Made by a program: the position numbers and the translations under genes. Positions 1 to 64,000 of a stretch of 64,000 nucleotides of DNA are shown in pieces. The DNA lies in the NCBI GenBank assembly GCA_965250085.1, contig OZ252287.1, positions 480,001 through 544,000 of the forward strand. The letters run 5' to 3'. Under the pieces are notes generated by a model that had not been told where the DNA came from, did not search any database, and saw only the letters and a program-made list of their open reading frames with translations. This DNA comes from Candidatus Altimarinota bacterium. Lineage in GTDB: Bacteria > Patescibacteriota > Gracilibacteria > CAIRYL01. Position 1 is the stretch's first letter. Every line of letters begins with the position of its first letter.

Positions 1-132
1 TTTGAATCAAAAGTGAAAGAAGTGGAAAAAGGGAACGAATGTGGAATCCAATTTGAAGGAAAGATTTCAATTGAAGAGGGAGATCGTATTGAGTGCTATC
101 AAATTGAAAGCAGAATCAGAACACTGAAATAA
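1..132 (+). CDS. infB: Translation initiation factor IF-2, C-terminal end (partial)
   Basis: Frame 1 reads FESKVKEVEKGNECGIQFEGKISIEEGDRIECYQIE...*, matching the IF-2 C-terminal VKEV..G.ECG motif. Confidence 0.9.
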   Translation, partial: FESKVKEVEKGNECGIQFEGKISIEEGDRIECYQIESRIRTLK

Positions 133-138
133 GTGATC

Positions 139-205
139 AGTTGTCAGTGAATCGGTTATAAGTATTTAAAATATACTGACTACCGACTGCTTACTACTGA
201 CAACT
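139..205. repeat. Inverted heptamer-period hairpin between convergent infB and pilin genes
   Basis: AGTTGTCAGT (139-148) and ACTGACAACT (196-205) are perfect reverse complements, with further degenerate copies inside. Confidence 0.75.
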
Positions 206-534
206 TACCCTATTACTCGAACGATAAGTTCAACCACCCCATACGCTACGAGTGCGAGAATGAGTCCAAACATTGTCCATTTGAATGTCCGCTTTGCCTG
301 AGCCTGTTTTTCATCATCTCCTGCCGAGAGAGCATATTGAATACCACCGATGACCAACATAAGAACTGCAATAATCCCTGCAACCGTGAGGAGCACGTCG
401 GAAAATTGACTGAGTATTTCTGGAATATTTACATCCTCTCCTCCCGGAAGATCTGTAGGAGGAGTATATTCCCCTATTTCCTGAGCAGAAGCGAGGTGCG
501 GAAGGAAAAATAAGAATATGAAGAGTTTTTTCAT
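205..534 (-). CDS. TrbC/VirB2-like pilin (CPR type)
   Basis: Signal peptide plus two TM helices with the GGIQYALSAGDDEK..AK motif typical of CPR pilins. Confidence 0.8.
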   Translation of the reverse strand: MKKLFIFLFFLPHLASAQEIGEYTPPTDLPGGEDVNIPEILSQFSDVLLTVAGIIAVLMLVIGGIQYALSAGDDEKQAQAKRTFKWTMFGLILALVAYGVVELIVRVIG

Positions 535-551
535 GGATCAGAATTATAAAT

Positions 552-593
552 AGTAAGTAATCAGTTGTAAGTTGTCAGTTGTAAGTTGTCAGT
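552..593. repeat. Heptamer-period arm downstream of the four-helix-bundle gene
   Basis: AGTAAGT AATCAGT TGTAAGT TGTCAGT TGTAAGT TGTCAGT; loosely complementary to the arm at 968-994. Confidence 0.8.
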
Positions 594-597
594 AAAA

Positions 598-954
598 TTA
601 TTTTTGGACCTTCATCCAACCATCAAGGGTTTTACCTATTTCATCAGCAAGATCCGAAAGATCTCTATAATTTTTGAAAGAAATATACTTAAGATCTTGT
701 GCGAGTAATAGCTGATATTTTACTTCTTCCAATGAGCTTTGAGAAATATTATAAAAGTGCAGCGAGTCATTTTTGCCCTTTCTTTTAAATCCTTCTGCAA
801 TATTTGATGGAATTGAAATCGCAGCCCTTCTTATCTGCGAAGTGAGCCCAAATGTCTCTGATTTTGGAAATTTTTCACTCAGCTTATAAACTTGTAAAAC
901 AAACTCATGGGACTTTTGCCAGGCAATAATCTCTGTAAATTTTTTGATAATCAT
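598..954 (-). CDS. Four helix bundle protein (23S rRNA IVP / bAvd-like family)
   Basis: FTEIIAWQKS...FPKSETFGLTSQIRRAAISIPSNIAEG family signature. Confidence 0.9.
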   Translation of the reverse strand: MIIKKFTEIIAWQKSHEFVLQVYKLSEKFPKSETFGLTSQIRRAAISIPSNIAEGFKRKGKNDSLHFYNISQSSLEEVKYQLLLAQDLKYISFKNYRDLSDLADEIGKTLDGWMKVQK

Positions 955-967
955 GAGAAAAAGTAAA

Positions 968-994
968 ACTGACTACTGACTCACTGACTACTGA
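968..994. repeat. Heptamer-period arm upstream of the four-helix-bundle gene
   Basis: ACTGACT ACTGACT CACTGACT ACTGA. Confidence 0.8.
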
Positions 995-1002
995 TTTACT
1001 CT

Positions 1003-1590
1003 CTATGAAGCGATAATACTAATGACCCATTGAAGAATGAAGTATGCTCCCAGAGCAACTCCCAGACCAATAAGTGAAAACTTGAGACCCCTTTTGGCTC
1101 CGTCCAATTTGTCCGGATCCCCTGCCGAAAGCATATATTGAATGCCATTGTATATCAGAGTGATGACCGAAACTCCTCCCACTGCCCCCAAAAGAATGTT
1201 GGTGATATTTTTGATGACCTCTGTTGCATCATTCAGCGTTGCAGATCCTTCTATTGCTCCAGTTGGCTTCTGGAGAACCGCAAAGAGAATACCCGAAAAA
1301 AGCATGAGCACTGTAGAGATCAGGGCTCCACTAATGACCTGTTTCGCATTGTCTACTCTCTCTTCATCGCCAGACGATGCCATATACATGACTCCTCCCA
1401 CAATCAGCATGATAACCGAAACGCCAAATATGACCTGCGTTCCCCACGCCCAGATCTGAGAAATATATTCTCCAAACGTTTTTACTTCACCCACCTCTGT
1501 TTCGACGGCAAAAGCGAGGGGGAGAAAAAGAAAGAAAGAAAAGAGTGCAATAGAGAAGCGCCTAAGGATTGACAAAGTTGTTATAATCAT
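1003..1590 (-). CDS. Tandem two-domain VirB2-like pilin
   Basis: Two GxxYMxSxGDxxK/R..AK pilin units; start codon uncertain. Confidence 0.75.
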   Translation of the reverse strand: MIITTLSILRRFSIALFSFFLFLPLAFAVETEVGEVKTFGEYISQIWAWGTQVIFGVSVIMLIVGGVMYMASSGDEERVDNAKQVISGALISTVLMLFSGILFAVLQKPTGAIEGSATLNDATEVIKNITNILLGAVGGVSVITLIYNGIQYMLSAGDPDKLDGAKRGLKFSLIGLGVALGAYFILQWVISIIAS

Positions 1591-1625
1591 TATTATGATA
1601 ACCTTTACTCTTCCTCCAGTATAAT

Positions 1626-2048
1626 ATGAAACGAGGTGGAAAAGAAATATTCATTGGGGCTTTCTTTGTCACAACAGCACTCTCACACGAAGCACAAGCA
1701 GATACTTCTGGGGGCAAAGCATTAGAGTTGATACAAAATGTTCGATCAAAAGTTGCATCAATGCAAAACTCTGATCTTCCAGAAACAGTTTCTGCACCAG
1801 CCTGTTTTTATCCGACAGAAGAATCAAAAGGAACAACTATGATATGCGTTGATGAAAGTCGGAACCTCTTACAGATCGATTGGTCACAAAAGGGATTTAC
1901 TCTTTCTGAACCTCTTGCTGAGAGGCAATGTACTTATGACACGGAGGGAAATCTAGGGGATAATTCATCGAATCAAGACGAGTGTAATGCCATGATGGAT
2001 CTCTTGGGAGAACTGATGACAGCAGCACCAACTGCTAGATTTATGTGA
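1626..2048 (+). CDS. Hypothetical secreted protein
   Basis: N-terminal signal-like segment ending in AQA, four Cys; TTGACA upstream near 1569. Confidence 0.55.
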   Translation: MKRGGKEIFIGAFFVTTALSHEAQADTSGGKALELIQNVRSKVASMQNSDLPETVSAPACFYPTEESKGTTMICVDESRNLLQIDWSQKGFTLSEPLAERQCTYDTEGNLGDNSSNQDECNAMMDLLGELMTAAPTARFM

Positions 2049-2131
2049 TTGTAAGTGCATAAAAAAGTACGGGGAAAAAACTTGACAAGAAGAAGAAGTG
2101 AGAAGGTGCTTTTACTTTATTCCAAAATTTT

Positions 2132-2377
2132 ATGAAAGAAGAACCAATTCTAGACAATGATACAGTTATAGAGTGTCGGGGGGCGCGTCCTGATACTACG
2201 CGAAATGAAGTTAAAGCGGTTGTGTACCTCTTTCGAGATGGATCAACGAAGATCTTGTGTTCGAGACTTGAAGGTGATAGTAATTGCCATTTAGAAAGTG
2301 CTAGGGCGATGCCCGGTTTTCTTTCAGCCCGTAGTGAGGAGACCCTTCCTTGTCCGTACAAAAAACCACCCCGCTAG
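2132..2377 (+). CDS. Small hypothetical protein with four Cys
   Basis: 81-aa ORF ending CPY; TTGACA upstream near 2082. Confidence 0.45.
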   Translation: MKEEPILDNDTVIECRGARPDTTRNEVKAVVYLFRDGSTKILCSRLEGDSNCHLESARAMPGFLSARSEETLPCPYKKPPR

Positions 2378-2613
2378 TGCGCATCTGTCTCTGACCATGA
2401 GCATTTATTGGATGGTGACGCATGCAAAATATAAAATCTGGTTCGATATAATCATTGAATCAACAATTTCCCACGTTCGCTCGAGTCAAAAAGACTCGAG
2501 CATTAGTAAAAAACAAAGTTTCAGTCGAAAAGACTAAAACCAACATATTTTTTGTAGATATTGATTGCAATCAATACCTACAATGTAATTGTACATTCCA
2601 CATTATAAAATGT

Positions 2614-4764
2614 TCACATCCTCTCTAGTGGAGCAATGCTCGCCGCAAAGCGTTTTATAGTACCATTACCAAAATCAATAGTAAGAATGTCTCCTTCAAT
2701 CTCAGTGATTTTTCCTTTCCCAAACTGAGGATGTATTACTGTCTCATTTGGAGTATATACTTCCAGATGGGCTTCATCATCATATTCATAACTGAGCTCG
2801 TAGTCTGAATCATTCTCTTCTTCCTCATCACAAAATCGTGAAGGCAGGGAGTCTGTATCCACGGATCCAAGAGGAATCTCCTGGAGAAATCGTGATGGTG
2901 GATTTTCATTAAATCCTCCAAACAAAATACGACTTTTGGCATAAAAGAGAGAGAGTTTTTGCATAGCTCGTGTCATTCCCACATACATCAGTCGGCGCTC
3001 TTCTTCCAAATGATCTGGCTCAAACAGTGATCTGGAATGCGGAAAAATGTTTTCTTCACATCCCACAATAAAAACAACAGGAAACTCCAATCCCTTGACG
3101 GCATGGAGCGTCATGAATGTAATGGTATCAGTTGCATCATCCATCGTGTCCGTATCAGATATCAGTGCCACTTCTTCGAGAAAAAGTCGCAAAGAATCCT
3201 CAGGAGATACGTGATCATATTTTTGTGCGACAGAAAGAAGCTCTTGCACATTCTCCCATCGATTTTCTCCTTCCAGTGTTCCATCTTTCAAGAATGACTC
3301 AAATTGAATTTTTTCGACAACCTCTATCAAAAATTCTGAAGCCGACCTTGTGGGAGCAATAGCCCTGAGTGAACGAATGATACTCTCAAATTTTTGAATG
3401 GCGTTGCGAGCAGATGGAGCAATTCCATCTGCCATTTCAATATGTTTGAGCACCTCTCCCACTGACATTTCTTTTTGCTTCGCAAAATTGAGAATTTTGT
3501 TGACCGTTACTGCTCCAATCTTTCGTAAAGGTTTATTGATGATTCGCTGGAAAGAAACAGTGTCTGATCCGTTTTGTACAAAACGCATATAAGCGATCAA
3601 ATCCTTGATTTCCGCTCGTTCATAAAACCGAATGCCTCCCACAATTTGGTAGGGGATACTGTGACGAAGCGCTGCTTCTTCCAGTATTCGACTCTGAGCG
3701 TTCGTGCGATACAGCACCACAATATCATTTGCACTGTACTGATCTTGGCGAACAAGAGAGGCAATTTCATGTATCACGCGTTCGGCTTCTTCACGTTCAT
3801 TTTCTGTTTCTACAATTCGCACGAGATCTCCATATCCCGCTTGAGTAAACATCGTTTTTTTGACTCTCGAGAGATTGTTGGCAATCACTGTATCTGCTGC
3901 ATCAAGAATATGCTGGTGAGATCGGTAATTTTGTTCAAGTTTTATGATTTTTGCTTCTGAATAGTTCTTTTCAAAATCGAGAATGTTTTGAAGATCTGCT
4001 CCACGAAAAGAGTAAATCGCCTGATCAGAGTCTCCAATGGCACAAATATTCCGATATTTCTCCGCGAGGAGACTGGCAAGCATGTATTGCGCATGATTGG
4101 TGTCCTGATATTCATCAATCGAAATAAACTGCCATCGGTTTTGGTATTTTTCAAGAATATTTGGAAAATCCTGAAAGAGCTGTACCGGAAGGACCAGGAG
4201 ATCGTCAAAATCTACTGCTCCCGCATCACGAAGTCTGCGCTCGTATTCATGGTATACACCTGCTACCATACGCTGATAACTATTGTCCGCCAAAGAGTCA
4301 TATTGATCTGGGTGCATAAGCGCATTTTTTGCAGCAGAAATGTGAGAAAGCATTGCCTTGGGGGTATATTTTTTTACATCAATATTTTGATCCTTGAGAA
4401 TGTGTCGCATCAAACTTTTGGTGTCAGTAGTATCAAAAATAGAAAAGTTTTTGTCATGTCCCAAATGCTCCATTTCTACTCTGAGAATACGAACCCCCAG
4501 GGCATGAAAAGTACCGATAAACGGCATGGAGCTTTGCTGTCCCAAAAGAGATTCGATTCTTTCTTTCATCTCTCCAGCTGCCTTATTGGTAAATGTGACC
4601 GCCAAAATATTATGAGGTCCAATACCTCTCTCTATCATATACGCTACCCGATGTGTGAGAACTCGTGTTTTCCCGGATCCAGCACCTGCCACCACAAGCA
4701 GTGGTCCCTTGATGCATTTGACTGCCTCTATCTGCCGCTCATTCAAATCCTGCAAAATATCCAC
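2614..4764 (-). CDS. pcrA: ATP-dependent DNA helicase PcrA/UvrD
   Basis: AGAGSGKT, DEYQD, YRTNAQSR and EEERRLMYVGMTRA motifs; likely GTG start at 4764 (VDILQDLNERQ). Confidence 0.95.
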   Translation of the reverse strand: MDILQDLNERQIEAVKCIKGPLLVVAGAGSGKTRVLTHRVAYMIERGIGPHNILAVTFTNKAAGEMKERIESLLGQQSSMPFIGTFHALGVRILRVEMEHLGHDKNFSIFDTTDTKSLMRHILKDQNIDVKKYTPKAMLSHISAAKNALMHPDQYDSLADNSYQRMVAGVYHEYERRLRDAGAVDFDDLLVLPVQLFQDFPNILEKYQNRWQFISIDEYQDTNHAQYMLASLLAEKYRNICAIGDSDQAIYSFRGADLQNILDFEKNYSEAKIIKLEQNYRSHQHILDAADTVIANNLSRVKKTMFTQAGYGDLVRIVETENEREEAERVIHEIASLVRQDQYSANDIVVLYRTNAQSRILEEAALRHSIPYQIVGGIRFYERAEIKDLIAYMRFVQNGSDTVSFQRIINKPLRKIGAVTVNKILNFAKQKEMSVGEVLKHIEMADGIAPSARNAIQKFESIIRSLRAIAPTRSASEFLIEVVEKIQFESFLKDGTLEGENRWENVQELLSVAQKYDHVSPEDSLRLFLEEVALISDTDTMDDATDTITFMTLHAVKGLEFPVVFIVGCEENIFPHSRSLFEPDHLEEERRLMYVGMTRAMQKLSLFYAKSRILFGGFNENPPSRFLQEIPLGSVDTDSLPSRFCDEEEENDSDYELSYEYDDEAHLEVYTPNETVIHPQFGKGKITEIEGDILTIDFGNGTIKRFAASIAPLERM

Positions 4765-4934
4765 AAAATGAATTATAAATTTAAAATTACAAATTATAAA
4801 TGTAATCTCCGGGTTCTTTCCCGTAATTCCTTCGTTCTGCTGACTCCTGACAACTGACTCCTTGTTTCCTATTTTAAATGAAAAGGAATTCGGTATATAA
4901 TCGCCCACGTCAGAAAAAAATATTTATCGCAAAG

Positions 4935-7130
4935 ATGGTCATCTCTTTTTCCAAAATATTCTTTGCAGCACTCATCTTTTTGAGCGCTGTGATTTTGACG
5001 ATGGGCATATTTGAAGATCCATTTGCTCAGGCGGTTCAGAGCTCTTCTCAAGCACAATGCCTTGGGTGGGATGGAACATGGGAAGGAAGTACTCAAGGTG
5101 ATGAGCTCAATGGAAAATGTACTATTCCCTATTTTGCATCTTCTCCAGATTTCGCTTCTGGCACATGGATCGCTTGTAAAAGGTTTAAAATGAAGGGTGA
5201 CGGAGCGGAAAATGGAATACTCGATAGTGGGTTTTGTAACAATGATTCCAGTGTTATCGATCAACCAGTGTGGTCTCTCCATAATTTTGAGACATATAGT
5301 GGCTCAGGATATACAAGAAAATCGATAGTAAAATCTGGTATTTGGAATCTTTCAAACAAAACAGGTCCTGTCAACTGCGGAATAAATGCAAATGCACTCA
5401 ACATGTATTTAGATACTGCAAACTGGTCAACAACAGGTGATTTTTGTGTCCCCATGGGGCAAAAACTCAAATCCAATCTCGATTACACCAAGACAACCTC
5501 TTCTGATTTTTATGAAGACTGTATTCTTTCGGAAACATGCGGATGTGGATCAGGATTTGTCCCTCTCGGGACACTCTATGAATTTGATGGCTCTCATATT
5601 CTTGACGGTAATTTATTGGCTCTGACGGATCCAAATGGTGAAAACTACAGAGTGCAGACTTTTAGTTCTGGTACAGATATAGAAGGCGGGCAATGTACAA
5701 ATGAAAAAATTGTAAAATGCCTTTTGCTCAATAACAGAAGTGATACAGAGTATAAGGTCATAAGTGGTCAAGAGAGGTGTATAGTCCCTGTTTCTCCTCC
5801 GGTTATTCATTACTGGATAGGAGGTACATGGTCTGCAAATCCCTGTTCAGATGGGCAAAAATTGGAAACCAATGGAACATGTAGCACCTGCACAGCGTCG
5901 GCGGATGAGGGCAATACTGCTTGCTGTCAAAACACAACCAAGTGGTGGCATGCCGGCACTGGTGGCTCTGGAACATGCTACAAACCAAAACAATACGAAT
6001 GTGAAGTCATCATAAAAAAAGCTGTCTTTTCTCCTGTACCAGCTGCATATGATGGGTACACACATGCAGGAAAGGCTCCTTCCGCCGTATTTCGAAATAC
6101 TGATAACACCTGTCGTATCTCTTGCGATGATGCCGATGCCAATTTTTCTGATCTTGGACTTCCCATCAATGATCCCAGCACGACTGCTACCAATTGGCAG
6201 TGGAAATCTTTCGCCAGCACCCTTGACCTCAATATGAACAATACTTCTGCTCCATTTTTTGCGGGAACGTCAGCCAGTGGATCGCAATGTGACTGGGAAT
6301 GCGAAAGCGGATACGTAAAAAATGGAAATGTCTGTGATCAGAGTTCTACCACCAATCCAACTCCTGACGGAACCAATGTCGATTATGATCCGACAAATCT
6401 TCCTGATGAAGTCATTCATCCGGGAATAAATGTCAGAGACTATGACGCCTTGACACAAAAAAGACCTGCCGATTGGACGGATTCTCAGGATTACTTCCTT
6501 TCACCCGGAAAAGACGGAAACACCGACACATGGCTCAGATTTCAAATTCTCAAAGACCCTGATACAGGCAATGTGGGTGAAGGCGGAGAGCTCGATCCCA
6601 GTAACGATGGTGGAGAAATTCTTCGGTGGAAGATAGTGTCCAAAGATACCAATGGCGATCCTCGTACCCTCACCGCTATCCCCGGATGTTTCCCAGGGTC
6701 AGGGAGTGGGACTGCCAGTGAAGGAAGCTCACTCTGCCTGGATCATTTTACCACGGTGACATATTTGGGAACGAAGATGTTATTCAATGATACGGGAACC
6801 CATTATCTAGTTGCTCTGCACAATGTGCACGGACGAGATTCTCTCGATGGAAGCATTTCCACTATTGGTGATTTTCTTTCTTCTGGAGTGCAATATCCTT
6901 CTTTAAAATTGGAATACATCAATGCTCCTCTCAATAAATTTGGACATAAAGTTCCTATTGAATATCAACTTTTGATAGAAAAAAATCTGGCAGGCATCAT
7001 AAATCTTCCCAGTGGAGCAAAGATATTAAAAATTATTGGTGAGATAGGAGGAGTCAAAACAGTTTTGAACGCACGAGTGGGAGGTAAAAAGCTTGCTCCA
7101 TTCCTCAACTACGTAATTTCTGTACGGTAA
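4935..7130 (+). CDS. Large Cys-rich secreted/surface protein
   Basis: N-terminal TM/signal, many Cys, Gly/Thr/Asn-rich; ATG at 4935 follows TATAAT near 4896. Confidence 0.7.
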   Translation: MVISFSKIFFAALIFLSAVILTMGIFEDPFAQAVQSSSQAQCLGWDGTWEGSTQGDELNGKCTIPYFASSPDFASGTWIACKRFKMKGDGAENGILDSGFCNNDSSVIDQPVWSLHNFETYSGSGYTRKSIVKSGIWNLSNKTGPVNCGINANALNMYLDTANWSTTGDFCVPMGQKLKSNLDYTKTTSSDFYEDCILSETCGCGSGFVPLGTLYEFDGSHILDGNLLALTDPNGENYRVQTFSSGTDIEGGQCTNEKIVKCLLLNNRSDTEYKVISGQERCIVPVSPPVIHYWIGGTWSANPCSDGQKLETNGTCSTCTASADEGNTACCQNTTKWWHAGTGGSGTCYKPKQYECEVIIKKAVFSPVPAAYDGYTHAGKAPSAVFRNTDNTCRISCDDADANFSDLGLPINDPSTTATNWQWKSFASTLDLNMNNTSAPFFAGTSASGSQCDWECESGYVKNGNVCDQSSTTNPTPDGTNVDYDPTNLPDEVIHPGINVRDYDALTQKRPADWTDSQDYFLSPGKDGNTDTWLRFQILKDPDTGNVGEGGELDPSNDGGEILRWKIVSKDTNGDPRTLTAIPGCFPGSGSGTASEGSSLCLDHFTTVTYLGTKMLFNDTGTHYLVALHNVHGRDSLDGSISTIGDFLSSGVQYPSLKLEYINAPLNKFGHKVPIEYQLLIEKNLAGIINLPSGAKILKIIGEIGGVKTVLNARVGGKKLAPFLNYVISVR

Positions 7131-7227
7131 AAACATTTGAAGCTCTTCAAAGCTTGCACCTTTGAAAGTTTTCCTCTAAAATCCCTCGGCATAAAAAACC
7201 GGAAAGATTTGATTGTTTTTTTCTCCT

Positions 7228-7243
7228 GTCCGCCTCAGGCGGA
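7228..7243. repeat. TCCGCC-N3-GGCGGA palindrome in the rpsB leader
   Basis: GTCCGCCTCAGGCGGA; related copies near 15880, 20600, 61115 and 61537. Confidence 0.7.
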
Positions 7244-7302
7244 TCAAAAAAACAAGATGATGATCTTTCTCGCGAAATTATAAGGATTTTACCACTTTTT
7301 CT

Positions 7303-7986
7303 ATGAAAATTTCTCTGAATGAAATGGCACAAAATGCAGTGCATTTTGGTCATAAAGCCCCTCGCTGGAATCCCAAAATGAAACCCTATATTCATGGGAA
7401 CAAAAGAGGGATTCATATTATTGACTTGAATAAAACACTTGCAGCACTGGACACCGCTTGTGCTTTTTTGAAAAAAAAATCTGATCAGGGAGGTATGATC
7501 CTCTTTGTTTCTACCAAACCTCAGACCAAGCCACTTCTAGAAGAATTTCATAAAAAAACAGGACATCCTATAGTGGTGAGTAAATGGGTGGGAGGTATGT
7601 TAACCAATTTTCCCACTATACGTGAGCGCATCAAGTATTTAAAATCAATACGAGAGATGATTGTCACAGGGGAAATTGAAAAATTTAATAAAAAAGAACG
7701 TTCTGCTTTGAATAAAGAACGAGAAAAACTCGAGAGAGCATTTGGTGGTATTGCTGAGATGTATCGCCTTCCTGATGCAGTTTTTATAGTAGATGGAAAG
7801 CGTGATGAATCCGTTCTCCGTGAAGCAAAAAAACTTCGCATACCTGTCATTGGACTCGCTGATACCAATGTTGACCCAAGTCTCTACGATATCTTAATTC
7901 CGGGGAATGATGATGCTATTTCTTCCCTCACTTACTTGCTTTCTGCTATCTTTGAGTCAATACAACCTCTCAAGAAGAAGCAATAA
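7303..7986 (+). CDS. rpsB: 30S ribosomal protein S2
   Basis: VHFGH..RWNPKMKPYI, WVGGMLTN and PGNDDA motifs. Confidence 0.97.
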   Translation: MKISLNEMAQNAVHFGHKAPRWNPKMKPYIHGNKRGIHIIDLNKTLAALDTACAFLKKKSDQGGMILFVSTKPQTKPLLEEFHKKTGHPIVVSKWVGGMLTNFPTIRERIKYLKSIREMIVTGEIEKFNKKERSALNKEREKLERAFGGIAEMYRLPDAVFIVDGKRDESVLREAKKLRIPVIGLADTNVDPSLYDILIPGNDDAISSLTYLLSAIFESIQPLKKKQ

Positions 7987-8007
7987 TTCCCTCCTTTTCC
8001 TCTTCAC

Positions 8008-8718
8008 ATGAATGAAGAACACAACAGTAATCAAGCACATCAAGAAGAACTCTTCCAGAAAGAAAACGGCATGACACGAGATGAAGCTTGGGACAAAGTG
8101 CGTGAATGGCACTTTTCTGGAGATACCGATGCTGCAAAACGAGGATGTCAGATCATTTTGGAATATTTCCCTGACCACGAAGCTCGTGAATTGGTCCACA
8201 AAATGGAGTCAGCAGAGTCTTTGGTTCAGAAGGCAGAAAATACTCTGCCCAGGTCTTCCAAAAAACCTTCACTTCTCTCAGGACTTTTTGGGAAAAAGCA
8301 AAAAAAAGAGCCTTCTGTTGTGCAGGATGTTCCCATTCCTCAAACAGAATCACCTCTCCCTGATTATCAAGCGTCTCCGGAAGAATCAGACTCAATAGAA
8401 AAAGTCCCCGTCCTGGATGACGAAAGACTCTTTGCTACCATTTCATATGCATGGATTTTCTGCATTATTCCTCTCTTTCTCAAGAAAGACAGTATGTTTG
8501 TCCAGTTCCATGCGAAGCAAGGCCTTATAATGGCTCTTTTGTTTACAATTTTTGAATTTACTATTGGAGCATTTTTTCAGGTAGTATTCCCATTTATCGG
8601 AGTTTTAATTCGATTTACATATATTGGACTTATTTTTTATGCCGCATATCAAGCCTACCAAGGTCGATCATGGCGCATCCCTCTTATTTATGGGCTTTCT
8701 CAAAAGATAAAACTTTAG
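8008..8718 (+). CDS. Membrane protein with C-terminal DUF4870-like domain
   Basis: ISYAWIFCIIPL..FVQFHAKQGL..AYQG..WRIPLI pattern. Confidence 0.65.
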   Translation: MNEEHNSNQAHQEELFQKENGMTRDEAWDKVREWHFSGDTDAAKRGCQIILEYFPDHEARELVHKMESAESLVQKAENTLPRSSKKPSLLSGLFGKKQKKEPSVVQDVPIPQTESPLPDYQASPEESDSIEKVPVLDDERLFATISYAWIFCIIPLFLKKDSMFVQFHAKQGLIMALLFTIFEFTIGAFFQVVFPFIGVLIRFTYIGLIFYAAYQAYQGRSWRIPLIYGLSQKIKL

Positions 8719-8793
8719 AAATTTTGAATTCTAAATTTTGAATTATCATTCAACACTTAAACTTTCCACTTTATAACTTTCAACTGATTTCCT

Positions 8794-9561
8794 ATGTCTG
8801 AAATTTCTGCATCTGAGGTAATGGCACTTCGCCAAAAAACCGGCGTTTCTATGATGGAGTGTAAAAAAGCTCTTGTAGAAGCTGGTGGCGATGAAGAAAA
8901 AGCTGTTGAAATTCTTAGAAAGCAAGGTGCTATGAAAGCCGCAAAAAAATCTGATCGTACCACCTCTGAAGGAGGTGTTGCCATATCTGGCAATGCAATT
9001 GTAAGTGTCAAATGCGAAACTGACTTTGTAGCTCGAAATGAAAATTTTGTGCAGTTTGTGACATCTCTCGCCGAAGAAGCTGATGCAAATGGTGCTGAGG
9101 CAGCAGGGAAAAAATTTGAAGAAGAAAAAGCTGAAATGGTCACCAAATTAGGAGAAAATCTTGTTTTTGGAGAAGCGCACGTGCTTGACGGGGAAATTGT
9201 ACATGGATATATTCATTCCAACCAAAAAGTGGGAGCACTTGTAGCTCTCTCTGGAGGAAGTGCAGAGATAGCGACTGACGTTGCCATGCATGCAACTGCT
9301 ATGAATCCTTCTGTGACATCACCTGATGAAGTTTCTGACGAGTTGGTGGCAAAAGAAAAAGAAATTTGGACCGAGCAACTTGCCAAAGCAGGAAAACCAG
9401 CGGAAATTATTGGAAAAATTATGATCGGAAAAGAAAAGAAATTCCGCGAAGAATCAGCTCTCATCAAACAGTCATTTGTGAAAGATCAGGAAAAAACAGT
9501 AGAACAATATGCATCAGAGAACGGAGCTACTGTTACCACGTTTGTGCGAGTGGAAGTGTAA
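8794..9561 (+). CDS. tsf: Elongation factor Ts
   Basis: LRQKTGVSMMECKKAL and CETDFVARN motifs; lies downstream of rpsB. Confidence 0.97.
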   Translation: MSEISASEVMALRQKTGVSMMECKKALVEAGGDEEKAVEILRKQGAMKAAKKSDRTTSEGGVAISGNAIVSVKCETDFVARNENFVQFVTSLAEEADANGAEAAGKKFEEEKAEMVTKLGENLVFGEAHVLDGEIVHGYIHSNQKVGALVALSGGSAEIATDVAMHATAMNPSVTSPDEVSDELVAKEKEIWTEQLAKAGKPAEIIGKIMIGKEKKFREESALIKQSFVKDQEKTVEQYASENGATVTTFVRVEV

Positions 9562-9566
9562 TTTCT

Positions 9567-9600
9567 TCTCCCCTTACCAAGGGGAGATTGAGAGGGGTTT
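9567..9600. repeat. REP-like CCCCTT-N3-AAGGGG hairpin, possible terminator after tsf
   Basis: TCTCCCCTTACCAAGGGGAGA..GAGGGG; related copies near 34000-34130, 44886-44962 and 50088-50165. Confidence 0.6.
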
Positions 9601-9725
9601 ATTTCGCATCAGAGTATTACTAAAAAACACAGTATTCAGTAGGGGTGTGTTCTATGCTGGAGTAATCTCTCCAGCTTGTCCATTGTTAGTTGAGGTTTTT
9701 TTTGGGCTTCGACTTATTTATTATA

Positions 9726-10358
9726 TCAATCCTCATTTCTTAATTCTTCCTGTTTGTGTTTATGATGAGCTGCTGCTGCCCGAAATTTTGCTAAAATATC
9801 ATATGCGAGTTGGGCAATTTCATGTCTGTCTTCTACCTCTTCTCCAACAGAAAGATATTTATAAACATGGTGCGCTTTCAACATTTCTGTATTAAATTTT
9901 CCATCTTTCACAAGTATCCGATCTGCATTTGGTTCCCACGTGTACTTTGCCCCAGAAAAACGCTCAAGCCAGGCATTTTGTTCTTTTGCTTTCAGTCCGT
10001 ACTCCTGGAGTACAGCTTGATCAAAAACTAATGCATAGACCGTTCTTTTGTGAATATCTATACGTATCATAGATATATCAAATCCAGCATTTTCAATCAG
10101 AGTCTCTTGGTCTTCACTGAGTACTCTGGAGAACCAAAATCTATAAAAATCTTCTTCATCATTCAACAACTCTTTATCAATATGTGGTCTATAGAACTTG
10201 ATCCGATATAAGAGATTTTCTGTTGGAAAATAAAATCGAATATCTTGATGTGTAATGCTTTCCGGATCACTGTTGTAGTGAAGAGATGTTTGTTCAATCG
10301 CTACTTGCATATCAGGATCGAATGGTAAGTTCTCCGCAAATCGAACAATATCGACCAT
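9726..10358 (-). CDS. Hypothetical protein
   Basis: 210-aa ORF with ordinary composition filling the interval. Confidence 0.65.
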   Translation of the reverse strand: MVDIVRFAENLPFDPDMQVAIEQTSLHYNSDPESITHQDIRFYFPTENLLYRIKFYRPHIDKELLNDEEDFYRFWFSRVLSEDQETLIENAGFDISMIRIDIHKRTVYALVFDQAVLQEYGLKAKEQNAWLERFSGAKYTWEPNADRILVKDGKFNTEMLKAHHVYKYLSVGEEVEDRHEIAQLAYDILAKFRAAAAHHKHKQEELRNED

Positions 10359-10480
10359 AAAAACATGTTGTTATAAAATAAGAATGGTGTTGTCCATTCT
10401 CCCTTCGTTTTGAGTAAAGTATATATGTTATTTTTACAACTTTCCATTTTCACTTTTTCCTTCCTTGTGGCATACTCCTT

Positions 10481-13400
10481 GTGCAAATTTTTGATACAAG
10501 CTATTTGACTCAACACTTCTCCAAATTTTTTGCGCTGATTGCTCTGTGTATAGCACTCCTCACCCCTGCCGAATATACATACGCTCTCACCCATGAGAGG
10601 AGTACATGGAATACCATATTTTCTTTGGAACAACAAAACACCTGGATTTCCCTTCCTCAGGAAGTCACGGCTTTTGCAGTGCAAGTACCAAATGGCGCTG
10701 ATTTCTTTGTGCAGGCAGAAGGAGAATTGTGGCAACACATCGAAATCGAAACAGAAGATCCGGACCTCATGCTGATTCCAGAAGTGCCAGATTTTGCCCA
10801 TGAAGAAGATCAGTGGTCAGAAGTTATTTTCTTCGAAGCTCCCATCCAGGGATTTCGCTTCCGTGTAGAATCAGAAGTTCTAAAAAATAATTATCTCCCA
10901 GCTCCTAACTCCCAACTCCCAACTCATATCGAATTTTCTTTCTTCGACACACGAGTAGAGAGAGGAAACGGAGAAGTTTCTGTCTCATCTGCACCACTTG
11001 CATCCAGTAGCTTTCCTATTATCAGCAGATCCGCATGGGGCGCAGACGAATCGCTTCGGTATACCAATGGAAGCGAGACTTCTACAGCTTCCGATCGAGA
11101 TCCAACCGCTTCAGTGATTGGAACCCAGAGGGTTCAGGGATGCAACGACCTGAATGAAACCTATCCAGATGAATTCGAAATAAATGAAGTCGTGTATAGA
11201 GAAAACGGGAAAGATCTTCGCTGGCCCCTCCAGTATTCTACAAAAATTGATAAAGTAGTGGTGCATCATACCGCAGGAGAAAATCACTTGGAAAGAAGCC
11301 CAAAAGAAGTCATGCGGGCGGTCTATGCCTATCATGCCAATTCTCGTGGATGGGGAGATATTGGGTACAACTTCGTGATTGATGGCAATGGAAATATCTA
11401 TGAAGGACGTGCTGGAGGTGACTATGTAGTGGGTGGGCATGTGTATTGTTCTAACGTCCACACCATTGGCGTCGCGCTTATGGGAAATTTTCAAAATGCC
11501 TCACCTACTGGGAAACAAATAGAGGCACTCCAGAAGTTACTGCCAGAGCTGGCTGATACCTATGGACTTGATCTTTCGGGAGACAGTGTCTTTCATGGCA
11601 TGAATCTGCCCAATTTACTCGGACATAAAGACCTCGGTCAAACCGCTTGTCCGGGAGAAAATATGTACGAATTGCTGGGAACTCTCAGGCGATCACTGAG
11701 AGGAAATGAGGTGATCCAAAAACTCAGATCTATTGAACGAACAGCAGAATTTGTGGGATCTGTTGAATTTTTGCGCCTCAAACCCGGAGAAGAGCAAAAG
11801 CTGCAATTTCAATTTAAAAACACCGGAAATACTACATGGCGAAGTGGAACTTGGCTCTATGTGGTACAACCAAAAACAGGAGTATCTACCAGACCACAAA
11901 AAGGGAAAAAATATATTGCTGGCCTTTTGAAAGAATCAAGTGTTCCCCCCGGATCAACGGCCACATTTGAAGCCACCATCCGTGGAGGATTTGAAGGTGG
12001 TATTTATTCACTGGAATTTACTCCAGTAGTAGAACAATACAAAATCTCTCAGGCCGCGGTGGTACAACCAGTGGAAATCATTCCTCCCGATTGGGGAGCT
12101 TTCTTGCGACCCATAAAAACTCAGCCGGAGGTTCCTCGGGCAGGTGAACGTATCTCATTCCTCGTGCCGATCAAAAATATTGGAGATACCAAATGGACGA
12201 GAGATCATATCAGTCTGCAGCTGAGTGCCAACGGAAAGCGATATACCAGTCCTCTCAATGAAACAGGAGTTTTTCCCAACACAGAAGGAAGCTTTTCTTT
12301 TTCTCTTGACCCTTTTTCGGTAAAAAAGAAATATCTTCTCAGGGCGCAGATCCTTGTGAATGGGGGCAAAATGCCAGGAATTCGTACATTTATTATCCCT
12401 CTGATCATTGGAGATGCTGAATACAAATATCGCCTTCTTTCCGAACGTATTGTCAAAACAGCAGTCAATGAACACGGAGAAAGTTCTACCCAGGTGAGAG
12501 TAATGAACACAGGAAACATCTCCTGGCATCAGAATCAAACGAAATTGATTGTTTTAGGGAATGGACAACGCCTTGCTTTTGCCCTGGAAGAAATAACCGT
12601 CTATCCAGGAGAGATCGGAACATTTATAGCAAAAGTGATCCCGCCCAAACGCGGGCTTTTACGATATTCGTTTTGGCTGCAAACAGGTCCGCGTAAAATA
12701 TTTGGAACCCGGGGTCGATGGATTGTCAGAAGCAATGCCCTCACACTCCCCTCTCAAACGGTGACGCAAGCTTCATCGGTAATTCCCGCTAGCAATGAAG
12801 GTGATATTCGTATGCGGTTGGGGTATCAGAACGAATTTGCAGATATTTCTTCCTCTTTTGATGTCGATATCATTGCTGATGGAAAAAAAATAGGAGAAGG
12901 ACAGCAGAATGGACTTCTCAAGTTTCAAAAGTCAGAAGGCCGTATTGCATTTAATGACACGAACTATACCTCCGTCCGACTCGTCCCGCAAAATCAGAGA
13001 AATATTCTGACTCTTGCTTCCTGGGACAGGCGACCAGCATGGGATACCAGTGACACCTACAATGACAATATGTTTCGGGGAGCTTTGGAACTGCGCGTCT
13101 ATAACGATGAAATGGTGCTTATTAACGAACTTCCGCTCAGTGAATATTTGAAAGGTATTGCAGAAGTATCCAATGATGCTCCTCGAGAAAAGCAGAAAGC
13201 CATGGCGATCCTGGCACGGACATACGCCCGGTTTTATATGAGCTCTGAAAACAGAAAATATCCGGGAGCTCCGTATGACGGTGATGATTCTCCTGCCAGT
13301 TTCCAGAAATACTTGGGATATAGTTATGAACTCAGATCGCCAAATTTTGCCCAAGCCGTACGAGATACCGAAGGGCTGGTAGTGACCTATCAGGGGAATG

Positions 13401-13642
13401 TGATCAAGACCCCATACTTTAGCCAAAGCGATGGCAGGACCAGGAGTGCAGAGGAGGTCTGGGGATGGACCCATACTCCCTATCTCCAGAGTGTGGAAGA
13501 TCCATTCTCTGCAGGACTGGAATTACAAGGACATGGAGTGGGACTTTCCGGAAAAGGTGCTGAAGAAGCGGCAAAGAGAGGAAAGACGTATGAAGAGATT
13601 ATCAAGTATTATTATCAAGGAGTAGAGATTAAAAGATTATAA
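10481..13642 (+). CDS. Amidase_2 (PGRP-like) + Ig-like repeats + SpoIID/LytB multidomain cell-wall hydrolase
   Basis: VVVHHTAG, GWGDIGYNF and GHKD..TACPG (amidase); repeated KNTGNTTW-type Ig motifs; YLKGIAE, AILARTYA, GHGVGLS..GA and IIKYYY (SpoIID). Confidence 0.9.
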   Translation: MQIFDTSYLTQHFSKFFALIALCIALLTPAEYTYALTHERSTWNTIFSLEQQNTWISLPQEVTAFAVQVPNGADFFVQAEGELWQHIEIETEDPDLMLIPEVPDFAHEEDQWSEVIFFEAPIQGFRFRVESEVLKNNYLPAPNSQLPTHIEFSFFDTRVERGNGEVSVSSAPLASSSFPIISRSAWGADESLRYTNGSETSTASDRDPTASVIGTQRVQGCNDLNETYPDEFEINEVVYRENGKDLRWPLQYSTKIDKVVVHHTAGENHLERSPKEVMRAVYAYHANSRGWGDIGYNFVIDGNGNIYEGRAGGDYVVGGHVYCSNVHTIGVALMGNFQNASPTGKQIEALQKLLPELADTYGLDLSGDSVFHGMNLPNLLGHKDLGQTACPGENMYELLGTLRRSLRGNEVIQKLRSIERTAEFVGSVEFLRLKPGEEQKLQFQFKNTGNTTWRSGTWLYVVQPKTGVSTRPQKGKKYIAGLLKESSVPPGSTATFEATIRGGFEGGIYSLEFTPVVEQYKISQAAVVQPVEIIPPDWGAFLRPIKTQPEVPRAGERISFLVPIKNIGDTKWTRDHISLQLSANGKRYTSPLNETGVFPNTEGSFSFSLDPFSVKKKYLLRAQILVNGGKMPGIRTFIIPLIIGDAEYKYRLLSERIVKTAVNEHGESSTQVRVMNTGNISWHQNQTKLIVLGNGQRLAFALEEITVYPGEIGTFIAKVIPPKRGLLRYSFWLQTGPRKIFGTRGRWIVRSNALTLPSQTVTQASSVIPASNEGDIRMRLGYQNEFADISSSFDVDIIADGKKIGEGQQNGLLKFQKSEGRIAFNDTNYTSVRLVPQNQRNILTLASWDRRPAWDTSDTYNDNMFRGALELRVYNDEMVLINELPLSEYLKGIAEVSNDAPREKQKAMAILARTYARFYMSSENRKYPGAPYDGDDSPASFQKYLGYSYELRSPNFAQAVRDTEGLVVTYQGNVIKTPYFSQSDGRTRSAEEVWGWTHTPYLQSVEDPFSAGLELQGHGVGLSGKGAEEAAKRGKTYEEIIKYYYQGVEIKRL

Positions 13643-13714
13643 AGATTTTTTACTTTTTGTTTTGTTTTGCAGGTATTTTTAGCTAATATTCCGTTGTATT
13701 CATAAGTTTTTAAT

Positions 13715-13897
13715 ATGTCAAAAGTTCGCACTGGTACTAAAGGCGGAAAATTTCGTAAGAAAAGAACTGACACTAGGATGGGCAGTATTGAAAGAATATA
13801 CGGCAGAGATTTTGGAGTAAGGAGTGACAAGAAGCTTGGCAATTATCTAAAACAAAAAGGATATAAATCACTCAGTGAGCTTTTAAAAAATGACTAA
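13715..13897 (+). CDS. Small basic hypothetical protein
   Basis: 60 aa, Lys/Arg-rich; its stop overlaps the next start (ATGACTAA). Confidence 0.6.
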   Translation: MSKVRTGTKGGKFRKKRTDTRMGSIERIYGRDFGVRSDKKLGNYLKQKGYKSLSELLKND

Positions 13898-14507
13898 GAA
13901 GAAATTCTCTAAATCGATACAATTTGTAGAAATAAACGACTTAAAAGAAAATCGTTTTCTTTTTGTTAAAAATGAGATTTTAAGGGAAAACATTTCAATT
14001 AGCATGCAGTATGTTATCTTTCTTGTTTCCTTAGAAGAAGAATATGAATTGCCAGGTGCAACAACCTATTCAGTTTTTAAGACGATCATATTATATACCG
14101 CTTCAATCATTGAGAGCCTCATTAGTTATAGGCTGAAACAAATGATAAAAAATAATGTTGTTACAAATGATAAAATAATGGGAAAAGAAGAGAAATATCC
14201 AGAAATAAAGGAATTGTATAAAATCTCTAATACTGAAAAAATATGTGGAGTAAAAAAGGTAATCATGAGAAAGAAACTTTCTGATAACACTATGTTTCAG
14301 GAATTGAATAGAGCTGCAAAAAAAGCCGGATTGTTCACATATCCATTATTTGAAAAAGCTGAAAAATTAAAGGAAATAAGAAATAGAATCCATCTTTCAG
14401 GATTAACAGATATTGAGGATAAGTATTCAAAGTCAGATATAATTAAAGTTTTCGAAATAGCAAAAAGCTTGATTGTTAGAATTGAGACTTATAAATCAAA
14501 AAATTAA
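13890..14507 (+). CDS. Hypothetical protein, possible HEPN-like RNase
   Basis: Helical, with ASIIESLI and a C-terminal RNRIH motif; low GC. Confidence 0.55.
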   Translation: MTKKKFSKSIQFVEINDLKENRFLFVKNEILRENISISMQYVIFLVSLEEEYELPGATTYSVFKTIILYTASIIESLISYRLKQMIKNNVVTNDKIMGKEEKYPEIKELYKISNTEKICGVKKVIMRKKLSDNTMFQELNRAAKKAGLFTYPLFEKAEKLKEIRNRIHLSGLTDIEDKYSKSDIIKVFEIAKSLIVRIETYKSKN

Positions 14508-14615
14508 AGTATTATCCAAATTGTGTGAATAACTACCGGCAGAGCCGATGGGGCGCTATTTTTGTTGACAAAAATATAAAAATATGTAAACATCGGCTCC
14601 TTTCAAAATTTTCCC

Positions 14616-15743
14616 ATGAAAATTCTGATCAGTGGTGCCGGTATTGCCGGACTTACCCTTGCGGCGTTTCTCAAGAAACAAGGGCATGATCCCGTGGTGA
14701 TCGAAAAAGCTCCAAAACTTCGAAATATGGGCTTTGGTATTGCCATGTGGGATAAAGGACGCAGAATCTTGGAAAAACTGGGAATTGACGATGCACTTGC
14801 TCAGAAGGGGTACAAGGTGCCTTCGTATGAAATCACCGATATGCAGGGGAAACTCCTCAAAGAAATACGATTTGATGACTATTTTTCCGAATACAAACCC
14901 ATCCTCATTGTCACGAGAAAAGACCTCCATGAACTGGTTGCCCAGTCCGCCAAAGGAGTGAAAATACGATTTGGCACAACTCTTGAAATTATGAAAGAAC
15001 AGGATTCATCAGTAAAAGTAGTATTTTCTGACGGGACTCAAGAAGATTTTGACCTTGTCGTTGGAGCCGATGGAGTGTATTCCAATGTGCGCAAACATAT
15101 GTTTGAAAAAGCCAGACTCCAATCCTATGGATGGACTACCATTATGTTTTGGCTGCCAGAAAAAGTTGAACCTCCCAAAGGAGTGTTTCGAACCTTAGGA
15201 CATGATCGTCAGTTTGCCATCTTTCCTATGAAAGAAAAAAGCGTAGTCACTTGCGATGTGCACCATTCACTCCAAAAAAGTGAGAACAAAACACCTCTGC
15301 AAAACCTTAGAAAATACTTTGCGGACTTTGGAGGCATTGTGAATGAGACAATGAAGCACCTTTCGCAAGCAGATGAAATCTTTGAATGGAATCTCATGAA
15401 AGTCCCCGATTTGAAATGCAGAAAACACAGAGCTGTCCTCATTGGTGATGCTTATCATGCCATCTCTCCCCTTATGGGAATGGGAGCATCACTCGCTCTG
15501 GAAGACTCTTTTGTGCTTTCTGAATGCCTGAAAAAGGAAGGAAGTATTTTTGACGCTTTGAATGAATACGAAAAAAATAGACTTGAATGCCTGAAGACAG
15601 TGCACGCAGAAGATGCCAAGATGTGGCGTTGGTCATATCCACGCACTCATTTTTTCTCTGTACTCAGAAATAAAATTGTTCCTTTTGTTCCCACAGAGTA
15701 TTTTATGGGAAGCATGCAGAGGATTTTGAAGACTTCAGGGTAG
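14616..15743 (+). CDS. FAD-dependent monooxygenase
   Basis: ISGAGIAGL, VGADG and LIGDAYH..P..GMG motifs. Confidence 0.9.
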   Translation: MKILISGAGIAGLTLAAFLKKQGHDPVVIEKAPKLRNMGFGIAMWDKGRRILEKLGIDDALAQKGYKVPSYEITDMQGKLLKEIRFDDYFSEYKPILIVTRKDLHELVAQSAKGVKIRFGTTLEIMKEQDSSVKVVFSDGTQEDFDLVVGADGVYSNVRKHMFEKARLQSYGWTTIMFWLPEKVEPPKGVFRTLGHDRQFAIFPMKEKSVVTCDVHHSLQKSENKTPLQNLRKYFADFGGIVNETMKHLSQADEIFEWNLMKVPDLKCRKHRAVLIGDAYHAISPLMGMGASLALEDSFVLSECLKKEGSIFDALNEYEKNRLECLKTVHAEDAKMWRWSYPRTHFFSVLRNKIVPFVPTEYFMGSMQRILKTSG

Positions 15744-16000
15744 ATATTTTTATAAAAAAGAAATTTTGTTTGTGAATGTAAAATGCAAAATTTTAAATCC
15801 TAATTTTCAAATAACTTATGTATAAAAGTTTTGAGAATATTTTTTAGAGCTTACAACTTAGAATTTATTTTTACACCTGTCCGCCGTGGTGGATTTTACC
15901 TTTAAAATTTAAAATTATCTTTCAACTTTTTCGGCTATTCACTCATGAGCATGAGTAAGTTTTTTATTAAAAACTAGTATGAACTGCAAACTCCTAGCTC

Positions 16001-17332
16001 CTAGCTCCCGACTCCAAGCTCTTTCATCATCTCCACCCGAGCAGAAATAAGTTCTCTTGTCCCGATATCTCTGCGATGAAATACCGGACCAGATACCGCC
16101 TGACACGCTTTTTCGGCATAATATTCTGCATCTACTATTGTATCCGCTACTCCTACAAACCCGATAGCTCGTGATCCACTCAGAATCAACTTACCGTTCT
16201 GCTCATCCACCGAAGCGTAATATACATCTACTTGTTGTGGTATTTCGCCCACAGTAATCTCTTCACCACTGACGGGAGCAGTAGGATATCCTTCTGGTAC
16301 CACATATTTGCATACGGTTGCTTTTTGAGCGAATTGAACTTTTTTTTCTGAAAGATTCCCTTCAATTATTCCCAGACAAATATCCACCAGATCACTTTCT
16401 AAAAGCGAAAGAGCATTCAGTGCTTCTGGATCTCCAAATCGAGAATTAAACTCAATAAGTCGCGTTCCTTCTTTGGTGGCGATAAATCCGCCATACATAA
16501 TACCCTGATATTTTACTCCGCATTCTTTTTCCAGAGCATGCATTACCTGCTCGGTTATTTCAGTTGCTTCATTGATGTGAATGTCATTTAAGAATGGAAG
16601 GTTTTCTGGATACGAATACGTGCCCATACCTCCCGTATTGGGTCCCTCGTCACCCTCAAAAACACGCTTGTGGTCTTGGATGACGGGCATAGAGCGAATA
16701 CAGTTTCCATCAGTAAAGAACATAAGAGAGAACTCTTGTCCCACAAATTTTTCCTCAATAATGAGAGTGCCTCTTTTATGCAGTATTTTTTCTGCGATCA
16801 GGAGTCCTTCTTCAATCGAAGCAAAATGATCTCCAGACACATGGACTCCCTTCCCTCCACAAAGTCCATCATCTTTGATAACAAAATTTCCTCCAAGTTT
16901 TTCACAGAATTCTTTCATTCCATCCATACTAGTAAATATTTGAAATTGTGGATTTCCGGGGATGCTATATTTCTGAAGAAGATTACGAGTAAAGCTTTTG
17001 GAACTTTCGAGCCTTGCGAGAGATGCAAGCGGTCCTACACTTTTAATACCAACTTCGAGTAAGGCATCCGCTGCTCCAGCACCAATAGGATCATCTGGTC
17101 CGAGAAATGCAAAGTCAACACTGTGTAATTTTGCAAAATCTTGCAGCATTTTGAATCCATTTCCTTCTCCAAAGTTTCTTCGTCGACAGATCCCATACTC
17201 TGTTGCCAGAGGCGCAATTCCTGGATTATTCGCATTCGCAAACACAAAGAGCTTCGGATCATGTGATGATCGCTTCAATGCTTCGGCAAGAGAATGTTCA
17301 CGTCCGCCATTCCCAAGGAGTAAAATCTTCAT
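16001..17332 (-). CDS. purD: Phosphoribosylamine--glycine ligase
   Basis: GNGGREH, GPNTGGMG and EFNSRFGDPE motifs. Confidence 0.95.
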   Translation of the reverse strand: MKILLLGNGGREHSLAEALKRSSHDPKLFVFANANNPGIAPLATEYGICRRRNFGEGNGFKMLQDFAKLHSVDFAFLGPDDPIGAGAADALLEVGIKSVGPLASLARLESSKSFTRNLLQKYSIPGNPQFQIFTSMDGMKEFCEKLGGNFVIKDDGLCGGKGVHVSGDHFASIEEGLLIAEKILHKRGTLIIEEKFVGQEFSLMFFTDGNCIRSMPVIQDHKRVFEGDEGPNTGGMGTYSYPENLPFLNDIHINEATEITEQVMHALEKECGVKYQGIMYGGFIATKEGTRLIEFNSRFGDPEALNALSLLESDLVDICLGIIEGNLSEKKVQFAQKATVCKYVVPEGYPTAPVSGEEITVGEIPQQVDVYYASVDEQNGKLILSGSRAIGFVGVADTIVDAEYYAEKACQAVSGPVFHRRDIGTRELISARVEMMKELGVGS

Positions 17333-17382
17333 GTTTGAATAATAAAAACACAGGAAATTGTATCAGAAATAAAAAGGAGCAC

Positions 17383-17411
17383 AAAAAAGGCGTCTTTAGA
17401 GACGCCTTTTT
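17383..17411. terminator. Intrinsic terminator
   Basis: AAAAAAGGCGTCT-TT-AGAGACGCCTTTTT hairpin just downstream of the acidic lipoprotein. Confidence 0.8.
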
Positions 17412-17436
17412 CTGAATACTATATTAAGCTCAAATG

Positions 17437-17769
17437 TTACGATCCTTCAGCTGCTGCTTTGGCTTCTTCTTCGTCAGCAGTAGTGTCGGCTTCAGAATTT
17501 TCTTCTTCAGCAGGAACTTCTTCTTCTGAACCACCTTCTTCTGAACCACCTTCTTCAGATGATTCCTCTTCAGAGCCTGCTTCATCTTCAGTGTCTTCTG
17601 AGTCATCCATATCACTATCATCTTCCATCATACTGTCATCATCATCCATCATGACATCGTCTTCCATTGCTTCATTGTGCATGTCATCATCAGATGAGTC
17701 ATCTTGGACATGTGAGCAGCCGGCAAAAACTATCAGGGAGAGAGCAAAGAGTGCGATAATATTTTTCAT
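17437..17769 (-). CDS. Acidic low-complexity lipoprotein
   Basis: MKNIIALFALSLIVFAGC lipobox followed by a D/E/M-rich tail with EEGGS repeats. Confidence 0.75.
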   Translation of the reverse strand: MKNIIALFALSLIVFAGCSHVQDDSSDDDMHNEAMEDDVMMDDDDSMMEDDSDMDDSEDTEDEAGSEEESSEEGGSEEGGSEEEVPAEEENSEADTTADEEEAKAAAEGS

Positions 17770-17771
17770 AA

Positions 17772-19958
<2,187 letters not shown>

Positions 19959-19981
19959 GGATTTGAGATTATTTTAAAAAT

Positions 19982-20452
19982 CTAAACCATAGCTTTCAGG
20001 AGTTCTGTGAGAGCAAATGCAGTTGCTTTTTGTTGCACTTCTTCTCGATCGCCATCAAATTGCTCATCAAATATTTGGGTCTTATTATTTTTGCAGGAAA
20101 CAGCAAAAATAACCCTGCCGTTTTCAAAGCCCGGTTCAAATTCAGGGCCGGCACAACCAGTGGTTGCTACAGAAACATCAGCAGTGTTTCTCATACGAAT
20201 ATTCTCTGCCATCTGCTCAACAGCTTGGGCAGAATATCCTTCTGTTTTTTCAATTTCACCCGGACTCACTCCCAGTGAGTGAATTTTGGCATCTACATGA
20301 TAAGCAACAATACCACAAATAAACACTTCGGATGATCCAGGTACAGAAGTAAGTGCTGAGGCAATTCGTCCGCCAGTGACACTCTCTGCAACAGCAATTT
20401 TTATTCTTCTCTTTCGAGCTCGTTCAATAATTTTCTGAGCAGTATGATTCAT
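19982..20452 (-). CDS. cinA: CinA/PncC family NMN deamidase
   Basis: AVAESVTGG, PGSS and ATTGCAGP motifs; ATG at 20452 just after the tRNA. Confidence 0.85.
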   Translation of the reverse strand: MNHTAQKIIERARKRRIKIAVAESVTGGRIASALTSVPGSSEVFICGIVAYHVDAKIHSLGVSPGEIEKTEGYSAQAVEQMAENIRMRNTADVSVATTGCAGPEFEPGFENGRVIFAVSCKNNKTQIFDEQFDGDREEVQQKATAFALTELLKAMV

Positions 20453-20460
20453 TGGAGAAT

Positions 20461-20535
<75 letters not shown>

Positions 20536-20577
20536 TCAAAATAATAAATCATGTTATAAAGGTGCTTTTCTCTCTCG

Positions 20578-20632
20578 CGAGGTCCTGCCTCGTGAGCTAT
20601 CCGCCACGGCGGACTCGTACCCCGCGTCAAAA
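20578..20632 (-). pseudogene. Degenerate duplicate of the 5' half of tRNA-fMet with an inserted palindrome
   Basis: TACCCCGCGTCAAAA and GCCTCG.GAGCTA repeat the tRNA 5' part; TCCGCCACGGCGGA sits at the D-loop position. Confidence 0.7.
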
Positions 20633-20740
20633 GCCAGGGAAGCATATCAATCTTCCTTTGAAATTGCAAAAATATTTTATCTCATCACCTTTACTCTTTT
20701 TTGTCTAAGAGTACAATACTTTCAGTGCTTTCAAATCGTT

Positions 20741-22132
20741 ATGAAAAAAAAATATCTTTCATTTTTGGGATTTTTCATTTTGCTGAGTTCCACAGTATTT
20801 GCTGACTTTAGTGATGTGAGTGATGACAATATATATAAAGATGCTATCGACTATGTACAAGAACAAGGGATTGTAGACGGTTATGTAGATGGGACGTATA
20901 AGCCAGAAAACACAATAAATCGTGCAGAATTTACAAAAATAGTCATTGAATCTCAATTCGCGGATGAGGTGATAGAATTGTGTATAGAAACAGAGACTGA
21001 GAAGGAGTGGTCATATGTATTTTTTCCAGATGTCCCCAAGAATGAGTGGTTCGGAAAATATATTTGTATTGCAAAAGCCCAAGGGATAATTGATGGATAC
21101 CCAGATGAAACATACAGACCGGAGCAAAATATTTCATTCGTAGAAGCCGCAAAAATCATTGTGAATATTTTTGAATTTGAAACGAGTGACGATGAAATTT
21201 GGTATAAGCCATTTGTAGAAAAATTGGGAGATACAAACGCCATTCCTCTTGCAATTGATAATTTTGAACACCTTGTTTCCAGAGGAGAAATGGCAGAAAT
21301 GATATACCGCCTCAAGGAAAATATTATAGACAAAACTTCTCACACCTATGCTTCTCTCTCTCAAGAGAAAAACATTATTTTTTGTGGAGGAATTAACGAA
21401 ATCAAGTGCCCCGAAGGATTTGTATGTGAATATGAAGATGAGACAACAGGCTCTTCAGGTATATGCAGAGAAGACACCCAGCTTGATCCTTCCTGCAATT
21501 TACTTCCTGATGCAGGCCCGTGTAAGGCAGCTATTTCTAAGTACTATTTTGATATAAGTAGAGACTCATGCACAGAATTCACTTGGGGGGGGTGTGAAGG
21601 AATTATTCCTTTTGAAACATTCGAAACATGTGAACAAATATGTGTAGAGTCACCAGAGCCAGAGCCGCTTGATCCGGCAAAATGTGACTTAATTCCAGAT
21701 GCAGGAGAATGCGATGACACTATTACCAAGTACTATTTTGATGGAGAATCTTCTTGTGGAAGTTTTACCTGGAGTGGATGTAATGGCACTGTCCCTTTTG
21801 AAAGTCAGGAAGAATGTGAAAACACCTGCTTACTTCCAGAAGAGTCTGTTGTCAAAGAGTTTAATATGGTAGCAAAGAAATGGGTGTTTGAACCCAATCA
21901 AATCATTGTGCAAAAAGGTGATCAGGTGCGCCTTACAATTATCAGTGTCGATGTGTCTCATGGTTTTGCGCTTCCGGATTTCGATATCAATGTAGAATTG
22001 AAGCCGGGAGAAAATGTTGTGGTCGAATTTATTGCGGATCAGGCAGGTGACTTTACCTTCTTCTGCTCTGTGTTTTGTGGATCTGGGCACAGCCATATGT
22101 CCGGTACGCTTACGGTAGAAGAGAAGCTGTAA
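20741..22132 (+). CDS. SLH-domain surface protein with two Kunitz/BPTI domains and a CuA-type cupredoxin
   Basis: Signal peptide; FSDV..GIVDGY..INRAEF (SLH); GPCKA..YYFD..F.WGGC (Kunitz); DVSHGF..CSVFCGSGHSHM (CuA). Confidence 0.85.
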   Translation: MKKKYLSFLGFFILLSSTVFADFSDVSDDNIYKDAIDYVQEQGIVDGYVDGTYKPENTINRAEFTKIVIESQFADEVIELCIETETEKEWSYVFFPDVPKNEWFGKYICIAKAQGIIDGYPDETYRPEQNISFVEAAKIIVNIFEFETSDDEIWYKPFVEKLGDTNAIPLAIDNFEHLVSRGEMAEMIYRLKENIIDKTSHTYASLSQEKNIIFCGGINEIKCPEGFVCEYEDETTGSSGICREDTQLDPSCNLLPDAGPCKAAISKYYFDISRDSCTEFTWGGCEGIIPFETFETCEQICVESPEPEPLDPAKCDLIPDAGECDDTITKYYFDGESSCGSFTWSGCNGTVPFESQEECENTCLLPEESVVKEFNMVAKKWVFEPNQIIVQKGDQVRLTIISVDVSHGFALPDFDINVELKPGENVVVEFIADQAGDFTFFCSVFCGSGHSHMSGTLTVEEKL

Positions 22133-22226
22133 AACTTCACCTCAAAGAAACAATATTTGCTTCAAAAGACTCAATTTTTTATCCATGTATTATGATTTGT
22201 GGTATGCCCTTTATTGTCTCTGAGAT

Positions 22227-22547
22227 ATGACAGATTTTGTGTTCGTGTATATTCCCACATCAAACCCTGAAGAAGCTGATCACATTGGACATGCTCTTTT
22301 GGAAAAAAGGTTGACGGCTTGTGTTAATACTTTTCCTCATATGCATTCTCAATATCTCTGGAAAGATAGTATTCAAAAAGAAAATGAGTCCGTGCTGATT
22401 GTAAAAACAAAAAGATCTCTATTGGAGAGAGTAAAAAATGAAGTTCAAAAGATACACAGCTATGAGTGCCCTTGCATTATTTGTATTCCTATAGAAAATA
22501 TAAACACTGCGTACAAAGACTTTTTAGAAAAAAATTTGGAAACATAA
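22227..22547 (+). CDS. cutA: Divalent-cation tolerance protein CutA
   Basis: LLEKRLTACVN, YLWKD and IHSYECPCI motifs. Confidence 0.9.
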   Translation: MTDFVFVYIPTSNPEEADHIGHALLEKRLTACVNTFPHMHSQYLWKDSIQKENESVLIVKTKRSLLERVKNEVQKIHSYECPCIICIPIENINTAYKDFLEKNLET

Positions 22548-22550
22548 GAT

Positions 22551-23585
22551 ATGACAGAAAAAAAAGATGTCACTGGCACTACTCTCTATTTTTCTGGGCC
22601 AGAAAGCTTTTTGCTCAGAGAGCATGTGCAAAAATATTTTGTTGCTTCTGAAAAGAAATATGGAGAATACAATGTCCTCAAAATGAATCCTGAAGAAAAA
22701 AAATTTGGCGAAATAAAAACAGAGCTCCTTTCCGTCCCATTTTTTAACACGGGAAAAAAAATTGTCTTTCTTGACCCATTTCCTTTGCCCTCTTCTGAAA
22801 AAATGAGTGAAGTGAAGAAAGAAAAATCTGAAAAAATTATTGAGCTCCTTAAAGGCATCCCTGAGGACATTGTGATCATTTGTGTTTCAGAACATCCGGA
22901 TAAGCGAACGAAGGCCTGGAAAGATCTCATAAAAATTGCCCAAAAAGACATTTCTCGGTCTTTTGAACCTTTGAACGAAAGGACTCTTACTCAATGGGTA
23001 TTGCAGCGGGTCTCTGCTAAAGAAGGAAAAATTCTTCCTGCAGCTGCAGAATACCTCTGGCAATATGCTGGAAAAAATTTGTGGGTGCTTGATCAGGAAG
23101 TGCAAAAACTCATCAATTTTTCAGAAGGGAAGCCAATTTCTGAGCGAGATATTGAGATTGTGTGTGATGTAAATTCTGAAACTATCGAATGGGCCCTTTC
23201 AAATGCTTTTTCCACTGGTCAGAGAAAGGAGGTGCTCAAAATATTTCATCGAATGATTGATGCAGGGCAGAGCGCTTATACTCTCCTTTTTCGTGATTTT
23301 GGTTCTCTCCTCAGGCAGTTGCTCCTGGTGAGGCAGGCTCTCGATACTCGCTCTTCTGCGAAAGACATAGGGATGAGTCCTTTTCTCTTTGGAAAAATGA
23401 AAAAAGTTGCGGAGCAGTTTTCACTCTCTCATCTCAAAAATATGCAAGATGGGCTCCTAAAAATAGATGAAGGGAGCAAGACCGGCTTGATCCCCACTTC
23501 CACTGGAAAAGAAGAGCTTCTCATATTTGCCTTAGAAAAATGGATTTATAAATTCTTCAGAAAAAATTTGACAAAAACATTTTAG
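22551..23585 (+). CDS. holA: DNA polymerase III delta subunit
   Basis: YFSGPESFL, PFF..KKIV, DKRTK and LDQEVQKL motifs. Confidence 0.85.
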   Translation: MTEKKDVTGTTLYFSGPESFLLREHVQKYFVASEKKYGEYNVLKMNPEEKKFGEIKTELLSVPFFNTGKKIVFLDPFPLPSSEKMSEVKKEKSEKIIELLKGIPEDIVIICVSEHPDKRTKAWKDLIKIAQKDISRSFEPLNERTLTQWVLQRVSAKEGKILPAAAEYLWQYAGKNLWVLDQEVQKLINFSEGKPISERDIEIVCDVNSETIEWALSNAFSTGQRKEVLKIFHRMIDAGQSAYTLLFRDFGSLLRQLLLVRQALDTRSSAKDIGMSPFLFGKMKKVAEQFSLSHLKNMQDGLLKIDEGSKTGLIPTSTGKEELLIFALEKWIYKFFRKNLTKTF

Positions 23586-23595
23586 AGACTACAAT
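23568..23595 (+). promoter_or_regulatory. Sigma70-type promoter for the argGH leader
   Basis: TTGACA-N16-TACAAT. Confidence 0.65.
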
Positions 23596-23619
23596 TCAGA
23601 GTGTATTAAGAAATGAGCA

Positions 23620-23746
23620 ATGAATTACTTGAAAAACAACACGGGATGCGATCGGCGAGAAGCTTCTAAATGGAAGCTCCGTTGATGCTGCACTAAAATT
23701 TTACTTCTGCACTTCGTATAGCTTCTGATCTTTCGGAAGTTTTTTT
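23620..23746 (+). promoter_or_regulatory. Attenuator 1: leader peptide MNYLKNNTGCDRREASKWKLR* plus terminator
   Basis: ORF 23620-23685; GGAAGCT (23672-78) can pair with AGCTTC (23661-66) or AGCTTCT (23720-26); terminator GCTTCTGA-TCTT-TCGGAAGT plus U-tract. Confidence 0.65.
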
Positions 23747-23771
23747 ATTTTTATAAAAATTTTAATTTCAT

Positions 23772-23899
23772 ATGTCTCTCAATCTTGCATCACGACCGCA
23801 GTTTCGACAATTCTGGTATTTTCAGAAGTTCCGGTGACGCATCTATAAATTTTTTACATGCATTCAAAGACTTCTGAATAAATTCCAGGAGTCTTTTTT
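23772..23899 (+). promoter_or_regulatory. Attenuator 2: leader peptide MSLNLASRPQFRQFWYFQKFR* plus terminator
   Basis: ORF 23772-23837; CAGAAGT can pair with TTCTG (23811) or ACTTCTG (23870); terminator AAAGACTTCTG..CAGGAGTCTTT plus U-tract. Confidence 0.7.
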
Positions 23900-23918
23900 A
23901 TTTTTTTATTTTTTTGTC

Positions 23919-25181
23919 ATGAAATCACAAACAACATATCTCAAAATAGCTGATTATGAAGCTAAAAAAGGAGAAGTCAAAACTGTTGCGCTTCTCTACT
24001 CGGGAGGTCTTGATACCTCCATTATCGTCAAGTGGCTGCAAGACGAGTATAAGGTTGATGTATACTGCGTCACATTTGATATTGGTCAAACCGCTGATGA
24101 CCTAGAAGCAATTAAACAAAAAGCCATGAGGCTTGGAGCAAAAGATTGCATCATTGTTGATCATAAAGAAGATTTTGCTAATGGAGTTCTTACGCAAGCC
24201 ATCAAAGCAAATGCTAAGTATCAAAGTGACTATTACCTCTCTTGCCCGCTTGGTCGTGCTAGCATTTCAAAGAAAATGGCTGAAATTTCTAAAAATCTGA
24301 AAGTTGATGCCATTGCACATGGTTGTACCGGCAAGGGAAATGACCAAGCACGCTTTGAGAGTTATCTTCTTGCTTTTCTTCCAAACGTGAAGATTATTGC
24401 CCCTGTCCGCGAATGGTCCATGGGACGTGACGAGCAACTCCAATATGCAAAACAACATGGTATTGATATCGTGCAAAGTGAGACAAAAATTTACTCATAT
24501 GATGAAAATATGTGGGGGAACTGTATAGAAGGCGGTGAAACTGAAGAACTCAATCAAATCCCTCCACTTGATAATATGCTGAGAATTTGTAACACGATTG
24601 AGAACACACCCTGCACTGCGGAATTTGTAAAAATACAATTCAAAAAAGGTGTTCCCATTGCTCTTGATGGAAAAAAAATGGAGCTTTCAGAAATCATCAT
24701 GCAACTTCTCGGCATTGGTGGAAAACATGGCGTGGGGGTACATCATTGTATAGAGGATCGTCTTGTGGGACTCAAGGTACGTGAAGTATATGAGCAGCCT
24801 GCTGCCGAAATACTCGTGAAAGCTCATAAAAGCCTCGAGCAATTGGTCTGTACCCGTGAAGAAAATGAATTCAAAGAAAGTATTGATCAAAAATGGGCAT
24901 ATATGACATACCTCGCACTCTATTATCACCCACTCATGGGCCATTTGAATGCTTATATTGAGAGTGTGAATGAAAAAGTAACTGGTGATGTAACCGTCAA
25001 AATTTTGAAAGGCACATGTGAAGTGGTCTCTCTAGATTCACCACATTCGCTGTTTGATAAAAATCTTTCTACCTTTCTCAAAAACGACGCCTTTAATCAG
25101 AATTGTTCTGCCGGATTTATTTCTATTTACAGCGGGCAAATGAGACTTGCACATCAGGTACAACAAAAAAATAATACATAA
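23919..25181 (+). CDS. argG: Argininosuccinate synthase
   Basis: LYSGGLDTS, HGCTGKGNDQ and EDRLVGLK motifs. Confidence 0.96.
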   Translation: MKSQTTYLKIADYEAKKGEVKTVALLYSGGLDTSIIVKWLQDEYKVDVYCVTFDIGQTADDLEAIKQKAMRLGAKDCIIVDHKEDFANGVLTQAIKANAKYQSDYYLSCPLGRASISKKMAEISKNLKVDAIAHGCTGKGNDQARFESYLLAFLPNVKIIAPVREWSMGRDEQLQYAKQHGIDIVQSETKIYSYDENMWGNCIEGGETEELNQIPPLDNMLRICNTIENTPCTAEFVKIQFKKGVPIALDGKKMELSEIIMQLLGIGGKHGVGVHHCIEDRLVGLKVREVYEQPAAEILVKAHKSLEQLVCTREENEFKESIDQKWAYMTYLALYYHPLMGHLNAYIESVNEKVTGDVTVKILKGTCEVVSLDSPHSLFDKNLSTFLKNDAFNQNCSAGFISIYSGQMRLAHQVQQKNNT

Positions 25182-25202
25182 TCTTTCTTTTTCTTTCTTT
25201 CT

Positions 25203-26495
25203 ATGACAAAACTCTGGAAAAAACCATCTTCTGGAAAAATACATCCTTTTTTTCAGAAATACACCACCGGCACTGATAATATTTTTGATATCAAACTCTT
25301 TCCGTTCGATATTCAAGCAAGCATTGTGCATATCAAAATGCTCCAAAAAATTGGAATTCTCACAAAACCAGAGCTGAGCAAATTGTTGCAAGGATTTGAA
25401 AAATTAAAGAAGAAATACACTGATGGAAAAATAAAAATACGTTTTGAGGACGAAGATTGTCATACTGTGATCGAAAATGAAATGATCGCATTGTGCGGGG
25501 ATACTGCAAAAAAAATTCACACGGGAAGGAGTCGAAATGATCAAGTTTTGGTTGCAATACGCTTGTATACACTCTCAGAATTGCAAAAAATTCAAAAACA
25601 GTTGAAGCAGGTTCTTACCCATTTTCTGGATTTTGCCGAGCAGTATCAAAAAATTCCTTTCCCTGGATATTCACATACCCGCCAGGCGATGCTTTCGAGC
25701 ATAGATCATTACATTTTAGGGTATATCGATCTGCTTCTGAGTGATTTTGAATATCTCAATTTTGCAATATCTCAGACAAGTAAGAATCCCTTAGGAACTG
25801 GAGCAGGATACGGAAGTTCTTTTGCGCTGGATCGAGAGATGACGACAGAAGAACTGGATTTCAGCAAGACTCAAATAAACTCATTAGCCCCTCAGCTCAG
25901 TCGCGGGAAGTGTGAGCTATGTACTCTGGATGCCCTTGTTCAGCTCATAGTTACACTTGGAAAATTTTCACAAGATATCATTTTCTTCACTTCCGAAGAA
26001 ACCAGCTATTTCACTCTCAGTGATATCATCACAACTGGCTCTAGTATGATGCCGCAAAAAAGAAATCCTGATGGATTTGAAATCCTGCGTGGATATGTGA
26101 ATGTCATTATGGGCAATCAGCATACTATTCAGGGAATTTGCAAAAATTCTTTCACTGGATACAATCGTGATTTTCAATTGATAAAAAAACCACTTTTTGA
26201 ATCCTTGGATATAGTGCAGGACAGTCTAAAGTTTCTATTCATGGCATTAAAAAATATCGTTCCGAATCAGGAAAAAATTGAGGAAAAAATTGATAGAGGT
26301 ATTTTTTCAGTTGATATTGCTAACACTTTAGTTCAAAAAAAAGGTATTCCTTTTCGAGATGCATATCATCTCGCCATGAAGCAACTTGGGGAACACAAAG
26401 CAGACCTTCAGGAAAATATTGCTTCAAAGATAAGTCTGGGAGCACCTGGAAACACACAGCTTAAATGGTATAAAAATAAAATAAAAAATCTTTAG
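25203..26495 (+). CDS. argH: Argininosuccinate lyase
   Basis: HTGRSRNDQ, GSSMMPQKRNPD and GIPFRDAY motifs. Confidence 0.95.
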   Translation: MTKLWKKPSSGKIHPFFQKYTTGTDNIFDIKLFPFDIQASIVHIKMLQKIGILTKPELSKLLQGFEKLKKKYTDGKIKIRFEDEDCHTVIENEMIALCGDTAKKIHTGRSRNDQVLVAIRLYTLSELQKIQKQLKQVLTHFLDFAEQYQKIPFPGYSHTRQAMLSSIDHYILGYIDLLLSDFEYLNFAISQTSKNPLGTGAGYGSSFALDREMTTEELDFSKTQINSLAPQLSRGKCELCTLDALVQLIVTLGKFSQDIIFFTSEETSYFTLSDIITTGSSMMPQKRNPDGFEILRGYVNVIMGNQHTIQGICKNSFTGYNRDFQLIKKPLFESLDIVQDSLKFLFMALKNIVPNQEKIEEKIDRGIFSVDIANTLVQKKGIPFRDAYHLAMKQLGEHKADLQENIASKISLGAPGNTQLKWYKNKIKNL

Positions 26496-26555
26496 ATAAA
26501 AATAGTAGCGAGGCATCGAAATCTGTCTCTATCAAAAAACGAAAACAAAAAGTAT

Positions 26556-27929
26556 TTATATTTCTGTAAACAAGGCTTCCATTGTTTTGAGTCCAAAATC
26601 CCCTGCCCAGTCAGCAGAAGCATCAACTATCAATTGGTGTTTTTGCTGAAGTGCTATGACCGCTTCTCGGGTCAGTTCCCCATAAAATCCAGTGCTGAGT
26701 CCTTCTCTGAGATACCCTTTCGCGATGAGTTCCTGTTGCATCATTGCTATCTCATTCCCTTCGTCTCCGATGGTAAATTTTTCTGCCTCTACGAGTATTT
26801 CTTCAAATACTTTCTTTTTCAGAATATTTCCAAAAACAAGTTTTGGGCTGTCTTTTTTTGTTTGCCCTTCAGACGGTGCTGCATGTACCGTTTCAATTTT
26901 TTGAGAGAGTTTTTCCTGGAGCGCTGCATTTGTTTTGGGGCCAAACACTCCCGCTCCATAATCAGTAATTTCTACAACAATATCTCCTGATTTTTGGAAC
27001 TCAAAAACAGCTTCCTGAGTAATATTCCCAAAGTTTCCAGTTATTGCTTCATCAAAAAATCCAAGTTTTTTGAGATGTGTCTGCAGAGATTTGACCTCAT
27101 CTCCTGTGTCTCCCAGAGAAAGAGAAGCAAATGATGGGCTCTGTTTTTTCGGAGAAATAAATTCTGTTTGTAGTGCTTTTTCAAGTGCACTGCGTGTTTG
27201 GGGACCAAATATTCCTGCACCCCATTCTTTTTCGGAGGCAACAATGCCCATGCGTCTTTGAAATTGAAAAACTGCTTTTTTGGTAAACTGTCCAAACTCT
27301 CCTGTTTCTGTTGTATCAAAAAACCCAAGTTTCTTCAGATTTTTCTGAAGCTCGCGAACATCATCTCCTTTGCTTCCTAAGAACATGGTTCTTTGCGTAT
27401 TAGGAGCAAGCTTTTGAATATTTGTTGGATTGGCCCAAACGTCATCTATAGAGAGTTCTTCTGACACTTGAGTATCATAATATATGGTTCCTTCCACTGT
27501 ACGCATTCCCCATTGCAATGCTCGTGCGAGTCCTTCTTCTCCTCTTCCCATCCAGACATCAATGCGATGATAATTGGCTCCCTCTATAATAGCTCCGCCC
27601 CTGTCATGCACGGTTCCAATACCAAGTCCAGGGACCTCTATCTTGGTTCCAAACGGATAACTCTTTGGAGCCGCCAGCATCCCTACATATACAGCAGTCC
27701 CGTCTGCTCCATTGGTTCCTCGTCCATTCAGACGAATCTCTGCTTCATAATTCCCACGCAAATATCGGGATTGCCCGGGTAATGGAGAGTAATACGCGGA
27801 AACAAGAAATGTTTGCTTTCTCCCAGCCGCATGTGCTGTGTGAGAAGCAGTCGGAAACAATACGCCAAAACTCAACACTGTGACGCAGAGGAAGGCAAAA
27901 AGTTTTTGAATTTTTATAAATTGAAACAT
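26556..27929 (-). CDS. 3D-domain protein with multiple peptidoglycan-binding domains
   Basis: SAYYSP, AAPKSYPFGT..DRGGAI..IDVWMG; three G.FG..T..AV..FQ-type repeats. Confidence 0.85.
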   Translation of the reverse strand: MFQFIKIQKLFAFLCVTVLSFGVLFPTASHTAHAAGRKQTFLVSAYYSPLPGQSRYLRGNYEAEIRLNGRGTNGADGTAVYVGMLAAPKSYPFGTKIEVPGLGIGTVHDRGGAIIEGANYHRIDVWMGRGEEGLARALQWGMRTVEGTIYYDTQVSEELSIDDVWANPTNIQKLAPNTQRTMFLGSKGDDVRELQKNLKKLGFFDTTETGEFGQFTKKAVFQFQRRMGIVASEKEWGAGIFGPQTRSALEKALQTEFISPKKQSPSFASLSLGDTGDEVKSLQTHLKKLGFFDEAITGNFGNITQEAVFEFQKSGDIVVEITDYGAGVFGPKTNAALQEKLSQKIETVHAAPSEGQTKKDSPKLVFGNILKKKVFEEILVEAEKFTIGDEGNEIAMMQQELIAKGYLREGLSTGFYGELTREAVIALQQKHQLIVDASADWAGDFGLKTMEALFTEI

Positions 27930-28012
27930 TTGTATTTGAATATTTGTTTGAAAATTGAAAATTAGAATTTATTTAAAAATTAGAAATTGAGAATTAAAAA
28001 TTTATTGCTCTC

Positions 28013-30298
28013 TTATGTGATTTGATCTTCAGGATTCTGAGGGTCACTAATACCTTGTACTGACTGCAATTGGCTCAGGAGTTCATTTTGTCTCGCTACT
28101 TCCATAAATTGAGCTTCTTCGGTTTCTCCAAGACCACGAATAATCCTTTGAGCAACTTCTTCTCTTGAATTCGCATCATAATCCACAAGGATATCTGCAA
28201 GCTTGTTGACTCCTTCTGGAGTCGTCACATTCACATTTTCTCTAAATGTAGTGTCACCGAGTTTTGCCAGTTGCCCGGAAGCATCCAAAGACATATCAAT
28301 ATTTGTGGGACCACTCTGAAGCGCTCCAGCAGCAGCTCCACCAGACAGCAAATTTCTTGCATTCCCAGTCAAAAGACCAGCTTGTCGACTGTTAATTTCA
28401 GTCGCCATAAGTTTGAGCTGATCTTGAGTCGGTCTTCCGGTAATTCCTACTTTTTTAAATATTTCTGGATGCTTTCCTTCCAAAGCAGTGATCGCTTGGT
28501 CAATATTTCCACTCTTCATGGCTGTATTTATTTTGCTGGCATGATCTTTTGCCAGATTCAGATCTGCATCATATACTCGATTGATCCTCTGTGTGGCATC
28601 TGGTCGTTTTGTTCCTAAATCATCCAATTGCTGTTCTACGCCAGAGGAAAGATTCCCACGGGCTCTATCAAACATCCTTGGCAGAGCTGCTAAGGACAAA
28701 TGTGTGCGTCCTTCTTGGTCATTAGCGTCTTGGGTTGCTACTGGTATAAACTGACCATAGAGTGGGAGCTTCGCTACAAATCCTCCTACGGATTTGACCT
28801 TATCTGTTATTGTTCCCACAAAGTCTCCCAGATGCTTGGCGGTATCTTTGGCAATAGAGACGCTTGACCAAAGCACTGCAACCGCCAGGATATACCACAG
28901 GAGTTCATGTATCGTATTCACTCCGTTGATAATTTCTGTTTCAAAAAATACGCCTTCCGGTCCCACCTTTCCGGACACTGACTTCCCTGCTCTTATCAAA
29001 ATAAATCCAATAGTGAGGGGAAGTCCCATCAAGGCTGGCAAAAAAGCATATTTGAGGAATGGTTTGAACCCAATACCTTGCTCTTCACCAAACGATTGAT
29101 CCAGTCCAAAGTCTTTGATCACAAAGAGGAGTGCTGCCAATGGAGAAAAAATAATATTGATCCAGATGATCACAATACGCTCCAGTAAAACAATAAGCAT
29201 CACCACAAAAGCAATAATAATCACAACCATCATTATGAGCGCTACTGCCGAGCTGATAATTAAGTCTTCGATATCCACATCCGAAAGATCACTTTGTATG
29301 GATCGGGGCAGATTTTGAATCTCCATAACCTGATAGGCAAAAAGAGAAGCAAATGAATTACTCTGAAATTTTTCCCATTTAAAATCCCCCCACACCACCA
29401 CAAACTTTCCCGTATCTTGCACATACCGTATTTGTTCGTTGTTTTCCTTTATTTTAATAAATTCTAGAAACTTCTCCAGATTCTTTTCTTCGAGTCCAAG
29501 AAGTTCTGCATACTGATCTTTTCCCATACTTTCGAGTGTTTCTTTGGAAAGAATTTTTGCCTTGTCATTATCTTTTTCTGACTGCCCTGTTAACTCTGTT
29601 TCTGAAAGAGCACAAACTTCCGTTTCTGGCTCTGTTTCTACTTCGCTGACAATTGTTTTTGGCAGAGCAAAGACCACATGCGTCACGACATTGGCTGCGT
29701 CCAAAATCACTGTTGCCGCAAACCACGTAAAATTAACCGCTACAACTGCAAAAATAAATTTAGGAAGCATCTTTTTGATCTGGAAATTTTCATTATCCGG
29801 CGTTGCCGCTCCAAACACACTCATAAAACCAATCGCCAGAAGTACAATGATAAACATGTAATTTACCAAGTCTCGCATGATCAGCCATACTGAATGCAGG
29901 AGTTCGCGAAATTCTTTTATCTCACTCCCCGGATTGGAACTGAGATTCCCAAATATGGCATCATTACTCATGAGTTTCTCTACATACTCTGCCAAAAATG
30001 CGACCACTGGAGTAAAAAGTCCCACCAGCATAGATGCTGTCTTTCCAAAATTTATTTTTTGATCTGCAATGTTCGGAGTGACTGTGTCATCAGAGACACT
30101 TGTTCCATTTTTGACAAAAACAGCCAGAGGATAACATTGTGATGTGTCCTCCTGACTCACGTCTTCTGGAGGAGTGAGATCAAGATTGGATATTCCCACA
30201 ATTCCTTGAGCACTGGCAATATTTCCAAATACAAAGATACTCAGGAGAGCACAGACTATTGTTTTTTTAAAGCCGAAGAGTGAGAAAATACGTTTCAC
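28013..30298 (-). CDS. Multi-TM VirB6/TrbL-like membrane protein (CPR type)
   Basis: WLIMRDLVN..KKMLPK..VNFT and ERIVIIWI..IFSPLA patterns. Confidence 0.65.
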   Translation of the reverse strand: MKRIFSLFGFKKTIVCALLSIFVFGNIASAQGIVGISNLDLTPPEDVSQEDTSQCYPLAVFVKNGTSVSDDTVTPNIADQKINFGKTASMLVGLFTPVVAFLAEYVEKLMSNDAIFGNLSSNPGSEIKEFRELLHSVWLIMRDLVNYMFIIVLLAIGFMSVFGAATPDNENFQIKKMLPKFIFAVVAVNFTWFAATVILDAANVVTHVVFALPKTIVSEVETEPETEVCALSETELTGQSEKDNDKAKILSKETLESMGKDQYAELLGLEEKNLEKFLEFIKIKENNEQIRYVQDTGKFVVVWGDFKWEKFQSNSFASLFAYQVMEIQNLPRSIQSDLSDVDIEDLIISSAVALIMMVVIIIAFVVMLIVLLERIVIIWINIIFSPLAALLFVIKDFGLDQSFGEEQGIGFKPFLKYAFLPALMGLPLTIGFILIRAGKSVSGKVGPEGVFFETEIINGVNTIHELLWYILAVAVLWSSVSIAKDTAKHLGDFVGTITDKVKSVGGFVAKLPLYGQFIPVATQDANDQEGRTHLSLAALPRMFDRARGNLSSGVEQQLDDLGTKRPDATQRINRVYDADLNLAKDHASKINTAMKSGNIDQAITALEGKHPEIFKKVGITGRPTQDQLKLMATEINSRQAGLLTGNARNLLSGGAAAGALQSGPTNIDMSLDASGQLAKLGDTTFRENVNVTTPEGVNKLADILVDYDANSREEVAQRIIRGLGETEEAQFMEVARQNELLSQLQSVQGISDPQNPEDQIT

Positions 30299-30315
30299 GT
30301 GTGGAATAAGTTTTT

Positions 30316-31182
30316 TTAAAAAAATGCTCCTGCAGATGAGACTGCTACCGTCCCCACTGTTCCGCCAACAAGAATGTATGGAAGGAGTTTGGACATGAGT
30401 TTCTTTTTGACAGCTTGTGTTCTTCTTTTTGGTCGTTTTCGCACCATTTCACGGTGCACAGCGTTATGTTGGGCCATATATCGATTGATCTCATCTTCCG
30501 TTTTTTTTCGATCTATACTTGCCTGTTGCTCTTGTTTTTTCCGATGAATGAGGTCCTTCCCTTTTCCGCTCATCTCTGCACTTTCAGCGTTCGTAAGGCG
30601 CTCACGTGAAATGGTGTGCTCTCTCTGATATCTCTGCAACGGCACAGAAGAAGTATCTACTTGTTGCGTGAGATCGCCTGCAGAGGAAAGCAGTGCTTTG
30701 TGAACATTTGTAGGAATATCATTTGCTGGCTCTTCTCGTTCAGAAGCAAGGATCACAGCAAGTGCTGCATAGGATCGTTCCGCATCACCTACTGGCATTC
30801 TTTTTTGCCACTGGGGCGTTCCCGGAAAGTGAAGTCCTTCTTTTATCTGATCATCGAGCATATCCATCCGATGCGCAAAATCTTGAGCAGATTCTTGTTG
30901 TTTTTTAGAAACTGCCAAGAGAAATGCAAGTGTTGCCTGTTGGGAGGTAAGTGTTCCAAAAATTTTATCTCTGCAAAATCTCTTACAAAACTCTTCTGCC
31001 TTGTGTGCATACTCTGGAGTCTGCATATGTCCTTTGAGCCAATTTTGAATCTCCTGTTTCTGCTCACGTTCTAAAGAATATCTCGTCATTCGCTCCAGAG
31101 TTTGAAACACATATGCCTCATCCTGGAGACGATCTGCAAAATCTTTCTGCGCTCTGCCGTTTTTGTGTGCCATGTCTATCAT
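30316..31182 (-). CDS. Hypothetical protein with C-terminal TM anchor
   Basis: 288-aa ORF; 4-nt overlap with the upstream gene. Confidence 0.65.
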   Translation of the reverse strand: MIDMAHKNGRAQKDFADRLQDEAYVFQTLERMTRYSLEREQKQEIQNWLKGHMQTPEYAHKAEEFCKRFCRDKIFGTLTSQQATLAFLLAVSKKQQESAQDFAHRMDMLDDQIKEGLHFPGTPQWQKRMPVGDAERSYAALAVILASEREEPANDIPTNVHKALLSSAGDLTQQVDTSSVPLQRYQREHTISRERLTNAESAEMSGKGKDLIHRKKQEQQASIDRKKTEDEINRYMAQHNAVHREMVRKRPKRRTQAVKKKLMSKLLPYILVGGTVGTVAVSSAGAFF

Positions 31183-32639
31183 GAATTTTGAGATTTTAAA
31201 GAATTAAGAATTTCACGAGTATCATGTGTTGAAAAATTTTCTCCCATAAATTGCTTATAGACCCATTTTCGTTCACGCCGTGCTTCAAGAGTCGTATCTT
31301 GTGATTCCAAGCGCGTAAGAGCTTCATTAAATTGTTCTTGGTTGTGTGTACCCGGAATCAAATCTGTCCGTCCTCCAAGTTTTTGAAGTTCTGCAGTTCC
31401 CCATCCTGAACCCTTGAGACCTTCTATAAAATCTCCCTGCACTTTTACCCGATCATTTTTTGAAACTCTCAAATCAGATCCTTTGACCTCTGCCCAATTG
31501 ACCGAACGAAGAATCTGAGCATCCTCTGGATGATTCCTTAAAAACTTCTGTATTCTCTCTCTCTCTATTTTTTTATCAGGAGAGTTGAGATAATTTGTCG
31601 CAGTATTTCCCGTATCCAGTTTGTATCTGTTTTTTTGCATCATTCTCGCTCCCACAGCGCCACTCGCTGCCCAGAATGCCGCTTTATCATTCTTGGGATC
31701 CTGCACCCAGATAGCACCATTTGCCAGTGCCACTGTGTATCCCCAAATGGGTCCTACTACTGTAATGAGAAATCGTATAATGCCATCTTCTTTCTGAAGC
31801 AATTTTCGAAACGGCCCTTCCTTTACCGACTCAGGCTTGAGAGCAATTTCAATTGCTTCTGCTTTGGTCAATCCTTCGGTATGCTTTGTATATTCCGCGA
31901 GCATCTCTGGATTTTCAGGGTTGGTAATCTTGCTCAAAAGTTCTGCTTCCTTCATCGAGATCATTTGATCAGCAATGATATGTCCCTTGGTAGAGATAAA
32001 GCCTTCCGCATCAAAATCTTTTTCTTTTCCCTGTGCTCTCGATCGCTTTTGTTCGAAGTTTTTGTAGAGTTCAGCATAATTCGCTGCTCTTTCTTGCGCT
32101 AATTGAGTTCTATGCCAAAGAGACTGCAATAATTCAGGATTTTGTGAAACCGCAATTTTGAGATCTTCTTCAGAGAGCTTGAAGCCTTCATATGATTTTT
32201 GGTAAAGATCGAGAATTGTATTGGCATACTTTCCCGAAAGCTTGATGTCCTTGCTTTCAATCATTTCCATATATTTTCCAGCATATTGCTGGTAGTACTC
32301 CCGTGCATGATCCAGCGCTCCTTGTACTCCCCCTTCATTCGCCGCATTTTGCGTATCTCGGCGCATCTCCTCTTGAGTTGGCAGTTGTTCTGCCGTAGTC
32401 TCCTCACTTTCTTTTGGATCTCCATGTTTTTCTGGTTTTGATTCTGTTTCATGAGTAGCTCGCTCCCTTTCAGCAAGCTTCCTTTGTACTTCTTCATCTT
32501 TATTAAGACGATCTGCCAACTGATATTGTTTTTGAGAAGAGTCAGCAAGTGTCATCTTTTTTTCATTTTGTATTTGTTCTACCAATGCGTCATGAGCTGC
32601 ATCATTTACTATTACCGGTGATTCTGGAGTTTCTGCCAT
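31179..32639 (-). CDS. Hypothetical coiled-coil protein with central hydrophobic hairpin
   Basis: 486-aa ORF. Confidence 0.7.
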   Translation of the reverse strand: MAETPESPVIVNDAAHDALVEQIQNEKKMTLADSSQKQYQLADRLNKDEEVQRKLAERERATHETESKPEKHGDPKESEETTAEQLPTQEEMRRDTQNAANEGGVQGALDHAREYYQQYAGKYMEMIESKDIKLSGKYANTILDLYQKSYEGFKLSEEDLKIAVSQNPELLQSLWHRTQLAQERAANYAELYKNFEQKRSRAQGKEKDFDAEGFISTKGHIIADQMISMKEAELLSKITNPENPEMLAEYTKHTEGLTKAEAIEIALKPESVKEGPFRKLLQKEDGIIRFLITVVGPIWGYTVALANGAIWVQDPKNDKAAFWAASGAVGARMMQKNRYKLDTGNTATNYLNSPDKKIERERIQKFLRNHPEDAQILRSVNWAEVKGSDLRVSKNDRVKVQGDFIEGLKGSGWGTAELQKLGGRTDLIPGTHNQEQFNEALTRLESQDTTLEARRERKWVYKQFMGENFSTHDTREILNSLKSQNS

Positions 32640-32671
32640 ATTTTGTATTTATTTTTTTGAAATAAAAAAAT

Positions 32672-33181
32672 CTAGAGTCTGAGTTTCCTGATCAGCCAGT
32701 CAAAAAATCCTTCATCCTTCCCCACGAGCTCTGGCACAAAACGAGCCAGTGTCTCGCGAATTTCAGCAGGGTCTTGATCTCCCATAAGCACCGAAACCTC
32801 TTTCACCACATTTTTCATCAGTCTCAGATTCAGCGTTTCTACCTCACCAGGTTTAAAAATAATCCAAAAATTACGGATATTGGAATACGGATAAAAATAA
32901 TGATCCACCTCTACTCCCATATCTGTAATGTGAATTTCTATCTTTTTTGGTGGCTTGTGTACGAGTCCGTATACTCCTGCAAAGAGTGCTATCACAATAG
33001 CAAAAGGGTATGAATCAGAAAGAATACCGTACACAATCATCCCCATAATCACGACAATAGCGCAAAATTTCCAGAACGTGTTTTTTTCATGGTATACATA
33101 TTCTGGAACACTCCAGGACAAGAGTTTTCTCCCCTTTGACTGACGTAGTCCAGAAGTCGATATTTGAGGAGCTTTTTTCAT
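32672..33181 (-). CDS. Two-TM membrane protein (DUF5673-like, common in CPR)
   Basis: LSW.VPEY..HEK..W and GVEVDHYFYPYSNI..FWI patterns. Confidence 0.7.
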   Translation of the reverse strand: MKKAPQISTSGLRQSKGRKLLSWSVPEYVYHEKNTFWKFCAIVVIMGMIVYGILSDSYPFAIVIALFAGVYGLVHKPPKKIEIHITDMGVEVDHYFYPYSNIRNFWIIFKPGEVETLNLRLMKNVVKEVSVLMGDQDPAEIRETLARFVPELVGKDEGFFDWLIRKLRL

Positions 33182-33360
33182 ATACAGTACAAACAAAAAA
33201 TTATCTTATCAGTATACCAAAAAAAGAGCTCAAGAGAAAGAGAAAAAGCGGGAAAATTGCTTCCTATTTACTGACAACTGACTACTGACAACTTCATTCC
33301 TGAATCCTTGATACCTCTCCACAGAAAGCGTATCATCATCCCACTCTTATCCCCTGAAAG

Positions 33361-33987
33361 ATGACCTATACATGGCAATTCAATGCTCGTCCATACTCTG
33401 GTGATGAAGCAAAAACGCTTTTGGCAGATGTGATGAGTGCCGAAACATCAGATTGGCATTACAATACACATCACAAAGGATATATAGGAGCCCTCAATAC
33501 CATTGAAAAATCACTTGAGAAGTGCTCTCATGAGGGAATCAACGGAAATTATTCCGAATTTGGAGAACTCAAACGCCGACTTCCCTGGAACCATGCAGGC
33601 ACTGTCCTCCATGATGTGTACTGGTCAGCACTCGGAGGAAATGGAGACAATTCTGCTGCTCCAGAATTGATGAAAGCTCTCAAAGAGCATTTTGGATCGT
33701 ATGAGGCTTGGGAATCAGATTTCGTAAGGAGTGCTATGGGCACAAAACTCAGCGGTTGGGCAGTACTCACCCATGATCAACTCTATTCTGATAGGCTACT
33801 GAATGGAGTCGTAGACGAACACCAAAACGGAGCCATATGGGGAGGAGTCCCACTTCTCAGCATTGATATGTTTGAACACGCGTATTATCACAAAGACGGA
33901 CCCGCCAGAATGGCATATATCAAAAACTTCCTCTCAAATCTTCATTGGGGAAGAATTGAAGAGCGATATTTAAAGTACAAGAGATAG
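33361..33987 (+). CDS. sod: Fe/Mn superoxide dismutase
   Basis: HYNTHHKGY, LHDVYW and DMFEHAYY metal ligands. Confidence 0.93.
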   Translation: MTYTWQFNARPYSGDEAKTLLADVMSAETSDWHYNTHHKGYIGALNTIEKSLEKCSHEGINGNYSEFGELKRRLPWNHAGTVLHDVYWSALGGNGDNSAAPELMKALKEHFGSYEAWESDFVRSAMGTKLSGWAVLTHDQLYSDRLLNGVVDEHQNGAIWGGVPLLSIDMFEHAYYHKDGPARMAYIKNFLSNLHWGRIEERYLKYKR

Positions 33988-34105
33988 GCAATACCTGCTC
34001 CCCTGAGAAGGAGAGATGTCGAGCTTGCGAGACAGAGGGGTTTTAAAATCCTTATCTCCATAGTGTGGCGAAGCCCTGTGGAGCTTTTTTGAGCAAATAC
34101 CCCCT

Positions 34106-34726
34106 CTAAGCTCCCTCTAAAAGGGGGAAAAATGGGAGATTTATCTCAAAAAACGCCTTCATGCGGGCAAAAAATTCACGGAATTCAAAGAAATCAATCT
34201 TTGCATATCCCTGTCGATCCGAAGCATATCCCCAAGATTCAATCCCTGCTTTTTCACACAGGTATATTGCTCTCGGAAGATGAAATTCCTGTGTGACGAG
34301 GATCGCTTTTTCTATCCCAAAGACTTTCCCAGCTCGAGTGCATGAGTCGAACGTACTAAGCCCCTCTGGATCAAGAAGAATATTGCCCTCAGCAACATCA
34401 AATGCCATCGCTTCGGCTTTCATCACATTGACCTCACTATAATCATCAGCAATACCATCTCCTGTCATGAGAAGCTTGTCGACCTTTTGAGCCAGATAAA
34501 GCTCGGCTGCAGATGCTACACGATCTGCCAATACGGCACTTGGATATGTGTTTTTTACGACTGATGCTCCAAATACAATAGCCACGGGAGCTTCCGGAAT
34601 TTTCTGAATTTCTAATATTTTATTCCGAGCATTCCATAAAATAGTGACCTGAGGAAGAAAAAATACTAAGAATCCTCCTGCAACTACAAAAAGAAACAAA
34701 CGAAAGAGAAAAGTTTTGAACTTCAT
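34106..34726 (-). CDS. SanA/YdcF (DUF218) family protein
   Basis: AIVFGA, LADR, GLSTFDS and VTQEFHLPRA motifs. Confidence 0.85.
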   Translation of the reverse strand: MKFKTFLFRLFLFVVAGGFLVFFLPQVTILWNARNKILEIQKIPEAPVAIVFGASVVKNTYPSAVLADRVASAAELYLAQKVDKLLMTGDGIADDYSEVNVMKAEAMAFDVAEGNILLDPEGLSTFDSCTRAGKVFGIEKAILVTQEFHLPRAIYLCEKAGIESWGYASDRQGYAKIDFFEFREFFARMKAFFEINLPFFPLLEGA

Positions 34727-34813
34727 GTGGACGTATTGTGGCAAAAAATAAAAAATTCGGAAAGCATTGTTTTTTTATAACTTTTTTGAGAAAATCCCGC
34801 TGCAATAGAGCGT

Positions 34814-35050
34814 ATGAAGGCTTCTTTTTCTATACTTTGCTTGGCGTTACTTTTCTCTGGATGTATTGCAGAAAAGGAAGCGAATCCTGATGAAGATTTT
34901 GAATCTTTTTATCAGGGGTCTCCACAGGATTTTGTAGAAGAACTCACTCCTCCCAAAAATGATGTAATTGAAAAAACCACTTCCGAATCCTTTGAGTTTT
35001 CTGGAGGCAATAGTGATTGGCAGTGTAGTGTCACTTGCTCTCCCCGTTAG
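34814..35050 (+). CDS. Small lipoprotein
   Basis: LLFSGC lipobox. Confidence 0.6.
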   Translation: MKASFSILCLALLFSGCIAEKEANPDEDFESFYQGSPQDFVEELTPPKNDVIEKTTSESFEFSGGNSDWQCSVTCSPR

Positions 35051-35072
35051 CATATTCTTTTACTTTCTTTCT

Positions 35073-35672
35073 ATGAAAAAATTTCTTTTACTTCCCCTTA
35101 TGATTCTTGCACTTACCGCTTGTTCCCACGTGAAAAATGATACAGGCGAGACGAATGAGCCTCCCTCTTTTGATCAAGCAGCCTCTCCTGAAAGAGGAGA
35201 AGACGTGGCCGTTATTAGTACTCGACTCGGTGATATCACACTTCGACTCTTTCCCAAACAAACTCCCAAAACAGTAGAAAATTTTGTAACACATGCCAAA
35301 AATGGATATTACAACGGCATTATCTTTCATCGAGTGATTCCAGATTTTATGATCCAGGGCGGTGATCCCGATGGCACCGGCCGAGGTGGAGAGAGTATCT
35401 GGGAAGCTGATTTTGAAGATGAATTTGATACAAATTTGAACAATATTCGTGGATCGCTCTCTATGGCAAATCGTGGCCCTGGTACCAACGGTTCTCAGTT
35501 TTTTATCAATCAAAAAGACAATCTCTTTTTGGACAACAAGCACACTGTCTTTGGGCAAGTAATTGAAGGTATGGACGTAGTAGATCAGATTGTTGCACTC
35601 GAAAAAGACGCGAACGATAAGCCGGTAGAAGATATTGAGATGACAATTACAATAGTGAAGCACAAGAATTAA
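35073..35672 (+). CDS. Cyclophilin-type peptidyl-prolyl isomerase (lipoprotein)
   Basis: FHRVIPDFMIQGGD, SMANRGPGTNGSQFFI and LTAC lipobox. Confidence 0.93.
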   Translation: MKKFLLLPLMILALTACSHVKNDTGETNEPPSFDQAASPERGEDVAVISTRLGDITLRLFPKQTPKTVENFVTHAKNGYYNGIIFHRVIPDFMIQGGDPDGTGRGGESIWEADFEDEFDTNLNNIRGSLSMANRGPGTNGSQFFINQKDNLFLDNKHTVFGQVIEGMDVVDQIVALEKDANDKPVEDIEMTITIVKHKN

Positions 35673-35680
35673 ACTGGAAG

Positions 35681-35800
35681 AATTACTAATGACAAATTAC
35701 TAATACCTAATCAAATCCTAATGTCTAATGACAAAATACGTTTTGAAGTATTCAGTCATTGGCCATTGATTCGTCATTAGAGCAATTAGGTATTAGGCAT
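35681..35800. repeat. Empty inverted heptamer-arm hairpin between the cyclophilin gene and gltX
   Basis: AATTACT AATGACA AATTACT AATACCT AAT.. versus ..GTCATTAG..AATTAGGTATTAGGCATT. Confidence 0.7.
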
Positions 35801-35860
35801 TTTTTCGCTTATTATAAGCGAACATACGTTCCTCAATAATCTTCAATTTATAATTCACAC

Positions 35861-37303
35861 ATGGTAATCGTCAGGTACCCACCTTCTCCGACAGGACTTT
35901 TGCATGTTGGCACAGTCCGTACCATGCTCTATAACTACCTGTTTGCGAAACAAAATGGTGGAAAGATTGTGATGCGACTGGAAGATACAGATGCACAGCG
36001 TTCTACGAAGGAGTTTGAGGAAGATATTTTGAATGGAATTCAAAAACTTGGGCTCAATTGGGATGATGATGTCATTCACCAAAGTGAAAGAACCGATATC
36101 TATTCTGAGCATCTCAAAAAACTGCTCAATGAAGATAAGGCATACTATTGCTTTTGCACAAAAGAAGAACTCGCAGAAGAACGAGGAAAGCGCGAAGCCC
36201 AGAAGCTTCCTCCGAGATATTCTGAAAAATGCTCTCATCTTCCTCCCTCTGAGCAAAATGAAAGAATTCAAAGAGGAGAAAGCGTAGTGATTCGATTTCG
36301 TACTCCAAAGGAGCAAGAGGTTGTGTTTCAAGATTTAGTGCGAGGTGAAGTGAAATTTCATACAAAAGATTTAGATGATTTTGTTATCGCAAGAAGCGCG
36401 AATGATCCTCTGTATAACTTTACCGTCGTAATTGATGATCACCTTATGAATATTTCACATGTGATTCGTGGAGAAGATCACATTTCTAATACCCCAAAAC
36501 AAATCTTGATCTATCAGGCGTTCGGGTGGGATGCACCAGCATTTGCTCATATTCCCCTTATCCTCAATCAGGACAAAAGTAAGCTCTCCAAGCGGAAAAA
36601 TAAGGTAGCAGTCGATGATTATTTGGAAGACGGCATTTTGCCGGAAGCACTTCTCAATTTTCTTGCACTTTTGGGATGGAATACCTCTGATGAAAACGAA
36701 ATTTTTAGCATTACAGATCTTATTCGTGAGTTTTCACTCGATCGAGTACACAAAGGGGGAGCCATTTTTGATCTCGAAAAACTCATGTGGCTCAGTGGTA
36801 TGTGGATCAGACAAAAATCTCTTGAAGAATTTACTTGCCTCGCTGAACCATTTTTACAAGAAAATATTTTTACAGAAGGAAGGAAAGAGTATGGAGAAAA
36901 GTTCTATGAAAAAGCTCTCAGTTTGGTTCAAGAACGATGTAAAAAACTTTCAGAACTTCCCGATTTTCTGCGTTTTTTCTTTATCGAAAGACTTGAGTAT
37001 TCTGCAGAACTTTTTCATCACAAAAAAATGAAAGTAGACAGGGATATTGCATTTCAGGCTCTCAATGAAGGAGTAGCTCTGCTCGAAAAAATCTCAGAAT
37101 CTGATTGGAGAGAAGGACATTTAAAAGAACTACTCCTTAAAAAGGCAGAAGAACTTGGATGGAAAAATGGACAACTGCTCTGGCCACTGAGAGTAGCTCT
37201 CTCAGGAGAAGAATTTTCCCCGGGAACTTTCGAGCTACTCGAAATCTTTGGAAAAGAGCGAAGTTTGCAAAGAATTGAGCGTGGAATAAAACTGTTACAA
37301 TAA
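35861..37303 (+). CDS. gltX: Glutamate--tRNA ligase
   Basis: RYPPSPTGLLHVG, IRGEDH and KLSKR motifs. Confidence 0.97.
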   Translation: MVIVRYPPSPTGLLHVGTVRTMLYNYLFAKQNGGKIVMRLEDTDAQRSTKEFEEDILNGIQKLGLNWDDDVIHQSERTDIYSEHLKKLLNEDKAYYCFCTKEELAEERGKREAQKLPPRYSEKCSHLPPSEQNERIQRGESVVIRFRTPKEQEVVFQDLVRGEVKFHTKDLDDFVIARSANDPLYNFTVVIDDHLMNISHVIRGEDHISNTPKQILIYQAFGWDAPAFAHIPLILNQDKSKLSKRKNKVAVDDYLEDGILPEALLNFLALLGWNTSDENEIFSITDLIREFSLDRVHKGGAIFDLEKLMWLSGMWIRQKSLEEFTCLAEPFLQENIFTEGRKEYGEKFYEKALSLVQERCKKLSELPDFLRFFFIERLEYSAELFHHKKMKVDRDIAFQALNEGVALLEKISESDWREGHLKELLLKKAEELGWKNGQLLWPLRVALSGEEFSPGTFELLEIFGKERSLQRIERGIKLLQ

Positions 37304-37316
37304 TAATTTTTTGAAT

Positions 37317-38006
37317 TTATAGTTGAGTCGCTCTGTTTGCCGCATCACGAATTCCTCTAGATTTCAGTTTACTAATTACTGCAAATACCGCCTTTTTGTT
37401 TTCATCAGATGGATGAAGTCCAAGATATTTTTTTCGCTCCTGAAATCCTTGTTGTTCTAAAAAATCTATTGCTCTCTGAGAATGTGGTCCTACCCAATCG
37501 ACGCAATTAAAATCTTGTACAAATATCACATTATCTACACTATCAAGGTTGTAATTCCCACCAAGTTCGGAAAGATATTCCCATTCACATCCATTTATAA
37601 GTCTGAAATTGAAATTCTTTAATTGAGTCGATATTGTTTCATTTAAACCACTTCTTTCTTGTTCCCAGTTATCTGGCATCTCAACTGGACTCCACGAATC
37701 GTCATGCCTAATTCCATTGGCTTCCAAAAGTTCTTTTTTCTCTGGAGTGTTAAAACCCATCCAATACAATCCCTCTTGTGGATCAACGAAGGCAAGTATT
37801 CCATCTCGAACAGAATATGTTCCTTTATGCCCCCCCCTATATATAAACCCAGACCCCTCTCTCTTATTTTGTCCCCTCAAAACAACCTTTCCTTTCATAT
37901 TTTTTGATCCTGTTGCATTTACAAAACCATGTTCGCTCAGGTTGTGGGGGAGAAAAAATGCATTGAATTTCTCACCCAGACTTTCATTAGCGTGATTTAA
38001 AGGCAT
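37317..38006 (-). CDS. Hypothetical protein
   Basis: 229-aa ORF, no recognised motif. Confidence 0.6.
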   Translation of the reverse strand: MPLNHANESLGEKFNAFFLPHNLSEHGFVNATGSKNMKGKVVLRGQNKREGSGFIYRGGHKGTYSVRDGILAFVDPQEGLYWMGFNTPEKKELLEANGIRHDDSWSPVEMPDNWEQERSGLNETISTQLKNFNFRLINGCEWEYLSELGGNYNLDSVDNVIFVQDFNCVDWVGPHSQRAIDFLEQQGFQERKKYLGLHPSDENKKAVFAVISKLKSRGIRDAANRATQL

Positions 38007-38062
38007 CTTAACAATTGCTATATAATATATTGTAACCTATAAATATATATTTGTAAATTAAT

Positions 38063-39268
38063 TTAAGACACTTTTATTTCTTGAAAACTCCTTTTATTGC
38101 ACCGAAACATCAACACTGAAAAAAGCGTTGTTACAAGCGTCATAATCACCAGTGCAGAAAATATCTCCTGAGAAATAATTCCTGCCTGAAATCCAATATT
38201 AGCAAGGATAAGCTCCACTGCTCCCCTTCCATTCATCGCAATTCCCACTCCGAATGATTCTTTCATCGTCATCCCGGAAAGTTTGGCCGGAATACCAGCT
38301 CCAAAAAGTTTTCCGAGTATAGCAACTACGCTGAGCAAAAATGGGAGAAGGAAATTCCCAGTAAGAACCTCCCAGTCGAGAGAAAACGCAAGGGAAGCAA
38401 AAAAGAGGGGGCCAAAAAAGCTGTAGGCAAATGCTTCAGTGCGATCTTCAACTTTTTCAAATACTGAACCGTCAATCATGTCTTCTCTCAAAAAAAGTCC
38501 AGCGAGAAAGGCTCCAACAATCAAGTGAAGTCCTATTGCCTCTGCAATGAGTCCAAAAGTAAGTGCGAGAATAATCAGAAACATAAATCCACTGTCTCCA
38601 TGAGACATGATACGACGAAAATATCGAAAAAGAGTGTCTCCTAAAAAAATAATTACTCCAAAAAAGAGAATGGTCTTCCCCAGAAGCACAAAAATTTCAG
38701 CAGAATGAATGCTTCCTCCTTCTGCGATACTCAAGACCACTGAAAAAAGAATGAGGGCCAAAACATCATCAATGAGTCCCGCTCCTAAAGACACGCGAGC
38801 AACGCGACTATTTTCTATCTTGCAGTCAGAAAACATGCGAGCTGAAACAGCAATAGCGGTAATAGAGAGTCCCATTGCCATGTACAGCGACGCCGTAAAA
38901 GAAAATCCAAATATTTGTCCTACAGCATATCCTCCAATAAAGGGAAGTACCATTCCTCCAATCGCTACGGGGAAAAATTTTCTAGAAGCTTTTAAAAATT
39001 CATCTGGATTTGTTTTGAGTCCGGTATAAAGCATGAGGAAAAAAATACCCATTTCACCAAACAGTTCAATGACATTAAGCTCCGCACTTTTGACAAAAAG
39101 TGGAGCAACCAAAACTCCTGCCAGCATTTCTCCAAACAGAGAAGGAAGTTTGAGCTTTTCAAAAATCTTTCCAAACATCCAGATAGCTCCCAGCAAAATT
39201 GTAAGCAGGAGAGGGAAGGAAAACTCTGAGGGATGTGGCACGAGAGAAGCGAGATCGGCAGAAATCAT
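38063..39268 (-). CDS. Cation:proton antiporter (CPA2)
   Basis: SITAIAV, IDDV, GAFLAG and MNGRG motifs. Confidence 0.9.
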   Translation of the reverse strand: MISADLASLVPHPSEFSFPLLLTILLGAIWMFGKIFEKLKLPSLFGEMLAGVLVAPLFVKSAELNVIELFGEMGIFFLMLYTGLKTNPDEFLKASRKFFPVAIGGMVLPFIGGYAVGQIFGFSFTASLYMAMGLSITAIAVSARMFSDCKIENSRVARVSLGAGLIDDVLALILFSVVLSIAEGGSIHSAEIFVLLGKTILFFGVIIFLGDTLFRYFRRIMSHGDSGFMFLIILALTFGLIAEAIGLHLIVGAFLAGLFLREDMIDGSVFEKVEDRTEAFAYSFFGPLFFASLAFSLDWEVLTGNFLLPFLLSVVAILGKLFGAGIPAKLSGMTMKESFGVGIAMNGRGAVELILANIGFQAGIISQEIFSALVIMTLVTTLFSVLMFRCNKRSFQEIKVS

Positions 39269-39304
39269 ATGAGAGGGACTACAACAACATAATGTTTCAC
39301 GAAA

Positions 39305-40483
39305 TTAAGTCACTTTTTTCTTTTTTCGAAGGATCTTAGCAACAGGTTTGAATGTTACTATCGAAAATAATGTGGTAACAAATGCCATAATGACAAGTGC
39401 GGAAAAGAGATCTTCACTTAAAATACCCGCTTCGAGTCCGACAGTTGCAATGATAAGCTCTACCGCTCCCCGACTGTTCATCGCCAGTCCCACTGCAAGT
39501 GATTCTATTTTAGTCATGTTGAGAAAGTATGCTGGTATGCCGGCCCCAATGACCTTCCCCAAAATTGCTATTGCAAGCAGTACAATGAGAAAGAGCGCGT
39601 TTGTTTTTAAAATAGAAAAGTCCAAATGAAACGCAAGGGAAGCAAAAAATATAGGACCTAAAAAGCTATAACTGAGTCCAAAAATACGATCTTCTATTTT
39701 TTTAAAGAGATGCTCATCAAGGATTTCTTCACGAATAAAGAGCCCTGCTAAAAATGCGCCAACAATTGTGTGGAGTCCTATAGAGTGTGCTACGTATCCA
39801 AAGGCAAATGCGAGAACAAGTGTGAATGTAAATCCTTTGTTCCCTCTGTAAAGTATTTTCCCCAAATGATGAAAATATTTGCTTCCTACATAGAGAGATA
39901 CTCCAAAGAATACGACTATTTTTCCGACCAGGAAGAGTATTTGCTCAAAATCTATTGCTCCCTCTTTTCCAATGGAAAGTGCTATAGAAAAAAGTATAAG
40001 CGCAAAAACATCATCAATAAGTGCTGCTCCCAGGGAAACGCGAGCAACAGAAGTTTTACTCACACGGCAATCTTTAAAAAGCCTTACTGAGACTGCTATT
40101 GCTGTAATAGAGAGTCCCATCCCAATATAAAATGACTCTGATGGCGCAAAACCAAACCATCTCCCAACTCCATATCCACCAAGAAGTGGTAAGATCATTC
40201 CTCCGATAGCAATGGGGAAGAATTTTTTGGAAGCATTAAAAAAAGACTTGGGGTCAGTTTCGAGCCCTGAGTGAAGCATAATGAAAAATATTCCCAGTTC
40301 TGCCAGCGCGAGAATATGCTCCGAATCTGGTGGCACAAAACCAAAAACCAAAGGTCCTACCAAAACTCCTGCGAGAACATCACCAAAAATTCCTGGGAGG
40401 CGCATTTTGCGAAAGAGAGCTCCCAGTACCCAAACAGCGACCAGTAGGATAAACAACTGCTGAATAAGATCACCTGAGATCAT
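39305..40483 (-). CDS. Cation:proton antiporter (CPA2), tandem paralog
   Basis: Same motifs; clearly homologous to the adjacent gene. Confidence 0.9.
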   Translation of the reverse strand: MISGDLIQQLFILLVAVWVLGALFRKMRLPGIFGDVLAGVLVGPLVFGFVPPDSEHILALAELGIFFIMLHSGLETDPKSFFNASKKFFPIAIGGMILPLLGGYGVGRWFGFAPSESFYIGMGLSITAIAVSVRLFKDCRVSKTSVARVSLGAALIDDVFALILFSIALSIGKEGAIDFEQILFLVGKIVVFFGVSLYVGSKYFHHLGKILYRGNKGFTFTLVLAFAFGYVAHSIGLHTIVGAFLAGLFIREEILDEHLFKKIEDRIFGLSYSFLGPIFFASLAFHLDFSILKTNALFLIVLLAIAILGKVIGAGIPAYFLNMTKIESLAVGLAMNSRGAVELIIATVGLEAGILSEDLFSALVIMAFVTTLFSIVTFKPVAKILRKKKKVT

Positions 40484-40653
40484 AGGCTTTGTCCTTTAAA
40501 ATAACGTTTTTATCCTATCACATTTCATAATACTGAAAATATTATTTGCAGGAAAAAATAATTTTTTCTTTATAAAGGCACAACATCCATGCGTATTAAC
40601 TTTTTTAATAGCAAAGAGAATATTGATTTTTATAGGTATCTATAAAAAGTATA

Positions 40654-41363
40654 GGCTCTTGAGTAGAATAATTACTTCAATTATTCTCTTAACATGCTTA
40701 AACACAGTAAAATATCGAATTATAAGATCAAAAAAATATTGAAGTGTTTTTGTGAAGATCTCAATGCATCAAAAACAGCAAATATTCTAGATCTCAATCG
40801 GAGAACGGTTGATCGATATTTTAATATTTTTAGAGAAAAGATTGCAAAGTTCTCTTTAGCACAGTCAAAGAGTTTTGGAGAATTTGAACTTGATGAAAGT
40901 TACTTTGGAGCAAAGAGAGTGAGAGGAAAGAGAGGAAGAGGAGCCGCAGGAAAGACTCCTGTCTTTGGAATCCTTCAAAGAGAAGGAAGGGTATTTGTTT
41001 CTATTGTAAAAGATTGCTCCAGAAAAGAGCTCCTACCTATTATTCAAGGAAAAATACTAGAAGGATCAACTATTCATACTGATGGATGGAGAGCTTATGA
41101 TGGACTCATTCTCAATGGATATGATCACTATCGTATTCATCACTCAGAAAATGAATTTGCACGAGGAAAATGTCATGTAAATGGTATTGAATCCTTTTGG
41201 TCTTTTGCGAAAAGAAGACTCTCTAAGTTTAACGGAATTGCTTCTCACAAGTTTAACTTTCACCTCAAAGAATGTGAGTGGCGATGGAACTATAAAGATC
41301 AAGATATTTTTGTTATAATGTCCAAAATTATCAGAGATTTTTAAAATCTCCTACTCTAGAGCC
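40654..41363 (+). mobile_element. IS1595-family (IS1016-like) insertion sequence, 710 bp
   Basis: TIRs GGCTCTTGAGTAG / CTACTCTAGAGCC (12/13 match); 8-bp TSD AAAGTATA at 40646-53 and 41364-71. Confidence 0.92.
40694..41344 (+). CDS. IS1595-family DDE transposase
   Basis: ELDESYFG..RGKRGRGA.GKTPVFG, IHTDGW and NGIESFWS motifs. Confidence 0.95.
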   Translation: MLKHSKISNYKIKKILKCFCEDLNASKTANILDLNRRTVDRYFNIFREKIAKFSLAQSKSFGEFELDESYFGAKRVRGKRGRGAAGKTPVFGILQREGRVFVSIVKDCSRKELLPIIQGKILEGSTIHTDGWRAYDGLILNGYDHYRIHHSENEFARGKCHVNGIESFWSFAKRRLSKFNGIASHKFNFHLKECEWRWNYKDQDIFVIMSKIIRDF

Positions 41364-41371
41364 AAAGTATA

Positions 41372-42031
41372 TTAGTTTCGGGAAAGTGAAAGCATAAAGA
41401 TCAGCATGTCCTTAAACAGAAGTATCATATCCAGAAATAGACTCAGTGCCGCATAAATGGGATTGGGATATCGTCCTTTTTTTATGTTTTGAATATCATA
41501 GGCGGCAAATGCAGAAAACAGAATAACTCCAATGGCGGATGAAACCAATTGTACTGTTCCTGAAAACCAAAATATTTGTAAAATCCCTACGATAATAAGC
41601 CCAATGAGTGCCATCAGGAGAAACCCTCCCCATCCAGAAAGATCTTTTTTTGTCGTAAATCCCCACAATGCAGATGCAGCAAACATACAGCCAGAGGCCA
41701 CAAGTGCCTTGAGCACCAACCCTGCTTGTCCAGTCCCTACGGCATACGCCACTACGGGAAACGTGCTAATTCCCATGAGAAGAGCAAAGAGTCCAAACAT
41801 GGGAATTGCCCACCTGCGACTTTCGCTCCATTTGCCTGCGGTAAAAATAATGACAAGAGTAACCGCAAATAAAACCCATAAAAACCACATACCAGTGAAT
41901 TGAAGAATATAACCCGCCACAAAGACTCCAAGGGCACTGATCCCTATTGCGAGTGCAAAATATGCCCAGGTGGCAGAAAGAAAGCTCGGCGTGACCTGAG
42001 TCTGGGAAGGGTATGAAAGAGGATTGTTCAT
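41372..42031 (-). CDS. Bax inhibitor-1/YccA family membrane protein
   Basis: About 7 TM; TTKKDLS, AYDIQ and ALSLFLD motifs. Confidence 0.85.
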   Translation of the reverse strand: MNNPLSYPSQTQVTPSFLSATWAYFALAIGISALGVFVAGYILQFTGMWFLWVLFAVTLVIIFTAGKWSESRRWAIPMFGLFALLMGISTFPVVAYAVGTGQAGLVLKALVASGCMFAASALWGFTTKKDLSGWGGFLLMALIGLIIVGILQIFWFSGTVQLVSSAIGVILFSAFAAYDIQNIKKGRYPNPIYAALSLFLDMILLFKDMLIFMLSLSRN

Positions 42032-42107
42032 AAGAATTGTAATAGAGATATAAGAATTGTAATTTCTTTCAAGAAGAAAATCAAAAATATCATCTCCCAT
42101 AAATTCT

Positions 42108-43484
42108 TTATCCGTTTCGGTTCACAAATCCTTCTGGATCTTTCGGATTGTGTACTGCTGCATGTTTCAGGATCCATGCATTTACTTCAGGATATTTCTC
42201 TTTCAGTTCCTCCACTTGCTCCAGCATCTTCTCCACAAATCCTTCTGGATCTTTCGGATTGTTTACTGCTGCATGTTTCAGGATCCATGCATCTACTTCA
42301 GGATATTTCTCTTTCAGTTCCTCCACTTGCTCCAGCATCTTCTCCACAAATCCTTCTGGATCTTTCGGATTGTGTACTGCTGCATGTTTCAGGATCCCCG
42401 CATCTACTTCAGGATATTTCTCTTTCAGTTCCTCCACTTGCTCCAGCATCTTCTCCACAAATCCTTCTGGATCTTTCGGATTGTGTACTGCTGCATATTT
42501 CAGGATCCATGCATTTACTTCAGGATATTTCTCTTTCAGTTCCTCCACTTGCTCCAGCATCTTCTCCACAAATCCTTCTGGATCTTTCGGATTGTTTACT
42601 GCTGCATGTTTCAGGATCCATGCATCTACTTCAGGATATTTCTCTTTCAGTTCCTCCACTTGCTCCAGCATCTTCTCCACAAATCCTTCTGGATCTTTCG
42701 GATTGTGTACTGCTGCATGTTTCAGGATCCCCGCATCTACTTCAGGATATTTCTCTTTCAGTTCCTCCACTTGCTCCAGCATCTTCTCCACAAATCCTTC
42801 TGGATCTTTCGGATTGTGTACTGCTGCATATTTCAGGATCCATGCATTTACTTCAGGATATTTCTCTTTCAGTTCCTCCACTTGCTCCAGCATCTTCTCC
42901 ACAAATCCTTCTGGATCTTTCGGATTGTTTACTGCTGCATGTTTCAGGATCCATGCATTTACTTCAGGATATTTCTCTTTCAGTTGTTTCATCTTTCCTA
43001 TTGTGAAGGACCGAACATATTTGCCCTGAGGACCGTATCTTTGTGTATGAAGAGCTCCTGTTTGCAAAACTGCCTGTTTGGTTACTTCTGTAACAACAGA
43101 TTCCCAATTGCTTCGTATCTCATGTGCCTCTTCCTCATCTATGTATCCTTTGTTGCTTGCGCGTAAAAAAGCTTTTACCAGAGATCGCAGGGCACTCTGA
43201 ATATGAGCAATTTTTTCCTCTCCGCCAGCCAAACGCAACAAAACATCACGACTATTCAGAAGTTGGTGAACCACTTCTTCTGCTGCATTAATATATTGTT
43301 GATCTAATGAAGAAAATACTCCTTTCGTAAAAACATCCGGCTGACGAAAGTATGCCTGAAACTTTTGGAGCAATACAAAAGAATCTTGTAGACGTATATT
43401 GATGTCATCTTGAGCCTCTTCTTGAGGCTCACATACAGCTGGTGCAGGAAAGGCAAGTGACAATTTTTTTTTAGAATACAACAA
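42108..43484 (-). CDS. Protein with eight 37-aa tandem helical repeats
   Basis: Unit EQVEELKEKYPEV[N/D]A[W/G]ILK[H/Y]AAV[N/H]NPKDPEGFVEKML. Confidence 0.75.
   Translation of the reverse strand: MLYSKKKLSLAFPAPAVCEPQEEAQDDINIRLQDSFVLLQKFQAYFRQPDVFTKGVFSSLDQQYINAAEEVVHQLLNSRDVLLRLAGGEEKIAHIQSALRSLVKAFLRASNKGYIDEEEAHEIRSNWESVVTEVTKQAVLQTGALHTQRYGPQGKYVRSFTIGKMKQLKEKYPEVNAWILKHAAVNNPKDPEGFVEKMLEQVEELKEKYPEVNAWILKYAAVHNPKDPEGFVEKMLEQVEELKEKYPEVDAGILKHAAVHNPKDPEGFVEKMLEQVEELKEKYPEVDAWILKHAAVNNPKDPEGFVEKMLEQVEELKEKYPEVNAWILKYAAVHNPKDPEGFVEKMLEQVEELKEKYPEVDAGILKHAAVHNPKDPEGFVEKMLEQVEELKEKYPEVDAWILKHAAVNNPKDPEGFVEKMLEQVEELKEKYPEVNAWILKHAAVHNPKDPEGFVNRNG
42123..42985. repeat. 111-bp coding tandem repeat, about 7.8 copies, with 333-bp higher-order periodicity
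   Basis: CACAAATCC recurs at 42123, 42234 and onward every 111 bp. Confidence 0.95.
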
Positions 43485-43602
43485 AGAGGTGCTATTTAAT
43501 ACAAAATTCTAGAGAATGTCAAGCAAAATCCCGACATATCTCTATTTTTTGATTTCTACCACATGAAGCCCCTTCATATAAAGAACAATTAAAGAACAAT
43601 GT

Positions 43603-43881
43603 CTATGCCGTAACCACATGCACAAAAATATCTTTATGCCTCTGCCCATTAAATTTCTGTATCCGCTTTTCGGTAAACTTGACCACTCCGTCGGTCAGAG
43701 CAAAGAGAGTATAGTCTTTTCCACATCCGACGTTCTCACCAGAAAAATACTTGCTTCCCCGTTGTCTCAGGATAATATTTCCCGCTCTGACATTCTGTCC
43801 ACCAAACTTTTTGACTCCAAGTCGTTTGGCATTTGAATCTCGACCATTTGCCGTTGAACCTCCCGCTTTCTTGTGCGCCAT
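43603..43881 (-). CDS. rpmA: 50S ribosomal protein L27
   Basis: [21 protein letters not shown]. Confidence 0.98.
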
Positions 43882-43942
43882 GATTATGAGAAAAAAGCTG
43901 ACGAATTGTATGGATCTGGAGAAAAGAAGTCAAGAAAATATA

Positions 43943-44875
43943 CTAGTCTTCCAGGGCAATGTTGAGAAATATGTTTTCTCCATATACTTCAAATGTAACA
44001 TTGAGAAGAGATTTTTTTTTGCCGCTCCGTGCCGTTCTCAAAAATTCTAGAATCTCAAAAATTTGATCTGAACCCGGTGTTTGAGGAGCAAATATTGTTC
44101 GAAGTATTTCTGATTGGAGAAATATCGGAAAAGCGAAAAATTCTTCCCGAGAAAATTCCTGAGGAATACCATCAGAAGAATGATCCTTCCCAAAGCTTTG
44201 GAGTATTCTTTCTATAACTTCAGAAAGAAATTGGTCAAATGAAGCAAAAAGTTCTGCATTACGAAGAAGAGATTTTTTGAAATGCGGGAATCTTTCTTTG
44301 AGAAGTGGCGAGACCTTGAGTCTCAAAAAATTGCGGTCAAATACTTTGTCATCGGCATTCGTACTGTCTTCATGAAATGATATATTTTGTTTGTGAAGGA
44401 ACTGGAGTACTTCTTTTTTTGAAATGCTCAGAAGTGGCCGAAATATTTTTCGCTCTTCATCCCATTTCTTCATACCTCTGAGCCCTTTTACCCCCGTCCC
44501 TCTCAAAAATTGAAACAAGATTGTTTCCATTTGATCATCGGTATGATGTGCCAGCAAAATTGCTTTGGCATCATGTTTTTTTCGAATAGATTCTAAAAAT
44601 TCATATCGTGCTGTTCGTGCCTTTTCTTCACTTTTTTCAGGATGTTTCCAGGATGCCGTTTCAAATACATATCGCCACTCCTCTGCTTTTTTGCGACAGA
44701 ATCTCTGATCTCTGAGCGACTCTTCCCCGCGAAGCTCATGATTAAAGTGAGCAATTACGATTTTTTTAAATTTTTTCTGAAAAAGTGTTTCTCCCAAAAA
44801 TACTGAATCTGCTCCTCCAGAAAGAGCAAGAATCAAAATATCATTTGGCTCAAATGGTGAAAAATCTACATTCAT
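43943..44875 (-). CDS. tilS: tRNA(Ile)-lysidine synthase
   Basis: ALSGGADS, HFNHELRG, AHHTDDQ.ET and RPLL motifs. Confidence 0.92.
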   Translation of the reverse strand: MNVDFSPFEPNDILILALSGGADSVFLGETLFQKKFKKIVIAHFNHELRGEESLRDQRFCRKKAEEWRYVFETASWKHPEKSEEKARTARYEFLESIRKKHDAKAILLAHHTDDQMETILFQFLRGTGVKGLRGMKKWDEERKIFRPLLSISKKEVLQFLHKQNISFHEDSTNADDKVFDRNFLRLKVSPLLKERFPHFKKSLLRNAELFASFDQFLSEVIERILQSFGKDHSSDGIPQEFSREEFFAFPIFLQSEILRTIFAPQTPGSDQIFEILEFLRTARSGKKKSLLNVTFEVYGENIFLNIALED

Positions 44876-45064
44876 GCACCCCATTAAACCCCCTTTAGTC
44901 CCCCTTTTCAAGGGGGAAAGAAAATAACTCCTCCCTTGGAAAGGGAGATTGGATGGGTTTTTGTTTTCACAACTTGTGATTTAAAATTTTCCTGCCCTGT
45001 CTTCGACTCCGAGGTCGCTCAGACTCGAGGAGAGCTTGTCGAATGGGTAATTCATAATTCTCTT

Positions 45065-46015
45065 CTACACGTATCTCTTTTGTTTGACTTCCTGTTCATG
45101 TATCTCTACAAGCCCTGTATGCCTGAGCCCCCAGAAAAAGAGGGAGACCAAAAGCCCTATCAAAAGCGCAAAAAGTCCAATAAAAGGAAGCAGTGCCAGA
45201 AGAAAGATTACTGCCAAAACAGTATTGAGATCTACTTTTTCATATAGTGTGCTCGCTACGTTTTGGAGCACTCCTTTGACCTGTTTTTCCACTTGTTCAG
45301 AAGTAAGTTTTGGAATAGGAGTGTTTGACGATTGATCTGTTTGCAGATTGAGTTCTTCTTGTATTCGCTGAGTTGTCTCTTGTATACACTCTGTGCTTTC
45401 TCCACAAATATCAGCAACTTTATCTTGTATTTGTTCTTCAGAAAATTCAATTTGAGTGTCATCAAGAGAGATTTTTATAGCTGAGTTTGCAAATGAAGCT
45501 ACTGTGTCTATTCCCGGCAAAGAAGCATCTTCAAGTGCATTGAGCTGCTCTGTAATTTTTTCCTGAACTTTCTCCGTTGGAAGTCCCATATAAATACCAA
45601 ATGCAAGTCCGAGTATCATAAAAAGATAGAATAATTTTATCCCCGGAATTGTTGCTGGAAAAAATGACGTTCGTACCTGATTATCTGCCTTTGCTCGTAC
45701 TGAAAGAAAGAGCACTGAGAATGCAAATCCAAATAAAAGATATGTTGGGAGGAGTATGTCATTATGTCTCAAGAGACCAATAAGTAAAAACAGGAGTGGC
45801 CACACAAAAGCAAAATATCTTTGGCTTGGAATCATCCCCAGAGTAATTGTGAACACCAGTGCAAGCAGAAAAAATACCGGTGCAAATGGTTCCATTCCTT
45901 CCGCCCAAAAAATTGAAACCGCACCTAGTATAATACTCAAAACAGAAAGCGACAAAAGTGCTGCATGCCGCATGGAAAATGGAGATACTTTTTGTGACTC
46001 TTTCTCTTTTGACAT
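45065..46015 (-). CDS. Hypothetical multi-TM membrane protein
   Basis: 316-aa ORF with several hydrophobic segments. Confidence 0.7.
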   Translation of the reverse strand: MSKEKESQKVSPFSMRHAALLSLSVLSIILGAVSIFWAEGMEPFAPVFFLLALVFTITLGMIPSQRYFAFVWPLLFLLIGLLRHNDILLPTYLLFGFAFSVLFLSVRAKADNQVRTSFFPATIPGIKLFYLFMILGLAFGIYMGLPTEKVQEKITEQLNALEDASLPGIDTVASFANSAIKISLDDTQIEFSEEQIQDKVADICGESTECIQETTQRIQEELNLQTDQSSNTPIPKLTSEQVEKQVKGVLQNVASTLYEKVDLNTVLAVIFLLALLPFIGLFALLIGLLVSLFFWGLRHTGLVEIHEQEVKQKRYV

Positions 46016-46147
46016 AATAATTCTGGGAAAAAACCAGCACGTATTGTGCCCATTTCAAATAAGAAAGTAAACTTATTGACAATATGTAAAAAAAGTATAC
46101 TATATTTAATGTATTGTTAATGTATTTTAGTTCTCTTAATATTTTTT

Positions 46148-46546
46148 ATGAACAACTTGTCTGAAGGAGTAGCCAAAAATCCAGCGAATGCCAGTGGCAT
46201 GCCGCCCAATTCCGTCAAAATAGTCTGTGTGCAGGGATTCCAAGAGGACGTAAGAGGTGCTCTCGACAGAAATTCCGCATTTGGGGTAACTCTGAATGGA
46301 AACACAATCTTCTTAAAAAATTCTTTGTGTGCAGAAACAAATGATAATGGGGAGGGGAGTATCCAAGTGTCCCAGAAAAAACTGCCTCTAGGCTCTCACA
46401 AAACTCGCACTCGTCTTGCCGTCACGCTCGTTGTTGGTGCAGATACTATTAGACCATTGGGATACGTGCCCTTCGGTGCAATTGAAGAAATTGTGGAAAC
46501 GAATGATCAAGGTTCTGAAAGAATGTGGAATATCCCGGGCTCTTAA
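46148..46546 (+). CDS. Hypothetical protein
   Basis: 132-aa ORF; TTGACA at 46076 with a TACTAT-like -10 downstream. Confidence 0.5.
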   Translation: MNNLSEGVAKNPANASGMPPNSVKIVCVQGFQEDVRGALDRNSAFGVTLNGNTIFLKNSLCAETNDNGEGSIQVSQKKLPLGSHKTRTRLAVTLVVGADTIRPLGYVPFGAIEEIVETNDQGSERMWNIPGS

Positions 46547-46570
46547 GGGTCTTAAGAGGTTGTATGGCAT

Positions 46571-48349
46571 TTATCTCCCATGCTCTCGCTCCATTTGATC
46601 ATATGAAATGTACATCCATACTGGCCTGCCATGGGCACAGGCTTGGCTGGTTTCACATGCTCGAAGATCTACCAGCAATTGTTCCATTTCTGGTAACGTG
46701 AGCTTGTCGCCAAACTTGACAGCACCACGACACGCTGCAAATGTGGCGATCCTCTCCGCAGGAGAAAGTACGGCTTTTGGGTCACTCGAATCATATCCTT
46801 CCAAATCATGAAGCAGATTTTTGAGGTTTTCAGTAAAATCTGTCTTTTCGGTACCGCTGGGTACTGCGAAGAGACTCATTTCATGATTGCTAAATTCTTC
46901 GATTTCAAATCCAAAGCTTTTCAATATCTCTCGATACTCTTCTAAAACTTGTTTTTCTGCCGGAGAAACTTCTATTATTTGAGGGAGTAAAAGTCTTTGT
47001 GATTGAGGTGTTTTTTCTTTTAAATTTTTCATAAGTATTTCATATCGCACTCGCTCATGTGCTGCATGCTGATCAATGATCATAAGCCCCTCTTCTTGCT
47101 CCACAAGGAGAAATGAGTTTCGAATTTGTCCAATGACACGACCATCCTCTATCACATCATTTTTACCTTTTGAAAAAGACGAAGGTTGCACAGAAGCTGG
47201 AGCCGAAGGAGCGCTTCCTAAAGAATTTGGTATTGATTTTGAGAATGAAAATTTTTCTTGTGGAGGGATCTGTTGCAAAGAAGTTTTCAGGAAAGATTTT
47301 TCTGAAGATCGTAGCGTCCACTTCTGTTCTTCATTTCTTTGTGTAACATCTGTTTCTTCTTTGAAGGCACTCTGAATCGCCCCTTTTACCGCTCTAAAAA
47401 CTTCTCGTTCCTGCAAGAACTTCACCTCGCTTTTGCGCGGATGCACGTTGACATCCACGAGATCTGGAGCGATATCGAGAAAAAGAAATACATCTGGATA
47501 AAATCCTTTGGGTACCAAGCTTTCATACGCTTGGCTTATTGCCGCAAAAATCATACGATCAGAAACGGGTCTTTTGTTGACAAATATTTTTTGGTTTTTA
47601 CGATTTCTTCTGTGAATATGCGGGTGAGAAGCATATCCAGAAATACTGAGATCTTTTCCTAAAAATTGAATCGGCGATACATTCTCTACTCCTGTATTGC
47701 CAAAAATATCCTGTATACGTTGAAGAAGTGCTGTATCGCCTTTTCGCACTGGTGTGTCCAGTACCATACGATCATCCAATGTTAATCGAAATCCGATTGA
47801 GGGATGAGCGAGGGCAAGGTCTTGCACGATGTTCGTCACATGTGCACTTTCTGTTTTCTCTGTTTTGAGAAATTTTTTTCGTGCTGGAACGTTATAAAAC
47901 AAGTCCTGAACTATGACTTCAGTTCCATCAGGAGCACCTATATTTGAAACTTCTGCATTGTGAGCAGTGATTTGTATTGCAGAATCCCCTTCTTTTTGCT
48001 TCGTCGTCAGGAGAAGCTTTGAAATTGATGCAATAGATGCCAGTGCTTCTCCTCGAAACCCAAAAGAATGGAGATCAAATAAATCATCCGCTGTAAATAT
48101 TTTGCTCGTGGCATACCGTTTGAGTGCCATGAGCGCATCTTCCTCTGTCATGCCACTCCCATTATCTCTCACACGTATTGACTGCGTGCCTCCTGCAAAA
48201 ATAGCAATGTCAATTTGTGTTGCTTTCGCATCAATTGCATTTTCTATGAGTTCCTTGATCACACTTGCTGGACGTTCTACTACCTCTCCTGCGGCAATTT
48301 GATTTCTGAGTGATTCCGATAAAACACGAATAGACCCCATTTTGGACAT
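46571..48349 (-). CDS. mutL: DNA mismatch repair endonuclease MutL
   Basis: IAAGEVVERP, GFRGEAL, DQHAAHER and CAHGRP motifs. Confidence 0.97.
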   Translation of the reverse strand: MSKMGSIRVLSESLRNQIAAGEVVERPASVIKELIENAIDAKATQIDIAIFAGGTQSIRVRDNGSGMTEEDALMALKRYATSKIFTADDLFDLHSFGFRGEALASIASISKLLLTTKQKEGDSAIQITAHNAEVSNIGAPDGTEVIVQDLFYNVPARKKFLKTEKTESAHVTNIVQDLALAHPSIGFRLTLDDRMVLDTPVRKGDTALLQRIQDIFGNTGVENVSPIQFLGKDLSISGYASHPHIHRRNRKNQKIFVNKRPVSDRMIFAAISQAYESLVPKGFYPDVFLFLDIAPDLVDVNVHPRKSEVKFLQEREVFRAVKGAIQSAFKEETDVTQRNEEQKWTLRSSEKSFLKTSLQQIPPQEKFSFSKSIPNSLGSAPSAPASVQPSSFSKGKNDVIEDGRVIGQIRNSFLLVEQEEGLMIIDQHAAHERVRYEILMKNLKEKTPQSQRLLLPQIIEVSPAEKQVLEEYREILKSFGFEIEEFSNHEMSLFAVPSGTEKTDFTENLKNLLHDLEGYDSSDPKAVLSPAERIATFAACRGAVKFGDKLTLPEMEQLLVDLRACETSQACAHGRPVWMYISYDQMEREHGR

Positions 48350-48469
48350 GAGTAAAGTAAAGAGATTTTGACAGAAGAAAAGAAAAAATAAAAGACAAGA
48401 AATTGCTGAAAAATTGAAAAATCCTGAAAACAGGACTAGACTTCGTCGTGAATATTTCTCAAAAAAAAC

Positions 48470-48988
48470 ATGCAATCGTCACTCCGTCTGCAATATATTT
48501 TTACATTCCTCATAATGCCACTTGTGATTATGGGATGTGTTCATAAAAAAACAGATCTCGCATCTGATGGTGCTCCTCCAGATACACAAATATTAGCAGA
48601 TGATCCTGCTGTAGAGGACATTAAGGAAGGTCAACAAAATCAAAAATATGTGCAAGAAGCTACCAAAATAAGGATGCCTGATCTTTGCAATCAAATCACT
48701 GATGAAGGACTCAAGCAAGACTGTATCAACTCTATAATAGTGGCAGAAGCTGCCAAAAATAATGATCCGGAACTTTGCGACAATATACCTACCAAAGATG
48801 AGGTACAGCGCTGCGTGGATAATATTCTCTTTAACGAAGCAGGAGTGGCCTTGGACGAAAGCGTTTGTGATCAAATCAGCGATAGTGAACAAGGAGAGAT
48901 GTGCAAACAGAATGTTACTGCTATGAAAGAGATGCTCGCAGAAGAAGAAAGAGTTGAAGAAGTGGGAGAAGAAGAAAGTGAATTATAA
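48470..48988 (+). CDS. Cys-repeat lipoprotein
   Basis: IMGC lipobox; three C..I...C repeat units. Confidence 0.7.
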   Translation: MQSSLRLQYIFTFLIMPLVIMGCVHKKTDLASDGAPPDTQILADDPAVEDIKEGQQNQKYVQEATKIRMPDLCNQITDEGLKQDCINSIIVAEAAKNNDPELCDNIPTKDEVQRCVDNILFNEAGVALDESVCDQISDSEQGEMCKQNVTAMKEMLAEEERVEEVGEEESEL

Positions 48989-49009
48989 TTTTCTGAAAAT
49001 TTTTTTTAG

Positions 49010-49546
49010 ATGCACCAAGAAGTAGAAGCCAAAGCATGGATATACACCTCTGAAGAAGAGATACGCATTCTGGATTTTTTGAAAAAAAGTGGAAAATACA
49101 AAGGAAGAGTTATTAAAAATGATACTTACTTTGCAAGGCCGGGTTCAGAGGTTTTTGAGTTTCGTCTCCGTGAAAAAAATGGAATATTTTTTGTAAATCA
49201 AAAAAATCACAAGCTCGTGGGCAAGTTGGAGCAAAATGAAGAGCTTGAATTTGAAATATCAGATGGCAAAGCCTTTGAAGAACTCACTCAAAAGCTGGGA
49301 TATGTGGTGTTTCTCAAAAAAGAAAAACGAAATGAAGTGTATGAATTGGGAAAAAACTTTATTGCTGAGCTCGTGGAAGTACCAACTTTAGGAAAATTCC
49401 TCGAGATAGAAATCATCTGTGAATTCAAAGAAGAAATTCCTGAAGCGCGAAAAAAAATTGAAGGCATTTTTGAGAAACTTGATCTTACAAAAAACATTGA
49501 AAAGAAGCAGTATTCGGTACTACTGAAGACTATTAATAAGTCCTAA
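49010..49546 (+). CDS. cyaB: CYTH-family (class IV adenylate cyclase-like) protein
   Basis: EVEAK (ExExK), DTYF, FRLR and LG.FLEIE motifs. Confidence 0.85.
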   Translation: MHQEVEAKAWIYTSEEEIRILDFLKKSGKYKGRVIKNDTYFARPGSEVFEFRLREKNGIFFVNQKNHKLVGKLEQNEELEFEISDGKAFEELTQKLGYVVFLKKEKRNEVYELGKNFIAELVEVPTLGKFLEIEIICEFKEEIPEARKKIEGIFEKLDLTKNIEKKQYSVLLKTINKS

Positions 49547-49867
49547 AAGCATCTTTGAAACTTCTTCACATTTACTATAGAAGTATTGGAATTTTTTCTG
49601 AGAGATATGTTTTTCATCTGTAATTATTTCAAATAGGGAAACACACTCATATACTGAACCTCTGGATATGAAATAAAAGTTCCTTTTATCTGGTTTGGAA
49701 AATTTTCCACTCCCTTCAGCAATATTTATAACAATACTAATAGAAGCTCTTTTGAGTTGATCTCTGACGTATGAATCAATGCTTTTATTATCTCTCAAAA
49801 ATCTGAGGATTTCTTTGTTCAGTTCTTTTGCTTTTTTGTATACCTCAAGGTTTTCAAAATCAAACAT
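49520..49867 (-). CDS. Four helix bundle protein
   Basis: FENLEVYKKA..DQLKRASISIVINIAEG..ISRGS..E signature. Confidence 0.9.
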   Translation of the reverse strand: MFDFENLEVYKKAKELNKEILRFLRDNKSIDSYVRDQLKRASISIVINIAEGSGKFSKPDKRNFYFISRGSVYECVSLFEIITDEKHISQKKFQYFYSKCEEVSKMLLGLINSLQ

Positions 49868-49871
49868 GGGG

Positions 49872-49958
49872 AAGTAGTTAGTGTGAGTCGTTTGTAGTTA
49901 GGGAGAAATTTGTGTCTCTTTTATTTTCTACATACTAACCACTAATTACAAACTACTG
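49872..49958. repeat. Inverted repeat hairpin between tRNA-Thr and the four-helix-bundle gene
   Basis: AGTAGTTAGTG..TTTGTAGTTAG versus CTAACCACTAATTACAAACTACT. Confidence 0.65.
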
Positions 49959-49980
49959 AAATTTTTATGACAAAAATTTC

Positions 49981-50056
49981 TGGAGCCACCGAGCGGATTC
50001 GAACCGCTGACCTACGCGTTACGAGTGCGTTGCTCTACCAACTGAGCTACGGTGGC
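49981..50056 (-). tRNA. tRNA-Thr (CGT)
   Basis: Cloverleaf GCCACCG..CT-CGT-AA..TTCGAAT..CCA. Confidence 0.95.
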
Positions 50057-50234
50057 GAAACAAGTGAAAAGTAAAAAGTTTTTTTCTGCTCCCCCTTGAA
50101 AAGGGGGATACAGGGGGTTTCTTTGTGATTGTAAACCCACCTAGCCTCCCTTTTCAAGGGAGGAACACGCATTTCTTCTTTGAATTTAATGTTCATATCT
50201 ATAAAATGCACGAACGTACATTTCTTCGTATCTC

Positions 50235-52256
50235 TTGAGCACAAACCAAACCAAACCATTCAAACTCGTTTCAGAATTCGAGCCAACAGGGGATCAGCCC
50301 AAAGCAATTGAAGCCTTGATGAAGGGTTTTAAGAGTGGAAAAAGATATCAGACACTCCTGGGTGCCACCGGAACAGGGAAAACATTTGCCATGGCAAATG
50401 TGGTAGCTCAGTTGAACAGGCCCACAATAGTGCTCTCTCACAACAAAACTTTGGCCGCACAGCTGTGTAATGAATTCAGAAATTTCTTCCCAGAAAATGC
50501 AGTTTCATATTTTGTCTCCTACTATGACTACTATCAACCGGAGGCATATATGCCCAGAACTGATACCTATATCGAGAAAGAATCCACTATCAATGAGGAG
50601 ATTAATAAGTTTCGCCATGCGGCAACACACAATTTGCTGACCAGACGAGACGTGCTCATTGTTGCATCAGTTAGTTGTATCTATGGACTTGGTGATGTAG
50701 AAAGCTATGAGTCACTCGCAATAACACTCGCGGTAGGAGAACAGGTGAAGAGGGATAAGCTTTTGAGGAGGCTTACAGATATTCAATATACCAGGTCTAT
50801 GACGGACTTTAAACAAGGCATGTTTCACGTAATGGGAGACACAGTAGAGATTTTTCCTCCTTCCGCTGATACCGCATTTCGCATTGAGCTCTTTGGTGAT
50901 GAGATTGAACAGATCACCGAAGTGGATTCTTTTACAGGAGAGGTGATGAATACCTTGGAAGAAGTAACTCTTTTTCCGGCAAAGCACAATGTCACGACGA
51001 GAGAAAAAATTGAGCGTGCCGTAAAAGGAATTGCAAAAGATCTCACGATACGAACCAAGGAGCTGAACGATACCGGTCGCCATGTAGAAGCTCAGAGACT
51101 CCAAACCAGAACGGAATATGACATTGAGATGCTGCTCGAAACTGGGTACTGCAATGGTATTGAGAACTATACGAGATATTTTTCTGGTCGTAAAATAGGT
51201 GAGCCACCGGCAACACTTCTCGAGTATTTTCCAGATGATTTCCTTGTGTTTCTGGATGAGTCGCATATCACTGTCCCCCAACTTGGAGCCATGTATGAGG
51301 GGAATCTCTCACGTAAAAAAACGCTTATCGAGCACGGATTTCGACTTCCATCGGCACTGGACAACAGACCTCTCAAATTTGAAGAATTTGAACACTTTGT
51401 ACAACAAGCGGCATTTATATCGGCCACTCCAGGAAAATATGAAAAAAAGCACTGCGAAGGAAAAATGATCGAACAGATCATTCGTCCCACGGGGCTTCTG
51501 GATCCAGAGATTTTTGTCTACCCTTCCAGACCAGAATTTTGGGATCCCAAAATTCATAGTGGCAAAAAGGAGAATGCAATCAATCAGATTGACCTGCTTA
51601 TGGATGCGATGAAAGGACGCATTGAGAATAATCAGCGAGTACTCGTGACAACGGTGACCAAAAAATCTGCTGAAGATCTTTCTAAATATTTTGTGGAAAC
51701 TGGTATTAATGCCAAATATTTACACTCAGACATCGATACTATGGAAAGAATCGAAATCCTCAAAGAGCTTCGCGAAGGAGAGATAGATGTACTGGTAGGG
51801 ATCAATCTCCTCAGAGAAGGACTGGATCTGCCAGAGGTTTCACTTATTGGAGTGCTCGATGCTGACAAGCAAGGATTCCTCCGTTCACGCGATGCTCTTA
51901 TACAAGTCATGGGACGTGCAGCGCGTAATGCAGAAGGAGAGGTCTATCTCTTTGCAGATAGGATGACCCCTGCTATGGAAGAAGCCATTGGAGAAACCGA
52001 GAGAAGAAGAAAAATCCAATCAGCCTACAACACAAAACACGGCATCACCCCTACAACAATCCTCAAAGAGATCAGTAGTATTGGTATGGGCGATACCGGA
52101 GTGAAACACTATGACTCCAAGAAGATTAAAGAATCTGAGCTTCCGCGACTTATTGCGGAATTGGAAATGCAAATGGACATTGCCGTACAAAATCTGGAAT
52201 TTGAAAAAGCCGCAGAACTGCGGGATGAGATTGAGGCGTTGAAGGGATCTTTATAA
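50235..52256 (+). CDS. uvrB: Excinuclease ABC subunit B
   Basis: PTGDQP, GATGTGKT, YYDYYQPEAY and GRAARN motifs; UVR tail. Confidence 0.97.
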   Translation: MSTNQTKPFKLVSEFEPTGDQPKAIEALMKGFKSGKRYQTLLGATGTGKTFAMANVVAQLNRPTIVLSHNKTLAAQLCNEFRNFFPENAVSYFVSYYDYYQPEAYMPRTDTYIEKESTINEEINKFRHAATHNLLTRRDVLIVASVSCIYGLGDVESYESLAITLAVGEQVKRDKLLRRLTDIQYTRSMTDFKQGMFHVMGDTVEIFPPSADTAFRIELFGDEIEQITEVDSFTGEVMNTLEEVTLFPAKHNVTTREKIERAVKGIAKDLTIRTKELNDTGRHVEAQRLQTRTEYDIEMLLETGYCNGIENYTRYFSGRKIGEPPATLLEYFPDDFLVFLDESHITVPQLGAMYEGNLSRKKTLIEHGFRLPSALDNRPLKFEEFEHFVQQAAFISATPGKYEKKHCEGKMIEQIIRPTGLLDPEIFVYPSRPEFWDPKIHSGKKENAINQIDLLMDAMKGRIENNQRVLVTTVTKKSAEDLSKYFVETGINAKYLHSDIDTMERIEILKELREGEIDVLVGINLLREGLDLPEVSLIGVLDADKQGFLRSRDALIQVMGRAARNAEGEVYLFADRMTPAMEEAIGETERRRKIQSAYNTKHGITPTTILKEISSIGMGDTGVKHYDSKKIKESELPRLIAELEMQMDIAVQNLEFEKAAELRDEIEALKGSL

Positions 52257-52308
52257 TATGAATTGATCGTTGGTAGTCCTTACATTTTTGAAGAACACAA
52301 ATTACTTT

Positions 52309-52361
52309 GTAGGAATTTGATTGATCAAATTCTTTATGAACACGATAAATCGTGTTCCTAC
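52309..52361. repeat. Inverted pair of GTAG-type REP palindromes
   Basis: GTAG-GAATTTGA-TTGA-TCAAATTC and GAACACGAT-AA-ATCGTGTTC-CTAC. Confidence 0.7.
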
Positions 52362-52564
52362 GAGATTAGTATTATCTGAAAAAGACTTAGAGTTCGGGGA
52401 TAAGCCTGAATCAAAGGATTTTTAGTGGATAACTTGAATCAAATGCTTCAAGAATACCTACTTGTACCCTATTAAAGCAGGCAGAATAACCTATTTATCT
52501 TCTGTATTATTTTCTAAGTATTATATATTCGGAAAAACACCTTCATATAATTTGACTAAAAATC

Positions 52565-53221
52565 ATGAGATCACAGCTAAAAAGAATTATTTCTCGTTTT
52601 TTTATTCCACAATATGATGAGATTACTCTTTTTGCGACAAGTCTTGCATTTGTTTTTATTTGCTTCGTAAGTCTAGATGTGGTCGTAATTTTGTTGGAAA
52701 GCTTCTTTAAAGATGTGAAAATTTATTCTCAATACATAGGCATTTTATATGCAGTTGTTTATTTCTTGTTACATGCATTTATTCTTATTGGGGGGATCTT
52801 ATATCCAGTTACTCTTTCCATTTATCATGTTTTTACAGAGAGAAGAAAAACATATTACGAAAAGTCTATTATCTTAGGTTTTGTTATTACTGTAAATAGT
52901 TTCAGTGGTCTCTTTGGCTTGTGGTATATACTCAATCAAGGTCATAAAGGGCTATTATTATTCTTTCCCATATGGAATGCTCTTAATGGGATGATTTTAT
53001 CTTACTTACTCAAATCCGGAGTTATAACAGTAAAAAGTATTAGTGATGAAAATGTAACGTTTCTTGAGGTTATCATAAGCGCTAGTATTACAATGCTAAC
53101 ATTTATTGTATGCCACTTTTATTTACAAATATTCCCTGCGATAACCTTCTCCATTTGCGTAGCATATGCATCAAATGTAAACAGAAATATTCTTGATTTA
53201 TTTTTGCGAAAAAGGAAGTAA
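52565..53221 (+). CDS. Hypothetical multi-TM membrane protein (low GC)
   Basis: 218-aa hydrophobic ORF. Confidence 0.7.
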   Translation: MRSQLKRIISRFFIPQYDEITLFATSLAFVFICFVSLDVVVILLESFFKDVKIYSQYIGILYAVVYFLLHAFILIGGILYPVTLSIYHVFTERRKTYYEKSIILGFVITVNSFSGLFGLWYILNQGHKGLLLFFPIWNALNGMILSYLLKSGVITVKSISDENVTFLEVIISASITMLTFIVCHFYLQIFPAITFSICVAYASNVNRNILDLFLRKRK

Positions 53222-53238
53222 TTTGGAAAAAAATATAA

Positions 53239-53414
53239 GCTGGAGCAACTCTCCAGAGTTGCTTCGCTTGTTTTGAAGTTAGAAAAGGAATACAACACTG
53301 CTCAGGTTTTATTTTTATATCGCGCTGTCATTACTGACTCTTGCGACTGGCTATAGTGGAAAAAATTGGAGAATTTTGAAACATTATGATTCAACTCAAG
53401 AGAGTTGAACCAGC
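53239..53414. repeat. Inverted REP-like palindrome pair around a ~120-nt spacer
   Basis: GCTGG-AGCAACTCT-CC-AGAGTTGCT and TTCAACTC-AAGA-GAGTTGAA-CCAGC. Confidence 0.6.
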
Positions 53415-53512
53415 ATAGGGAGCTGTAAGGTAAAGCTGATGTCTGTCAATTGACAAAAACAAGGAAACGGGTATCATAAACTTGTTTTAAAGTTCCCCGC
53501 ATTTATAATCAT

Positions 53513-53800
53513 ATGTCTACAAACACTCCTTCAGCAATTCCTCATGATGAATCTCGTCAGGTTCAAGACCCTGAAGTCCATACTTATTGGGGTCAAACAG
53601 GAATTAATGCAACCCCAGGCAATACCGCTACATTGCCAGCTGGGACAATAGTTAGTATAGCTAGCAAACAGGTTACAATTGATTCTGATATAGAAGTTTT
53701 TGTCCATTCACTTGATCCTATGGAAGGACAATTACTTTGCATTTTTTATGGTGAAAATAGAACTGGTTGGGTAAAAAAAAGAAGCACCTCCGAATCTTAA
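53513..53800 (+). CDS. Small hypothetical protein
   Basis: 95-aa ORF; TTGACA..TATCAT upstream (53450-53477). Confidence 0.55.
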   Translation: MSTNTPSAIPHDESRQVQDPEVHTYWGQTGINATPGNTATLPAGTIVSIASKQVTIDSDIEVFVHSLDPMEGQLLCIFYGENRTGWVKKRSTSES

Positions 53801-53994
53801 AATACTCTGCTGGAGCACCCTTGTCTCAAAGGGACCTTGTTAGTTCGAGTGTTTTGCACTCGAACTCTTTGTTGGTTCAGATTTGCAATCTGAATCTTTT
53901 ATATTTCAATACAATTGGTTTTTTATTCATGAAAAAAGGACCACCCTTAGGCGGACCTTTTGCTTTTAACTACTACTTACTACTTACTACCTAC

Positions 53995-54777
53995 TTATTT
54001 CTTTTTCTTGTCGTCTGGCTTCTTGTTTCTTCCATCATTTTTTTTCTCGTCTTTTTTTGCCTCCTCTTCAAGTCCAAGACTCGCTCTGAGTTTTTCAGCC
54101 TGATCATCTTCTTGTTCTTGCTGAGCTGGCTGCTGCATTTCTACCTCCATGTCTTCCCACTCCTGCTTGTGCTTGTCTTCTAGTGAACGGAGTTGCTCTT
54201 TATGTTTTACATCGAGTTCAGAAAATTTGCGTTGTTCTTCTTCCAGGATTTTGATGAGCTCATCTATTTGATATTGACTGAGTCTTGGCACCGCTTCAAT
54301 GATACGTCTCTTTTCATCCTTGGTAAGAGAGATAGAGCCAGCGAGAAGCCGAAGAAAAAGATTTTCATCAAATGTAAGGCTATGTTCTGGAATTTTGACA
54401 CTGGTCTTAAATTTCTTATCATCACGACCAAATGAACCAATAGGAGTTACCGGTCCTTGATCCACTGGGGGTGGTGGATACGCTCCTTGAGGGGGATATC
54501 CATATCCTGGAGGGGGTGGTGGATATCCTCCTTGAGGAGGAGGGTATCCATATCCTGGAGGGGGCGCATATCCCTGTCCTGCTGGTGGTTGCCCGTACCC
54601 TGGGGGGGGGGCATACCCTCCTTGCGCTCCTGCTCCTGCAGGATCCTGTCCGCCTGGTGGAGGAGGTGGAGGTGGTGGTGGAGGTGGAGGAGGAGGTGGT
54701 GGTGGTGGTGGAGGTGGTGGTGGATTCCCTCCCGCCGGAGGATTTGGCGGTGTCGGCGGTGTTTTTTGATCAGCCAT
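53995..54777 (-). CDS. Proline-rich protein with helical C-terminal domain
   Basis: 23 consecutive Pro and GYPPP repeats, then LLAGSISLTKDEKRRII. Confidence 0.8.
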   Translation of the reverse strand: MADQKTPPTPPNPPAGGNPPPPPPPPPPPPPPPPPPPPPPPGGQDPAGAGAQGGYAPPPGYGQPPAGQGYAPPPGYGYPPPQGGYPPPPPGYGYPPQGAYPPPPVDQGPVTPIGSFGRDDKKFKTSVKIPEHSLTFDENLFLRLLAGSISLTKDEKRRIIEAVPRLSQYQIDELIKILEEEQRKFSELDVKHKEQLRSLEDKHKQEWEDMEVEMQQPAQQEQEDDQAEKLRASLGLEEEAKKDEKKNDGRNKKPDDKKKK

Positions 54778-54914
54778 ATATATTTTTATAAAAACTTCTT
54801 TACATTGTAGCAATTTTTCCCCAAAAATTCAAGAACAAAATTGCTTTTTAAGCCCAAAAACCATACTCTGAGGAGTGGCTTTGGTAAAGCAAAAATATTT
54901 TTTCCTTCTTTCCG

Positions 54915-55182
54915 ATGATTCCCGATCTTACTGAGCTGAGAAAGCAAATAGACGAAACAGATGAAAAAGTGTTGCGCCTTATAAAAAAGCGCTTTGATAT
55001 AGCTCTTCAAATGGCTCAAATAAAGAAATCTGAAGGAATTAGACTCTATCAACCAGAGAGAGACAGCGTTAGTTTTAGAGAGAAAAAGAGTTGCCATAGA
55101 ACTTGGTGTTTCTGAAGAATTTGTGGAAAAGGTTTTTGATATTTTGCTCTCAGAATCACTTCGTCTGCAGCAGGAAGAATAG
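54915..55182 (+). pseudogene. AroQ-class chorismate mutase, frameshifted in an (AG)n tract
   Basis: LTELRKQIDETD..KRF..IKK..QPER; the shifted frame continues TALVLERKRVAIELGVSEEFVEKVFDILLSESLRLQQEE*. Confidence 0.8.
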
Positions 55183-55192
55183 AGAAATAGTT

Positions 55193-55352
55193 TTGACTTT
55201 TTCCTCAAAAGACATACAATCCAGACACTATGAAGTTACAAAGTACTTTTTACGGGGCATTTTATTTCTTCGGGCAAAAAGCCTAGGAAGTGTCTTGTTA
55301 TCGTTTGAACAATAAGCATGTGCACTTTCTACAAATGAGAAGTGTTTTTTTT
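55193..55352 (+). promoter_or_regulatory. Promoter plus Phe/Tyr leader-peptide attenuator for aroF
   Basis: TTGACT-N16-TACAAT; leader MKLQSTFYGAFYFFGQKA* (55230-55286); GGAAGTGT can pair with GCACTTTC; terminator at 55322-55352. Confidence 0.75.
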
Positions 55353-55368
55353 ATTTTATTCATACATC

Positions 55369-56406
55369 ATGATCATTGTTGTAATGCGGACAACCGCTAG
55401 TAAAAAAGATATCGAACATGTAAAGGAAGAAGGGAAAAAATTTGGACTAGATCCAATTGAAATGCCGGGTGAAGTGCGCATGGTCATTATTTTCAAAGGT
55501 GACGAACGTGTCTTGCCTATTGGAAAATTTCAGAGTTTGAGTGGAGTTTCAAATGCTATCCCAACACTTGAAAAATATAAAATTGCTTCTCGCGCAACGA
55601 AATACGAGGATACAATTATCGATCTTGGAGATGGAATCAAAATTGGTGGGACCAATCAAATTATTATGGCCGGTCCATGTGCTATAGAGAGTGAGGAACA
55701 AATGAAAAAAAGCGCTGAAGCTGTGCATTCTCAGGGGGTTCGAATACTCCGTGGGGGGGCGTATAAGCCTCGGACTTCTCCGTATTCTTTTCAAGGACTT
55801 GGGGAAGAAGGGCTCAAGATATTGAAGTCCACAGCTGATGAAATGGGTATGAAGGTCATCACGGAGGTTATGGATATTCGGAAAGTAGAAACCGTGTGCA
55901 AATATACAGATATTATTCAACTGGGTGCTCGAAACATGCAGAGCTACGATTTGCTGAAAGAAGTAGGACAGTGTGGAAAGCCAGTAATGATTAAAAATAG
56001 CCTGAGCGCTACGATTGAAGAGTTTTTACTCGCTGCAGAGTATGTCCTCAGCGAAGGGAATACCAACGTCATTCTTTGTGATCGAGGTATTCGAACTTTT
56101 GAAAATGAGGTTCGTTTTACCATTAATCTTGGAGCTATTCCTATTCTCAAAGATTTGACGCATCTCCCAATTATAGTAGATCCCAGTCATGCCATGGGGA
56201 GACGAAAATATGTATCGAATATGGCTCTTGCGGCTCTTGCGGCAGGACCTCATGGAATCATAGTTGAAGTGCATCACAATCCTGAGGAAGCACTGTGTGA
56301 TGGAGCTCAGGCACTCACTCCAGAAATGTTTGAGGATCTCGTTGAAAGAGCGGAAAAAGTCTCTGATGCGATAGATATGCCCTTGCAGTTAGGAGTTAGG
56401 AGTTAG
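55369..56406 (+). CDS. aroF: DAHP synthase type I-beta with N-terminal regulatory domain
   Basis: AGPCAIES, RGGAYKPRTSPYSFQG, GARNMQ and DPSH motifs. Confidence 0.95.
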   Translation: MIIVVMRTTASKKDIEHVKEEGKKFGLDPIEMPGEVRMVIIFKGDERVLPIGKFQSLSGVSNAIPTLEKYKIASRATKYEDTIIDLGDGIKIGGTNQIIMAGPCAIESEEQMKKSAEAVHSQGVRILRGGAYKPRTSPYSFQGLGEEGLKILKSTADEMGMKVITEVMDIRKVETVCKYTDIIQLGARNMQSYDLLKEVGQCGKPVMIKNSLSATIEEFLLAAEYVLSEGNTNVILCDRGIRTFENEVRFTINLGAIPILKDLTHLPIIVDPSHAMGRRKYVSNMALAALAAGPHGIIVEVHHNPEEALCDGAQALTPEMFEDLVERAEKVSDAIDMPLQLGVRS

Positions 56407-56453
56407 GAGCTGGGAGTATTATGTTATATTTTGATTATCGTTATTTTTTATAA

Positions 56454-56585
56454 ATGCAATCAGCATATCAAAAACTGAAAGTGTGGCGGAAATCAGAGGA
56501 TTTTCAGAAGTGCACAAGTGGTATACTTGAAGTAAGAAAAATGCTTTCGGGACTCATCTCCAAACTCCATACTCCCAACTCCTAA
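56454..56585 (+). pseudogene. Internally deleted four-helix-bundle mini-ORF (43 aa) between inverted heptamer arms
   Basis: MQSAYQKLKVWRKS fused to EDFQKCTSGILEVRKMLSGLISKL; flanked by (AGTTAGG)n and (ACTCCNA)n. Confidence 0.75.
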
Positions 56586-56589
56586 TTTT

Positions 56590-57624
56590 ATGGATCCCAT
56601 AAAAGTCTCCTCTGGCTCATACCCTATTGTTTTTACAAATAATGGATTTGAAGCGATCAAAAAACATATTTCTGAAGATACAAAAGTTGTAGTGGTCACG
56701 GATGACAATATTTTGAAAATTTTTCAAAAACAAATAGAAGTACTGACAGAGTATGTCTTCTCTTTTTCTCCGGGAGAGGGAGCAAAAAATATGCAAACAG
56801 TTAAAAATATTACTCACTTTTTGCAGGAAAAAAATTTGGGGAGAAACAATACACTGCTTATTGCTCTGGGAGGTGGAGTGGTGGGAGATATTACTGGGTT
56901 TGTGGCCAGTATGTATATGAGAGGTGTCCCTTATCTTCAGGTGCCAACCACTATCCTGTCCATGGTGGACAGCAGTATTGGCGGAAAAACAGGAGTAAAT
57001 ACTGATTATGGGAAGAATCTTCTGGGATCTTTTTATCATCCTCAATCAGTAATTATTGCTTCTAAATTTTTAGAAACCCTCCCAGAAATAGAAATCAAAA
57101 ATGGCCTCGCTGAGATGATAAAACATGCCGTGATTGATTCTGAAGATCACTTGAAAGAACTCTCAGAGAATATTCCTCAAATAATACAGAAAAATCTGAG
57201 AGTGTGCACAGAGTGCATCCAAAAAAGCATTGCGATAAAAGCGCATATTGTGGAACAAGATGAAAAAGAGACGAAAGGAATTCGATCATATCTCAACTTT
57301 GGACACACCATAGGGCATGCCCTTGAAAAAGCCTCTGATTATCAACTTTCGCACGGATATGCTGTTTCTATTGGCATGGTGCTAGAAAGCAAAATAGCAG
57401 AAAAAGAACTTGGCTTTTCCGGGCAAGAACTTCTTGTTCAAATATTACAAAAAGCCGGTCTTCCCACAGCACTTCCAAAAGGTATGGCAATGGAAGATTT
57501 GGAAGAACACATGAAACATGATAAAAAAAACGAAGGAGATGCCATCACTTTCGCTCTTCCGAAGAATTTTGGAGAAATACAAGTAACCCAATTGGGTAGT
57601 ATGGTCATTGTGCCAAAGGACTGA
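56590..57624 (+). CDS. aroB: 3-dehydroquinate synthase
   Basis: ALGGGVVGD, DSSIGGKTG, LNFGHT.GHA and HG.AV motifs. Confidence 0.95.
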   Translation: MDPIKVSSGSYPIVFTNNGFEAIKKHISEDTKVVVVTDDNILKIFQKQIEVLTEYVFSFSPGEGAKNMQTVKNITHFLQEKNLGRNNTLLIALGGGVVGDITGFVASMYMRGVPYLQVPTTILSMVDSSIGGKTGVNTDYGKNLLGSFYHPQSVIIASKFLETLPEIEIKNGLAEMIKHAVIDSEDHLKELSENIPQIIQKNLRVCTECIQKSIAIKAHIVEQDEKETKGIRSYLNFGHTIGHALEKASDYQLSHGYAVSIGMVLESKIAEKELGFSGQELLVQILQKAGLPTALPKGMAMEDLEEHMKHDKKNEGDAITFALPKNFGEIQVTQLGSMVIVPKD

Positions 57625-58249
57625 AGAGTTCGCTCTCTAACAAAATTTTTCTCAGTCTATTTTTTGCCCTCAAAGTAATGGTCTTTACGGTTCCCGATGG
57701 CTTCCCTAGATCTGTAGCAATTTGATCATAGGTTCTTCCATCCAGTCTTAATTCTATTATCGTAGCTTCCTTTTGTGGAAGTTGAGCAACGCATTCCCTC
57801 ACGACCCTTGTCCTTGCTTGAGAAGTCACCATTGCCTCTGCTTCTAGTAGTTCAAGAAGTGGATCAAGCACGAGAGTTGGGATCTGAGCATCAAGAACAT
57901 TTGGATCCTCCGCTTGCTCTTTTTTGACATGTAACTTCCTAAAGTGATCAATGCACTTATTTCTCGCCATTCTACTCAACCAAGTATATAGCTTGTATTG
58001 ACTATTATATTTGCCAGCAACTTGGTACATCTTAAAAAGAGTTTCTTGTGCAAGATCTTCGGCTAAATCGGAGTCTCCTAGGATATGTGAGCATTGCAAG
58101 CATAGTTTTGGAAAATATTTATTAAAAATAACATTAAATGCTTCTTGATCTCCCGATTGAATCAAGAGCATCAAATCTTCATCTGGTAACTCTTGAAGTC
58201 TCTTCAAGTCCTTTCCACAGATGCTATACGAAGGTTGATTGGCGAGCAT
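57605..58249 (-). CDS. ECF sigma factor
   Basis: AEDLAQETL, TWLSRMARNKCID and TYDQIA..L..P.GTVK motifs. Confidence 0.88.
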   Translation of the reverse strand: MLANQPSYSICGKDLKRLQELPDEDLMLLIQSGDQEAFNVIFNKYFPKLCLQCSHILGDSDLAEDLAQETLFKMYQVAGKYNSQYKLYTWLSRMARNKCIDHFRKLHVKKEQAEDPNVLDAQIPTLVLDPLLELLEAEAMVTSQARTRVVRECVAQLPQKEATIIELRLDGRTYDQIATDLGKPSGTVKTITLRAKNRLRKILLESELFSPLAQ

Positions 58250-58358
58250 TGTATTATGTTCAGCGTTACTAAAGAGTATTTTTAAATATAAATAATAAAA
58301 AGTCAAGAACAATCGTTGAAATGTTTTAGATGTCCGAGAATCTCAGTATTTTACTTTC

Positions 58359-58964
58359 TCAAAACTTCCTCTTTCCTAGTCTTTTTCGATGCGGATATCC
58401 ATTCTCTACGATGTGATTGCGTACAACATCTGCAAGGATTTCCTGAATGGTGGCTGAGTCTGTCATTTTGAGTGACTGGAGGAATTTGTCTTTATATCGT
58501 TTGACCATGAGTTCCGTGTTACGAGGATTCGCAGCGCGTTCGAGATCCACACTTCCTCCAGAATTGAGATGAATATGAATAATCCCATAATTTAGAAGAG
58601 TCGCCAGAACACCCTCTATCTCATAAGTGATTTCCTTGAGATCCACATAGTCTACTCGTGATGATTCTCGATGAAAGAGTCCGTGCCACTCTACATCTAT
58701 CACTGATTGACTCGTGATAAGCCATGCATCTAAATACCAGTCCATGGTGTTATAGACAAAGTAGCAGAGAAATACGAAGTGACAGACAAAATTGAGCCAA
58801 ATATCAAACCCTAGAAACAACCATAAAAACCACGGCAAAAAGAAACCGGCAAAAAAGAGGATCAATATCGCATCGATAATTTCAACCCAATGCTTATGTG
58901 CCGCAAAAAAGAGTTTTTCCCCTTCTTCCAAATGGCCTTTAAAGAGAAATCTTTGAAACTTCAT
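58359..58964 (-). CDS. Two-TM bacterial PH-domain membrane protein
   Basis: HKHW, DWYLDAWLIT, GLF.R and LLNYG motifs. Confidence 0.75.
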   Translation of the reverse strand: MKFQRFLFKGHLEEGEKLFFAAHKHWVEIIDAILILFFAGFFLPWFLWLFLGFDIWLNFVCHFVFLCYFVYNTMDWYLDAWLITSQSVIDVEWHGLFHRESSRVDYVDLKEITYEIEGVLATLLNYGIIHIHLNSGGSVDLERAANPRNTELMVKRYKDKFLQSLKMTDSATIQEILADVVRNHIVENGYPHRKRLGKRKF

Positions 58965-59081
58965 ATGGAGGAAAACGGTAATCACTTTCTATTTTCCCAA
59001 GAAGATCTTTTTTTATCCAGCAAAAGTAATCCTTCTCAAAAATGAAAAATATCCTTTCTTCTCCAAAAAGACTTGTAAAGC

Positions 59082-59831
59082 CTAAGCCCATGAAACCCTT
59101 AGCGAGCCACGCCACGCCCTAACGCCACTGTGAAAACTGGCATTACCCCGATTCACGCGAACAAGATCACCAGGACGAGAACCATTGAGGGCGTAACCAG
59201 TTTTTCTTGTATCTAAGTTTGTTTTGAGCCAACTCCAAGTTCTTTTGTCAAACCCCCCCTTCTCCTGAAGCACGTCTCTACATTGTTTTGGGGTCATAAG
59301 GTCTATACCCATTGCTTCAGCCATCTCAACAGCATTTCCATTAAACCTTTCATCTGGATGTTTTTCTTTTAACCACGCTGCTGCCTCTTTATCATAGACA
59401 CAGTTCCTTGCACTTTCTGGAGTCTCTTGAGAACATGTACCAATATCAAAACCACTCTCATCAAAGTCATATACATCCGGGGCATGACCTGCTACCTCCA
59501 TCTCATGCACGCTCCACAGTGCCTCAGGATTTGCCTCAAGTGCAGTTTCGACTCTGCTCCATTCGAGATCTTTATGGAGGTGGACATTGTCAGTAAATCT
59601 TGTTCTAAGGGAATCTAAAGTCTTTTTCGCATCCTCAGGCGAGAGTTTGCGCTGAGTTCTGCCTCCTGCTGCTAGCTCCTCCAGTTGTAGTTGTAACATA
59701 GCAATTGCTTCACGGATTCCTGCTTGAACTTCATCGAGATCGTTAATATCGAGCAGGGATTCAAGCTTTTCTGTCGCTGTCTTAATTCCTTGTTCTGGAG
59801 ATCCTGCCATTTGTTCTGGAGAGTCTGTCAT
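59082..59831 (-). CDS. DUF4256 domain protein
   Basis: RNCVYD, MAEAMGI.L, FD..TWSWLKT and WRGSLRV motifs. Confidence 0.75.
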   Translation of the reverse strand: MTDSPEQMAGSPEQGIKTATEKLESLLDINDLDEVQAGIREAIAMLQLQLEELAAGGRTQRKLSPEDAKKTLDSLRTRFTDNVHLHKDLEWSRVETALEANPEALWSVHEMEVAGHAPDVYDFDESGFDIGTCSQETPESARNCVYDKEAAAWLKEKHPDERFNGNAVEMAEAMGIDLMTPKQCRDVLQEKGGFDKRTWSWLKTNLDTRKTGYALNGSRPGDLVRVNRGNASFHSGVRAWRGSLRVSWA

Positions 59832-59992
59832 TTGTAAGAGGGGTCAAGTTTTAAAAAGGAGATGATAATATATTGCTATAAATTTTTTGTCAAGACCATA
59901 GAAATATATATGGTCTCCCGCAGTCTCTAGACTTTCTCATGAGTGCCATATACAATGCGCGCAAGGTTTTTTGGCACTTCTTTCAGGTTTAT

Positions 59993-60751
59993 ATGGTCTA
60001 TCGTTCATCTGAAAATCTCATAATAAAAAAGAATTCTTCAAGCGAATCTAGAGGAAAAAATGGCTCTTTTTGGAAAGATACTTTTTCTTTCTTTTTTGAG
60101 CTCTTGGTGATCTTACTCATCGTACTGGGGATCCGTACATTTATCGCAACTCCATTCCAAATAGAAGGGAGTTCCATGAACGACACACTCTTGGACCAAG
60201 AAAAAATATTTGTAAACAAAATTCCTACATATTTTGATAATATCCAAAGAGGAGACATTGTTGTGTTTATTCCCCCTTATTATCGCATGATTCCTAAAAA
60301 GGGACCTCTTTGCTTCATAAAACAGAAGTTTTCAAAAGAAACAGATCTCACTGAGCTCTGCGGTGAAGAGCCTCAACACTATGTCAAACGAGTTGTCGGC
60401 ATTGAGGGTGACATTGTTCGTATCGAAGGCGGAAAGGTATTTATCACTCCTGAAAACGAAGAAGAGTATGAGCTCAAAGAGATGTATCTCAATGACCGAA
60501 ATCAAGACAGAACGTGCTTTAGTCGCAATTGCGTTTCATCAGAAGATACAAATGGTAGAAAATTTGTGGTCCCGGAAGATAAATTTTTTGTATTAGGAGA
60601 CAATCGGCTATCAAGCTCAGATTCTCGCTCTGCAATACACTCTGGAAGTGCTTTTAACAATGGTACTGCAAATCCATTTGTACCACTAGAAAACATAACT
60701 GGAGCTGCTCAGATGATCATCTGGCCATTTGATCGTTGGGAGTGGCTATAG
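59993..60751 (+). CDS. lepB: Signal peptidase I
   Basis: GSSM, YVKRVVG and GDNR..S.DSR motifs. Confidence 0.93.
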   Translation: MVYRSSENLIIKKNSSSESRGKNGSFWKDTFSFFFELLVILLIVLGIRTFIATPFQIEGSSMNDTLLDQEKIFVNKIPTYFDNIQRGDIVVFIPPYYRMIPKKGPLCFIKQKFSKETDLTELCGEEPQHYVKRVVGIEGDIVRIEGGKVFITPENEEEYELKEMYLNDRNQDRTCFSRNCVSSEDTNGRKFVVPEDKFFVLGDNRLSSSDSRSAIHSGSAFNNGTANPFVPLENITGAAQMIIWPFDRWEWL

Positions 60752-60895
60752 AAATCGCTTATCATCCCAGTCCATAGAAGATTCCGTGTGAGAAATTCCC
60801 TCAAGAGAACCTTCCATGACATTCTGAATATTTTTTGCTGATATTCGTCTTTCCTTAAAGTTGATTATTTTCATACACGATACCCATACGGATAG

Positions 60896-60971
60896 TGGCA
60901 GGTGGGACAGGACTTGAACCTGCGACACTCGGTTTTGGAGACCGATGCTCTACCAACTGAGCTACCCACCT
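60896..60971 (-). tRNA. tRNA-Trp (CCA)
   Basis: Cloverleaf with CT-CCA-AA loop and encoded CCA. Confidence 0.95.
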
Positions 60972-61101
60972 ATACAGACGACAAGATAGCTAATACTCTC
61001 TCTTTGTCCCTCGGCACGGGCTAGAATAGGACTGCTCTTTGCATAGCTTCTTGCTTTTTGGCTTGCCATGAGTGAATCCCGACTTGTCAGGATGGATCGA
61101 A

Positions 61102-61159
61102 TGGTCGGGGAGATCTGCCCGAGGCGGACAACATCACTTTGTCCTCAACAGTGCACTCT
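61102..61159 (-). pseudogene. Degenerate 3' portion of tRNA-Pro with a palindrome replacing the T arm
   Basis: AGAGTGCAC..GTGATGT-TGTCCGCCTCGGGCAGA-TCTCCCCGACCA. Confidence 0.65.
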
Positions 61160-61179
61160 TCCTTCTCTTTTAAGGATCA

Positions 61180-61256
61180 TGGTCGGGGAGACAGGACTTG
61201 AACCTGCGACATCACGGTCCCAAACCGTGCACTCTAGCCAACTGAGTTACTCCCCG
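61180..61256 (-). tRNA. tRNA-Pro (TGG)
   Basis: CGGGGAG..CACGG-TT-TGG-GA-CCGTG..TTCAAGT..CCA. Confidence 0.95.
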
Positions 61257-61501
61257 ATAATTTGTGTTTTAAGGAACTCTCTTCCCTTTCCAGATTTGAA
61301 AAACTTCTCTCTTTTGACTGCCTCAGATCTTGAAGCACACTCCTCACAGTATACCAGCTCCCAATGTCCTTTGCCACGCGTCCATGTGCTTTTCCCCTCA
61401 TTATGATTTTTAACTCTTTGTTTCACATTCGAAGTGCTTCCTTTATACAGCATTCCCTCTGTGTTTTTGATCACATATGCATAATATTGAGTCTGTTTCA
61501 T
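61247..61501 (-). CDS. GIY-YIG nuclease family protein
   Basis: YAYVI..LYKGST..R...HN.G..WT..W.LVY.E..EA.KRE..FKSG.GR; stop lies inside the tRNA 5' end. Confidence 0.88.
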   Translation of the reverse strand: MKQTQYYAYVIKNTEGMLYKGSTSNVKQRVKNHNEGKSTWTRGKGHWELVYCEECASRSEAVKREKFFKSGKGREFLKTQIIGE

Positions 61502-61534
61502 ATAATTAATATGAAAGTGAAGAGATGAAGGCAT

Positions 61535-61580
61535 CATCCGCCTAAGGCGGATGCACTCTGGCCAACTGAGTTACTCTCCG
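61535..61580 (-). pseudogene. 5' half of tRNA-Pro ending in a CATCCGCC-TTA-GGCGGATG hairpin
   Basis: CGGAGAGTAACTCAGTTGGCCAGAGTGCA matches the tRNA 5' end at 27/29 nt. Confidence 0.75.
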
Positions 61581-61731
61581 TAGCAAAGCCAAAAAAGTCT
61601 AGTTTTTTTTGCTCTTCAGTTCAAGTGGATTTCTCTAAGAAGAAAAATAGAAAAAGTGGCTTTCTTCCATTGTATTTTTATGGAATTTTTGATATACTTA
61701 TCTGAATGTTTCGGTGCTTCATCATTATTGA

Positions 61732-64000
61732 ATGCAAAATATACAAAAACAGAAAAAAATATACACTCTCTTTGCACTTCTTCTCTTTTTAGGTGGAGTT
61801 GCTTTCTCTGGCTCTATTTTTGGTGCAGAAGTACGCAAAAAGCCCCTTCTGGTCACAATCACAAGTCCCGCTCCATCAGATAGAATTGGAGGAAGCGTTG
61901 AGAGAGATTCAGTGCTACTACCAGAAGAAACATTTCCAATAAAAGGTATTGCCGCAGCAAATAAATCAGTAAGTCTCTACGGTTGGACCATTATCCCTGG
62001 AACTGATGGGAATACAAATCCAGAAGAAGTGATTTCCAATTTTTCTGGAGAAACTACTGGAACTGATGCTATTCGCCTTTCATGGACTGTGCGCAATCGC
62101 TTCCATCAAGAATATGCTGATGGAGTGTTTTCTGAAACCGATCGTACATGCCAATCCCTCAAATCCCACTGCCTTCCGAGCGATGGTGAACTCCTAGGAG
62201 AAGAATCATTGCAATGTGAGGAGGGAAATGTTCCGGTAGATCTTGACTGCAATATACCCAAAAAATATACGGTCTATCACGATATTGTGCATCCCATAGA
62301 AGCGCAATTAGGAAAAGATAGGGGGCGTATGGATATTCTTTTTCAGAATCCCCTGTCAGAGGAAGCTCTGACAGAAACAAAAAATAACACTCAACATTTT
62401 GCTCCTGAATGTGCACAGCGGAGCGGCTGCCAGTTTGATTATTATCCCGTAGGATGGCGATACGCACATGGTCCTTTTGCACTCCCTAGTGAAAATACAA
62501 CCAGCCCCCTGCTTTCTACAGACTTGAGCGCCATGAGTTTTCATGAACTCCGAGTCGATGAAGCCAACGGATATATTCCCAGTATTGATGGAGAAGGAAA
62601 AACTTGGGAAGAAGATATTGTAATCTCTGCACAGTATGCACCTAATATTTCTGCCGATTCATATTCAGGTGCATACGTCTTTTCTTATTGGAACTATGTC
62701 AGAGCATACAATCTTCTAGAAGATTTTTCTGAATATACAGCATTTACTTTCTTTCCTATAAAAGACCAGACCATACTTGTAGATGGATTTGATCAATATG
62801 AAATTTATGCAATCCCAGAGTCCGAATACATTTCTGCAGAAGGAGTAACACGAGAAAATGGAGCCTTGGTCTCAGTGGTTCGTGACCCTTCGCTCTCCGA
62901 AGTTGTCATTAATTTTTCAGAAAATAATCTTGATCCCTCTCAGGGATATTATTTTGCTATTTTTGAAGTACGAGACAATGCTACGGTGAAACTTCCGAGC
63001 TTCATAACCTCTGAAGTAAGCACAAAGTTTGTCTCTGGATTGTCTTGCCTCGGTGACCCAGAAGATCCTGTTTCATGTCCAGCACTTATAGGACATGTGC
63101 TGTCTACAAATACTGAGATCTTAGTAAATCTTGGATCTGGAGATATTTCTTCTGTTCCTTCTCCCCCCAAGGTACAGAAAGAGGTTTTTGAACAAAGTGG
63201 TTCATACCTTTTTGATCCCATTGTGAGTGATAGAAATGGAGAGCTCAGGTGCGGTATTAACGGGTACGATCATTGCGTTCTCCCCACTTCACGTATAAAT
63301 CAATTTGCACCACAACATTTTCTTGCTGGTACATATATCAGTGATGACAGTTCTTTGAGATCTGATACCGACAAGACGTTCACCGTGCAAGCCAATAGAT
63401 CTCCTGGCATATTCTTTGACCCCTATATTGTTTCAGAAAAAGTAGCGACTGTACGAAAGAGTCAGAGCTTGTATGGAGTTGTTTTTGATTCATGGACTCA
63501 TGAAATCCTAAAAAATGTACTTGTCGAAGTCCAAGGAAATGAGAAAAGCACTGGAGAAGAGCGTACATTTTCTCAGAAAACATCTGAGGATGGACTTTTT
63601 TCCTTCAACACTTCTGATGGGAGTTATGAACTCTCTGTAAATGCACTCCAGGAAAGAGATGATCTTTTTCTCTTTCCAAGCCTCAAATACACTCTTTCGG
63701 GAGATACATGTGGATCAGAGATTCCTTTTACAGATCTTTATTGCCAGAAAAACCTGAAAGTTATGATTGAAAACAAAACAATACATCGAGATATTCCTCT
63801 CGATCCGACGGTAGAAGGTATCGTGAGCAACATATCAGATCCTGTCCGTATTGTGCTGACCAAAAATGGCATTCGCGTTGCCGTCGCTACCACTGTTCCA
63901 AATGGACGATTTAGTTTTTTCGTTCCTCCAGGAACCTATGAGGTTGTCAGCATAGAAGCTCTTGATGGAAAGGTTCTCGGTGAAGTTCAGAAATCTATTA
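61732..64000 (+). CDS. Large secreted Ig-like/carboxypeptidase-regulatory-like domain protein (partial, runs off the window)
   Basis: MQNIQKQKKIYTLFALLLFLGG signal; frame appears open to the window end; YGVVFDS and RDIPLDP motifs. Confidence 0.75.
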   Translation, partial: MQNIQKQKKIYTLFALLLFLGGVAFSGSIFGAEVRKKPLLVTITSPAPSDRIGGSVERDSVLLPEETFPIKGIAAANKSVSLYGWTIIPGTDGNTNPEEVISNFSGETTGTDAIRLSWTVRNRFHQEYADGVFSETDRTCQSLKSHCLPSDGELLGEESLQCEEGNVPVDLDCNIPKKYTVYHDIVHPIEAQLGKDRGRMDILFQNPLSEEALTETKNNTQHFAPECAQRSGCQFDYYPVGWRYAHGPFALPSENTTSPLLSTDLSAMSFHELRVDEANGYIPSIDGEGKTWEEDIVISAQYAPNISADSYSGAYVFSYWNYVRAYNLLEDFSEYTAFTFFPIKDQTILVDGFDQYEIYAIPESEYISAEGVTRENGALVSVVRDPSLSEVVINFSENNLDPSQGYYFAIFEVRDNATVKLPSFITSEVSTKFVSGLSCLGDPEDPVSCPALIGHVLSTNTEILVNLGSGDISSVPSPPKVQKEVFEQSGSYLFDPIVSDRNGELRCGINGYDHCVLPTSRINQFAPQHFLAGTYISDDSSLRSDTDKTFTVQANRSPGIFFDPYIVSEKVATVRKSQSLYGVVFDSWTHEILKNVLVEVQGNEKSTGEERTFSQKTSEDGLFSFNTSDGSYELSVNALQERDDLFLFPSLKYTLSGDTCGSEIPFTDLYCQKNLKVMIENKTIHRDIPLDPTVEGIVSNISDPVRIVLTKNGIRVAVATTVPNGRFSFFVPPGTYEVVSIEALDGKVLGEVQKSI

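Follow-up and report, generated by a model that had tools for sequence, protein, structure and literature searches.

Classical leader-peptide attenuators are those of the enterobacterial trp, his, leu, thr, pheA and ilv operons, represented in Rfam by Trp_leader, His_leader, Leu_leader, Thr_leader and Phe_leader. To our knowledge, leader-peptide attenuation is known for trp, his, leu, thr, phe and ilv, and the arginine genes are the textbook case of ArgR control. Repression by ArgR/AhrC, a DNA-binding protein that senses free arginine, is the usual bacterial control of arg genes. In fungi, the arginine attenuator peptide (arg-2/CPA1) is a nascent chain that senses free arginine and acts on translation, and in mycobacteria, polycysteine leaderless sORF attenuators use codon-run sensing for cysteine. 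Tandem T-boxes and tandem riboswitches place serial terminator gates in one leader and thereby multiply repression. For Patescibacteria/CPR, a large and mostly uncultured group, we are aware of almost nothing on gene regulation. The Salmonella speF leader contains orf34, where the pace of the ribosome over two consecutive Arg codons reflects arginine supply and selects the mRNA fold, according to the available part of that study (PMC6386406). In the available part of a Staphylococcus aureus study, arginine limitation makes the ribosome pause at rare Arg codons of the short leader peptide rbfL (PMC13009471).

Here we describe a locus in a 64,000-nucleotide window (the whole stretch of DNA analysed) from Candidatus Altimarinota bacterium, a member of the Patescibacteriota, in which one near-consensus promoter upstream of argGH is followed by two homologous leader units in series. 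We put the probability that this is a real tandem arginine-codon leader-peptide transcription attenuator, lying between a single promoter and argGH, at about 0.8. The promoter and the genes it faces are the following, numbered from the first letter of the window.

23568..23595, plus strand: predicted sigma-70-type promoter, TTGACA at 23568-73, 16-nt spacer, TACAAT at 23590-95
23919..25181, plus strand: argG, argininosuccinate synthase, 420 aa (NF001770: 461 bits, cut-off 334)
25203..26495, plus strand: argH, argininosuccinate lyase, 430 aa (TIGR00838: 321.7 bits, cut-off 279.5)

The promoter matches 11 of 12 consensus positions. A scan of 22400-26700 gave 18 promoter-like sites, against 10.2 on average in shuffled sequence, and this one is the best of them. 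It lies partly within the 3′ end of a holA-like gene (22551-23585), and its position would put the transcription start at ~23601-23603. Both argG and argH exceed the NCBIfam equivalog cut-offs. Shine-Dalgarno sequence is absent before argG, and the genome as a whole is without SD enrichment. The distance from terminator 2 to the argG start is 22 nt, too short for another promoter. The two-unit leader region folds with z = −3.9, which 0/100 shuffles equal, and the two units show 74% mean column identity when aligned. TGA is a real stop codon in this genome: out of 1039 long ORFs, 214 end in it, and 1.18 of 1.37 Mb is covered by table-11 ORFs of 150 aa or more; code 25 (TGA = Gly), which is seen in some relatives, was ruled out by these two observations. 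OTC was not found in the genome, which has pyrB only, and argG and argH appear to be the sole arginine-pathway genes kept, argA-E and argJ lying outside the search.

Unit 1 comprises these features.

23620..23685, plus strand: leader ORF 1, 21 codons, MNYLKNNTGCDRREASKWKLR followed by the stop; Arg12 CGG at 23653-55, Arg13 CGA at 23656-58, TGA at 23683-85
23613..23669, plus strand: overlapping alternative frame, 18 codons, MSNELLEKQHGMRSARSF followed by a stop, opened by an ATG upstream of ORF 1
23651..23686, plus strand: hairpin 1:2, −16.8 kcal/mol, which folds in the ribosome-free nascent transcript
23672..23726, plus strand: antiterminator 2:3, GGAAGCU 23672-78 with AGCUUCU 23720-26, −12.1 kcal/mol
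23720..23748, plus strand: intrinsic terminator 3:4 with T run, stem 23720-28/23733-41, 9 pairs, 4-nt loop, −10.0 kcal/mol

The frame of ORF 1 is homologous to the leaders MKNYCTTVRQNRRQNWSFQKVR and MEKHRITARQNRRQNWIFQKVR (each followed by a stop) of the closest relative, G004. Because the G004 units are without a matching ATG, the frame opened at 23613 was judged secondary; it may, from its position, compete with ORF 1 for initiation. Strand 1 (23651-23667) holds both Arg codons and strand 2 (23672-23686) holds the stop codon. GGAAGCU at 23672-78 can pair either with GCUUCU at 23662-67 or with AGCUUCU at 23720-26. With 23641-23670 masked, as by a ribosome with Arg13 in its A site, the nascent transcript has the antiterminator as its minimum-energy fold. 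In the full-length RNA of unit 1, the terminator stays the minimum-energy fold even under the stalled-ribosome mask, and the antiterminator wins only in a nascent transcript whose strand 4 has not yet been made, so the switch must be kinetic. The duplex between strand 2 and the terminator is unremarkable in this unit, being matched by 30/300 shuffles. There are just two regulatory Arg codons, compared with three or four in many relatives.

Unit 2 repeats the arrangement in the following form.

23772..23837, plus strand: leader ORF 2, 21 codons, MSLNLASRPQFRQFWYFQKFR followed by the stop; Arg8 CGA at 23793-95, Arg12 CGA at 23805-07, Arg21 CGG at 23832-34, TGA at 23835-37
23811..23827, plus strand: weak hairpin 1:2, UUCUGG 23811-16 with UCAGAA 23822-27, −6.3 kcal/mol for 23800-23836
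23821..23878, plus strand: antiterminator 2:3, UUCAGAAGUU 23821-30 with AGACUUCUGAA ~23868-78, −15.2 kcal/mol
23866..23905, plus strand: intrinsic terminator 3:4, stem 23866-76/23886-96, 11 pairs, 9-nt loop, −12.8 kcal/mol

Here UCAGAAGUU at 23822-30 can pair with UUCUGG at 23811-16 or with GACUUCUGA at 23869-77. The antiterminator folds with a ribosome at Arg12 and also without any ribosome; its duplex (−12.8 kcal/mol) is reached in 0/300 shuffles. The terminator, whose long T-rich tail extends to the argG start, can form when 23820-23849 is masked by a ribosome at the stop codon. A simple terminator scan overlooked it because of its 9-nt loop. ORF 2 has isolated Arg codons only (Arg8, Arg12 and Arg21), and none in tandem. 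Its CGA-CCG and CGA-CAA align with CGA-CGA pairs in G004 units B and D, indicating that tandem Arg pairs have been lost, and unit 2 may on this alignment be a blunted, weaker sensor or a decaying copy.

From these sequence elements, and from the conservation, covariation and geometry documented below, we infer translation of the ORFs, the transcription start, ribosome stalling and a response to arginine, as follows. Transcription would start near 23602, and in each unit a ribosome would translate the 21-codon leader while RNA polymerase heads for the intrinsic terminator. When charged tRNA-Arg is ample, the ribosome would reach the TGA and cover strand 2, leaving strand 3 free to form the 3:4 terminator, and transcription would stop before argG. 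When charged tRNA-Arg is scarce, it would stall at Arg12/13 in unit 1, or at Arg12 or Arg8 in unit 2, and cover strand 1. Strand 2, ~17-18 nt downstream, would then be left to pair with the 5′ strand of the terminator, with read-through as the result. Since both gates must be passed, their read-through would multiply, which would keep basal expression low and make the response steeper. The ribosome-free default folds differ between the gates: hairpin 1:2 plus the terminator (off) in unit 1, and the antiterminator (on) in unit 2. Unit 2 would thus terminate only if a ribosome gets to its stop codon.

The initial annotation had placed, behind a TTGACA/TACAAT promoter, two 21-codon ORFs with Arg12 and a K-[L/F]-R-TGA end, and every one of these elements was recovered where it had been put. 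It had also described a GAAG strand that pairs either upstream or with the 5′ strand of a U-tailed terminator, and both alternatives were found in each unit. Its proposal that a stalled ribosome frees the antiterminator was reproduced in silico, ribosome-mask folding of the nascent transcripts giving the expected switch in both window units. The further reading as a double-gated Arg-tRNA sensor is likewise supported by the in-silico tests, with the qualification that unit 2 offers only isolated Arg codons.

The geometry was compared with that of 48 ORF-terminator pairs from 45 loci, among which related genomes are not independent, using a mononucleotide-shuffle control. The best complement to the terminator 5′ strand has a median z of −2.39, with z < −1.64 in 33 of the 48 pairs. 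This antiterminator strand starts a median of 20 nt past the first Arg codon (15-25 nt in 32/48 pairs) and, relative to the stop codon, runs from −7.5 to +2 nt (medians). In 31/48 pairs the Arg run begins at codon 10 or 11. The window units fall within this norm: strand 2 lies +18 nt (unit 1) and +17 nt (unit 2) from the Arg codon, and their antiterminator strands finish 3-5 nt before the stop codon. With codon-to-strand distances judged by the size of the ribosome footprint, the Arg codons and the stop codon of the window units, as of the 48 pairs, stand at the distances from the antiterminator strand required by the trp/his-type geometry that had been proposed.

Covariation was counted on seven units, in an alignment (A3) that had been fitted to the model's structure. 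In the terminated form, 92.4% of cells are paired and 8 pairs are changed on both sides, which 0/500 shuffles reach; the terminator helix is kept across the seven units through compensatory changes, with 6 of its 12 pairs altered on both sides. In the antiterminator, 87.3% of cells are paired, compared with 30-60% when the strands are slid, and the observed duplex was reached by 0/300 shuffles in five of the seven units. A single relative, G002, illustrates the coupling: its terminator strand is CCCUGC and its antiterminator strand GCAGGG, against CUUCUG and CAGAAG in the others.

A covariance model built from four units was searched against 20 genomes of the order. It matches two units in the window's own genome, four in G004, whose argG is 74% identical, and one in G002. 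The G004 copies stand before argF-argG (two, in tandem), before an ADI/DDAH-like amidinotransferase with a PALP enzyme (one) and before a LysE-type translocator (one). The last position would be unexpected for a gene induced by starvation if the protein is an arginine exporter. In G002, the unit precedes an OTC-like gene, so called for the OTCase-like motifs conserved in its translation and not from a family-library score. Moreover, the model matches two units before argG in G066 and G076, from another family of the class, with the leader MIKLTSTTSVVRRSRLRQKLR followed by a stop. An arginine-related gene lies downstream of the recovered units in every case. The homologous leaders of G004 and G002 keep RR at codons 9-15 (...RQNRRQ..., ...VRRQIRRF..., ...LRRLIRRY..., ...LRRNARRT...); across all the homologues, a leader has either a single RR or 2-3 such pairs.

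A class-level scan gave 11 weak matches of 30-38 bits, of which 10 were inspected; L202 overlaps L193 on the opposite strand. L195 and L198, both upstream of argG, were accepted, and L192 is plausible as a unit. Seven others (L193, L194, L196, L197, L199, L200 and L201) look like gene-end or tRNA-end terminators and were dropped. Three weak matches of the model in the window's own genome (E 0.015 to 0.88) were likewise dismissed, as they lie within coding sequence or are ordinary terminators. A metagenome scan for nearer argG relatives found none above 60% identity and so added no close sequences to the covariation count. The sequencing runs listed are four of DNA type from a single study, with none of RNA.

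The leader type was then surveyed in 140 deduplicated argG loci, counting ATG-started ORFs of 6-45 codons within 330 nt upstream. An RR-bearing ORF was found at 64 of the 140 loci, versus 12 on the reverse complement, and an RRR-bearing one at 31, versus 1. Among named records, 34 of 46 CPR-labelled loci have an RR ORF, compared with 1 of 24 others. It is absent from 76 of the 140 loci, including 12 of the 46 CPR-labelled ones. In the first 88 loci, tandem Arg occurs in 45 and the runner-up tandem residue, Leu, in 22. An RR ORF followed by a terminator was seen at 53 of the 140, and two RR ORFs precede argG also in L007 and L038/L042. Judged by these sequence comparisons, the window element is an elaborate instance of a leader type found widely among Patescibacteria and not peculiar to the window.

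Searched with Rfam at the gathering threshold, the window gave four tRNAs and nothing else, and 20 related loci gave tRNAs only. With E up to 10, 23450-24000 gave 13 matches, all sub-threshold. The best of them, to the trpB motif (26.9 bits against a gathering score of 59), was judged to be a generic hairpin plus terminator; His_leader (RF00514) matched the wrong strand, at 17.0 bits against 49, and Phe_leader (RF01859) 17.7 bits against 55. The ArgR C-terminal arginine-binding domain, PF02863, was found in 0/41 genomes of the window's class (its own genome and about 40 relatives), 17 of which have argG; the same search was positive in 8 of 14 known genomes. The sole PF01316 match, an ArgR candidate, is the N-terminus of a Fic-domain protein and was rejected. 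The initial annotation had named leader conservation, covariation and an explanatory Rfam match among the points on which its reading would turn. Arg-codon ORFs are kept in relatives and enriched upstream of argG, the terminator and antiterminator pairings are maintained by compensatory changes in seven units, and no Rfam family reaches threshold in the region.

We considered whether the leader peptides might instead be arrest peptides sensing free arginine, as in the fungal arginine attenuator peptide or TnaC, alone or atop codon sensing. A tail of the form W-x-[FL]-(Q)-K-[LFV]-R-stop would then hold the ribosome at the stop codon, cover strand 2 and favour termination at high arginine. Six leaders do share a similar tail (...SKWKLR and ...FQKFR in the window, ...FQKVR in two G004 units, and ...RQKLR in G066 and G076), and the codon immediately before the stop is Arg in all six of these K-x-R-tail leaders. 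However, the tail is encoded by nucleotides (CAGAAG, then NUCCG) that make up strand 2 together with the base of hairpin 1:2, and RNA pairing thus already accounts for their conservation. The G002 peptide ends differently (...VQGAFLKK) although its strand 2 and terminator changed together, the frame of G004 units B and D runs two codons longer, to ...RRC, and leaders in the wider CPR have unrelated tails such as ...RRRP, ...RRRLWA and ...RRRSTRI; we therefore regard arrest-peptide sensing as very unlikely. A combined reading would have the leaders report charged tRNA-Arg through the Arg codons and free arginine through the arrest-peptide tail, and replace ArgR in Patescibacteria. The tail W-x-F/L-Q-K-x-R-stop would hold the ribosome on the stop codon at high free arginine, the default-off and default-on gates in series would compute "translation is running AND arginine is scarce", and a small multi-operon regulon would comprise argF, argG, argH, the amidinotransferase and the LysE-type transporter. 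Taken as a whole, we consider this combination unlikely.

Another possibility is that the units are just ordinary terminators or leaky ones, belonging for instance to the holA-like gene, or remnants of a duplication, with argGH essentially constitutive or set elsewhere; in a milder form, only unit 1 would be functional, unit 2 having decayed to a fixed partial terminator. In keeping with this, unit 2 is without both RR pairs that its homologues keep, and its ribosome-free fold is already the antiterminator. Yet the promoter lies upstream of both terminators and none fits before argG, the double arrangement recurs before argF-argG in G004, and paired RR ORFs precede argG in L007 and L038/L042. 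Decay of unit 2 is further opposed by its intact ORF frame, stop position and four strands, and by its 127.7 bits against the family covariance model, the top score in its own genome. We give the leaky-terminator account a slim chance only. Alternatively, a trans-acting switch (an RNA-binding protein, uncharged tRNA as in T-boxes, or a metabolite aptamer) could operate with the short ORFs incidental, and two tandem structured units that end in terminators do resemble tandem riboswitches or T-boxes. However, no T-box or riboswitch covariance-model match was obtained in 23450-24000 even at E up to 10, and strands 2 and 3 are separated by an AU-rich stretch that varies in length and sequence among the seven units, leaving no aptamer-like core. 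Across highly divergent CPR loci, what stays constant is a reading frame whose Arg run keeps its spacing to both the antiterminator strand and the stop, which a translation-independent switch would not predict; we hold this to be the least probable of the alternatives. Codon-sensing attenuation by two leader peptides in tandem is the reading we prefer.

The sequence comparisons indicate that an arginine version of attenuation is common in the Patescibacteria/CPR argG loci sampled. The genes associated with the unit (argF, argG and argH, and the amidinotransferase-like enzyme and LysE-type transporter of the closest relative) would form a first candidate amino-acid regulon for these organisms. 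If only argG and argH are kept, the switch would govern citrulline-to-arginine salvage, which bears on the dependence of episymbionts on their hosts. Two translation-dependent gates in series with differing defaults would be a natural case that bears on regulation without transcription factors in small genomes and on RNA circuit design. In the literature consulted, we came across no arg genes controlled by an arginine leader-peptide attenuator of transcription; supplementary lists of predicted uORF and leader motifs, for example those accompanying the partly available PMC8632094, could bear on novelty.

With the classical attenuators, the locus shares a promoter, a short ORF carrying codons for the end product, mutually exclusive 1:2, 2:3 and 3:4 pairings, a terminator before the first gene, and a stop codon sited so that a ribosome that has finished blocks strand 2. 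It differs from them in that the amino acid is arginine, no Rfam leader model matches, the host is a member of the Patescibacteria without Shine-Dalgarno usage, and two units stand in series, the second of which is default-on. Control by ArgR would serve the same goal, with arg genes off at ample arginine, whereas the signal read by the window attenuator would be charged tRNA-Arg. Like the fungal arginine attenuator peptide and the mycobacterial sORFs, the window leaders are short upstream ORFs that would control amino-acid biosynthesis genes; the mycobacterial case also shares codon-run sensing of a non-classical amino acid, but for cysteine and in another phylum. Tandem T-boxes and riboswitches bind tRNA or metabolites directly, whereas each window gate would need translation of its own leader. 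As far as the available part of its description goes, rbfL occludes the ribosome-binding site of rbf, a biofilm regulator, and so represses translation in starvation, without a choice between terminator and antiterminator (PMC13009471). In the available part of the speF study, what the leader controls is sensitivity to RNase G, termination by Rho and exposure of the ribosome-binding site of an ornithine decarboxylase gene, in contrast to the intrinsic terminators before arginine biosynthesis genes in the window; the speF leader is a single unit of 34 codons, and the window has two units of 21 codons each (PMC6386406).

The initial annotation placed a TTGACA/TACAAT promoter, followed by two leader-ORF units with U-tailed terminators, in front of argGH. 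Both elements are present, at 23568-23595 and at 23620-23741 and 23772-23896, and the occurrence of tandem leader units before argGH is thus confirmed. Each unit comprises a leader ORF and four strands predicted to form a 1:2 hairpin, a 2:3 antiterminator or a 3:4 intrinsic terminator. The leader spans 333 nt from the end of the holA-like gene to argG and is organized as follows.

22551-23585: holA-like gene, the upstream neighbour of the leader
23568-23595: promoter TTGACA-16-TACAAT at the start of the leader, 11 of 12 consensus positions
23613: second ATG, from which an overlapping 18-codon frame begins
23620-23685: unit 1 ORF, MNYLKNNTGCDRREASKWKLR, then stop
23651-23686: unit 1 hairpin 1:2, −16.8 kcal/mol, whose 5′ strand contains the Arg codons and whose 3′ strand contains the stop codon
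23672-23678 (GGAAGCU) with 23720-23726 (AGCUUCU): unit 1 antiterminator 2:3, −12.1 kcal/mol
23720-23741: unit 1 terminator 3:4 (−10.0 kcal/mol) and T run
23772-23837: unit 2 ORF, MSLNLASRPQFRQFWYFQKFR, then stop
23866-23896: unit 2 terminator and T run
23919-25181: argG, preceded by the leader
25203-26495: argH, after argG

The promoter is the top promoter-like site within 22400-26700, and the whole leader folds better than 100 of 100 shuffles (z = −3.9). The two units are a tandem duplication, since their alignment has a mean column identity of 74%. Terminator 2 ends just 22 nt ahead of the argG ATG, and argGH can therefore be expressed only if transcription passes both terminators.

The proposed pairing of a GAAG strand either upstream or with the terminator 5′ strand was reproduced as computed alternative folds in both units; strands 2 and 3 are separated by a variable, AU-rich spacer. 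For unit 1, nascent RNA up to 23731 is predicted to fold into 1:2 in the absence of a ribosome, into 2:3 when Arg13 occupies the ribosomal A site, and with strand 3 left free when the ribosome is at the stop codon; the second of these folds agrees with the suggestion that a ribosome stalled at Arg12/13 would free the antiterminator. Since the minimum-energy fold of the completed unit 1 RNA is the terminator even under a stalled ribosome, the modeled structural choice must be kinetic, as it is in classical attenuation systems. Unit 2 combines a weak 1:2 hairpin (−6.3 kcal/mol) with a strong antiterminator (−15.2 kcal/mol) and a terminator of −12.8 kcal/mol; in the model it folds as the antiterminator even when no ribosome is present, and the terminator is freed only by a ribosome at the stop codon. 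The models thus predict that unit 1 is default-off and unit 2 default-on, and stalling at Arg codons would lead to read-through in both.

The closest genome by argG (G004, 74% identical) has argF immediately preceding argG, and upstream of argF lie a promoter-like site and two tandem units, whose leaders are MKNYCTTVRQNRRQNWSFQKVR and MNISHLSTLRRLIRRYWKLQELRRC. When these two units and the two of the window were used to build a covariance model, it matched, in the window's own genome, only the window units (127.7 and 95.8 bits; next match, 26.9). At the order level, 3 of 20 genomes matched: the host (G000), G004, which has four units, and G002, which has a single one. At the class level there were matches in 13 of 151 genomes; inspection of ten weak ones yielded two real units, one plausible unit and seven resembling ordinary terminators. 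The two real units, in G066 and G076 of another family of the class, precede argG and have the leader MIKLTSTTSVVRRSRLRQKLR. Of the two extra G004 units, one precedes a LysE-type translocator and the other an ADI/DDAH-like amidinotransferase, after which comes a PALP enzyme. The G002 unit, with leader MNIFTSLRRNARRTCHVQGAFLKK, precedes an OTC-like gene, named from motifs in its translation alone with no family-library score. All accepted units therefore precede arginine-related genes. Conservation of the Arg codons, on which the initial annotation let its reading depend, held with one exception: tandem pairs (RR) are kept in every accepted unit but window unit 2, which has CGA-CCG and CGA-CAA versus CGA-CGA twice in G004 units B and D and may therefore sense arginine less well or differently.

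The G004 units and their upstream boxes are located as follows.

L180 (G004:C11:6800-12000), about 4333-129, minus strand: cluster with four unit copies (A-D)
L180, about 4370-4325 and 1400-1365, minus strand: regions with the TAGAGT boxes

The cluster order is unit, LysE-type translocator, unit, amidinotransferase and PALP (threonine-synthase-like), two units, argF and argG, which suggests an arginine regulon that takes in a transporter and an uncharacterised pathway, perhaps one leading to citrulline or ornithine. In units A and C, the −10-like TAGAGT box is separated from the leader ATG by just 7 nt, versus 17-24 nt between the −10 box and leader ATG in the window, and because of this short distance the A and C leader ORFs may be translated from leaderless transcripts. 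Separately, three loci of genus g4 (L003, L005 and L012) have a conserved short ORF, MITF[R/K]FYYQKR-stop, between argF and argG (MIPLEFYYKKRE in L012). Its K-R-stop tail is reminiscent of the window leaders, whose conserved K-x-R-stop tail may have a function in its own right, and no terminator was detected after it at these loci.

Covariation was counted over an alignment of seven units. For hairpin 1:2 together with the terminator, 92.4% of cells were paired, with 8 pairs changed on both sides and 0 of 500 shuffles equal, in an alignment fitted to the covariance model and hence biased toward this result. For the antiterminator, 87.3% of cells were paired, compared with 30-60% after sliding, and two-sided changes were seen in 3 pairs. 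G002 has CCCUGC as its terminator strand and GCAGGG as its antiterminator strand, versus CUUCUG and CAGAAG in other units, which is a concerted change. The best duplex of the upstream region with the terminator 5′ strand beat 300 of 300 shuffles in five of the seven units, but not in window unit 1 (equalled by 30/300 shuffles) or G004 unit B (25/300).

The nearest named argG relatives are labelled Peregrinibacteria, Peribacteria, Gracilibacteria, Saccharibacteria and other Patescibacteria. We surveyed 330 nt upstream of argG in genome and metagenome loci, reduced from 161 to 140 by dropping identical upstream regions, loci with <250 nt upstream and loci with N. ATG-started ORFs of 6-45 codons contained RR at 64/140 loci (12/140 on the reverse complement) and RRR at 31 (1 on the reverse complement). 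Among named records, an RR ORF occurred in 34 of 46 CPR-labelled loci, 22 of these with RRR, versus 1 of 24 others (Francisella, Campylobacterota, Calditrichia, archaea etc.). A terminator followed the RR ORF at 53/140 loci; typical leaders are MNFVYLVSQLRRRP, MIIYNYINTNLRRRLWA and MTYFVCTKNRRRSTRI. Geometry was assessed at 45 loci, which supplied 48 ORF-terminator pairs; 8 further loci, where the selected hairpin lay <10 nt from the Arg run, were left out. The Arg run started at codon 10 or 11 in 31/48. The best complement to the terminator 5′ strand (median z −2.39; z < −1.64 in 33/48) started a median of 20 nt past the first Arg codon (15-25 nt in 32/48) and, relative to the stop codon, extended from −7.5 to +2 nt; the window units have the same spacing. 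Given an assumed ribosome footprint, this is the expected geometry: an Arg-stalled ribosome would just miss the antiterminator strand, and one that has reached the stop codon would cover it.

The host genome, one contig of 1.37 Mb with 40% G+C, uses TGA as stop, which is relevant since some relatives decode it as glycine: TGA ends 214 of 1039 long ORFs, and 1.18 Mb is covered by table-11 ORFs of ≥150 aa. Its ORF starts show no upstream enrichment of Shine-Dalgarno motifs (GGAG in 30/1039 upstream windows versus 87/1039 in the coding control), so their absence at the leaders and argG is normal for this genome. U-rich tracts precede the start codons, those of argG and leader ORF2 among them, and terminator tails may therefore double as initiation regions. 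The tRNA-Arg anticodons are UCU, UCG, CCU and GCG. All five leader Arg codons (23653-23658, 23793-23795, 23805-23807 and 23832-23834) are CGA or CGG, expected to be read by the single-gene tRNA-Arg(UCG); of all Arg codons, CGG is the one least used in the genome (3.4 per 1000). Arg runs in the wider family are mostly CGC (61) and CGT (54).

Other possible regulators were considered as well. The ArgR arginine-binding domain PF02863 was not found in the host or in any of 41 related genomes (17 with argG), in a search that matched 8 of 14 control genomes. The sole PF01316 match was rejected as ArgR, being the N-terminal winged helix of a Fic-domain protein.

L099:625-1680 (G000:C1 about 1193013-1194068), minus strand: 351-aa protein in which a Fic/DOC domain is combined with an ArgR-like DNA-binding domain at the N terminus (PF01316, 27.2 bits)

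Nor did any Rfam T-box, riboswitch or leader family match the window leader or related loci, a possible explanation that the initial annotation had raised. As for the pathway, the only carbamoyltransferase in the host is pyrB (NF002032, 324.5 bits; G000:C1:984788-985657), and the whole-genome search found no ornithine carbamoyltransferase beside argG and argH. No convincing host homologue was found for the argF, PALP or LysE proteins of G004, and the amidinotransferase-like match is weak. Because pyrB is the only carbamoyltransferase and no argF homologue is convincing, the element probably controls citrulline-to-arginine salvage; imported citrulline is probably the sole precursor from which the organism makes arginine.

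Elsewhere in the window, a 562-aa ORF (20444-22132, plus strand) has an unusual mix of SLH, Kunitz/BPTI and cupredoxin/COX2-like domains. Its true start is probably further downstream, because the called start overlaps a tRNA-Met gene (20461-20535, minus strand).

The folds, covariation, geometry, relatives and the negative search for an ArgR domain collectively support the earlier reading of a double-gated, Arg-codon attenuator, and we assign ribosome-mediated attenuation at Arg codons a probability of roughly 0.8. The element belongs to the same mechanism class as the trp/his attenuators and to none of the Rfam leader families. The literature searched yielded no other arginine member of this class; as far as that search shows, arginine is a new amino acid for it. 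The nearest published arginine-codon sensors found act differently from the window element: Salmonella speF orf34 works by way of RNase G, Rho and exposure of the RBS (PMC6386406), and S. aureus rbfL through RBS occlusion (PMC13009471).
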